Shown: positions 1 through 32,000 of the stretch, piece after piece
Numbering within the stretch: position 1 is the stretch's first letter
Layout: each line of letters begins with the position of its first letter
NCBI GenBank assembly: GCA_022843095.1
Contig: JALHOH010000001.1
Coordinates: forward strand, 60,001-92,000
DNA length: 32,000 nucleotides
Source of the DNA: Candidatus Saccharimonadota bacterium
Lineage (GTDB): Bacteria; Patescibacteriota; Patescibacteriia; 2-12-FULL-60-25
Reading direction: 5' to 3'
Translations under genes and position numbers: made by a program
Notes under the pieces: generated by a model
Seen by the model: the letters and a program-made list of their open reading frames with translations, nothing else
Databases searched by the model: none
Told to the model about the DNA's origin: nothing

Positions 1-1
1 G

Positions 2-406
2 GCAGCGACCATCTTTCCGGGCAATACGTTTTCCCTCAAAGATCAGCGTCCCGCAGGAGAATCTGGCTATGAAATCCTTTCCGCCTGCTATTGGATCGCC
101 TCCACGACGCAACCCGTCATCCCAGCGTATGTCGACCTCACGTCACGGACAAACGTCTCTGAAAAACGCGCTACGGATTTCTTAGCCACGCGACTGGACC
201 TCGCGCGTGAAAGTGGACGAACCTACCGACTGGAGCCATCCCTCGGGAAAGATGCGTTTGTCACCTCACATAACGTCTACGGAGTGCGTACGATCATCGT
301 GGAGTTCGTGAAAGGAACAACCTACTACGAACTCAAAGGATCGGCGACGGGGAAGGAAGAAGCCGCCATCGCAAACGCGCTCATCACCTTTGCAAAAAGC
401 CTGTAG
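2..406 (+). CDS. hypothetical protein, C-terminal part (5' end outside window)
   Basis: The frame is open from the window edge for 134 codons to TAG 404-406 (...YWIASTTQPVIPAYVDL...GKEEAAIANALITFAKSL*). It is absent from the ORF track because it has no in-window start. No motif recognised. Confidence 0.45.
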   Translation, partial: AATIFPGNTFSLKDQRPAGESGYEILSACYWIASTTQPVIPAYVDLTSRTNVSEKRATDFLATRLDLARESGRTYRLEPSLGKDAFVTSHNVYGVRTIIVEFVKGTTYYELKGSATGKEEAAIANALITFAKSL

Positions 407-428
407 CGACTGTGATACACTCGGACAT

Positions 429-992
429 ATGGATCCGAGTGTATTGCGTTCCGGGTTGATCGCGGTTCATTTGTTTGGGCTGGCACTCGGCGCCGGCGGA
501 GCGTTTGTTTCCGACGCGCTCTTTTTGCATCTCATCCGCGATAAAAAATTGCAGCGTCATGAAATCGCCATCCTCCGCATCACCTCCAAACTCGTGTGGG
601 CTGGTCTCTTCCTTCTCGTCGTGTCAGGCATCGGGCTCTTCCTGCAAGATCCCGAACGCTTGCTGCAAAGCAGTAAATTCTTGGCAAAGATGATCATCGT
701 CTTCATCCTCACAGCGAACGGCCTGATCTTCCATAACGTCCATCTTCCCTTTTTTGATGCCCTCCAAGGCAAGGCGCTGGCTCGTACGCCCGGTATGTTG
801 CGCGCACGGCGCTGGCTTTCCGTTTCTGGGGCCATTTCGGGCACATCTTGGACGGCTGCGCTGATTCTGGGTTCCTTAAAACAGGTCCCCTTTGCCGCCT
901 CAGAAATCCTGACTATCTACGCCCTTGTGGTCGGGTGCGCCTGTGCGATCGCACTCGCGATCGAAGAATGGTTGATCCCGATGAAACGCTAA
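429..992 (+). CDS. integral membrane protein, about 5 TM helices, function unknown
   Basis: The track ORF 390-992 opens with TTG; the first ATG is at 429 (MDPSVL...). Five hydrophobic stretches, e.g. LIAVHLFGLALGAGGAFV, LVWAGLFLLVVSGIGLFL, MIIVFILTANGLIF, ILTIYALVVGCACAIALAI. Its end overlaps the convergent gene by 4 nt. Confidence 0.6.
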   Translation: MDPSVLRSGLIAVHLFGLALGAGGAFVSDALFLHLIRDKKLQRHEIAILRITSKLVWAGLFLLVVSGIGLFLQDPERLLQSSKFLAKMIIVFILTANGLIFHNVHLPFFDALQGKALARTPGMLRARRWLSVSGAISGTSWTAALILGSLKQVPFAASEILTIYALVVGCACAIALAIEEWLIPMKR

Positions 993-1981
993 CGCAACAA
1001 CGCCTCCATCACATTCCGATACAGCGCCTTCACGCGCTGTTTTTGGATTGCGCCAATCGTTGCATAATTATCCAATCCAGGAGCCGCGTTCACTTCGATC
1101 ACCACATATTCCTGCGGAGGCGCATCCAATCCCTGCTCTGTCATCACATCGATGCCGATGTACCGCAAATTCATGTCTCGCGCGATGCGCGCTGCAAGCG
1201 CACACCACTCCGAATGGAGTCTCTCGGTCACATCCACCGCCATTCCCCCGGAAGATAGATTTGCATTTGGGAGAAGCGTCCACGTCAGACCCTTGGGCGG
1301 GATGCTCTCCTGTGTCGCGCCTCGATGCGCAAGTTCACGCGTGATGCGTGGATCATCTAGCGAAAGACAGGTATCCCGGCCATCACGCACAAATTGTTCC
1401 TGTAACGCCTGAAGCAAGGCGCGGACCGTCCGGATCCCATCCCCCGTGACCTGCAGCGGACGACGTTCGTATGCAGAGATCACGACGCCATCCAGAACGA
1501 CGATCCGATAGTCCCTCCCCATGACCCGCTTCTGCACAAGTACGACGCGTTCGTGATGCGCGGCCTGCGCGAACGCGGCGGCAAATTCCTGCCCCGAACG
1601 CACCAACGACACGCCGTGCCCCTGACTTTTGCTATTCGGTTTCACGATGACCGGATACCCCAGCCGCTCCGCATACACCTGCGCCCGCTCCGGCGTCCGA
1701 TCGCTTCCGATGGTTGCCGCCCATGCCGTCGTATAAAAGGCCTCGCCCTCCGGCACGGGATAGCCTGCGTCCTTCAAAAAAAAGGCGGCGTAATCTTTAT
1801 CTTTCGCGATCTCCACCGAACCCGCGGCGTTTAAATCAAGCACCGTATTCCGAAAAAAACGCGTCCGTCCGTCCGGCGTCCGCAAACGTGCCACATACCC
1901 CCAGGTTGGCTCAATCAGCAGATCCACCCGCATCTCGTCCGCAATCTCCCGCATCAAATCCAGGATGAGGCTTTTGCTCAT
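989..1981 (-). CDS. ATP-grasp family ligase (RimK / cyanophycin-synthetase-like)
   Basis: 330-aa ORF with an ATG start. ATP-grasp hallmarks are GYPVIVKPNSKSQGHGV (phosphate-binding strand-loop), YRIVVLDGVV and a C-terminal VVIEVNAAPGL (E-x-N Mg-ATP motif). The substrate cannot be inferred. Confidence 0.7.
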   Translation of the reverse strand: MSKSLILDLMREIADEMRVDLLIEPTWGYVARLRTPDGRTRFFRNTVLDLNAAGSVEIAKDKDYAAFFLKDAGYPVPEGEAFYTTAWAATIGSDRTPERAQVYAERLGYPVIVKPNSKSQGHGVSLVRSGQEFAAAFAQAAHHERVVLVQKRVMGRDYRIVVLDGVVISAYERRPLQVTGDGIRTVRALLQALQEQFVRDGRDTCLSLDDPRITRELAHRGATQESIPPKGLTWTLLPNANLSSGGMAVDVTERLHSEWCALAARIARDMNLRYIGIDVMTEQGLDAPPQEYVVIEVNAAPGLDNYATIGAIQKQRVKALYRNVMEALLR

Positions 1982-2024
1982 AGATTGCCGGGATTGTTAC
2001 CGCGAACGAAAAGGAAACGCAAAC

Positions 2025-2050
2025 AAAAACCTCCCGATGGGGAGGTTTTT
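2025..2050 (-). terminator. intrinsic terminator closing the tRNA-Glu transcription unit
   Basis: Perfect hairpin AAAAACCTCCC-GATG-GGGAGGTTTTT. Read on the minus strand, the stem is followed by TTTTTGTTTG. Confidence 0.7.
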
Positions 2051-2053
2051 GTA

Positions 2054-2074
2054 TTGGTAGCTCCTAGGGGAATC
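2054..2074 (-). repeat. 21-nt exact duplicate of the tRNA-Glu 3' end (T-loop to CCA)
   Basis: TTGGTAGCTCCTAGGGGAATC occurs at 2054-2074 and again at 2228-2248, inside and abutting the tRNA. The copies are a direct repeat 174 bp apart. Confidence 0.9.
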
Positions 2075-2228
2075 CTGCTCCCTCGTGCCTCGGGGAATCA
2101 GCGACAACCTCGGCACTCATCCGCAACCGGGGTTTCAGGAAAGTGAATACGTTCACTTCCCTGAATACCCTTCGATTCCATCCAGAAATTACCAACAAAA
2201 TACCCCACCGTTTGGTGGAGTGCTTTGT

Positions 2229-2303
2229 TGGTAGCTCCTAGGGGAATCGAACCCCTGTTAACGGCTTGAAAAGCCGCTGTCCTAACCGTTAGACGAAGGA
2301 GCC
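2229..2303 (-). tRNA. tRNA-Glu (anticodon UUC), CCA encoded
   Basis: Minus strand reads GGCTCCTTCGTCTAACGGTTAGGACAGCGGCTTTTCAAGCCGTTAACAGGGGTTCGATTCCCCTAGGAGCTACCA. It has a 7-bp acceptor stem (G1-U72 wobble), U8, A14, GG in the D-loop, anticodon stem GCGGC/GCCGT with loop TTTTCAA (anticodon TTC), and T-arm AGGGG-TTCGATT-CCCCT. Confidence 0.9.
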
Positions 2304-2313
2304 AAGCGGCACC

Positions 2314-2342
2314 AGAATACGTCGTGATGGAGAAGGCGTCAA
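2314..2342 (-). promoter_or_regulatory. putative sigma70-type promoter for tRNA-Glu
   Basis: Minus strand reads TTGACG (2342-2337), a 17-nt spacer, then TATTCT (2319-2314). The -10 element ends 10 nt before tRNA position +1. Confidence 0.45.
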
Positions 2343-2368
2343 GATGCGGAATTTGGTACACTGACCCC

Positions 2369-3307
2369 ATGGCTCTCGTCCTCTTTGCCGCTGCCGCGCT
2401 GATCCCGCTCTTCTATTTGCTTGGCCTTGCGGCGGACGTGCTCGTGTCACGTACGCGGATGCTTGGCCTTGCGGCGGGTATTCGTGTCGGACTCCTTGGG
2501 ATCCTCCTAGGTCTCTTTACGTCCGCACCGGAGCTCATGATCGGCCTCGCATCCCTCTCCGAAGGGATCCCTTCCGTTTCCGTCGGCAATCTTCTGGGTG
2601 GCATCGTGATGCTCTTTGGGGTCGTCCTTGGACTAAATGCGATCTGGCAACGCCGTATCCGCGTTGGCACCTCTGGAGCCGCGATCGCTCTACCGGCACT
2701 CGCCTTTCTTGCCCCGCTTCCACTTGGATTTGACGGCACGCTCTCAAACTTCGATGGAATGCTCCTCATCGGCGTCTATCTCGCGGCCTTTGCCTGGATC
2801 AATCGCCACGTCGTAGACGGGATGCACTTCCAACTTCCCTCCATCGTCTCCTCTCGCCGCCGCGCCAACGATCTGCTCGCCATCCTCGCATCCATTACCG
2901 CCATCCTCCTACTCTCCGACGGGATCGTATCGCTCGTCCACTGGCTACTCCACCGCATCCCTGTCCCAGAATATCTCGTCGGACTTATCGTGATCTCCGT
3001 CGGAACCAACTTGCCCGAAATGATCGTCGCGTTCCAATCCGGACGCAAACACATGGGAGAACTCTCCTTCATGCATCTGTTTAGCTCTGCGCTTGCGAAC
3101 ATCGGCCTCCTTGGAGCCTTCGCCCTCTTTTCCCCGCTCCCGTTCCCCCAAGGGACGGCGTACCTGCTGCTCATTCCCGTCCTCCTTGCCCTGGCTGCAC
3201 TTCTCCCCGTGTTCGCACGCACAGAAGGGATGATTACGCGGCGTGAAGGGGGGATTTTATTGCTGCTCGCCGTCCTGTTCTTTGCCTGCTCCGCCTTTGT
3301 CACCTAG
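2369..3307 (+). CDS. Ca2+/cation antiporter (CaCA, YrbG-like Na_Ca_ex family)
   Basis: Polytopic membrane ORF with the two CaCA alpha-repeat signatures FTSAPELMIGL and GTNLPEMIVAF. The track start at 2324 is GTG and would overlap the tRNA promoter. ATG 2369 (MALVLF...) is preferred. Confidence 0.75.
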   Translation: MALVLFAAAALIPLFYLLGLAADVLVSRTRMLGLAAGIRVGLLGILLGLFTSAPELMIGLASLSEGIPSVSVGNLLGGIVMLFGVVLGLNAIWQRRIRVGTSGAAIALPALAFLAPLPLGFDGTLSNFDGMLLIGVYLAAFAWINRHVVDGMHFQLPSIVSSRRRANDLLAILASITAILLLSDGIVSLVHWLLHRIPVPEYLVGLIVISVGTNLPEMIVAFQSGRKHMGELSFMHLFSSALANIGLLGAFALFSPLPFPQGTAYLLLIPVLLALAALLPVFARTEGMITRREGGILLLLAVLFFACSAFVT

Positions 3308-3309
3308 GT

Positions 3310-5859
3310 ATGCCCGCCCCTTCTTCATTTCTCCCCTGGAACTCTTCCGGTGCTGCCGTCTTGTCCGAGCTCGGTACGCAACGGAACGGGCTTGCCGAAT
3401 CCGAAATCCCCGGACGAAAGCAACGATTTGGATCAAATACCCTTACCGCACACACCCATCGTTCGCCGTGGAAAATCCTCCTCCAGCAATTCACGAGCCC
3501 GCTTATTTTGATCTTGCTTGTCGCCTCGGGCGTCACGGCGTTTTTGGAGACCTACAAAGACAGCATCGTGCTACTCGCAACCGTGCTCGCAAATGCCGCC
3601 CTTGGATATTGGCAGGAGGCAAAAGCAGAGCAAGCGATCCAGCACCTGACCAAATACGTCCGCGTGCGCGCGCGTGTGCGACGCGATGGACGAGAATATG
3701 AAGTAGACGCCGAAGCGCTGGTGCCCGGTGATATCATCCGCCTGACCCAAGGCGAACGTGTTCCGGCCGACGTGCGACTCCTCACCGTAAACCGATTGCA
3801 CGTGGATGAATCCGTGCTGACCGGGGAATCACTTCCCGCGGAAAAACAAACCGAACCGCTTCCCGCGCAAACCGCGTTAGGCGATCGTACGAACATGGCG
3901 TTTCTTGGCACCATCGTGTCCGAAGGATATGCCGACGGCGTCGTGGTCGCGACCGGGAACGCAACCGCGTTTGGACGTGTCGCCACGTTGACCGTCAACA
4001 CCACGCCCCAACTCACCCCGCTGCAACGCGCGGTGCGACGGTTCGCGCTCTACGTCACTGGTTTTCTGCTCTTCCTGGTCGCAGGCGTGTTCACCCTGGG
4101 CGTCCTTCGTGGTCAACCCTTGTCCGAAATGCTCCTCATCGCCGTCGCCCTTGCCGCGTCGGCCGTTCCAGAGGGACTTCCCATCACGCTCACCGTCATT
4201 CTTGCCGTAGGCGTCGAACGACTCGCCAAACGAAATGCAATCGTGCGCAAACTGCTTGCCGGCGAAACACTTGGATCTACAAGCGTCATCCTGACGGATA
4301 AAACCGGCACGTTGACTGAAGCAAAGATGACGCTAACACGCGTCCAACCTGCTGCCGATATCCCTCAAGAAACCCTGTTACGTCACGCCCTCTCGTGTGT
4401 GGATGTGGTCATCGAGAATCCGGAGGCAGCCTCGACGGAATGGACCCTGCTCGGCCGACCCATGGAACAGTCTCTTGTGCGTGAAGCCATGCGTTTTGGC
4501 GCGGATTATCGCACCGTCACCCCGCTTGTTCATGATCGCATTCCGTTTACAAGCGCACGCAAGTCGTCCGGATGCACCACGTCCGCAAGCGGCGCACAAC
4601 GCGAAGTACGCATGGGTGCACCGGAATTCATCTTTTCGCTTGCGCGTCTCCCTCGTGAATCGCTGGAAGCCTGGAAAACAATCATCGCGACGTACACGGA
4701 ATCAGGCGAACGCATGATCGCCGTTGCAAGTGCCGCACCAAAATCTGACACCTGGACACTAGAGGGGGTACTTGGATTTCGCGATCCCGTCCGCGCCTCT
4801 GTGCCCGCTGCGGTTGCTCGCATCCAGGCTGCCGGAGTTCGCACGGTCATCGTGACCGGCGATCACCCGGGAACCGCACGCGCCATCGGAGAAGAAACAG
4901 GGATTCTTCCCAACGATGCGCCCGGACATGCGGTGATGACGGCAGAACAATGGGAGTCGCTGGATCCGCGCAATCGCAAAATGGCCGTCGAACGGGTGCA
5001 GGTATTTGCGCGTGTGGCTCCGGAGCAAAAAGCGGCGCTCGTGAAAACGTTTTTAGCAAACGGCCACGTCGTTGCCGTGACAGGAGACGGTGTAAATGAC
5101 GGTCCAGCACTTGAAGCCGCTGATATCGGCGTCGCCGTTGGCTCTGGGACCGATGTCGCCAAAGACGTCGCCGATTTGGTGATTCTGGATGACAACTTTG
5201 AAAGCATCGTCACGGCCATCGAAGAAGGACGACGTATTTTGGGCAACATGCGGACGTCCATCGTCTTCCTGCTTTCCGATGCCTTCACGACCCTGACCCT
5301 AACCGGCGGCGCGCTCCTTCTTGGCATCCCCCTCCCCCTACTCCCGCTCCAAATTCTGTACATCAACTTCTTTTCCGATAGCTTCCCCGCCATCGCGTAC
5401 GCCTTTGAGCGCTCCGGTGGGTTACGCACGCGTCGGGATGTCCGCATTCCGGATGCTCAAATGGGATTCTTGATCCTCATCAATTCACTGGCGATGAGTA
5501 CGTTTCTGTTTATCCTGTATCTCTATCTCCAGGGAACCGGACAAGATGCGGCGCTGACCAACACCATCGTCTTCGCCTCATACGGGATCGGGACCATGAT
5601 GTCCGCGATTGGATTCCGCAACCTGGACCGTCCGTTCTGGACGCTTTCGCTACGCGATAACCCTGTGCTCGTGTCCGCGGTCGTCTTTGGCGTCCTCCTC
5701 ATGATCGCTGGGGTCTATCTTCCGCTGGCACAATCCTTTCTCAATACGGTCGCCATTCCGGCGCGGTATCTTTGGATCGTGGCCGGATGCGCCGTCCTTG
5801 AACTCTGCTACCTGGAAACGGCGAAGTGGGCATTTACGCATGCTCGCCGGGACGCATAA
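3310..5859 (+). CDS. P-type (P2, Ca2+-ATPase-like) cation-transporting ATPase
   Basis: 849 aa carrying LTGESLP (TGES), ILTDKTGTLTE (DKTGT), AVPEGLPITL (PEGL in TM4), VTGDHPGTA and VTGDGVNDGPAL. The ATG lies 2 nt after the CaCA stop. Confidence 0.9.
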   Translation: MPAPSSFLPWNSSGAAVLSELGTQRNGLAESEIPGRKQRFGSNTLTAHTHRSPWKILLQQFTSPLILILLVASGVTAFLETYKDSIVLLATVLANAALGYWQEAKAEQAIQHLTKYVRVRARVRRDGREYEVDAEALVPGDIIRLTQGERVPADVRLLTVNRLHVDESVLTGESLPAEKQTEPLPAQTALGDRTNMAFLGTIVSEGYADGVVVATGNATAFGRVATLTVNTTPQLTPLQRAVRRFALYVTGFLLFLVAGVFTLGVLRGQPLSEMLLIAVALAASAVPEGLPITLTVILAVGVERLAKRNAIVRKLLAGETLGSTSVILTDKTGTLTEAKMTLTRVQPAADIPQETLLRHALSCVDVVIENPEAASTEWTLLGRPMEQSLVREAMRFGADYRTVTPLVHDRIPFTSARKSSGCTTSASGAQREVRMGAPEFIFSLARLPRESLEAWKTIIATYTESGERMIAVASAAPKSDTWTLEGVLGFRDPVRASVPAAVARIQAAGVRTVIVTGDHPGTARAIGEETGILPNDAPGHAVMTAEQWESLDPRNRKMAVERVQVFARVAPEQKAALVKTFLANGHVVAVTGDGVNDGPALEAADIGVAVGSGTDVAKDVADLVILDDNFESIVTAIEEGRRILGNMRTSIVFLLSDAFTTLTLTGGALLLGIPLPLLPLQILYINFFSDSFPAIAYAFERSGGLRTRRDVRIPDAQMGFLILINSLAMSTFLFILYLYLQGTGQDAALTNTIVFASYGIGTMMSAIGFRNLDRPFWTLSLRDNPVLVSAVVFGVLLMIAGVYLPLAQSFLNTVAIPARYLWIVAGCAVLELCYLETAKWAFTHARRDA

Positions 5860-6553
5860 GCGACGCCCGCCACGCGGCGATCTTCGCATGGTCTCCGGAC
5901 AACAGCTCTTTGGGGACGCGCCACGTTTTTTTGCCGACCGGATAGTCCGCCGGACGGGTGTATTGCGGATACTCCAGCACGCCCGGTTCGGTGTGTGATT
6001 CCGCTTCAAGCGAGGCGCCCTTCCCCAAGACCCCTGGAATCAAACGCGCCACGGCATCTGCCATCACAAGCGCGGGCAATTCTCCACCGGTCAACACATA
6101 GGGACCGATGCAATACTCCTCATCCGCAAGATGGGCGGCCACACGTTCATCAATCCCCTCGTACCGCCCACACAAAAAGACCAAGCGATCGTAGGTCGCA
6201 AGGCGCATCGCCTCCTGCTGCGTAAATGGTTTCCCCTTTGCACTCGTCACGATCACGCGCGCACGTTTTGCTGCGATGGTTTTGCTCCCATCTTTTTTTC
6301 GGAGCTTGAGTGCCACAAGCGCTTCATGGAACGGCGCAACCTTCATCACCATCCCAGGCCCCCCGCCGAATGGCTTATCATCCACGGTGTGATGCGCGTC
6401 ATGCGTCCAATCGCGGAGGTTATGGGCACGCAAATCCAATTTCTTTTTTTCCATTCCGCGTCCAAGGATAGATCCACGCAAATACGGCTCCACCATCTCG
6501 GGAAAAATGGTCAGCACATCCACGCGCAATCGCGACACGGGTGATCGAGGCAT
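5834..6553 (-). CDS. trmD: tRNA (guanine37-N1)-methyltransferase
   Basis: VDVLTIFPEM..., HHTVDDKPFGGGPGMVM, LVFLCGRYEGIDERV, IGPYVLTGGELPALVMADAV and LEYPQYTRP match TrmD. ATG 6553 is preferred over the track's GTG at 6592. The 3' end overlaps the ATPase gene by 26 nt. Confidence 0.95.
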   Translation of the reverse strand: MPRSPVSRLRVDVLTIFPEMVEPYLRGSILGRGMEKKKLDLRAHNLRDWTHDAHHTVDDKPFGGGPGMVMKVAPFHEALVALKLRKKDGSKTIAAKRARVIVTSAKGKPFTQQEAMRLATYDRLVFLCGRYEGIDERVAAHLADEEYCIGPYVLTGGELPALVMADAVARLIPGVLGKGASLEAESHTEPGVLEYPQYTRPADYPVGKKTWRVPKELLSGDHAKIAAWRASLMRPGEHA

Positions 6554-6610
6554 AGCTCCTGTGAGCGTACGCAATACCTGGAAGATTGTCACGCTTCCTG
6601 ACGACGGACA

Positions 6611-6636
6611 AAAAAACTGCCCGAAGGCAGTTTTTT
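6611..6636 (-). terminator. intrinsic terminator between khpA-like gene and trmD
   Basis: AAAAAACTGCC-CGAA-GGCAGTTTTTT starts 2 nt after the khpA-like stop. On the minus strand the stem is followed by a T-run. Confidence 0.65.
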
Positions 6637-6637
6637 C

Positions 6638-7024
6638 TTACAATCCGAGATCGCTCAGATCCGTGTCCGTCACGAGCCCGGCGTCCCCGTGCGTGCGAGC
6701 AGGGTGCGCAGGCGCCCCCATGTCTCCTCCGCCCATGGACATCTTCTTTTCCTGGTGCGAACGGCGCGCGTCTTCCGGTTCGTAAATCTTCATGTTCACG
6801 CGGGCATTTTGCTTTGCCCCAACCCCCTTCAAGAGGATGCGGAGCGCGCGAGCCATCTGGCCGTCGCGGCCAATGACATAGCCCATGTCTTCAGGGTTTA
6901 CATGCAACGTAAGGAGAACACCCCGTTCATCCACCGTCCGTTCGACCTTCACGTCGTCCGGCCGATTCACAATCGACTTCACCATGTACTCCAGGAACTG
7001 CTGTTCCTGATGCGATTCTGCCAT
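6638..7024 (-). CDS. khpA: KH-domain RNA-binding protein (KhpA/YlqC family) with C-terminal extension
   Basis: LEYMVKSIVNRPDDVKVERTVDERGVLLTLHVNPEDMGYVIGRDGQMARALRILLKG is the KhpA/YlqC pattern including the GxxG loop (IGRDG). ATG 7024 is preferred. The upstream 46 codons of track ORF 6638-7162 look non-coding. Confidence 0.8.
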   Translation of the reverse strand: MAESHQEQQFLEYMVKSIVNRPDDVKVERTVDERGVLLTLHVNPEDMGYVIGRDGQMARALRILLKGVGAKQNARVNMKIYEPEDARRSHQEKKMSMGGGDMGAPAHPARTHGDAGLVTDTDLSDLGL

Positions 7025-7124
7025 AGCGGCATTGTCATCCGTCCACGTGAGGCATCGGAAATCCTTCTGCCCTCCGCACCCGGATATGCGACAAAGTGTT
7101 AAACCCCATTGCTGGGTTGTAGAC

Positions 7125-7153
7125 AATCTAGCGTAGAAGTAGGCAAAAATCAA
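7125..7153 (-). promoter_or_regulatory. putative promoter for khpA-like gene
   Basis: Minus strand reads TTGATT, a 17-nt spacer, then TAGATT. It sits back to back with the rpsP promoter. Confidence 0.35.
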
Positions 7154-7177
7154 GATATCCATCTTTTTTTGGCCAAC

Positions 7178-7206
7178 TTGACAGAAAAAACGAACCGCCC
7201 TATCCT
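7178..7206 (+). promoter_or_regulatory. putative promoter for rpsP
   Basis: TTGACA (7178-7183), a 17-nt spacer, then TATCCT (7201-7206), about 70 nt upstream of the rpsP ATG. Confidence 0.4.
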
Positions 7207-7277
7207 CTGGCCATGCTCAAGGCATGGGATGCCTGGAATCATCCCGCCTTTGATCTCATTTCACTGAATTCTCCACC

Positions 7278-7589
7278 ATGTTGACCATCCGTCTTTCCCG
7301 CGTTGGGAAAAACAAGCAGCCGACGTACCGCGTGATCGTAAGCGAAAAAGGACGCGATCCGTGGGGCAAGGCTCTCGAATATCTCGGTTTGTACCAGCCG
7401 AAATTCAACCCCGCCAAGCTTGAGCTGAACAAAGAACGCATTGCGTACTGGCTCTCGAAGGGCGCGCAGTGCTCGGAAACGATCTGGAACCTCTTCGTGG
7501 ATCAGAAGATCGTCACCGGCGAAAAGCACCGTCTCTCCTCGATGTCCAAGCGCCACGTCGCACGCATCGAAAAGAAGGCCAAGGCGTAA
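7278..7589 (+). CDS. rpsP: 30S ribosomal protein S16
   Basis: MLTIRLSRVGKNKQPTYRVIVSEKGRDPWGKALEYLGLYQP... is the canonical S16 N-terminus. 103 aa with a basic tail. Confidence 0.95.
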   Translation: MLTIRLSRVGKNKQPTYRVIVSEKGRDPWGKALEYLGLYQPKFNPAKLELNKERIAYWLSKGAQCSETIWNLFVDQKIVTGEKHRLSSMSKRHVARIEKKAKA

Positions 7590-7600
7590 GCAACACAACA

Positions 7601-7630
7601 ACACCGCAGCCAACGCTGCGGTGTTTTGTT
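7601..7630. terminator. bidirectional intrinsic terminator (rpsP / pif1-like convergent junction)
   Basis: ACACCGCAG-CCAACG-CTGCGGTGT (9-bp stem) followed by TTTGTT. It abuts the TAA of the minus-strand helicase gene. Confidence 0.65.
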
Positions 7631-8909
7631 ACAACATGCGGATGAATTGAGACACCGTAGGATCGGTCCGGATGTCGGTCGCGCGCAACGGTCGAAGCAG
7701 ACGAATCCCATCCAACGACCGTGAACGGGAGAGTGCGACATACGTCTGCCCCGCGGCAAACGCGCCTGCACCCAAATCGATCACCACCTGATCAAAGGTC
7801 TTTCCCTGACTTTTATGAATGGTCGTGGCCCACGCGAGGGTGAGCGGAATCTGACGAAAACTCCCCAATGTTTCGCGTCCAAGCGCCCCTTCCGCCACGT
7901 CATACACGCTGCGCGAAAGATTCCAAAGCGAAGGCTCCACGCGCACGGTCGCCCCATCATCGATCGCAACATCCACCCCCTCTTCTTCCACGGCCTCCAC
8001 CGTCCCAAGCGTCCCGTTTACCCAGCGACCCGCCGTATCGTTCTGCACAAACATCACGCGCGCGCCCTTCTTGAGCGTCAGTTCGGCATCTGTCGGTAAA
8101 TCACGCTCTGAAAATCGTCCAGAAATCATGGCAGAATAGGTGCGCCCTTTGCTTTTGAGTCCACGCATCCGGGTTGCGTTGATCGCATCGGCCTGCGCAT
8201 TGGTCGCGGTCAGCACAATCGCTTCTTTCGGCGTTTTTTTGGTGGGCTGGTAGCACGCATTCAGCGCCTGAAGCACATTCGGATCGACGCGCCCATCACG
8301 AATCGCATTCAATAATTGCAAAAACTCGGCGTCACGCTGTCGGTAGACCTTTTCCAATTGAATGGTGGTGAAGGCGCCAAAATCCATCAGTTCACGAAAG
8401 ACGTTTGATGAAAAGAAAAACGGCGTGGGATACACCTCGCGCAAGGCATCCTGTTCATCCCGACGCACGACAGGCGGAAGCTGAAGCAAATCGCCGATGA
8501 AAACAACCTTCACGCCGCCAAATGGCACAGACATCCCGCGCGCATTCCGCAAAAACAGATCCATCGCATCCAACAAATCCGCTCGCACCATGGACACTTC
8601 ATCAATAATCAACACATCCGTCGCTCGGTACACGCGTTCCTCTCGCGCAGCACGCCCGCCGTCGATCGCCTCCTTCAACGTGACTCCTGGGGCAAATTTA
8701 AAAAATCGATGGATCGTTTCTCCGCCCACGTTCAACGCGGCGATCCCAGTCGGCGCAAGCACTACGTGATCACGCTTGGTTTCGAGCCGAAATTGGCGCA
8801 GCAAGGTGGATTTTCCGGTCCCGGCGCGCCCAGTCACAAACACATGGCCGTCCGATGATTCCATCGCCGACAGCGCCGCTTCAAACGCCTCCGATCGCTC
8901 AAGAGTCAT
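7629..8909 (-). CDS. Pif1/RecD-like ATP-dependent DNA helicase (SF1B)
   Basis: Walker A VTGRAGTGKST, Walker B VLIIDEVSMV, FIGDLLQLPPV, and the C-terminal ATTIHKSQGKTFDQVVIDL...YVALSRSRS motif typical of Pif1/RecD-family helicases. Confidence 0.8.
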   Translation of the reverse strand: MTLERSEAFEAALSAMESSDGHVFVTGRAGTGKSTLLRQFRLETKRDHVVLAPTGIAALNVGGETIHRFFKFAPGVTLKEAIDGGRAAREERVYRATDVLIIDEVSMVRADLLDAMDLFLRNARGMSVPFGGVKVVFIGDLLQLPPVVRRDEQDALREVYPTPFFFSSNVFRELMDFGAFTTIQLEKVYRQRDAEFLQLLNAIRDGRVDPNVLQALNACYQPTKKTPKEAIVLTATNAQADAINATRMRGLKSKGRTYSAMISGRFSERDLPTDAELTLKKGARVMFVQNDTAGRWVNGTLGTVEAVEEEGVDVAIDDGATVRVEPSLWNLSRSVYDVAEGALGRETLGSFRQIPLTLAWATTIHKSQGKTFDQVVIDLGAGAFAAGQTYVALSRSRSLDGIRLLRPLRATDIRTDPTVSQFIRML

Positions 8910-8921
8910 GACGTCATTCCG

Positions 8922-11138
8922 TTACACCTGCGCGCGCATCTTTTCAACGTCCTCGAGCTTCACAGAAAGCAATTGCGAGACACCATCGTTCCCCATGGTC
9001 ACGCCATACAACACGTTTGCTTGCGCCATGGTCGCACGATTATGCGTCACCACGATGAACTGCGTTTTATCCGCCAGCGTATCGATAATCTCCGCAAACT
9101 TGCGCGAGTTCGCCTCGTCCAACGCCGCATCCACCTCATCCAACACCACAAACGGAGAAGGATTGGTGGCCATAATCGCACAGATAAGCGCGATCGAGGT
9201 CAGCGCACGTTCGCCCCCCGAAAGGAGCGCAATCGCTTTGTTGCGCTTCCCGGGAGGCGTCGCCTGAATTTCGATCCCAGAGACAGCGTCTTCATCCACG
9301 TCTTCCATCACATTCCCCTCGTCATCCGTTTCCGGCTCCGGATGCACTTCAAGAAAGGTCGCGTCTCCCCCTCCGAACAACTTTTTGAAATACTGCGAAA
9401 ACTCCTGATTCAATCGATGAAACGCAACGGTGCTGCGTTCCCGGATGGTTTGGTCCAGTTCCGCGATCACGACTTCCAATCCCTGTATGCTTTCACGCAA
9501 ATCGTCGGTCTGCTTGGACAAAAATGCAAATCGTTCTTTGGTTTCCGCATGTTCTTTGACGGTTTGCGGATCAATGGACCCGATCCATTCCAATTGCGAT
9601 CGAAGACGCTGAATCTTGGCCGAGGTGTCCGCCGAAATCGGAGCAAGTGCATCGGATGTTTCCGCGAGCAACTCCAACTCCTCCTCCAACCGAGGGGTAT
9701 GCATGCGCACATCGGCTAAAAACGCGTCGCGGCGCGTCTCGAGCCGCGCCCGTTCGATGGACGCCTCCGACACGATCCGTTCTGCCGCTCGCGCCTCCTC
9801 ACGCTTCTTGGACAAGGCGTGTTGTGTTTCAAAAATATGCGTCCGCTTCCCCTCCTCTTCTTTGTTCCACGCATCGAGTCGCGCCTCTGCTTCCTGCGTT
9901 TTTGCCGAAACCTGTAACAAGGCCTCCGCGATTTCCGCAAGCTCTTGCTCCATCGCAGGATCCCGCACGTCGGACGACTCCGGCTCCGGCGCGGGACGCT
10001 GCAGCTTGTGCACCAAATCCTCCGTGAAGGAGATAACCTCCTGAATCCCGGCACGAATCGCCGCAAGATCAGGGGCTTCTGACGCAAGCAATGCGTGCAG
10101 GTGTTCATGCTGAACACGCAAACGATCCACCCCTTCGATAATCTTGGAAAGTGGCAATGGAGCCCACGGTTTTTCGGCACGCACGGCGGCGACGGCCTGT
10201 TTGGTTTCCAACCGCATCTGCCGTTCACGCAGCGACGCTTTTTCTGCAGCAAGCGCATCCAGAGTCTGCCGAAGCGCACGAAACCCATCGCCCGGCGGAG
10301 TCTGCTGCTCCATCATGCGCAACGATTGCTCGAGCGTCTGCGCTTCTGTTTCGCGCGCCGCTCGTTCGGCCTCTGCGGCCGCCACCCGCCCCATCGCGAC
10401 ATGCAAGCCATCACGAATCTCACGCCACGTTCGCCCAACATACGCACGTTCAAGCGCGTACAATTCCGTTTCCACCTGTTCTCGCTGGGCCAGGCGTGAA
10501 ACCTGACGCTCGAGCGTCGTGAGACGCGGACCAATCTCCTGCAACACGACCTCGGTTTGTCGTAAATTTTCTCTCGCGGCATCCAATTTGGATTCCGCCT
10601 GTGCGCGCTTTAATTGAAACGGCTTGAGTCCAAACGCCTCATCAAAAAATTCCTTGCGCTCGCCGGGAGAGGCGACCAGCACCGCGTCCACCATCCCCTG
10701 CCCGATCACAGAATACGTACGCTGGCCAATTCCGCACTGCGCAAGCAGTAACACGACATCCTGCAACCGCGCGGGCTGTCGGTTGACTTCGTATTCGGAC
10801 TGTCCATCGCGATACAACCGTCGCGTAATGACGATTTCGGTGCCAAGTTCCGGTTTTTCTTCATTTTCAAGCGTGATGGACACCTCGGCAAACCCGGATC
10901 GCGCGCGCATGTCCGATCCCGTAAAAATCACGTCTTCCGACTTTTTTCCACGCAATAATTTAAGGCTCTGCTCGCCCATCACCCAGCGGAGCGCATCCGC
11001 CGTGTTGGATTTCCCCGAGCCGTTTGGCCCGACAATGGCGGTGATCCCCTGACGCCCGGAGGCATCCGGAACAAACGCGAGCGCCGTTTTTTGCGCAAAC
11101 GTCTTAAAACCCTGCATTTCTAACTGCTTGAGCCGCAT
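8922..11138 (-). CDS. smc: SMC chromosome-condensation ATPase, unusually short (738 aa), no recognisable hinge
   Basis: N-terminus MRLKQLEMQGFKTFA...ITAIVGPNGSGKSNTADALRWVMGEQSLKLLRG. C-terminus LLSGGERALTSIALICAIMATNPSPFVVLDEVDAALDEAN...FIVVTHNRATMAQANVLYGVTM. A heptad-like Ala/Glu/Arg-rich middle lies between them. ATG 11138 was chosen. The 118-codon upstream extension in the track is Arg/Ser-rich and overlaps the neighbouring gene and its terminator. Confidence 0.85.
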   Translation of the reverse strand: MRLKQLEMQGFKTFAQKTALAFVPDASGRQGITAIVGPNGSGKSNTADALRWVMGEQSLKLLRGKKSEDVIFTGSDMRARSGFAEVSITLENEEKPELGTEIVITRRLYRDGQSEYEVNRQPARLQDVVLLLAQCGIGQRTYSVIGQGMVDAVLVASPGERKEFFDEAFGLKPFQLKRAQAESKLDAARENLRQTEVVLQEIGPRLTTLERQVSRLAQREQVETELYALERAYVGRTWREIRDGLHVAMGRVAAAEAERAARETEAQTLEQSLRMMEQQTPPGDGFRALRQTLDALAAEKASLRERQMRLETKQAVAAVRAEKPWAPLPLSKIIEGVDRLRVQHEHLHALLASEAPDLAAIRAGIQEVISFTEDLVHKLQRPAPEPESSDVRDPAMEQELAEIAEALLQVSAKTQEAEARLDAWNKEEEGKRTHIFETQHALSKKREEARAAERIVSEASIERARLETRRDAFLADVRMHTPRLEEELELLAETSDALAPISADTSAKIQRLRSQLEWIGSIDPQTVKEHAETKERFAFLSKQTDDLRESIQGLEVVIAELDQTIRERSTVAFHRLNQEFSQYFKKLFGGGDATFLEVHPEPETDDEGNVMEDVDEDAVSGIEIQATPPGKRNKAIALLSGGERALTSIALICAIMATNPSPFVVLDEVDAALDEANSRKFAEIIDTLADKTQFIVVTHNRATMAQANVLYGVTMGNDGVSQLLSVKLEDVEKMRAQV

Positions 11139-11182
11139 GCAGGCAGGGTACCGCGGACTGCCCCGAATGATAAGAGGGAACG

Positions 11183-11211
11183 TAAAAACCCGCCACAGAT
11201 GTGACGGGTTT
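11183..11211 (-). terminator. intrinsic terminator after gene 11215-12546
   Basis: Stem AAACCCGCCAC / GTGACGGGTTT (one mismatch) with loop AGAT. On the minus strand it is followed by TTTTTA and begins 4 nt after the TAA stop. Confidence 0.6.
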
Positions 11212-11214
11212 CCG

Positions 11215-12546
11215 TTAACGGATCTCCGGACCAACCAGGAGGAGAACGGTTGCACCGACCCCTCCTGCACGCTGGTCTCCGATCGAGCGGAAGTCGGGGC
11301 CCACGATCGCTCGGAGCCCGATGCGGAATCGCGTCCCGCTCGCAGGTCCAAGGAGCGCTCCCGGCTCCACGAATCCACCGACGATATGCGCCGGCAGTCG
11401 ACCCGTTGCCAGGTCGAGGTACTGCATCCCCGCCGCGCCGAACGCGAACGTGAACGCCGTTCGACCGGTGGCGGTCTGACCGCTTGGATCACGCCAGACG
11501 GTCCATCCCGACTGGTAGCGCACCCCCAGCACCTCGTGGAGGTTGAGTTGCGCCTGCGTCATCTGCCCAGAAGGCATGCCGACGCCGATGCCGAAACCGA
11601 CCTGCCCGCTCCAGTGCGCGTTGATCGGGAACGAGAACTCGGGAGCAATGCCGATCGCGCCCGGCGTGAAGTTCAGATATGGCGGGAGCGAAGCTCCGCC
11701 GTAGACCATGAGATTCACGCCCAGATGCTCTCGCATGATCGCGAGGCGGCGATCCGCGAGGTCGAGACGCCGGCTCTGCGTCACGAGCGACCGATTGGTG
11801 AGCTCCTCGCCTTCGCGACGATGCTCCGCCTCCGCGCTCACCAGTTCCGTGGCGCGACGTTCGGCTGCGGCTTGCGCCTCGCCTGCGATCTGCCGCACGG
11901 CGCTTTCACGCAGCGGACGATCGGTCGAGGAACCGAGCTGGCGCATCACCTCGCGCGGGTCGGCGTTTCGCGCCATTCCCGCCGTGCTCCGCGCCAGGAT
12001 TTGCATCTCGGGCGTGAGGCACACGCCTTCCTGAATCCGGCCGCGCTCCATCGGCACGGTCAACTCCGGATCCCACATGCCGCCGATGGCGCGGCAGACC
12101 TGTTCACCGGTGACAGCCGTCACCTGAGACGCAGGCGGATCGCCGGGCGTCGTGACTGCGGCATCCATGGGAGGCGCCACTACCTCCATCGACGCGTCGG
12201 CCACCGGCGCGCTCGCGTCCATCGTGGGCGACCCCGTGACGGGCGGATGCGGATCCTGCAGGTACGGCGCACACCCCGGAAGGGCGGCGCCAGCCGACAG
12301 GAAGCACACGCTGCAATAGTGTTGCGATGCCGGAGGCTCGGGAACGTCCCGGCACTCCGCAAGCGACGCACGCTCGCGCTGGAATTGCTCGAGCGAGACG
12401 CACGCGTTCTCGGCGTGCTCCTGAAGGTACCGCACCACACAGGCACGGACCGGACCCACTCCCGCCGGGGAGAGGGTCTGAGACGACACGGACGACGCTC
12501 CTGCCACAAGGGCAACGAGGATCGTCCAGAACAGTCGCTGGTTCAT
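11215..12546 (-). CDS. exported Cys-containing protein: signal peptide, coiled-coil segment, Gly-rich beta-strand C-terminal domain
   Basis: ATG 12546 is preceded by GGAAGGAG. Signal peptide MNQRLFWTILVALVAGASSVSSQ. There are 8 Cys in the N-terminal half and a charged helical stretch (AGEAQAAAERRATELVSAEAEHRREGEEL). The C-terminal 165 aa have alternating Gly/aromatic strands (AFTFAFGAAGMQYLDL...). Third codon positions are G/C-rich in this frame. Confidence 0.7.
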   Translation of the reverse strand: MNQRLFWTILVALVAGASSVSSQTLSPAGVGPVRACVVRYLQEHAENACVSLEQFQRERASLAECRDVPEPPASQHYCSVCFLSAGAALPGCAPYLQDPHPPVTGSPTMDASAPVADASMEVVAPPMDAAVTTPGDPPASQVTAVTGEQVCRAIGGMWDPELTVPMERGRIQEGVCLTPEMQILARSTAGMARNADPREVMRQLGSSTDRPLRESAVRQIAGEAQAAAERRATELVSAEAEHRREGEELTNRSLVTQSRRLDLADRRLAIMREHLGVNLMVYGGASLPPYLNFTPGAIGIAPEFSFPINAHWSGQVGFGIGVGMPSGQMTQAQLNLHEVLGVRYQSGWTVWRDPSGQTATGRTAFTFAFGAAGMQYLDLATGRLPAHIVGGFVEPGALLGPASGTRFRIGLRAIVGPDFRSIGDQRAGGVGATVLLLVGPEIR

Positions 12547-12685
12547 CTGGACTCCTTCCTTCTGTCTTGAAAAAGAACCCTCAAGTACCGGATTGCCGAT
12601 ACTTAGACCGCCCAGCCGCCGCGCTGTCTGGAGGAGGGACATCGCGTGACTGGGCGATCAAAATACCGCCATCCCAGGACGAATC

Positions 12686-12714
12686 TGCTTACCAAGAAAC
12701 GGGCGTATTGTCAA
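12686..12714 (-). promoter_or_regulatory. putative promoter for gene 11215-12546
   Basis: Minus strand reads CATCCCTTGACAA with TTGACA at 12714-12709, a 17-nt spacer, then TAAGCA (12691-12686). The extended -35 13-mer is shared with 15604-15616. Confidence 0.35.
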
Positions 12715-12812
12715 GGGATGACGCGTGTCGCCCAGAAACGAAAACACCCGCGAGCAATGGCAGAAACCATCCACTCGCGAGTGTCAGACCTCACGCAGCG
12801 CGTGAGGCGAGA

Positions 12813-13928
12813 TCAGCAGGCCGGCGTCCCGTCCAGGTGGATCGTCGGCTTGGTCGTCCCCGAGTTGGGGTCCAAGCACGACCGAATCGGGAGCGTCCCC
12901 GTGGAGCCGTCCGAGTAGGTCACCTCTGCGCGAAGCGCGTTGATGACCGTCCCCGAAGCGGGCCACGACACGTTGTACGAATCCGCCCCGCACACGGTGT
13001 TCATGCGAACGTATCCGCGCCACGGGCCGGGAACACGGAGATCCGCGTTCAAGGGCGAAGGAACCGGGCCGACTTGCGTCGCCCCGAATCCCCACACCGT
13101 GACGCGCGCGCTCGCGCCGCAAGAATTCGGCACCGCACCGGCGTCCACGATGGTCACCGTGAGACGAAGGGGCTCGCGGCCCGCACCAGCGTCCGACGGC
13201 GGAGGCATCATGCCTCCGGTGCAGACACCTGCGGCGCAGGACTGCCCGCTCGCGCAGGAACGACCGCACGTGCCGCAGTTCGCGACGTCCGTGTACGTGT
13301 TGACGCACACGCCGCCACACATCATCTGTCCGCTGGCCGTGCACGTGGGGCTTCCTCCCGTGCAGGCACCGGCGACGCAGGTCTGACCCGCGTTGCAGGC
13401 GCGACCGCAGCCGCCGCAGTGGCTCGCGTTGGTCTGCGTGTTCACGCAGGCACCGCCGCAGGTGGTCTGACCGTCCCCGCAGCCGGGGTTCCCCCCGGTG
13501 CAGATGCCGGCGACGCAGGACTGACCCGCGCTGCAGACGTGACCGCACGTGCCGCAGTGCATGGCGTTGGTCTGGCAATTGACGCAGGCGCCGTTGCAGC
13601 GGGTTTGACCCTCGCCGCACATGACGCTCGCATCGCTCGCGACGCCGCCGTCCGAGGCGACGCAGGCGCGGGTCTGGGTGTTGCACACCTGACCCGCGTT
13701 GCAGTCGCCGTCCGCGCCGCATCCCGCGACGCAGCGACCGTTGTCGCAACGGTTCCCGACGCCGCAGGCGCCGGCCACCATCGTGCACGAGCCGCTCGCG
13801 TCGCCCACCGGCGCCACGTTGGCGTCGGCGTTGCTGCCACCATCGCCGCTGTTGAAGTCGGCGAGGGGGGCGCTGCAGCCGCCCAGAACCATCGAAATCA
13901 CGAACACGAGACCGAAGCGCTTGTTCAT
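12813..13928 (-). CDS. Cys-rich lipoprotein with three tandem 46-aa eight-Cys modules
   Basis: ATG 13928 is preceded by AAGGAG. Lipoprotein signal MNKRFGLVFVISMVLGG|C. I count 38 Cys in 371 aa. The repeat pattern is C-x6/7-C-x3-C-x9-C-x2-C-x3-C-x5-C-x4-C, three times, followed by a C-terminal beta-rich domain of about 120 aa. Third codon positions are strongly G/C-rich in this frame. Confidence 0.8.
   Translation of the reverse strand: MNKRFGLVFVISMVLGGCSAPLADFNSGDGGSNADANVAPVGDASGSCTMVAGACGVGNRCDNGRCVAGCGADGDCNAGQVCNTQTRACVASDGGVASDASVMCGEGQTRCNGACVNCQTNAMHCGTCGHVCSAGQSCVAGICTGGNPGCGDGQTTCGGACVNTQTNASHCGGCGRACNAGQTCVAGACTGGSPTCTASGQMMCGGVCVNTYTDVANCGTCGRSCASGQSCAAGVCTGGMMPPPSDAGAGREPLRLTVTIVDAGAVPNSCGASARVTVWGFGATQVGPVPSPLNADLRVPGPWRGYVRMNTVCGADSYNVSWPASGTVINALRAEVTYSDGSTGTLPIRSCLDPNSGTTKPTIHLDGTPAC
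13212..13625 (-). repeat. three tandem 138-bp coding repeats (eight-Cys modules)
   Basis: aa 102-239 of the lipoprotein: ..MCGEGQTRCNGACVNCQTNAMHCGTCGHVCSAGQSCVAGICTGG / NPGCGDGQTTCGGACVNTQTNASHCGGCGRACNAGQTCVAGACTGG / SPTCTASGQMMCGGVCVNTYTDVANCGTCGRSCASGQSCAAGVCTGG. The period is 46 aa (C104, C150, C196). Confidence 0.85.
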
Positions 13929-14091
13929 CGCTTTCTCCTTCTTTGCTTACTTGTTGAAAAGGTTCGGAACGTGACGCAACCGCGCGTCCGTCCTCCTCTT
14001 GGCGGGACCATCCGTAGATGATCCATCCGAGAGGAGGGGCGCTCGATACCGTATGTACCGAGCGCCCTACCAGCGTTCTTCCCGACCGGCT

Positions 14092-15399
14092 TCAGAACCG
14101 GTCGAGGATGGGGATCGACAGCGTCACCGTCGGGGTGACCTCCGGAGACGACCCCTGGTGCGTAACCTCGCGACCACCATTCGAAGTCATACGAGCGCTG
14201 AACGTGTTCAGCAACCCGCCTACTTCGGCGCCCACCCCGATCTGGAGGCGCCCGGCGCGGAACAAGACCTCCGCGCGACCGTTGAGGGAAAACCCTCGGC
14301 CGCCGGTGTCCTGTTGGACGTTGGCGAACCGCTCCGGCGAGGTGGCGAAGTGCCGCCCCTGGAAGCCGGCGCGGAAGCCGACCGCCGAGCCGCGCGCCAG
14401 GTAGGTCATACCCAGCCCGTACTCGCCGTACCCGACGGCGTTACCGGCGGCGGCGTTGAAGCCTCCACCGCCACCACCGCAGGCGTTGACCTGGATCGAA
14501 CGGTCGGCATTGACGCCGACGTCGACGCAGGCACCCGCTCCACCGAAGGCCGTGACGCCCCCGAGGCGAGCCTCGAGCGGGATCATCACGCCGCCGGAAA
14601 CGAACGGGCGGACGTCGATGCGCTCGGCGAACGAACCACCAGCCGGAGCGGGACGCTCACGGAGGTCACGGAGATCGTTGCAGATCGGCATCTCCGGATG
14701 CAGCTCGCAGCTGATCATCGGGAAGACACCCGCAACCGCACGATTCATCATTTCCTCCACCTGCGCGAGAGTGAGACCCCCCGCGCTTCCGGGCCGAGCC
14801 ATGAGCGCGGTGATCGCCGCGTTCATGCGCTCGATCTCCGCGTGGAAGTTGCGGCAGCGAGCGAGCCGATCGGCTGGCGCCGGACCCGACTGGGTCGAGA
14901 GCGGCGCGCACAGCGCATCGATCTCGCGCTCCGCATCAGTCACCCGGCCTTCCAGCCGCGTGAGGCGATCGACGATCGCCGTCATCTCGCGACGCAGGGC
15001 GTCGCTCGGAGCCGGAACCGGCGCTCCGCCGACTCCGACGGGCGTGCAGCCCACGAAGACACGGAGGCCTTCGGCCTCCCCACCCGCGGTCGCGACGCGA
15101 CGCGGACGGAAGGTCAGCGACTGCACCGCCGTTCCGGCGGGACACCTCGCACTCGTGCCGGAAATGACCGGCAAGAGCGTCGAGAGACGCGGATGCGCGA
15201 CCGGAGTCGGCGTCCGCGATGCCCGGCACTCGTTGAGCTGCCGACGCGTGTCGCTGAGATCGCTCTCGCACTGCGCCAGCCGCGCATCGGCGGCGGTGCT
15301 GCGAGCTTGCCCCAGAGCCTCGACCGGGGCGACGATGGTCGCCAAGATCGTGAACAGAATCACACGCACCAACTGGTGCAGGAACCGTGCCATCATCAT
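14092..15399 (-). CDS. exported Cys-containing coiled-coil protein with Gly-rich beta C-terminal domain ending in Phe (outer-membrane-barrel-like)
   Basis: ATG triplet at 15399-15391 preceded by GGAAGGAG. Signal/anchor MMMARFLHQLVRVILFTILATIVAPVEALGQ. There are 10 Cys and helical segments (LRREMTAIVDRLTRLEGRVTDAEREIDAL). The C-terminal 180 aa are Gly/aromatic-rich alternating strands (GYGEYGLGMTYLARGSAVGFRAGFQG...VTLSIPILDRF*). Confidence 0.7.
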   Translation of the reverse strand: MMMARFLHQLVRVILFTILATIVAPVEALGQARSTAADARLAQCESDLSDTRRQLNECRASRTPTPVAHPRLSTLLPVISGTSARCPAGTAVQSLTFRPRRVATAGGEAEGLRVFVGCTPVGVGGAPVPAPSDALRREMTAIVDRLTRLEGRVTDAEREIDALCAPLSTQSGPAPADRLARCRNFHAEIERMNAAITALMARPGSAGGLTLAQVEEMMNRAVAGVFPMISCELHPEMPICNDLRDLRERPAPAGGSFAERIDVRPFVSGGVMIPLEARLGGVTAFGGAGACVDVGVNADRSIQVNACGGGGGGFNAAAGNAVGYGEYGLGMTYLARGSAVGFRAGFQGRHFATSPERFANVQQDTGGRGFSLNGRAEVLFRAGRLQIGVGAEVGGLLNTFSARMTSNGGREVTHQGSSPEVTPTVTLSIPILDRF

Positions 15400-15581
15400 G
15401 ATGTACTCCTTCCGTGAGGTTGGCTCCCTCACGGAGCCGAGGTTTGTTGCGTTGAAAGTCCTTTCAGTGCTACCCACGCATCAGTGCGCGGACAGTCCCT
15501 GAAGCCATCCCGCCTGCCTGGGACAAGGAGGAGGTATCCCAAGCGCCGGAATGGCTTCAAACACTGTCATCGTGACGACAT

Positions 15582-15610
15582 AACGTATCAAAAAACGACA
15601 ATTTTGTCAA
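15582..15610 (-). promoter_or_regulatory. putative promoter for gene 14092-15399
   Basis: Minus strand reads CATCCCTTGACAA with TTGACA at 15610-15605, a 17-nt spacer, then TACGTT (15587-15582). This implies a leader of about 175 nt. Confidence 0.35.
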
Positions 15611-15637
15611 GGGATGGAAGACATCCTTGAAAACCAA

Positions 15638-15669
15638 CAAAAAAACCGCCCGTTTTTGGGAGGTTTTTT
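15638..15669 (-). terminator. intrinsic terminator after wzz-like gene
   Basis: AAAAAAAACCGCCC-GTTTTT-GGGAGGTTTTTT (one mismatch in the stem). On the minus strand it is followed by an 8-T run, 17 nt after the stop at 15686. Confidence 0.6.
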
Positions 15670-15685
15670 GATCAGACTCTGCCTT

Positions 15686-16297
15686 CTACCCTCGTTTGGA
15701 CACGCTCCACAGCACCCAACCAACCCCTAAAAAGAACCCAAGAAGCGCCCCATACGCCGTGATACTGACAAACTGCGGACGGGCAAACCATCGGGAATCC
15801 AGTGGCGCATCGATGACCTGCATGCGTACGCCATTCCCAAAGTAGTCCTGCGCCAATTTTGCGATCTCGGAAGCCGCAGAAACCACCAGCACACGCGCCT
15901 GCAATCGATCTTCGTGATACGTCGTGACCGTCATGATCCCGGTTCCAGCCGCGACGGATGTTTCGATGGTTTCTCGCCATTTTTCACGTTTCTTATACTC
16001 GTCCACCGGAAAATACGTGGCATCGAATTCCTTTGCCGCATCCAACGTGTCCGCATAAAAAGACGTGGAATACACCAGTTCCTGCAGGGATGTGGCGATC
16101 CGTTCCGTAGCCTTGATCGACGTATACGGATCAACGCTCCCGGCGTTTGGCTGGGTAATCAGCAACCGCACGGATGAGGAGTACTGACGCGGCAAAAGAA
16201 GGCTAAATCCAAAGGCAAGCACGGCGCCAAGCACCGCCATCCCGATCAAACTCCGCCAGGCGTGGGCCATATGACGGCCGTACTGCGGGGAAGACAT
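15686..16297 (-). CDS. Wzz-like polysaccharide chain-length determinant family protein (two TM helices flanking an extracytoplasmic domain)
   Basis: N-terminal TM LIGMAVLGAVLAFGFSLLL is followed by PRQYSSSVRLLI (Wzz-type motif after TM1). C-terminal TM VSITAYGALLGFFLGVGWVLW. ATG 16297 is preferred over the track's GTG at 16339. Confidence 0.5.
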   Translation of the reverse strand: MSSPQYGRHMAHAWRSLIGMAVLGAVLAFGFSLLLPRQYSSSVRLLITQPNAGSVDPYTSIKATERIATSLQELVYSTSFYADTLDAAKEFDATYFPVDEYKKREKWRETIETSVAAGTGIMTVTTYHEDRLQARVLVVSAASEIAKLAQDYFGNGVRMQVIDAPLDSRWFARPQFVSITAYGALLGFFLGVGWVLWSVSKRG

Positions 16298-16380
16298 GTG
16301 GTCAGTATAGCACAGTTCCTTCCAGACGGAAGCGCGCACCCTTCCCCTTTTTCCCGGCTTCCCGTAGGCTCAACACAGGT

Positions 16381-16746
16381 ATGTCTCTCCGCATGGAAGC
16401 TGGATTTGAACACCTCCGCGAAGCCTTGGCCGAAACCCTTCGTGAAGAGGTGGATTTTCCGCGTGGCATGTTGGTTACGGTGCTTGGCGCAAAAATGACG
16501 CAAAACACCGCTCATGCGCGCATCGTTCTGTCGGTTGTGCCAAACACGGCGCAAGAAACCGTCCTCGAAACGCTGCGGGAGTTTCAGCATGAGGTCAAAG
16601 ACGGCTTGGCAAAACGCCTGCGCTTGCGCCGGATTCCAAACCTACACTACGTCTTTGATGAAACCGAAGCAGACGCCGCCGTCATCGAAGAACATCTAAA
16701 AAATCTCCGCGCATCCGGAGAAATCACGCCCCCAGACGCAGAATAA
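16381..16746 (+). CDS. rbfA: ribosome-binding factor A
   Basis: LAETLREEVDFPRGMLVTVLGAKMTQNTAHARIVLSV and LAKRLRLRRIPNLHYVFDET match the RbfA pattern (R-x-P-x-L-x-F-x-x-D). Confidence 0.8.
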   Translation: MSLRMEAGFEHLREALAETLREEVDFPRGMLVTVLGAKMTQNTAHARIVLSVVPNTAQETVLETLREFQHEVKDGLAKRLRLRRIPNLHYVFDETEADAAVIEEHLKNLRASGEITPPDAE

Positions 16747-16752
16747 AGAACA

Positions 16753-16778
16753 CCCCCGGAAACCGTTGTTTCCGGGGG
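16753..16778. terminator. hairpin terminator at rbfA / orphan-gene convergent junction
   Basis: Perfect 11-bp stem CCCCCGGAAAC-CGTT-GTTTCCGGGGG between the stops at 16746 (+) and 16785 (-). The flanking T-runs are weak. Confidence 0.5.
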
Positions 16779-16784
16779 CTTGAG

Positions 16785-17681
16785 TCAGATCACCTTCACG
16801 CCGATCGCCTCGTGCGTGAAGGTGGAGCGATCGTCCGTCACGGGGCGAATCTCTCGCATCGTGACAACGTCGCCCTGCTTCACGCAGTGGAACGTCCCAG
16901 CCGGAGCCAAGATGTTCTTGTAGTAGAGCTTCACGAGCTCCACCGTCTTGGGCCCGCGGCGCACGACGATCGCGCCCGTGCCGCGCACCGGGTTGAACCA
17001 GCGCACGCGGCCCCGTCCGACCGGGATGTCCTGGACGAACACCTCGTCCGAGACCTCCTCGAACCCCCTGCCGTCGAACGGCGGGAGGGACCCGATCTCG
17101 TGCGGAAACCGCTCGTCCATGAAGGCGAGCAACTCCGCGGAGAAATCTCCGCTGGTGTCGCGCCCCTCGAGCTCGGGGCAGCGATAGATCTCCGCCGGGG
17201 TCGAGGACGCACCTTCGTCGTTCTCGTACCCGCGGCAAAGCGCCATCGCGCTCTCCTGCTGGACGAAAAACGGGATGCCATGCTGGACGACGACGCCCAG
17301 CTGCACGCGGATGAGCTTCCCGTCCAGAAGCTCCATCACCGTGCACTGCCCCTGATTCTGATCGATGAACACGCCGTCGCCGCGCATCGGCAACGGCTTG
17401 CAGAAGGCGCTGATGAAGTACTCCGCCTTCGTCGGATCCTCGGTGCGGGACTTGTCGATCCGACGCTTCTCGAGCACCTGGAAGCCGTCGCGCGTCTTGT
17501 CGACGTAGACCGTGGCGCGCTGCATCAGGAGCGTCTCCGGGTACACCACCCGGAGCACGATCTTGTCCTCGGGACGCACGCGCGTCCCGTCCATCCCCTG
17601 GATTCGCTCCCCGTGACGGGGGGTGAACGGGATGATCTTGTTGCCGCGGACGATGTGACCGAAGACCTCGAGGTTGTTCAT
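16785..17681 (-). CDS. hypothetical protein with C-terminal cold-shock-like (OB-fold) segment
   Basis: 298 aa with an ATG preceded by GGGAG. It is more GC-rich than its neighbours. The C-terminus GRVRWFNPVRGTGAIVV...VKLYYKNI...VKQGDVV...EAIGVKVI resembles the CSD pattern G-x-V-K-W-F-N-x-x-K-G-F-G-F-I. The N-terminal 220 aa have no motif I recognise. Confidence 0.6.
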   Translation of the reverse strand: MNNLEVFGHIVRGNKIIPFTPRHGERIQGMDGTRVRPEDKIVLRVVYPETLLMQRATVYVDKTRDGFQVLEKRRIDKSRTEDPTKAEYFISAFCKPLPMRGDGVFIDQNQGQCTVMELLDGKLIRVQLGVVVQHGIPFFVQQESAMALCRGYENDEGASSTPAEIYRCPELEGRDTSGDFSAELLAFMDERFPHEIGSLPPFDGRGFEEVSDEVFVQDIPVGRGRVRWFNPVRGTGAIVVRRGPKTVELVKLYYKNILAPAGTFHCVKQGDVVTMREIRPVTDDRSTFTHEAIGVKVI

Positions 17682-17771
17682 GTCTACTCCCTACCCTGTC
17701 GCTTCACAGGGCACATGTGAAAAGAACATCAACGCGTTTCGGCGACATGCCGAGCACGATGTTGACGTACG

Positions 17772-17800
17772 ACTCTAGCAAAATTTCGTGTTTTTGTCAA
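17772..17800 (-). promoter_or_regulatory. putative promoter for gene 16785-17681
   Basis: Minus strand reads TTGACA (17800-17795), a 17-nt spacer, then TAGAGT (17777-17772). Confidence 0.45.
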
Positions 17801-17889
17801 CCGTCGGTAAACAAATTCCGAAGATGCGGTTTTATAGGATTCGCCCATTGTTCGCGTGTGCGGTACGATGAACCCCATCTCGACTCACT

Positions 17890-18654
17890 ATGCATACACT
17901 CTCACGTCTTTTCTTGATTCCAGGGCTGGTAGCACTTATTGGCGCGGGTTGTACACCTCCCCCGCCGGATGCACCTGTCACGCCGGGAACCGTCCAAAAC
18001 CCCGCACCACCGACCGCTGAAACGGCACAAAACGGCTGCAACCATCCGTACTTGCCACTGAAGCAAGGTTACGAAGTGCAATATCGGTCCAACAATCCGG
18101 ATTTGCGAGGGTACACAATGCGTGTCGCGAACGACGGGCCAAACGTCGCAAACCTTTCCTATTCAACAGCGGACACGTTTGTCGCCCACGTGGTGCGCTG
18201 TGCTGACGGGGCACTCAGTGAAGATTCGTACTTGGATTTGAGCCAATTCTTCGTCCGGAGCAACTCAGACGTCCGCGTGGTCGCGCGTCGGATGGAAGGA
18301 GCCCTACTCCCCCGTGACTTGCGCGTTGGGAGTCGGTGGTCTGCGCGTTTTGAAGGCGCGGCAGAAACGGCACAGGCGGGCGGCGTTCGATCTGAGGTCA
18401 AAGTAGAAGGGATCAAAGAAGCCGTCGCGACCGAAACCGTAACTACCGCCGCCGGATCCTTTCCGAACGCACTCAAAGTCAAAGCGACCTACGTCATCAA
18501 GACCAAGATGCTTGCCCCAGCCGTGATGGATCTCCCAGAAATTCGGTTTGAGGGGACGGAATGGTGGGCACCGGGCAAAGGACTTGTGAAGAGCGTTTCC
18601 GGGGTCGCCGGACAAAGCATCGATGTGGAAGCGGCGCGTATCCAAACACCGTAA
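17890..18654 (+). CDS. putative lipoprotein, function unknown
   Basis: Signal peptide MHTLSRLFLIPGLVALIGAG|C is followed by a Pro-rich linker (TPPPPDAPVTPGTVQNPAPPTAE) and a beta-rich body. Confidence 0.6.
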   Translation: MHTLSRLFLIPGLVALIGAGCTPPPPDAPVTPGTVQNPAPPTAETAQNGCNHPYLPLKQGYEVQYRSNNPDLRGYTMRVANDGPNVANLSYSTADTFVAHVVRCADGALSEDSYLDLSQFFVRSNSDVRVVARRMEGALLPRDLRVGSRWSARFEGAAETAQAGGVRSEVKVEGIKEAVATETVTTAAGSFPNALKVKATYVIKTKMLAPAVMDLPEIRFEGTEWWAPGKGLVKSVSGVAGQSIDVEAARIQTP

Positions 18655-18680
18655 TCACAACGCATAGATGCGCGTATTGA

Positions 18681-18700
18681 CCGGGGCACTGCCCCGGTTT
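18681..18700 (+). terminator. possible terminator hairpin after lipoprotein gene
   Basis: CCGGGGC-ACT-GCCCCGG followed only by TTT. Confidence 0.35.
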
Positions 18701-18716
18701 ACGCTGCGTGATCCGC

Positions 18717-19709
18717 ATGACTCGTCCATCCACCCCCGGCGTCTCCGACGCCCTGACACTCCTCCGCCAAGCGCGGCGGGTGTTGTGCGTGGCGGACGGA
18801 AAACCGGATGGCGATTCCATCGGTTCCACAACGGCATTCCTGTGTTGGCTTGAACGCGAAGGTGTCGACGCGGTCGGTTTTTCGATCGAGCCAATCCCAT
18901 CGTCCCTGCGATTCTTGGATGGCGTCGAACGCATGACCTCTGATCCGGCTATTTTTTCTGAACCATTTGATCTGGTCTGTACGTTTGATGCCTCCGATCC
19001 CACTCGATGCGGCATTACCACCCTTGGACCCAACCTTCCCGACCGGGCCGATGGAACGCGTCCGCCTATCATCGTGTTTGATCACCATGTCACCAATCCA
19101 CGTTACGGTACCGTGAATCTGGTCCAAACCGATGCCTGTGCCACCTGTGACGTGTTGGTACGGTTTTTTGAGGAGCTGGGCGAACGTCTGGATCATCGCA
19201 TGGCCACCTCGCTTTTGACCGGACTCTGCACCGACACCTCGACGTTTCTAAACTCTGGCACAACGGCGCGCGGCTTAGAGTCCGCCGCCGCCTGCATCGC
19301 GTCCGGCGCACGGTTTCATGACATTCAACGTCACCTCGTCAAAAACCTCACCACCGAACGACTGCGCCTCTGGGGACTCGCCCTCGCACGATTGCATCAT
19401 GACCCTTCCAAGGATCTGGCAACCACGTATTTTTTGCGGGAAGACATCCGGACCCCCGCGGACGAAGAAGCGGTGGAAGGGATGTCGAATTTTCTGAACG
19501 CCGTGTGTGGCAGTTCTGGGACGTTTCTCGTGCTTCGCGAACTGGAGAATGGATTTGTGAAAGGAAGTTTTCGGAGTGTGAACCGAGATGTTGCCGCGCT
19601 CGCGAAGCAGCTTGGCGGCGGCGGTCATAAAAAAGCGGCAGGGTTCAAAATCCCGGGAAAAATCCAGGTGATTGAGGGGCGCCCAACGGTCCTTCCCCCG
19701 GAAAATTAG
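18717..19709 (+). CDS. nrnA: DHH/DHHA1 phosphoesterase (NrnA-like oligoribonuclease / pAp phosphatase)
   Basis: DHH motifs are PDGDSIGS, TFDASD, VFDHHV and GLCTDTSTF. The DHHA1 motif is GGGGHKKAAGF. ATG 18717 is preferred; the track start at 18708 is GTG. Confidence 0.8.
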   Translation: MTRPSTPGVSDALTLLRQARRVLCVADGKPDGDSIGSTTAFLCWLEREGVDAVGFSIEPIPSSLRFLDGVERMTSDPAIFSEPFDLVCTFDASDPTRCGITTLGPNLPDRADGTRPPIIVFDHHVTNPRYGTVNLVQTDACATCDVLVRFFEELGERLDHRMATSLLTGLCTDTSTFLNSGTTARGLESAAACIASGARFHDIQRHLVKNLTTERLRLWGLALARLHHDPSKDLATTYFLREDIRTPADEEAVEGMSNFLNAVCGSSGTFLVLRELENGFVKGSFRSVNRDVAALAKQLGGGGHKKAAGFKIPGKIQVIEGRPTVLPPEN

Positions 19710-19811
19710 CACTCAGTCAATTTGACTGCTAAGATGTTTTTTGCTAATCTTTCCTCTATTATGTTGCACAATCCTTACGAAATCTCGAACCTCCGCACGC
19801 AAAATTCTTGG

Positions 19812-20384
19812 ATGATTCCAACGGTGATCGAGAAAACCCATCAAGGTGAACGCGCCTACGACATTTATTCGCGATTGCTCAAAGATCGCATCATCATGCT
19901 TGGCTCCGCTATCGATGATGACGTCGCGAACGTGGTCGTGGCACAGCTCCTGTTTTTGGAGAGCCAGGACAAAACCAAAGACATTAAACTGTACATCAAC
20001 TCCCCAGGTGGATCGGTGACGGCGGGTCTGGCCATCTACGATGCGATGCAGTACGTCAAACCAGACGTCTCCACGATTTGTGTCGGGATGGCGGCGTCCA
20101 TGGGTGCGGTATTGCTCGCTGGTGGTGCAAAGGGCAAGCGATTTGCGCTCCCGAACTCCGAGATCATGATCCACCAGGTGCTGGGCGGCTTTCAGGGTCA
20201 GGCGACGGACATCAAAATCCACGCCGAGCGCATCCTCAAGATCAAAGAGAATCTGAATGGGATTCTTGCGAAACACACGGGACAAATGCTGAAGCGTGTT
20301 CAAGAAGACACCGAACGCGATAACTTCATGGAAGCAGAAGAGGCACGCAAATACGGTCTCATCGATCACGTCATCAAGGCGTAA
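19812..20384 (+). CDS. clpP: ATP-dependent Clp protease proteolytic subunit
   Basis: [36 protein letters not shown]..., [16 protein letters not shown] and [11 protein letters not shown] (Ser nucleophile), then IMIHQVLGG (His). In-frame alternative starts are TTG 19722, ATG 19734 and ATG 19761. I chose 19812 because ClpP proteins I recall begin close to the conserved IPTVIE motif. Confidence 0.95.
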
Positions 20385-20386
20385 CG

Positions 20387-20410
20387 AAAAACGGGCTTTG
20401 GCCCGTTTTT
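20387..20410. terminator. bidirectional intrinsic terminator (clpP / spoIID-like junction)
   Basis: Perfect hairpin AAAAACGGGC-TTTG-GCCCGTTTTT, with A- and T-runs on both sides. Confidence 0.75.
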
Positions 20411-20411
20411 G

Positions 20412-22883
20412 TTATTTATACGCGCGTCGGAGCTCGATGCCGCGATAGAACCATTGCAGGATCTCGTCATAGCGCTTGCCATCATTCGCCATTCCAAGCG
20501 CCCCAGTCGCGGACATACCAACGCCATGCCCCCAAAGCGTTTTTCCCTGATCCCACGGCACCGGCACCGAGGTAAGCCATGGATACGGCCCGCCGCCCCA
20601 CACTTCGGTCCACGAACGGGTCCGGCCGTCGGATCGAGAAAAATACGCCGTGATCGCCAATTTCCCTTGATACGTCACGATCTGACCGCGCGTCGCATTT
20701 ACGGCCGCCACAATATTTGGACTCCGCGCTTCCTGCCCGTACCCGCGATACACCTGGTCGTAGGTTGCATCTACGATGAAAAACTTGCTTGCATGCTTGG
20801 TGCCGCGGGTCACGTGATACATGGCATACGTTCGCGCCGCGGTCAGCAACGCACGCTGATATTCCTGTGGCGAGATGTTGGATGTTTCCGCAATCCCGCG
20901 GAGATACGTCTCGATCGGCAATTCATTGATGATCCACACTTCGTTCGTCGCTGGGGTAAACCGAAGCTCCAGCTGGGCACGGAAGGTGTTGTCGTTTGCC
21001 CCGGGCAACCAACCGACCGGACGGGAGAAATCCGCAATTTCCATGGGCGCCGATCCATCCTCCGCCTTCACCAAATACCACGCACTCCCCTGACCATTGC
21101 ACGCACCTCCGGTGATACTGTATTGCGCGGACGATCGGCTGTAGGCAACCGTAATAAGCTCCCCGGTTTGAACGCGACACACCGTTTGCCCGCCTTGCGT
21201 CACAACAAGTGGCGCAAACTTTGCGCGGATCTGCATTTTATCGTCCGTCGTCTTGAATAACCCGACACGGATGATCGGCTCATTCGGCAAGGTGCTCACA
21301 TCGCCGTTTAACGGGATCGGATTAAGCGAAGGGACGTCTGACGCGGTTTGCGAGGTCGAAGGGGGAGATGGACGCGGCGTCGGAGTCGGCGTGGTCGGAA
21401 TCACACGCGGCGGGACCGGCTCCGCCTCGATAACCCCATCCGCCGTGACCGTGATCGGCAGCTCAAAATCTCCGCCTTCTACCGGCTTTCCATCGGCCTG
21501 GAGCGCAAACTTTACGGCGTACTGCCCCCGTTTTGCCGGCGCTTTGATACGAAACGAGATAAACCCAAGTTCTCCCGGCTTGGTTGGTTTATCAACCCGT
21601 GTTGGCTCCACACTCGAAATCCAGGTGAGATCTTTGACCGTATACGCAGGACCAGAAAGCGCCGGCTGCAACCCCAGCATTCTGAGTGAATGCGTCTTCC
21701 AGGTCACGTCCCCCAAATTCTTGAATCCAAACGTCACCTCTTGCTTGGCGCTTCCGTACAACGACAACGCCTGCGCAGAACGAAGCAACAACTGCGTCGC
21801 ATACTTTGTCCCCGTTTGGATGGGTTGCGGCTGAGTTTCTCCGGATTGCGTGAGCGGTTTTGTATCCGCGATTCCCGCCGGCATCTGCGCCAGATACTGG
21901 GCATTCATGGGGACGTTAATGGGGATGATAAACGTCGAACCCGAAATCCACGCCACCTTCTCTGCCGCGAGCGCGAACTCTTCTTTGTACGTGCCCGGCG
22001 CCCATGGAGCACGCAACCACAAATCAAACGTCGCCTCTTGTCCTGGGCGAACCTCCGCTTCTTTCATCTTTGCGGCTTGCGTTTTGTTGACCCAATCCGG
22101 CCCCCCGAACGCACTTTGACGTTCTTTGTTTCCTGTCACCGCATACAGCGAGACGTACCCCGCCCCTTCCCGCTTCCAGGTCTTCGTTCCCGTATTCTTG
22201 ATGCGGATCGGGGCGCGGACCAATTGTTCCAACTCCAACTGCCATTCACTCCCCCCTTTGTCTACCACCGTTGCCGCCCATTCAGTGGAAGCAGGAATAG
22301 GAGTCGAAGCAACGATCGGCGTCGCCGGCGCCGACACCGTGACCGCCGTTGGCGTAGTCGGTGCGGTCGCCGTCGTTCCGGATGGAACGTTTAATTTGAT
22401 GCGAAAATTCGTGTTCTTGATCCACGCAATGTCCTCGGCGCACAAAATAAACTCCTCGTCATAACTTCCTGGAGTACTTGGTGCCGTCACAGAAAAAACA
22501 AACAGCGCGCTATTTCCCGGTGCTACCTCCTTTGCGCCAAGTTTTGCCGGCTGCAGGATCGTACGCCATCCGGTCCCCGCAAACACGCTCGGTACTTCCT
22601 TTTTGGTTCCCGCATCATACCGGTAGATAGAGACGTAATTTGCCCCATCCATGAACCAGGACCGCTGCCCGGTGTTTTTGATTGTCACGCGTACCGTCGC
22701 ACTCGCCCCAGCCGCAAGCTGAGTCGGTGCATCTACCGAAACCACCAATCCGGAATAGAAGGTGTGCGCCGGTGCAGCCATGGCGGTACCAAACGGAAAC
22801 AAAAGCTGCGCCAACATCAAACACAGAGCGACCAGGACACGGACGCTCCCCGCGAATGTTCGCAAAAACCACGCGCGCGGCAT
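20412..22883 (-). CDS. secreted SpoIID/LytB-domain protein with three N-terminal Ig-like (NBR1-like) repeats
   Basis: Signal peptide MPRAWFL...LLFPFGTAMA. Three modules of about 120 aa each carry the [RVT/IR/GF]-IKN-[TL]G-x-x-x-W pattern and the (S/G)-x-Y-x-x-x-F-x-L pattern. A Pro/Thr linker follows. The C-terminal SpoIID domain has ETYLRGIAE, AARTYA, AYFSRSDGRT and WGHGVGMSATGALGMA. Confidence 0.85.
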   Translation of the reverse strand: MPRAWFLRTFAGSVRVLVALCLMLAQLLFPFGTAMAAPAHTFYSGLVVSVDAPTQLAAGASATVRVTIKNTGQRSWFMDGANYVSIYRYDAGTKKEVPSVFAGTGWRTILQPAKLGAKEVAPGNSALFVFSVTAPSTPGSYDEEFILCAEDIAWIKNTNFRIKLNVPSGTTATAPTTPTAVTVSAPATPIVASTPIPASTEWAATVVDKGGSEWQLELEQLVRAPIRIKNTGTKTWKREGAGYVSLYAVTGNKERQSAFGGPDWVNKTQAAKMKEAEVRPGQEATFDLWLRAPWAPGTYKEEFALAAEKVAWISGSTFIIPINVPMNAQYLAQMPAGIADTKPLTQSGETQPQPIQTGTKYATQLLLRSAQALSLYGSAKQEVTFGFKNLGDVTWKTHSLRMLGLQPALSGPAYTVKDLTWISSVEPTRVDKPTKPGELGFISFRIKAPAKRGQYAVKFALQADGKPVEGGDFELPITVTADGVIEAEPVPPRVIPTTPTPTPRPSPPSTSQTASDVPSLNPIPLNGDVSTLPNEPIIRVGLFKTTDDKMQIRAKFAPLVVTQGGQTVCRVQTGELITVAYSRSSAQYSITGGACNGQGSAWYLVKAEDGSAPMEIADFSRPVGWLPGANDNTFRAQLELRFTPATNEVWIINELPIETYLRGIAETSNISPQEYQRALLTAARTYAMYHVTRGTKHASKFFIVDATYDQVYRGYGQEARSPNIVAAVNATRGQIVTYQGKLAITAYFSRSDGRTRSWTEVWGGGPYPWLTSVPVPWDQGKTLWGHGVGMSATGALGMANDGKRYDEILQWFYRGIELRRAYK

Positions 22884-22985
22884 ACGTCTTCCTTTGGATC
22901 ATACCAAATATTCGTCAACGAGGGATAGATTCCGCATAAAACGCATTCAATTCCCCTTTTTCCTGATCCCGGCTATCCTTCCCTC

Positions 22986-24425
22986 ATGTCCATTGCGCGC
23001 AAACTTGCCTGGAATACCGGTGTCCAACTCCTAGGAAAAGCCGTTTCTACGGTCTTTGGCGTCATCATCGTCGGTCTCATGACGCGCCACCTAGGCCAAG
23101 AAGGATTCGGGATCTATTCCACCGCGAACGCGTTTTTGCAGATGTTTGCGCTGCTCATTGACCTTGGATTAAACGTCACGTTGGTCGCGCTCCTTGGAGA
23201 ACACGCGGGAGACGACGCCTACGAACGTCGCTGTTCCAGCGCCATTTTTACCCTCCGATTCTTGATGGCGGCGCTCATTTTTGGAGTGGTCGCGCCACTC
23301 ATCGGGTTTTTACTCCCGTATCCGTTGGAACTGCGCCTCGCCATCATCGCCCTTTCCGGTTCGTTCTTTTTTCCGGTCCTGAACCAAATCGTCATCGGCG
23401 TGCAACAACGTCACATGAGAATGGGATCGTCCGCCGTTGCAGAAAACATCGGTCGAGTCGTCCTTCTCGCCGGACTCTTGCTTGCGCGCGAATTATCTTG
23501 GGGATTGGTCGCGGTCATGCTGTTCGTCTCGATTGGTTCTGCGCTGAATTTTTTCTATAACTTTTCGCAAGCGCGAAAATTTGGCGATTTTCATTGGAAT
23601 ATCGACGTGGCGTTTTGGAAGATGGCACTCGCACGGAGTTGGCCGGTTGGGCTGTCCATTTTGTTCGGGCTCGTCTACTTCAAGGCGGACACGCTGGTCT
23701 TGGAACGCGTGCGTCCGCTCGCCGAGGTCGGGATTTACGGCGCCGCGTATCGTGTCCTCGAAATCCTGATCACGGTCCCGTTCATGTACGCCGGCGTCCT
23801 CCTTCCCTTACTTTCCAAAGCACGCTCCGCAAAGGCGCTTGATCAATTTGGAACACTGATGGCGCGTTCACTGGACGTGATGGCAGTACTGACCGCGCCC
23901 CTTATCGCCGGGGTGTGGATTCTGGGGCCGGATATCATGGCGATCGTTGCCGGCGATGAATTCCGCGCATCTGGCGAGGTGCTAAAGATCCTCATTCTCG
24001 CCATCGGCGTTATCTATTTCAACACCGTTTTTTCTCATGCCATTGTCGCGCTCGACGCTCAACGCAAGATGCTCCCCGTGTACATCGTGGTGTCCCTTCT
24101 GACCCTGTGCGGGTACGTCCTCTTAATTCCGACGTACGGCATGTGGGCGGCTGCGTGGCTCACACTACTCTCTGAAACCGCTGTCGGCGCCGGCTCCCTC
24201 TACTTTAGCTTTCGGATGGCGCCCTATCGTTTTGCCCTACGCCCATCGCTTGCCGCGATCGGTAGCGCCGCACTCATGTCCGGGGTGATCCTCGCGCTTC
24301 CGACCCTTCCCCTGCTTGCGCGCATCGGGATCGGGGCTGTGACCTACGGCGCAAGCCTCATTGCCCTTGGAGGGATCAAACACGAAACGCTGCGAGAATT
24401 GCTGGCTATAAAAAACACCGCGTAG
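22986..24425 (+). CDS. MOP-superfamily oligosaccharide/lipid-linked glycan flippase (Wzx/MurJ-like)
   Basis: 479 aa with about 12-14 TM helices. The N-terminus ARKLAWNTGVQLLGKAVSTVFGVIIVGLMTRHLGQEGFGIYSTA is typical of polysaccharide-biosynthesis flippases. Confidence 0.7.
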   Translation: MSIARKLAWNTGVQLLGKAVSTVFGVIIVGLMTRHLGQEGFGIYSTANAFLQMFALLIDLGLNVTLVALLGEHAGDDAYERRCSSAIFTLRFLMAALIFGVVAPLIGFLLPYPLELRLAIIALSGSFFFPVLNQIVIGVQQRHMRMGSSAVAENIGRVVLLAGLLLARELSWGLVAVMLFVSIGSALNFFYNFSQARKFGDFHWNIDVAFWKMALARSWPVGLSILFGLVYFKADTLVLERVRPLAEVGIYGAAYRVLEILITVPFMYAGVLLPLLSKARSAKALDQFGTLMARSLDVMAVLTAPLIAGVWILGPDIMAIVAGDEFRASGEVLKILILAIGVIYFNTVFSHAIVALDAQRKMLPVYIVVSLLTLCGYVLLIPTYGMWAAAWLTLLSETAVGAGSLYFSFRMAPYRFALRPSLAAIGSAALMSGVILALPTLPLLARIGIGAVTYGASLIALGGIKHETLRELLAIKNTA

Positions 24426-24438
24426 AACACGCGGTGTT
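24414..24438 (-). terminator. intrinsic terminator after hexapeptide-repeat gene (overlaps flippase stop)
   Basis: AACACCGCG-TAGAACA-CGCGGTGTT. On the minus strand it is followed by TTTTTAT. The flippase TAG stop sits in the loop. Confidence 0.55.
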
Positions 24439-24442
24439 GCCG

Positions 24443-25279
24443 TCAGCTTCGCCTCACCACCATCCGTTCTTCGACCGCCTTCTGCGTTCGATAGATTCCC
24501 GCGGGCACGACGACGCCATGCGGCACCACGAGCCCCGGAAACAGAACGGTCGCCGGTTCGATGATCGTCCCCGCCCCGATCCGACACCGATCCCCGATCC
24601 GCGGACCGAGTTTCGTGATTCCGGAAAGGGTAAGTTCGCGATCTTCATCGCGCAGGCGAAGACCTTCGGGCTTCGGAACGAGCGGCTTGTGCAGCAGGAG
24701 CGTTCCAGGACCCACATAGACATCATCACCGATCACGGCGTGGTTCGCCTGGACTCCGTCATCCAGTTCCGTCCGGGATCCGAGAATGACCCCCATGGCC
24801 GTAGCATTGCTCCCGATGGTTACCCGATCGCCCGCGATGAGCGGCCCCACCTTGCTCGATCCCCGAATCTTCACGTCCACCCCAAGATACAGCGGACTGA
24901 ACACACGGACATCGTCGTCGATCGCTCGGCTCCACCCCCCGTACAATTGGTTCGAACCAATGCTGCGTGTGCAACCGTGATCGTGATCCGGGGTCGCCGG
25001 GTTGGTATGCGACATGATCGTGCCGCGACATTCCGTCGACATGCGAGCGAACGCGTCGGTGGCCGACACATCTCGTTCCTGGCGCACATGAAAATGCGGC
25101 CAAAAAACGGGCAGCTCGAGCAAGATCGTGCTATGCGGGAGCATGGCCTTCACCTTGGTCCCGGAATCGCGCGGCTTGCAGGCAAACAGCGCGTTCGCGG
25201 ACAGTCCCGCCTTTTCCTCAATGGACTTGAGGTGTGGAACGGAAATCAACTGACCGCTCTCAGACTTCGTTTGATTCAT
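24443..25279 (-). CDS. hexapeptide-repeat (left-handed beta-helix) transferase-like protein
   Basis: Imperfect [LIV]-G-x4 periodicity: IAGDRVTIGSNATAMGVILG, VIGDDVYVGPGTLL, IGDRCRIGAGTIIEP. The ATG is preceded by AAGGAG and lies 3 nt after the yvcK-like stop. Confidence 0.5.
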   Translation of the reverse strand: MNQTKSESGQLISVPHLKSIEEKAGLSANALFACKPRDSGTKVKAMLPHSTILLELPVFWPHFHVRQERDVSATDAFARMSTECRGTIMSHTNPATPDHDHGCTRSIGSNQLYGGWSRAIDDDVRVFSPLYLGVDVKIRGSSKVGPLIAGDRVTIGSNATAMGVILGSRTELDDGVQANHAVIGDDVYVGPGTLLLHKPLVPKPEGLRLRDEDRELTLSGITKLGPRIGDRCRIGAGTIIEPATVLFPGLVVPHGVVVPAGIYRTQKAVEERMVVRRS

Positions 25280-25282
25280 GCC

Positions 25283-26284
25283 TCACTCCTTTTTCTCCGC
25301 TACCAGTTCCATGATCGCCTTCGCGAGTTTCTGCGGATCGTGCCGCATGAGACTGCGACGCAGCGTATCGCCCACAACCTGCTCGGCCGGCGCCCCTGCA
25401 AGCAAGGCGCGGCGCACGACCCGCGTCGCGCCGAACGATAGACCGAGGTCGTCTTCGACCGGCGGTTCGTTTGCGCGTCGATAGTGTTCCGCGACCGCCG
25501 TCGATGGCCGCTCGTTGTTCACAAGCACCACGTCCAACCGAGCCGGATCCAACACCGCGGACAGACGCGTCAAGAACTGCGAAGCAGTGTACCCGTCGGT
25601 TTGTCCCAACTTGGTGGCGAGATTCATCACGAACAGGCGGATGGCGTGCGTACTCGCCAATGCCTCACGAATCCCACGCACCAGCAAATTGGGAATGATG
25701 CTCGTGTACAGGTCACCGGGACCAAGGACGATCACGTGCGCGTCGCGGATCGCCGCGATAGCCGCCGGGTTCGCCTCAACTTCCGGCGAAAGGCGGCAGG
25801 ATCGAATCGGCGAGCGTGAAGCGATCGCTTCATCAATGCGATGTTCTCCCGTCAGTTCAGATCCATCTTCCAACGTGGCGGAAAGCCGCGCCGGAAGCGC
25901 CGAGACAGGAATCACCTCCCCATCGACCTGCAGCACCTGATGCAAGCGCCGAATTCCCTCCAGCGTGCCATGCTTTTGCTGCATGGCGGTGAGCAGAATG
26001 TTGCCCAGCGCATGCGGGGCAAGAGAACCCGTTTCGTACCGATAGTTCATGATGTCGCGCATGTCTTCCGGGGCACGTGACAAGGCGATGAACGCCTGTC
26101 GCAAATCCCCCGGAGGCAACACGCCGTACATGTCGCGCAGTTCGCCGGTCGATCCCCCATCGTCTGCGATGGAGACGATCGCATGACACCGGACGCGCGC
26201 ATGTTCTCGAAACCCGGTCAGGACCGTGAACGTTCCGGTCCCTCCCCCAATCACCACCAATTTTTGACGCCGTTCTGTGTTCAA
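25283..26284 (-). CDS. yvcK: YvcK/CofD-family protein (UPF0052, gluconeogenesis-factor-like)
   Basis: KLVVIGGGTGTFTVLTGF, IVSIADDGGSTGELR, LPPGDLRQ, VIVLGPGDLYTSIIPNLLV. Starts with TTG; there is no in-frame ATG near the N-terminus. Confidence 0.85.
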   Translation of the reverse strand: MNTERRQKLVVIGGGTGTFTVLTGFREHARVRCHAIVSIADDGGSTGELRDMYGVLPPGDLRQAFIALSRAPEDMRDIMNYRYETGSLAPHALGNILLTAMQQKHGTLEGIRRLHQVLQVDGEVIPVSALPARLSATLEDGSELTGEHRIDEAIASRSPIRSCRLSPEVEANPAAIAAIRDAHVIVLGPGDLYTSIIPNLLVRGIREALASTHAIRLFVMNLATKLGQTDGYTASQFLTRLSAVLDPARLDVVLVNNERPSTAVAEHYRRANEPPVEDDLGLSFGATRVVRRALLAGAPAEQVVGDTLRRSLMRHDPQKLAKAIMELVAEKKE

Positions 26285-26396
26285 GGTCCACCCTCCTCCA
26301 CGCCTGCTACTGCACCGGAAAAACGGTTGCCCGTCAATCCAGAAACCCTTGCCACGGACGCGTTCATTTGAGAGGCTTTTGTCGGAGGTTCGCCCT

Positions 26397-27233
26397 TTGG
26401 ATACCGATTGGCTTCATACCTTACCTGCACGCGTGGAAGCGCTTCGTGCGATCAAGCGCTTCCACATTTACGACCCGATGTACTATCGGTCGGACGACGA
26501 CATGCACAGCCGCCGCGTGGCCAAGATCGCCTATGCGATCGCACCCCTGCATCCGGCGGCGGCAACACTCGATCTGCAGCGCCTGTTTCTCCTTGGCATC
26601 ATCCACGATGACGATGAGATCATCGCTGGAGATGTCCAGGCGAGTGCCAAGCGCAAAATGTCCGCGACGCAACTGGCCGCGGTCAATCGCGAAAAAGCGA
26701 ATGCGATCGAACACCTTGCAGAGCGATTTCCGACGATGGTCGGGAATACGCGGTATCGCGATCTGCTGCTGGAAGCACAGACTTGCGAAACCCTGGAATC
26801 TCAGCTCGTTAAACTCGCGGATCGTATAGACGCCTGGGGCGAAGGGCTCCACGAACTCTATGCGGGAAACCATGGGTTTCTGCGACGACATATCGATCCG
26901 GAATTCGGCCCGTTGGACCTTCCGGTCGAAAATTCGCCAGACATGATTCTCGAGGTCGCGCGGCGCTATCCTTCCGTCCGCCCCGTTCTCGACGCCATCG
27001 CGCCACGCTTGTCCCTTGGGTTTACCTTGGACGATGGCCGACGCGTATGTGAACGAGGCACGCCACACACCGAGCAATCGGTGCAGGCGCCAAGCGGATG
27101 CGCAGGCTACGACTTCTGGAAAGGACTTCTTCTGACCAAGGACGACGGCCAAGAACTTCGTAACCTCGTCCATCAACAAGAATTTCCGCCCGCCACCGAC
27201 GCGCACCCTGCGCGCACCGGCACGGACGGATGA
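26397..27233 (+). CDS. HD-domain phosphohydrolase, YfbR-like 5'-deoxynucleotidase family
   Basis: MHSRRVAKIAYAI (first His), LGIIHDDDEIIAGDV (HD, E, D) and LVKLADRIDAWGEGLHELYAGNHGF parallel E. coli YfbR EHS / YHDASEVLTGD / KQADAL...ELAAGNNEF. The start is uncertain. TTG 26397 has GGAGG 8 nt upstream. The track's GTG 26277 would overlap the yvcK start. Confidence 0.75.
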   Translation: MDTDWLHTLPARVEALRAIKRFHIYDPMYYRSDDDMHSRRVAKIAYAIAPLHPAAATLDLQRLFLLGIIHDDDEIIAGDVQASAKRKMSATQLAAVNREKANAIEHLAERFPTMVGNTRYRDLLLEAQTCETLESQLVKLADRIDAWGEGLHELYAGNHGFLRRHIDPEFGPLDLPVENSPDMILEVARRYPSVRPVLDAIAPRLSLGFTLDDGRRVCERGTPHTEQSVQAPSGCAGYDFWKGLLLTKDDGQELRNLVHQQEFPPATDAHPARTGTDG

Positions 27234-27266
27234 CCCCCCTCCTCCTTGCGACGGGGGGATTTTTAA

Positions 27267-27292
27267 AACACCGAACGCGTTCGTTCGGTGTT
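27267..27292. terminator. bidirectional terminator hairpin (HD gene / kinase-fold gene junction)
   Basis: Perfect 11-bp stem AACACCGAACG-CGTT-CGTTCGGTGTT, flanked by AAAA and TTT. Confidence 0.65.
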
Positions 27293-27299
27293 TCGTGAA

Positions 27300-28307
27300 T
27301 CAACGAGCCAGCAATCGTTCTACCTCTGCGACGAGCGCCGCTTCGAGCGGAGCGATCGCCGTATCCCCTTGCGCCTGGCTCATCGCGGGGACATCCAGAA
27401 GCAACGATCCGTACAGCCGATTCAGACACATCGCCTCAAATGCCTGCATCGGCACAAGATCCGGGACAACCCGTTGTACGACACCGCGCCACGTTTCCGT
27501 GACATCAGCGATCGCCTTCGCAGTCCACGCATCCGTCGGCCGCGCAAGCCAGAGCGTCCACAACGGGAACGCTGCGTCATACGCCTCCTGTCGGAAGGAA
27601 AGGTACTGCATCCCGAACACGGCGTAGGATGCATCGAATCGCACGCGTACGTCGCCTCCGGAAAGATGCGGATGCATCGGACGGAGCGAAAATCCCTCGA
27701 TCAGGTCAAGCATCCGATCGAGCAGTCGCTCCGTGAGCGTTCGATGGCGGTCATACGCCTCGGGGAACGACTGTTCCGCCAGCGTACGCCACCCCTCCGT
27801 CTGCGTTTCGGTAAACACGCGCGCGGTCGGGACCCCCTCTCCGGGAAGGAACGGTGCAGGAAACGCCTGGCGCAACCGTCGGTAGAACGTAAAGAACCGG
27901 GCCGCGGCAAGCGCGGGATCCCCGCTCGGATCGTAGAGCGGAACACCTTCGACATATTCCTCGAAGACATACCCATACCCACGCGCCTCGGAAAACGGGA
28001 TCTTCCAAACGAGCCTCGGCGGACGGATGCCGTCATCCTGACATGCATCCGCAAACATCGCCGAAAGCACCTCGCGGTCAGTCTCCATCTGCAACGCCTC
28101 GATCCGCGCGCAGATCCGTTCGCCCTTCCACGTCCCAACGTATCGCACCTGCCACACCTTGTCGGGCGTGTAGATGGTCCGCCGATGCACTTCACGTTCG
28201 GGGACAAACCCCGTTTCCTTGGCGATTTCATCCAGAATCCCTTGGATGCGCTCGGAAGTGAGTCCGATAAACGTTGGGTATTTCGAGGGAATATTGTTCA
28301 ACTTCAT
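27300..28307 (-). CDS. hypothetical protein, possible aminoglycoside/choline-kinase-like (APH) fold with non-canonical catalytic loop
   Basis: 335 aa. The ATG is preceded by GGAGG 8 nt upstream. PMHPHLSGGDVRVRFD aligns by eye to the APH loop h-H-G-D-l-h-x-x-N-v-l...D, but with His for the catalytic Asp and Asp for Asn. Confidence 0.4.
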   Translation of the reverse strand: MKLNNIPSKYPTFIGLTSERIQGILDEIAKETGFVPEREVHRRTIYTPDKVWQVRYVGTWKGERICARIEALQMETDREVLSAMFADACQDDGIRPPRLVWKIPFSEARGYGYVFEEYVEGVPLYDPSGDPALAAARFFTFYRRLRQAFPAPFLPGEGVPTARVFTETQTEGWRTLAEQSFPEAYDRHRTLTERLLDRMLDLIEGFSLRPMHPHLSGGDVRVRFDASYAVFGMQYLSFRQEAYDAAFPLWTLWLARPTDAWTAKAIADVTETWRGVVQRVVPDLVPMQAFEAMCLNRLYGSLLLDVPAMSQAQGDTAIAPLEAALVAEVERLLAR

Positions 28308-28375
28308 AGGAACGACCTCCGTGAGGGATCTTGCCCCCAGAGGTCACAAGTGACAAGATTTTGCCGGAGGTACAG

Positions 28376-29167
28376 ATGGATAGTGAGGAAGCGAGACGAC
28401 GCGCACGCGATCAAACGCGGCGATACACGGGGTACACTCCCATGTTCTTTCGCTCGACGGTGGGCATCCATGCAAGCCGCGTCGAACAGATTACCCTGCA
28501 GCTGAATGAGCGCATGGGCATTCGGCCCAAATTCGGAGAACTCTCCAAATCACGGCTTGCCGCGATTGCCCGCGTCCACGGCGATCTACATCTCTTGGGA
28601 GCGCATCCGCACGTCTCCCCCGCCGAAGAAGAAAACTGGACGGATGAGCAAATCGTGCAGCATTGGAGAAAACGGGACGATCGGATCCGCGCCCTCGTGG
28701 ATACGTATCCGGCAACGGAACAAGGTCTGGACTACGAAGATCTTCTGCGAGATGCGACGGAACTCCGTACGCTTGAATCGCAGATCGTCCACTACGCCTC
28801 CCTCGTGAACCAGTACGGCGAAATCCTGCACGAACTCCACGCAGGAAACGGCGCATTCCTGAAACGGATCAAGGATCCAAAAAAGGAGTACACGCTCCTT
28901 CCTCCCCTGGATGCCGTTCGCCGCCTGCTGCAGCGGATCCCTGGCCGGTTCCAGGAGCTTGGGGCCATCTACTGGCGAATCGAGCGCCAACTTCGACTGG
29001 ATCAACCCGTGGATGCGCGGTATTACGTCGAACACGCCGTGCCGCTCACCACATCCATGTTGATCCATCCAACCACGTGCACGGCATACACGCTGTGGCG
29101 TTCGTACCTGCAACTGAACAGCCGACCGGAAGAAGTCACACGACTCTCGACACCGGTCGAGTCCTAG
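28376..29167 (+). CDS. degenerate paralogue of the YfbR-like HD protein (metal ligands substituted)
   Basis: Collinear with 26397-27233: YTPMFFRS vs YDPMYYRS, and LESQIVHYASLVNQYGEILHELHAGNGAF vs LESQLVKLADRIDAWGEGLHELYAGNHGF. However IHDDDEIIAGDV is replaced by VHGDLHLLGAHP, and KLAD by HYAS. ATG 28376 is preceded by GGAGG 5 nt upstream. Confidence 0.6.
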   Translation: MDSEEARRRARDQTRRYTGYTPMFFRSTVGIHASRVEQITLQLNERMGIRPKFGELSKSRLAAIARVHGDLHLLGAHPHVSPAEEENWTDEQIVQHWRKRDDRIRALVDTYPATEQGLDYEDLLRDATELRTLESQIVHYASLVNQYGEILHELHAGNGAFLKRIKDPKKEYTLLPPLDAVRRLLQRIPGRFQELGAIYWRIERQLRLDQPVDARYYVEHAVPLTTSMLIHPTTCTAYTLWRSYLQLNSRPEEVTRLSTPVES

Positions 29168-29832
29168 CGCGCGCCGCTCTCCATCTTTGGGCGGCGTTTT
29201 TGCAACCCAAAGGCCACCCGCCGACTGCGCAACGGATGCGTGTGCAAATTCCAGGGGCGCCACAAGGGAAACCATCTTGAACGCACCCACCGGTCGCGTG
29301 GTGGAAGCAATCCAGCCGGGATGCGCCGTTCCGCCAACGCGAGCGCAAGCAAGTGGTGATCCCATGGACACCACCATTTCTCAATCAAGAGCGTCCCCTC
29401 TTCTAGCCTTCGCATGATGGAAGGATGAAGGCGAGAGGTCTCCGGCTCAGATTCCGGAAGGATGCAAATGATCCGCGTGACGGATTCAGGAAGTCCGGCG
29501 TGCGCAATTGCATCCATCAAAAAACGCACACCCAGCGAATGCGCCACCACCGTCGTCGCTCCAAATCGTTCCATTGCTTCGATCAACGCCTCTTGCCACA
29601 CAGGATCAGCCGCGCGCCTACGCTCTTCTGCAAGAAGCGAGAGATGAGCCGTTGGCGATAGAAACTGGCCGGTCGTCCATACACGCGGGAGATACCACGG
29701 AAACGCATAAGCCGTACCCGCCAACAAAAAGGGACGAAACGCCCTAAATCCGAGCGTGCTTCCAATAGTTGGACGCAACCACGGATGCGTGACGCCCGTC
29801 GCATATCCATGCACCAAAAACAGGCGGTTCAT
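29164..29832 (-). CDS. alpha/beta-hydrolase-fold serine hydrolase-like protein
   Basis: N-terminus LFLVHGYATG and nucleophile elbow VVAHSLGV (x-H-S-x-G), with a later CPWDHH. The C-terminal tail is Trp/Arg-rich. The gene end overlaps the convergent gene by 4 nt. Confidence 0.55.
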   Translation of the reverse strand: MNRLFLVHGYATGVTHPWLRPTIGSTLGFRAFRPFLLAGTAYAFPWYLPRVWTTGQFLSPTAHLSLLAEERRRAADPVWQEALIEAMERFGATTVVAHSLGVRFLMDAIAHAGLPESVTRIICILPESEPETSRLHPSIMRRLEEGTLLIEKWWCPWDHHLLALALAERRIPAGLLPPRDRWVRSRWFPLWRPWNLHTHPLRSRRVAFGLQKRRPKMESGAR

Positions 29833-29856
29833 AACCGCATTTCATCATGTCGGGAG

Positions 29857-29883
29857 AAAAAGAAAAACCCTCCGCAGGGAGGG
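29857..29883 (-). terminator. intrinsic terminator ending the helicase 3' region / structured spacer
   Basis: CCCTCC-GCAG-GGAGGG. On the minus strand it is followed by TTTTTCTTTTT. Confidence 0.6.
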
Positions 29884-29885
29884 AA

Positions 29886-29990
29886 CTTCGACAAAAGTCC
29901 GTGGACGCGTTCGCGAGCGACCGGTCTGCCGGAGAGAGATGGCAAAAGCCAGCCCCCCGGGAAAAGTAGCTCCACGGACTTGTGTCGAAG
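29886..29990. ncRNA. candidate structured RNA: 105-nt rod closed by perfect 8-bp and 9-bp helices
   Basis: CTTCGACA (29886-93) pairs with TGTCGAAG (29983-90). GTCCGTGGA (29897-905) pairs with TCCACGGAC (29971-79), separated by a symmetric 3x3 internal loop. Apical element TGGC-AAAA-GCCA. Strand and identity are unknown. Confidence 0.3.
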
Positions 29991-30079
29991 GCGAACGGCG
30001 GCCGTGCAAGCTAACCGTTCGCAAGTTGTTTTCCTCTTTCGTACCGAGCGAGGTCGAGGAATATCTCGCTCGTGTGCGC

Positions 30080-32000
30080 TTAGCGTTTCTTCTTCATCGA
30101 AGAAAGAAACGCTGTGACCGCATCCGCCGAAGCGGGTGCGGTCGAGTTCTTTGCCTCCGGCGCCGGCGCTTTTGGCGCGGGCGAGGGCGGAACGGGCTTC
30201 GGCGCCGCTTTCGACGGCTCCGAAACCACGCTTACTTCCATCGGGATGATCTCACGACCATCCCGGTAGAAGATCACGGGGTAGATCATAGCGGGCTTCT
30301 GGGTATCCCCATAAGCCCAGCCAATCGCCCACACCCCGTCGGTGAGCGTCGTGGGAAGGATCACCGTCCCCTCCCAGTTGACGTTCCCCTTCCAGGACAA
30401 ATCACGGACGGTGATCCGAAGCCCTGGAACGGTTTCGATCCAGAAGCGTTCCTTTCGCCGCTCATCGAGCGACTCCAGGCGGGATTCGGCGGCGCCCTTC
30501 GCGGGAAACACCTCGAACCCCTCGGCTTTTTTGCCGCTGCTTACGTAGACGCGGCCAGCGTCCACGAGCAGAAAGATCTGTCCTTGCGGAAGCGATTGGA
30601 TCTTCTCCAAGATCGTGTCGCGTCGCGCAAAGGCCTCTTGCTGCGCCCTCGCCTCTTCGGCTTTCTTATCAGCCAAAGATTTGAGTGCCGCTACCGCCTC
30701 GCCAAGAAGCGCATTGGCCTCCTGCGTCCAGGTCTGGAGGTCTTCCAGTCCGGACGGCAGGTACTCGTAACGCTTGCTGTCGACGCGCGAACGGAGGTCG
30801 CCGTCCAGATCGTACCAACCCTCGCGGGACTGGACGCTCCGGAGCGACTCCTGCGCTGCCTCGGCCATGGCCTTGGTCTCGTCGAACTGCTTCTGCTTGA
30901 TCGCCTCCTCGCGGATGCTCTCGAGCTTGGCAGCCGACTTCGCACGCGCGGCATTGGCCTCCTCGCGAACCTGGAACCACTTGCCCTCGAACCAGGGGTC
31001 CGAGGAGTAGTACCGGTAGTCCTTGAGGTCGACCGCGCCAAAGGCGACGAGTGACGTTCCGTCGATGACCGAGATGCCGTACCGGCATTCGATGATCTCC
31101 GGAACGACCGACGTCGGATCGGCGGGGTCCGGCAGCCCGATGGCCGGACGGCCTTCGGTCGGCCAGTTGTCCCAGAGGCACTTGTTCGCGCGGCTCACGC
31201 AGCGCGTCTTGAGCTCCGGGATGTCCCGGCCGCTGACGGTGTCGTAGTAGCCGAAGGGCACTACGACTTCCACCACGCGACCTCCCGGGAGCTTGACCCC
31301 CGCGTCCGGCAGCTCGCGCCAGCCGTGCGCGGTGATCGTGTCTCGATCGAGCGTAATCCGCGGGGTGTGACCCTCACGGTACTCGACCCGGAACGTCCGA
31401 CCGATCACCGTGATCTCGTCGGGGTTCTCGCCCATGACGAGCTCGACCAATTCCGCGTCGGGCGCGGGTGGCTCGAGCGCTGCAGGGTCAACGACCTCTG
31501 CCATTCGCCGAGCGCCACAAAGACACTTCTTCAGATAGGCGCCGACCTCCTCCGGACTCATCACCGTGAAGATCGTCTCGCCAGCACGCGTGTTGAGCGC
31601 GCGAGCTTCAGTCTGCGCGTAGCGCGGTTGTGCCGCGAGCCACGCGCAGAAGATGTTTGCCGCCTCGACGTGCTCGGGATCGGCGACCGCCTCCTCCTTG
31701 ATCTTCTGCCCGTTGAAGAACGTCTCGGTGGTCGAAACCACGGAGTCCTTCGCCGAGTCGAAGTACGGGCGGAGACCGGTCTTCCGCTCCACGAGCTGCG
31801 GGGCGACGTCGGCGAGCAGCTGCGGATCGACCGCCGTGGCCATCGAGACGAGGCGCAGGGTCACGAGACGACCCCGACGATCCTTGATCTGGATGTCCTT
31901 CGGTAGGCCGACGAGCCACTCGGGACCGCCGCGCACGACCGACTCACGCGCGAGCTCGCGCTCGACCGGCGAACCGTTGATGTACCGGCCGTACTGGCTC
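30080..32000 (-). CDS. C-terminal part of a DEAH/HrpA-like helicase with long non-canonical C-terminal region (5' end outside window)
   Basis: The frame stays open from 31936 to the window edge; the track M at 31936 is an internal GTG. GPEWLVGL...RLVSMATAVDPQLLADVAPQLVERKTGLRPYFDSAKDSVVSTTETFFNGQKI parallels the HrpA OB-fold and downstream segment (..W..ELVETSR..A.IDPEW.EP.A.HL.KR.YSEPHW....G.V.A.E.V..YG). It ends in a Pro/Ala/Lys-rich tail. The region is GC-rich. Confidence 0.45.
   Translation of the reverse strand, partial: SQYGRYINGSPVERELARESVVRGGPEWLVGLPKDIQIKDRRGRLVTLRLVSMATAVDPQLLADVAPQLVERKTGLRPYFDSAKDSVVSTTETFFNGQKIKEEAVADPEHVEAANIFCAWLAAQPRYAQTEARALNTRAGETIFTVMSPEEVGAYLKKCLCGARRMAEVVDPAALEPPAPDAELVELVMGENPDEITVIGRTFRVEYREGHTPRITLDRDTITAHGWRELPDAGVKLPGGRVVEVVVPFGYYDTVSGRDIPELKTRCVSRANKCLWDNWPTEGRPAIGLPDPADPTSVVPEIIECRYGISVIDGTSLVAFGAVDLKDYRYYSSDPWFEGKWFQVREEANAARAKSAAKLESIREEAIKQKQFDETKAMAEAAQESLRSVQSREGWYDLDGDLRSRVDSKRYEYLPSGLEDLQTWTQEANALLGEAVAALKSLADKKAEEARAQQEAFARRDTILEKIQSLPQGQIFLLVDAGRVYVSSGKKAEGFEVFPAKGAAESRLESLDERRKERFWIETVPGLRITVRDLSWKGNVNWEGTVILPTTLTDGVWAIGWAYGDTQKPAMIYPVIFYRDGREIIPMEVSVVSEPSKAAPKPVPPSPAPKAPAPEAKNSTAPASADAVTAFLSSMKKKR

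Follow-up and report, generated by a model that had tools for sequence, protein, structure and literature searches.

A probable acquired envelope cassette of three cysteine-rich genes, two of them orphans, in the rbfA-smc slot of a Candidatus Uhrbacteria lineage

Cysteine-rich extracellular proteins have been described from other CPR bacteria: in Peribacteria genomes they vary between strains and have a proposed role in attachment (PMC4736985). They resemble the three proteins considered here (A, B and C) in being exported, cysteine-rich and strain-variable. However, the Peribacteria proteins are very large, with a mean length of about 1,655 residues, and are not described as compositionally foreign, whereas the present locus comprises three mid-sized genes whose signature is clearly foreign and whose insertion site has been mapped. 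It is also similar to the strain-specific genomic islets at conserved intergenic hot spots, with which it shares a deviant composition, absence from relatives and a slot whose cargo varies; it differs from these in having its own duplicated promoter and no integrase, tRNA, transposase or flanking repeat. In Myxococcus, the proteins TraA and TraB, a cysteine-rich repeat surface receptor and its β-barrel partner, function in cell-cell recognition. The likeness of this pair to the cassette is one of analogy only, and none of A, B and C shows a PA14, MYXO-CTERM or OmpA domain.

We propose, with a probability of roughly 0.6, that the locus is an acquired envelope cassette of three genes, about 4.4 kb in length, which entered the rbfA-smc slot of one Uhrbacteria lineage from a donor of Myxococcota type and which has a role in contact. 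As a kind of thing this is ordinary, namely an acquired surface-gene island; it includes two orphan proteins.

The window (the whole 32,000-nucleotide stretch of DNA that was analysed) had been annotated initially as containing a GC-rich block at 11183–15669 with three ORFs on the minus strand, whose coordinates and strand are as claimed: gene A (14092..15399, 435 amino acids), gene B (12813..13928, 371 amino acids) and gene C (11215..12546, 443 amino acids). An export signal is present in each product, again as claimed. A and C have predicted Sec signal peptides, read from the sequence as MMMARFLHQLVRVILFTILATIVAPVEALG and MNQRLFWTILVALVAGASSVSS respectively, while B is a predicted lipoprotein with a VLGG lipobox at C18, where MNKRFGLVFVISMVLGG followed by the cysteine conforms to the pattern [LVI][ASTVIG][GAS]C. 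The cysteine counts of 10, 38 and 8 given for A, B and C were exact, and these cysteines fall in local pairs. No catalytic motif had been recognised, and in profile searches no catalytic family matches any of the three. The further suggestion that the whole trio lacks a family holds for A and C, which are truly unclassifiable, but not for B, which belongs with Stig1 and NF041328 as described below.

The compositional deviation of the block, originally estimated by hand counts, was confirmed by computed G+C, GC3 and tetranucleotide distance. The block is 0.666 G+C, compared to 0.555–0.606 in 4.5-kb windows clear of it (the flanks are about 57% G+C overall), and in 500-nt windows it ranges from 0.61 to 0.71, compared to 0.52–0.60 in the flanking genes. 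GC3 is 0.81 in A, 0.86 in B and 0.78 in C, against 0.59–0.70 in 16 host-like genes and 0.62–0.69 in the flanks, and GC1 and GC2 are likewise elevated. In tetranucleotide usage the block lies at a distance of 0.35 from the remainder of the window; for block-free 4.5-kb windows the distance is 0.12–0.17. The step in G+C coincides with the ORF ends, at about 11215 and 15350, and the spacers inside the block are host-like at 0.51–0.59 G+C. The pooled codon usage (RSCU) of A, B and C correlates at 0.88–0.92 with that of Stig1-bearing high-GC contigs (GC 0.66–0.72) and at 0.66 with that of host genes, whereas the corresponding values for smc are 0.36–0.41 and 0.87. Neither A nor C contains lysine, and B has two, a total of 2 in 1249 residues; host proteins mostly contain 2–6.7% lysine, and the median for homologues of B is 0.47%. 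The near-absence of lysine and the codon usage fit a high-GC donor of the Myxococcota kind. Among the competing reading frames, those of A, B and C have the highest GC3. Long plus-strand ORFs within the block were rejected as antisense artefacts of its high G+C.

The gene smc (8922..11138, minus strand, 738 amino acids, Pfam SMC_N 2.3e-63) is conserved and borders the insertion slot on the left. Full-length relatives of its product have identities of 55–68% and come from Uhrbacteria/Patescibacteria genomes; on these relatives the genome is assigned to Candidatus Uhrbacteria (Patescibacteria). The carrier of the block is a CPR bacterium, with a tiny genome. The conserved right flank is rbfA (16381..16746, plus strand, TIGR00082 6.9e-10, under the cut-off). 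In about 45 related loci rbfA directly adjoins smc within the gene order Polysacc / spoIID / o218 / DHH / rbfA / smc / KH / trmD; in most related loci it lies on the upstream side of smc and is oriented divergently, with a gap of about 70–110 bp. Neither A, B and C nor the adjacent wzz-like gene has a match in any of 62 related loci (E<1e-5). We therefore consider the block to be a lineage-specific insertion into a slot which, in other relatives, holds unrelated cargo.

The wzz-like gene (15686..16339, minus strand), which codes for a two-TM product of 217 amino acids (Pfam Wzz 23.1 bits, under the 25.5 cut-off), had been taken as the right-hand landmark of the block. This has to be revised: the gene is not ancestral there either, and it is rbfA and smc that are conserved as neighbours. 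With a GC3 of 0.65 and host-like codon usage, the wzz-like gene is nevertheless missing from the slot of the relatives, and so probably inserted there earlier or separately. No integrase, transposase, tRNA target or flanking direct repeats were found at the block borders, the sole tRNA in the window being at 2229–2303. Searches of phage and plasmid DNA gave no match for the block, and neither A nor C has a relative among IMG/VR viral contigs. The deviant composition, codon usage and amino-acid usage, together with absence from the syntenic site in about 45 relatives, bear out the original view that the block is foreign.

B is composed of an 8-Cys module, three 46-residue repeats of the Stig1/MXAN_6577 type and an orphan β-rich C-terminal domain (residues 237–371), which contains four cysteines, one of them the final residue. 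The repeats are encoded by a 138-nt direct repeat present three times at 13206–13622, and each unit has 8–9 cysteines in register. B scores 58.5 bits against Pfam Stig1 (PF04885; cut-off 24.1, 9.7e-16, three stretches) and 115.9 bits against NCBIfam NF041328, the MXAN_6577-like cysteine-rich protein (cut-off 100, 1.4e-33); no other Pfam or NCBIfam model matches it, save a MiiA motif under the cut-off (E 0.028). There are 597 homologues, and 20 of the 21 named ones belong to Myxococcota or 'Deltaproteobacteria'. Identity to any homologue is at most about 45–50% and is confined to the repeats. The homologues cover 24–67% of B, similarity to the family over the full length was not seen, and residues 237–371 have no match in the best 120 of the 597. 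Judged from its sequence, B is a predicted lipoprotein of the MXAN_6577-like/Stig1 family, a family typical of myxobacteria. It shares with these proteins the pattern C-x-G-x-C-V-N-x-x-T-x-x-x-x-C-G-x-C-G-x-x-C in three 46-residue repeats and a very low lysine content, and several of the listed homologues also have a lipoprotein-type signal. B differs from them in its size (371 residues, compared to 400–650 for most homologues), in its presence in a Patescibacteria genome and in its unmatched 135-residue C-terminal domain. A literature search found no mention of MXAN_6577, and the MXAN_6577-like family is without a tested function. The A-B-C trio is absent from seven neighbourhoods of five B homologues.

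A contains five local cysteine couples (44/58, 86/118, 164/182, 231/240 and 291/307), predicted helical or coiled-coil segments at about 133–248, and a Gly-rich C-terminal domain (257–435) of predicted amphipathic β strands which ends in Phe; it has no lysine and no tryptophan. On the sequence searches it appears as an orphan protein, with only a self-hit among 5.8 billion clusters. A full HMMER search against 1.84 billion representative proteins gave three marginal matches (E ~1e-4); these hit the helical or N-terminal parts, and two of the three are clear coiled-coil repeat proteins. C has a 6-Cys N-terminal domain followed by a variable Pro/Ala-rich linker (about 106–146), a small domain containing Cys151 and Cys176, a long predicted helix (about 179–274), and a Gly-rich C-terminal domain (276–443) of predicted amphipathic β strands. 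It lacks lysine, and has no match in Pfam, NCBIfam, PHROG, PADLOC or PDB; A likewise has no PDB sequence match, and no NCBIfam or Pfam model matches either protein.

The sole relative of C is P0003, which is 96% identical and comes from an independent contig, L068 (sample SRR31730576). This second copy lies on a 1.4-kb contig without flanks. The two copies differ by 46.5 synonymous and 19.5 non-synonymous changes, giving a dN/dS of 0.14, with values of 0.03 in the β domain and 0.67 in the Pro/Ala linker. C is under purifying selection, and the low values overall and in the β domain indicate that it is a working gene.

The AlphaFold2 secondary structure of A and C consists of helices followed by strands. 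The models are of low confidence (pLDDT 47.8 and 36.3), and in the C-terminal domains, where strands are predicted, pLDDT is below 40. The C-terminal domains have a significant period-2 hydrophobic moment (z 4.2 in both A and B, 3.5 in C), a periodicity which a β-sandwich would also give. A Foldseek search with the predicted models gave no match at E<=0.001, and neither the whole proteins A and C nor their isolated C-terminal domains match a barrel family in Pfam or NCBIfam at E<=10. The predictions suggest that A and C share one design, in which a cysteine-stapled head is followed by a helical or coiled-coil stalk and a Gly-rich amphipathic-β domain of about 170 residues. This order of an exported head, a helical stalk and a Gly-rich β end resembles that of OmpM/SlpA-type tethers and autotransporter-like designs, which combine a coiled coil with a C-terminal β-barrel. 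A may also resemble such stalked outer-membrane anchors in its last residue: its C-terminus is ...TVTLSIPILDRF, with Phe at the end and Asp at position -3, while C ends in ...LLLVGPEIR, without an aromatic residue. Unlike them, neither protein matches an SLH, OmpA, OMP_b-brl or autotransporter family at E<=10, and the β domain of A and C is much smaller. In addition, Patescibacteria are generally considered to lack an outer membrane, so that a barrel-type anchor would have no obvious home in the host phylum.

The expression signals claimed for the block were all located. Each gene has a strong Shine-Dalgarno sequence (GGAAGGAG in A and C, AAGGAG in B), and the block has its own terminator, the intrinsic terminator of gene C (11183..11211, minus strand), a hairpin with a folding energy of -20.3 kcal/mol (z -5.2) that runs into a U-run; its 5' part is found too on contig L068. 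The promoter-like elements reported in two of the spacers are copies of one 31-nt element, duplicated as a direct repeat at 12690–12720 and 15586–15616 with 77% identity. Both are on the minus strand. P1, upstream of A (15582..15616), consists of CATCCCTTGACA, a 17-nt spacer, an extended -10 TG and TACGTT, and is one of only two TTGACA-N14-TGn-TAnnnT sites within the window. P2, upstream of C (12690..12720), reads CATCCCTTGACAA-N6-CGTTTcTTGgTA. The sequence CCCTTGACA is confined to P1 and P2 within the window, against a chance expectation of 0.12. Transcription appears to have two starts, each at a copy of the same sigma-70-type promoter, one before A (probably reading through B) and one before C. 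Three further minus-strand hairpins were located. That after gene A (14037..14067) has a 13-bp perfect stem and no U-run (region -37.1 kcal/mol, z -3.5), and that after gene B (12788..12808) has a 9-bp GC-rich stem, again with no U-run (-16.7 kcal/mol, z -2.6). The third is the terminator of the wzz-like gene (15638..15669, -15.9 kcal/mol, z -3.7), with A- and U-runs beside it, which marks the right edge of the GC-rich cassette.

The donor was most probably a high-GC bacterium of Myxococcota type. This assignment draws on the repeats of B and on composition only, because homologues of A and C, the second copy of C aside, were found nowhere, Myxococcota included. All three products would leave the cytoplasm, and probably decorate the cell surface. 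B would be lipid-anchored via Cys18, displaying its three disulfide-knotted Stig1/MXAN_6577 repeats and a β-rich end domain. The β domains may serve as anchors, in the outer membrane of a diderm donor and, in the CPR recipient, in the wall, the S-layer or, conceivably, the membrane of a partner. The stalks would keep the cysteine-rich parts off the cell, as a protease-resistant surface assembly contacting another cell or a surface. Perhaps, then, A, B and C form an exported, disulfide-stabilised assembly for cell contact; the adhesion or recognition suggested originally would be one possible role.

The genes could instead be silent or decaying cargo from a diderm: an outer-membrane module of two small β-barrels and an outer-membrane lipoprotein, which a monoderm CPR bacterium could not assemble and for which it has no role. 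The terminal Phe of A after amphipathic strands does resemble an OMP β-signal, the C-terminal domains are rich in Gly and β structure, the unameliorated composition suggests recent arrival, and there are no relatives in other Uhrbacteria. However, none of the three ORFs is disrupted, their Shine-Dalgarno sequences are strong and promoters are present, and C shows strong purifying selection between two samples, its second copy being known from the flankless 1.4-kb contig. Moreover, even a threshold of E<=10 gave no match to an OMP family, C lacks the terminal aromatic residue, and A has a disulfide pair within the putative strands. We regard this as unlikely. Distinctly unlikely, in our view, is that the genes are native and fast-evolving, their high GC3 reflecting codon selection in highly expressed envelope genes and their homologues having been lost from sight by divergence. 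This would suit the host-like spacers and promoters, the consensus promoter type shared with the nearby orf298 and its GC3 of 0.91, and the strain-variable cysteine-rich surface proteins for which CPR bacteria are known. Codon selection does not, however, explain the shifted GC1, GC2 and amino-acid usage or the missing lysine; the syntenic slot of about 45 relatives is without A, B and C, and the nearest relatives of the B repeats are in Myxococcota, not in Patescibacteria.

An assembly or binning chimera, in which a high-GC fragment from another organism was joined into the Uhrbacteria contig, would account for the sharp step in composition and for the sole other copy of C being on a contig without flanks. 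It is very improbable: it needs two joins amid a 683,555-bp contig, both exactly intergenic, with the genes oriented as their neighbours and no border repeat to cause misjoining, and relatives use the same slot as a natural insertion site. Equally improbable is that the products are secreted antagonists or toxins (cysteine-rich bacteriocin-like or membrane-attacking factors) rather than structural surface parts. All three are exported and cysteine-rich, their amphipathic β domains could in principle enter a target membrane, and they lie in a variable island, but no toxin, immunity or defence family matches them, the lipobox of B retains it on the producer, and the spacers contain no immunity-like small gene. 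PADLOC anti-phage models gave no match for A, B, C or the wzz-like protein.

The acquired envelope cassette, our preferred reading, has a bolder extension, which we consider quite improbable: that the Uhrbacteria cell lives as an epibiont on a diderm resembling a myxobacterium and took over a piece of this partner's envelope, which it uses to recognise and hold the partner. The captured part would be a Stig1-repeat lipoprotein and two stalked β-domain proteins of unseen families, and these would either be displayed or have their β domains inserted into the outer membrane of the partner. If this were true, the cassette would identify the host lineage of a CPR group that lacks one, and a monoderm would be employing outer-membrane-type proteins outside their usual setting.

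We note that orf298 is a further compositionally odd gene close to the block, and carries a consensus promoter of the same type.

Genes A (14092–15399, 435 amino acids, 10 Cys), B (12813–13928, 371 amino acids, 38 Cys) and C (11215–12546, 443 amino acids, 8 Cys) all lie on the minus strand, with coordinates and computed cysteine counts exactly as in the initial annotation. Its description of the block as G+C-rich also holds: positions 11183–15669 have 66.6% G+C, compared with 55.5–60.6% in 4.5-kb windows outside the block, and the tetranucleotide distance from the block to the rest is 0.35, compared with 0.12–0.17 for unaffected windows. GC3 is 0.81 in A, 0.86 in B and 0.78 in C, against 0.59–0.70 in sixteen host-like genes, and GC1 and GC2 are also higher. 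The step in G+C coincides with the ORF ends of the block, and the spacers within it have 51–59% G+C. Long plus-strand ORFs running across the block were rejected as antisense artefacts, because the coding-type GC3 maximum is in the minus-strand frames.

The export signals and Shine-Dalgarno sequences reported earlier could be read straight from the sequence: signal peptides, a lipobox (VLGG↓C), and a strong ribosome-binding site before each of A, B and C. A stable hairpin lies 3′ of each gene, and the proposed terminators of C and of the wzz-like gene are much more stably folded than shuffled sequences. The two promoter-like elements that had been described proved to be copies of a single 31-nucleotide element of sigma-70 type, one for A and one for C, of which the copy upstream of A has an extended −10. 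Within the window the core of the element, CCCTTGACA, is confined to these two sites, and no copy of the element was found in related loci.

The SMC protein encoded beside the block has full-length relatives, 55–68% identical, in genomes that bear the name Candidatus Uhrbacteria or Patescibacteria. Eighteen proteins from the window were compared by tblastn with 62 fetched loci. The gene order Polysacc, spoIID, o218, DHH, rbfA, smc, KH, trmD, P-type ATPase is common to about 45 of the 62, in most of which rbfA and smc are only about 70–110 bp apart. No tblastn match was found in any of the 62 loci for A, B, C, the wzz-like protein, orf298, the DUF3108-like protein or the Pif1-like helicase, and the window therefore has insertions flanking rbfA on both sides, as well as one downstream of smc. 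Some relatives carry other cargo in the same slots, for example an AAA ATPase plus a membrane protein, a metallo-β-lactamase-fold gene of high G+C, or a methyltransferase. The slot is a variable one, and the GC-rich trio is the cargo of one lineage. The wzz-like gene (15686–16339, minus strand), whose protein scores under the gathering threshold for Pfam Wzz, is host-like in composition and codon usage and appears to have arrived separately or at an earlier time. We also note that, in the slot between rbfA and smc, the metallo-β-lactamase-fold gene (GC3 0.74) occupies 9040–9909 of related locus L005, while in loci L016 (7314–9956) and L030 (7129–9997) the ATPase is accompanied by a membrane-anchored 8-Cys protein of 526–557 residues, which has no family match.

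Composition, codon and amino acid usage, and absence from syntenic loci all mark the block as foreign, as had been proposed when it was first described as horizontally acquired. When A, B and C are pooled, their codon usage correlates at 0.88–0.92 with that of two contigs bearing B homologues, one of them named Polyangiales, and at 0.66 with that of host genes; smc shows the opposite, host-like pattern. Lysine is almost missing, with none in A, two in B and none in C among 1249 residues, compared with mostly 2–6.7% in host proteins, and the B homologues are likewise lysine-poor (median 0.47%). GC content may not be the whole reason for this near-absence; resistance to lysine-specific proteases, for example, may contribute. 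Tryptophan is also absent from A.

Of the B homologues with an organism name, 20 out of 21 are from Sorangium, Polyangiales, Myxococcales or ‘Deltaproteobacteria’. A putative donor of Myxococcota type is the best reading of B and of the composition. The idea that the trio might recur elsewhere was not borne out near B homologues: seven neighbourhoods, around five of them, had unrelated gene contexts of the kind usual in Myxococcota, in which neither A nor C had a counterpart and no conserved trio appeared. We found neither a mobility gene nor a tRNA or border repeat at the insertion, known plasmids and phages have no DNA similarity to the block, and viral contigs contain no relative of A or C. 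A literature search yielded no mention of MXAN_6577 or of associations between Uhrbacteria and Myxococcota, and no useful information about Stig1 in myxobacteria.

Protein B is a lipoprotein with an 8-Cys module followed by three 46-residue Stig1 repeats (DNA repeats at 13206–13622) and a 135-residue β-rich C-terminal domain with four Cys. The initial annotation could name no family for any of the three proteins. For B this does not stand, as both the Pfam Stig1 model and the NCBIfam MXAN_6577-like cysteine-rich model were passed; B adds a member from an unexpected phylum to a family that has been described but not characterised. Its 597 detectable homologues match the repeat region only, and no match to the C-terminal domain was found in the best 120 of them. 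A metagenome scan with B gave one distant Stig1 locus. B also matches the MiiA motif of surface proteins, though weakly and under the cut-off (E 0.028).

For A and C, by contrast with B, the absence of a nameable family was upheld. Searches of Pfam, NCBIfam, PHROGs, PADLOC and PDB sequences were all empty, whether the proteins were used whole or split into domains, and Pfam at E ≤ 10 on the separated domains gave only coiled-coil noise. In a word-indexed search of 5.8 billion clusters, A matched only itself, and C had a single relative, of 96% identity, which lies on a contig of 1,406 bp from run SRR31730576; metagenome scans with C found nothing. A full HMMER search with A against 1.84 billion representatives gave three marginal matches (E about 1e-4) to its helical and N-terminal parts only. 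These, two coiled-coil repeat proteins and one membrane-fusion-like protein, were rejected as compositional.

Structure prediction, which had been suggested as a way forward, gave poor AlphaFold2 models (pLDDT 47.8 and 36.3), and Foldseek on the A model was uninformative; the secondary-structure pattern of the models nevertheless agrees with the sequence. Both proteins have a signal peptide, locally paired cysteines, long helices (about 133–248 in A and 179–274 in C) and a Gly-rich domain of about 170 residues, in which the period-2 hydrophobic moment is well over that of shuffled sequences (z 4.2 and 3.5, respectively). No homology between A and C was detectable (BLASTP E 0.55, hhalign E 0.42). 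Their best alignment, which hints at paralogy without reaching significance, pairs the helix-to-β transitions, REHLGVNLMVYGGASLP with AERIDVRPFVSGGVMIP. A and C have the layout in common, and both are orphans.

The DNA of C was aligned to the independent SRR31730576 contig (window 11215–12620 against 1–1406), and dN/dS was calculated. There are 46.5 synonymous and 19.5 non-synonymous differences, giving a dN/dS of 0.14. It falls to 0.03 in the β domain, where there are 21 synonymous and 2 non-synonymous differences, and rises to 0.67 in the Pro/Ala-rich linker. This pattern is the signature of a working protein whose spacer is free to vary. The first 105 codons and 45 nucleotides of 5′ UTR show zero differences, compared with a dS of about 0.18–0.24 in the rest, and this mosaic pattern suggests recent recombination between strains.

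We propose that the foreign cassette would supply an exported, disulfide-stabilised, lysine-poor surface assembly, made up of one lipid-anchored repeat protein (B) and two stalked proteins (A and C) anchored by their β-rich domains, which may be membrane barrels. We infer that such an assembly works in contact with another cell or surface. A contact role agrees with the proposal made for cysteine-rich extracellular proteins of other CPR genomes (PMC4736985).

Four other explanations were considered, all of them less well supported than a foreign surface-protein cassette from a high-GC donor. The genes might be native and fast-evolving, with their base composition set by codon selection. Codon selection alone would not produce the amino acid usage and the shift in GC1 and GC2, which show long residence in a high-GC genome. 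The cassette might instead be silent cargo from a diderm: A ends in Phe, as do many outer-membrane proteins, and C does not, and the host cell type is generally regarded as having no outer membrane. An assembly chimera was also weighed, as were secreted toxins, against which stands the lipid anchor predicted for B. A more far-reaching but improbable reading is that an epibiont captured and redeployed the envelope proteins of its host.

CPR bacteria depend on other cells, and for most of their lineages, Uhrbacteria included, we know of no described partner or contact machinery. The cassette appears as a clean, dated-looking transfer of exported proteins only, from a high-GC, Myxococcota-like source, and is therefore a concrete lead to the partners and surface of these cells. 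As a pointer to a possible partner, the Myxococcota signature is useful, yet it is not evidence of such a partner. As a phenomenon, an islet of strain-specific surface genes in a variable intergenic slot of a CPR genome is already known; what is added here is two orphan protein families, one of which (C) is demonstrably under selection.

Other segments of the window also look foreign or variable. The gene orf298 (16785–17681, minus strand) has the highest GC3 in the window, 0.913, and is missing from the slot between rbfA and DHH in relatives. It has no family match and stands as a singleton in the protein collection; upstream of it (17772–17800) lies the only TTGACA-N14-TGn-TAnnnT promoter-like site in the window other than that preceding A. 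A second, independent foreign gene is the probable reading. The C-terminus of orf298 contains GRVRWFNPVRGTGAIV, a stretch similar by eye to a cold-shock domain. A 618-residue ORF (30080–31936, minus strand; GC3 0.81) has codon usage of high-GC type, with r of 0.91–0.92 to the Stig1-bearing high-GC contigs and 0.68 to the host, and may be a third foreign segment; it has no family in Pfam, NCBIfam or PHROGs and, unlike A and C, is lysine-rich (5.8%). The Pif1/RecD-like helicase (7629–8909, minus strand) lies between smc and the KH-domain gene, and none of the related loci has a counterpart of it there. The distance from smc to KH differs among relatives (about 0.5–6 kb), and this interval is therefore another variable slot.

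The Uhrbacteria gene order, with 60–68% SMC identity, is also found in many GTDB records (CAY*/CAZ* accessions, among fetched loci L001–L049) whose title, ‘uncultured Gammaproteobacteria bacterium’, appears to be wrong. The SMC protein itself (8922–11138, minus strand) is only 738 residues long. Its clade relatives match over essentially the full length (query residues 1–735), and the short SMC is therefore a trait of the clade rather than a truncation.

Follow-up and report, generated by a model that had tools for sequence, protein, structure and literature searches.

The gene under study lies on the minus strand of a 32-kb window (the whole stretch of DNA that was analysed, part of a 683-kb contig). 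The gene, hereafter the target, and its associated elements are as follows.

14092..15399, minus strand: target gene encoding a 435-aa product, from the ORF list
15586..15616, minus strand: promoter-like element CATCCCTTGACA-N14-TGnTA upstream of the target, found as direct repeat D3
15400..15580, minus strand: structured 5' leader of the target, from RNA folding
14037..14067, minus strand: perfect 9-bp GC-rich hairpin GGGCGCTCG / CGAGCGCCC, from the sequence

The target is a real gene. Its ATG start codon at 15399 follows GGAAGGAG (15406-15413) after a spacer of 6 nt, and an entry in a public protein collection (P0001), predicted by a gene caller, is the same 435-aa product with 100% identity. 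The GC content per codon position (0.70/0.56/0.81) speaks for the target frame and not for the long shadow ORFs of the opposite strand.

The 31-nt promoter-like element has a 77%-identical copy at 12690-12720, upstream of a second orphan gene described below, and the exact 9-mer CCCTTGACA occurs within the window only at these two elements. A 13-mer of the element had no occurrence in 133 related loci. The 31-mer may act as a promoter. Folding of the target leader yielded -98.4 kcal/mol (z -7.9 against 200 shuffles), with a long hairpin at ~15498-15562 whose apical loop CCUCCUCC lies at 15527-15534; the positions of CCTCCTCC were mapped in the same leader region. The leader of another gene of the three-gene module to which the target belongs is also structured (z -4.3), and all three module leaders contain GAAGGAG SD and CCUCCUC motifs. 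Searching the module leaders against Rfam at E<=1 returned no match. Downstream, the 9-bp hairpin starts 25 nt past the target stop codon and is followed by CCUCCUC. It is possibly a terminator and/or a portion of the leader of the next gene; since it carries no U-tract, terminator function is inferred only.

The predicted parts of the target protein are listed below, with AlphaFold (AF2) models contributing to four of them.

15316..15399, minus strand: Sec-type signal peptide, residues 1-28 (to 28/30), from sequence and hydropathy
15223..15309, minus strand: N-terminal helix, residues 31-59, from the AF2 model with low to moderate pLDDT
15037..15144, minus strand: beta-hairpin module, residues 86-121, with Cys86/Cys118 at its ends, from AF2 strands
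14656..15003, minus strand: helical region, residues 133-248, from AF2 helices and a 4-3-4-3 pattern
14095..14619, minus strand: Gly-rich amphipathic beta domain, residues 261-435, ending in ...VTLSIPILDRF, from composition, alternation and the domain-only AF2 model

Judged by eye, the N-terminus has the n-, h- and c-regions and the small residues at -3/-1 of a Sec signal peptide: the n-region MMMARFLHQLVR bears two positive charges (R5 and R12), the h-region is VILFTILATIVA, and the c-region P25-V-E-A28 is followed by L. By the -3/-1 rule, cleavage would occur near Ala28, or the segment may serve as an uncleaved anchor. The preliminary description had called the protein exported, and the hydrophobic segment and the -3/-1 site bear this out.

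The target contains 10 cysteines (residues 44, 58, 86, 118, 164, 182, 231, 240, 291 and 307), which form five neighbouring pairs. Five pairs had been described within ~250 aa behind the signal segment; the number holds, but only four lie there, and the fifth (291/307) is located within the beta domain. Cys44 and Cys58 are spaced two heptads apart in the N-terminal helix, as seen in the heptad print-out. In the full-length AF2 model, the strands of the beta-hairpin module span residues 90-104 and 107-121 with a block-mean pLDDT of ~50-61, and helices span residues 133-164, 173-201 and 211-248 (211-233 and 238-248, with Cys231/Cys240) with a block-mean pLDDT of ~50-78, the maximum being in 133-201. 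A clean 4-3-4-3 hydrophobic repeat at residues 135-163, together with these helices, confirmed the heptad-like stretches reported initially. Cys164 and Cys182 flank the loop between helices 133-164 and 173-201. Going by its sequence, the "stalk" proposed earlier resembles a hairpin or bundle of helices stapled by disulfides more closely than it does a long rod of coiled coil.

The last 180 aa of the target contain 19.4% Gly and 6.7% Phe and end in Phe435. Residues 256-435 showed a period-2 hydrophobic alternation with z 4.2-4.6 against same-residue shuffles, whereas the N-terminal 225 aa showed none (z -0.6). The early description of a Gly-rich amphipathic beta domain ending in Phe is therefore upheld. 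The alternation is above chance, yet it shows amphipathic beta strands only. For comparison, z was 4.0-4.1 for the C-terminal domain of the neighbouring protein, 2.0-2.7 for GFP and 3.0-3.1 for OmpA; since presumably soluble beta controls reach similar values, the statistic is non-diagnostic for barrels. Counting charge-free strand faces was also tried as a barrel test and was dropped because the target composition alone yields such runs, the count being no better than in shuffles (z ~0.2). A Tyr/Trp-rich aromatic girdle was looked for in residues 256-435 and was not found, as this segment has no Trp, three Tyr (1.7%) and 6.7% Phe. Under the beta-signal rule, the final residue is aromatic and positions -3, -5, -7 and -9 are hydrophobic. 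The target agrees with this pattern through Phe at -1, Ile at -5, Ile at -7 and Leu at -9 and departs from it through Asp at -3 and Pro at -6. Cys291 and Cys307 are symmetric about the turn at 297-301 of the domain.

AlphaFold gave a pLDDT of 47.8 for the full-length protein, with ~30 in the C-terminal domain, and a pLDDT of 48.0 and a pTM of 0.40 for the domain alone; across the C-terminal domain both models lie at ~30-55. The domain-only model contains eight strands of 8-15 aa (mostly 12-15) and two shorter ones, ~10 in total, and in this low-confidence model Gly accounts for about one-third of the positions that make up the non-hydrophobic strand faces. A Gly-rich strand face with long strands is commoner in small membrane barrels than in soluble sandwiches. 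Foldseek of the beta domain against the PDB produced no match at E<=1e-3, and the highest TM-score was 0.33; the non-significant best matches include the eight-stranded OMPs TtoA and OmpW, and nothing significant emerged from two Foldseek searches in all. Structure prediction, which had been suggested as a check, modelled neither a barrel nor a sandwich confidently. The outer-membrane barrel that had been claimed is not established, given the lack of an OMP family match, the low pLDDT, TM-scores <=0.33, the non-specific alternation and the Asp -3/Pro -6 positions. With models of such low confidence, the case for a soluble beta head is no stronger than that for a barrel.

Family searches were equally sparing. 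The full-length target matched no Pfam family at E<=0.01, its C-terminal 181 aa alone matched none at E<=10, OMP families included, and residues 30-254 at E<=10 matched no SLH or other domain, only coiled-coil families weakly (E 0.06-1.7). NCBIfam and PHROGs gave no match, and the PDB sequence search gave nothing useful, only LppM at E=1.3. Among ~15 billion proteins, no homologue was found beyond the self-match. Exhaustive phmmer against 1.84 billion representatives returned the self-match and three weak matches, two of which are coiled-coil repeat proteins: P0002 and P0003 (E ~1e-4) align target residues 132-210 with the coiled-coil repeats LEGRVTxAExxIDAL of fibre-like proteins. All searches of the target against genome, viral and metagenome contigs, phages and plasmids were empty. 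By these sequence comparisons, the target is an orphan, a lineage-unique secreted protein.

The target lies in an insertion together with two other secreted-protein genes.

11200..16380, no strand assigned: genome-specific ~5.2-kb insertion between smc and rbfA, from comparison with related contigs and GC
12813..13928, minus strand: Cys-rich lipoprotein-like secreted protein gene, from Pfam, NCBIfam and lipobox
11215..12546, minus strand: second orphan secreted protein, 443 aa, with only a self-match in the homologue search

The insertion contains a Wzz-like gene (15686-16339) and the three high-GC secreted genes. In 14 of the 16 related contigs that carry both rbfA and smc, the two genes are adjacent, 48-164 nt apart, and tblastn of the inserted genes against 50 related loci at E<=1e-2 found no match for any of them. 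The GC content is 65-73% inside the insertion versus 48-59% outside, and the intergenic spacers within it have a host-like GC of 48-58%. We found no att-like flanking repeats, integrase or tRNA at the island edges. The alternative raised in the preliminary description, that the gene is foreign, gains support from the uniqueness of the rbfA/smc insertion to this genome and from its atypical codon usage. The host is a Patescibacterium: its TrmD is 70% identical to that of a Patescibacteria MAG, and the contig measures 683,555 bp, in line with the small-genome lineage supposed at the outset. [quoted passage not shown]

The Cys-rich neighbour (12813-13928) has the lipobox L-G-G-C18, three STIG1/MXAN_6577-type repeats encoded by three 138-nt tandem repeats, and a beta-rich C-terminal domain. 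It matched Pfam PF04885 (9.7e-16) and passed NCBIfam NF041328 (115.9 bits, cutoff 100), for which the target had no match. Its named relatives are almost exclusively from Myxococcota, and no conserved neighbourhood was found around them. The second orphan (11215-12546) has a signal peptide, 8 Cys, a helical segment, a Gly-rich amphipathic beta C-terminus (alternation z 3.0-3.8) and no Lys. Paralogy of the two orphans was considered and gained no support, since BLASTP and shuffled Smith-Waterman comparison detected no similarity (z 0.0 for the C-terminal part and 0.7 for full length). The target, the second orphan and the Cys-rich neighbour contain 0, 0 and 2 Lys and 10, 8 and 38 Cys, respectively. 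Codon usage correlates among the three secreted genes with r 0.83-0.89, versus 0.61-0.72 to the flanking genes, and their GC3 is 0.76-0.86. Two further genes of the window (16785-17681 and 30080-31936) belong to the same codon class, which may thus be a resident gene class and not a single recent import.

We tentatively favour an explanation in which the target is a lineage-unique secreted protein of an acquired three-gene module, likely a disulfide-stapled surface protein with a beta domain. The module would consist of three Cys-rich, almost Lys-free exported proteins inserted between rbfA and smc. The target's own promoter-like element would drive its transcription through the strongly structured leader, in which the loop CCUCCUCC could mask the ribosome-binding site GGAAGGAG. 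The product would be exported via Sec, and the signal peptide would be removed near Ala28. Outside the cell, five local disulfides, suggested by the pairwise spacing of the cysteines, would staple the N-terminal helix, the beta-hairpin, the helical hairpin or bundle and the beta-hairpin of the C-terminal domain. Among bacteria that lack an outer membrane, the CPR Pam pilins (bioRxiv 10.64898/2026.03.03.709456) are a precedent for extracellular proteins with paired cysteines. The C-terminal 175 aa would form the all-beta functional end, most likely a binding domain at the cell surface, either soluble or associated with the wall. Since no anchor is evident on the target after cleavage, surface retention is assumed, and the neighbouring lipoprotein perhaps serves as its membrane anchor. 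Disulfide formation depends on an oxidising system. The protein probably has a role in the cell-surface or host-contact biology of an episymbiont.

It is unlikely that the C-terminal 175 aa form a true transmembrane beta-barrel of 8-10 strands and OmpA/OmpX size, extended at its N-terminus by the helical and hairpin modules. Such a barrel could come from a diderm donor gene, sit in an unrecognised outer layer of the cell itself or enter the outer membrane of an attached host cell. The terminal Phe435, Ile at both -5 and -7, and Leu at -9 are in keeping with it, but Asp at -3 and Pro at -6 weaken the supposed beta-signal. Each long predicted strand has one charge-free face opposite a face of Gly with Arg, Glu, Gln and Asn, and two-residue turns (337-338 and 382-383) occur beside longer loops (316-324 and 352-368). 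The alternation is as strong as that of OmpA, but soluble beta controls have an equal z; TtoA and OmpW are among the best, non-significant Foldseek matches, but the model has a pLDDT of ~30-55 and no TM-score exceeds 0.33. Out of 96 signal-peptide-like ORFs of the related loci, the target alone has both a Gly-rich C-terminal domain and an aromatic final residue, and the neighbouring gene (12813-13928) is of a type whose named members come almost entirely from Myxococcota, a diderm group. However, an OMP family match is absent at E<=10, no diderm homologue exists among the ~15 billion proteins, there are no Trp and three Tyr where OMPs carry an aromatic girdle, a cross-strand Cys pair lies within the domain, and an outer membrane is reportedly absent from the host lineage (PMC12102498). 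It is highly improbable that a bacterium of a lineage reported to lack an outer membrane exports a genuine barrel without relatives, which goes into the outer membrane of the attached cell as a BAM-free anchor or pore or into an unrecognised outer lipid layer of its own.

Two other explanations concern the origin of the island. That the module is a recent passenger from a high-GC donor, decaying and with no role in the present host, would account for its atypical codon usage and GC, its absence from all related contigs and its singleton status in databases. We consider this distinctly unlikely, as none of the three ORFs is disrupted and all have strong SD sites and leaders, the intergenic GC is host-like (48-58%), the promoter-like element common to the two orphans must have been duplicated or maintained, and genes 16785-17681 and 30080-31936 share the codon class. 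An assembly or binning artefact, with high-GC DNA chimerically joined into a Patescibacteria contig, is extremely improbable. The sharp GC step at both island edges and the Myxococcota-type neighbouring gene would suit it, but two precise chimeric junctions would be needed inside a 683-kb contig, both within the short divergent rbfA/smc intergenic region. The island spacers with host-like GC and the genes of the same codon class at two other sites of the window also argue against it, and no donor sequence was found in any searched collection.

Should the beta domain prove to be a genuine membrane barrel, either the view of Patescibacteria as single-membrane cells would have to be reconsidered, or an episymbiont would have a new means of placing a protein in the envelope of its host. 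The present evidence describes three secreted proteins, rich in disulfides and almost Lys-free, whose genes form a module that is specific to this genome and apparently co-regulated; two of the proteins have no database relatives. Orphan surface proteins are common in Patescibacteria genomes. As a genome-specific secreted module in a Patescibacteria insertion hotspot, it may reasonably be considered for a part in cell-surface or host-contact functions, which are largely uncharacterised in these bacteria.

Compared with the small eight-stranded outer-membrane barrels (the OmpA N-domain, OmpX and OmpW; Pfam clan MBB, e.g., PF13505 OMP_b-brl), the target is alike in its ~175-aa domain with a Phe end, its Gly-rich alternating strands with charged residues and Gly on the opposite face, and its tight two-residue turns and longer loops. 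It differs in that no barrel profile matches it, its domain lacks Trp and has only three Tyr, the last strand carries Asp at -3 and Pro at -6, and a Cys pair lies inside the domain, which follows a 260-aa helical/hairpin extension in a host lineage reportedly without an outer membrane. Tethers of the OmpM/SlpA/Mep45 type, which consist of an SLH domain, a coiled coil and a C-terminal porin barrel, occur in Negativicutes, Deinococcota and Thermotogota. The target shares with them the order of signal peptide, helical heptads and C-terminal beta domain, but it has no SLH domain, its helices of ~30 residues each would form a stapled hairpin or bundle and no long trimeric rod, and its beta domain (~175 aa, ~10 predicted strands) is far below a 16-30-stranded porin. 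With the YadA-like trimeric autotransporter adhesins it shares the logic of head, stalk and C-terminal beta anchor and the aromatic end, whereas no YadA_anchor, YadA_stalk or head Pfam match was found, and the beta domain of ~175 aa contrasts with their four-strand anchor of ~70-100 aa. The Cys-rich neighbour (12813-13928), but not the target, shares three CxxCxxC-type repeats with the MXAN_6577-like/STIG1 Cys-rich proteins and differs from the MXAN_6577-like proteins by its Patescibacteria genome, its lipobox and an unrelated C-terminal beta domain. Fibre adhesins and phage tail fibres combine a coiled-coil shaft with a beta "knob". The target has a single copy of the motif and no array, no match to PHROGs, phages or viral contigs and no knob family, but its residues 132-210 align weakly with the coiled-coil repeats of the fibre-like P0002 and P0003, and its C-terminal beta domain would correspond to the distal binding end.

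The gene studied here is located in a genome-specific insertion between rbfA and smc, which contains the following features:

15686-16339: Wzz-like gene
15400-15580, (-) strand: leader of the target gene, with CCUCCUC(C) and GAAGGAG
14092..15399, (-) strand: target ORF, 435 aa
13929-14067, (-) strand: leader with CCUCCUC(C) and GAAGGAG
12813-13928, (-) strand: Cys-rich lipoprotein-like gene
12547-12685, (-) strand: leader with CCUCCUC(C) and GAAGGAG
11215-12546, (-) strand: second orphan gene

Related loci were collected by scanning metagenomes with SMC, which yielded 50 loci; identity ranges from 39 to 74% and is mostly 55-66% in the longer loci. Mapping of the window proteins showed that the backbone (flippase, SpoIID, NrnA, RbfA, SMC, KhpA, TrmD and P-type ATPase) is conserved in these loci, and of the 16 contigs carrying rbfA as well as smc, 14 have the two side by side in divergent orientation, separated by 48-164 nt. 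The window has ~5.2 kb between them, and none of the four island genes had a tblastn match at E<=1e-2 in the 50 loci. An integrase, a flanking tRNA and an att-like repeat were looked for at the island, and none was found. Compared with related contigs, the window also carries a 298-aa gene and a DUF3108-like gene (16785-18654) between rbfA and nrnA and a Pif1-like helicase (7629-8909) between smc and khpA; some relatives (L084, L092, L098, L100 and L103) have other extra genes at these junctions.

GC is 65-73% in the three high-GC genes (target, lipoprotein-like gene and second orphan) versus 48-59% outside, and GC3 is 0.76-0.86 compared with 0.55-0.70 for the flanking genes. In synonymous codon usage the three correlate at r 0.83-0.89 among themselves and at 0.61-0.72 with the pooled flanking genes, with a strong preference for TTC, GAG, CTC, TAC and AGC/TCG. 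Synteny and codon usage thus back one option of the preliminary description, that the gene is foreign. Two further genes, 16785-17681 and 30080-31936 (both (-) strand), have the codon usage class of the island genes (r 0.80-0.92 to these; GC3 0.91 and 0.81); both are non-secreted and lack any Pfam family, and they suggest a dispersed accessory gene set with a common compositional signature. Since they belong to it, the codon class may represent a resident accessory gene set rather than one recent import.

Housekeeping genes in the window encode TrmD, KhpA, SMC, RbfA, NrnA, ClpP, a SpoIID-domain protein, a Wzx-like flippase and CofD/YvcK. TrmD has 70% identity to its counterpart in a 'Patescibacteria group bacterium' MAG, and KhpA-TrmD(-SMC) synteny is shared by the next relatives. 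This match and the 683-kb contig place the host in a small-genome lineage, as had been guessed. One related contig, L002 (CAZURG010000003.1), is titled 'uncultured Gammaproteobacteria bacterium'; it has SMC-KhpA-TrmD in the Patescibacteria arrangement and a TrmD 65% identical to that of the window, so its bin label looks wrong. Orphan secreted proteins are common in Patescibacteria genomes. Patescibacteria have been proposed to lack an outer membrane (PMC12102498).

The target ORF starts at the ATG at 15399, with GGAAGGAG 6 bases upstream, and the identical 435-aa gene call is present in a public protein collection, where it comes from one contig only (683,555 bp). GC at codon positions 1/2/3 is 0.70/0.56/0.81, from which the long opposite-strand shadow ORFs differ, indicating a real high-GC coding frame. 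The protein begins with an export signal (R5 and R12 in the n-region, h-region VILFTILATIVA, then P-V-E-A), has a clean 4-3-4-3 heptad pattern at residues 135-163, and contains 10 Cys and no Trp. Its last 180 aa are 19.4% Gly and 6.7% Phe and end in ...VTLSIPILDRF. The sequence features confirm the preliminary description of an exported protein with heptads, a Gly-rich beta domain and a terminal Phe. The five nearest-neighbour Cys pairs (44/58, 86/118, 164/182, 231/240 and 291/307) are likewise present; they had all been placed before the beta domain, but the fifth lies inside it.

Neither the target nor its isolated beta domain matched Pfam, NCBIfam or PHROG families, even at E<=10 for the latter. 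No sequence relative was found in the PDB, no homologue among 5.8 billion clusters searched by word index, and no match in genome, viral or metagenome contigs, phages or plasmids. Exhaustive phmmer against 1.84 billion representatives returned the self-hit and three matches at E ~1e-4, two of which aligned coiled-coil repeats of fibre-like proteins with residues 132-210; the third covered residues 21-147. The segment LTRLEGRVTDAEREIDAL (14908-15003, (-) strand, residues 133-164) looks like a single unit of the coiled-coil repeats, of type LEGRVTxAExxIDAL, that make up long arrays in the fibre-like proteins P0002 and P0003 (E ~1e-4); it had no match in PHROGs, phage genomes or viral contigs. 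The second orphan was as isolated as the target, to which it had no detectable similarity.

All three high-GC genes encode exported products, with 10, 38 and 8 Cys in the target, lipoprotein-like gene and second orphan. Lys is scarce across these genes (11215-15399, (-) strand), at 0/435, 2/371 and 0/443 versus mostly 2-7% in flanking genes, and GC bias alone does not explain this, because the two other genes of the codon class contain 4-6% Lys. Each leader carries a GAAGGAG ribosome-binding site and an anti-Shine-Dalgarno-like CCUCCUC(C) motif. Folding is strong in those of the target (-98.4 kcal/mol, z -7.9) and second orphan (z -4.3), neither of which had an Rfam match at E<=1, and the CCUCCUCC loop may mask the target ribosome-binding site. 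The window contains 8 copies of CCTCCTCC, versus 1.3 expected. A 31-nt promoter-like element, CATCCCTTGACA-N14-TGnTA, is common to the target and second orphan and was absent from 133 of 133 related loci. A perfect 9-bp GC-rich hairpin without a U-tract (14037-14067, (-) strand), 25 nt past the target stop codon, may mark the end of the target transcript or be part of the leader of the gene that follows. Gene 12813-13928 encodes three repeats of the STIG1/MXAN_6577 type (Pfam 9.7e-16; NCBIfam 115.9 bits, cutoff 100), along with a lipobox, L-G-G-C18; named relatives in this family are almost all from Myxococcota, and here a member is encoded in a Patescibacteria genome. No conserved neighbourhood was seen among its relatives. 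The gene contains three 138-nt tandem repeats (13206-13622), and its beta-rich C-terminal domain had no match.

The preliminary description proposed that the C-terminal domain of the target forms an outer-membrane barrel, which we consider unlikely. In favour of a barrel, the terminal residue is Phe, preceded by Ile at -5 and -7 and Leu at -9, each long predicted strand has a charge-free face opposite one of Gly with Arg, Glu, Gln and Asn, and longer loops alternate with two-residue turns; among 96 signal-peptide-like ORFs in the comparison with related loci, only the target has both an aromatic end and a C-terminal domain rich in Gly. Against a barrel, -3 is Asp and -6 is Pro, a cross-strand Cys pair lies within the domain, and it contains three Tyr and no Trp, whereas outer-membrane proteins carry an aromatic girdle. 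Period-2 hydrophobic alternation at residues 256-435 (z 4.2-4.6 versus shuffles; missing from the N-terminal part) is not diagnostic, because the C-terminal domain of the neighbouring lipoprotein, presumably a soluble one, scores equally high (z 4.0-4.1) and the value for GFP is substantial (z 2.0-2.7). A home-made count of charge-free faces was tried as a barrel test and did not beat shuffles. Models predicted without an alignment gave a pLDDT of 47.8 for the full-length protein (~30 in the beta domain) and, for the beta domain alone, a pLDDT of 48 and pTM of 0.40, with strands mostly of 12-15 residues, tight turns and some shorter strands. Foldseek returned nothing at E<=1e-3 (best TM-score 0.33), and its non-significant list contained TtoA and OmpW alongside GFP and gasdermin pores. 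The barrel claim rests on the C-terminal Phe and amphipathic Gly-rich strands, and is not established. The earlier interpretation is partly supported: export, a foreign origin of the gene and a host lineage reported to lack an outer membrane are backed, and for the barrel there was no family match and no significant fold match. The target would be surprising only if a barrel were demonstrated. That the module is a functionless passenger seems quite improbable to us, and it is very hard to credit that the island is an assembly chimera.

Our tentative reading, plausible but short of probable, is that the target belongs to an acquired module of three apparently co-regulated genes and is a secreted surface protein stapled by disulfides, with the beta domain as its working end. 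In a moderate-confidence model, the loop that joins a heptad helix (133-164) to another helix (173-201) has Cys164 on one side and Cys182 on the other, an arrangement that points to a helical hairpin or bundle of ~45 Å stapled by an intramolecular disulfide rather than to a long trimeric stalk. Judged from Cys spacing and the same model, Cys44 and Cys58, two heptads apart in the first, N-terminal helix, could bond the chains of an oligomer to each other, and Cys86 and Cys118 would bracket a predicted beta-hairpin. There is a precedent, the Pam pilins, for extracellular proteins with paired Cys in bacteria that lack an outer membrane (bioRxiv 10.64898/2026.03.03.709456).
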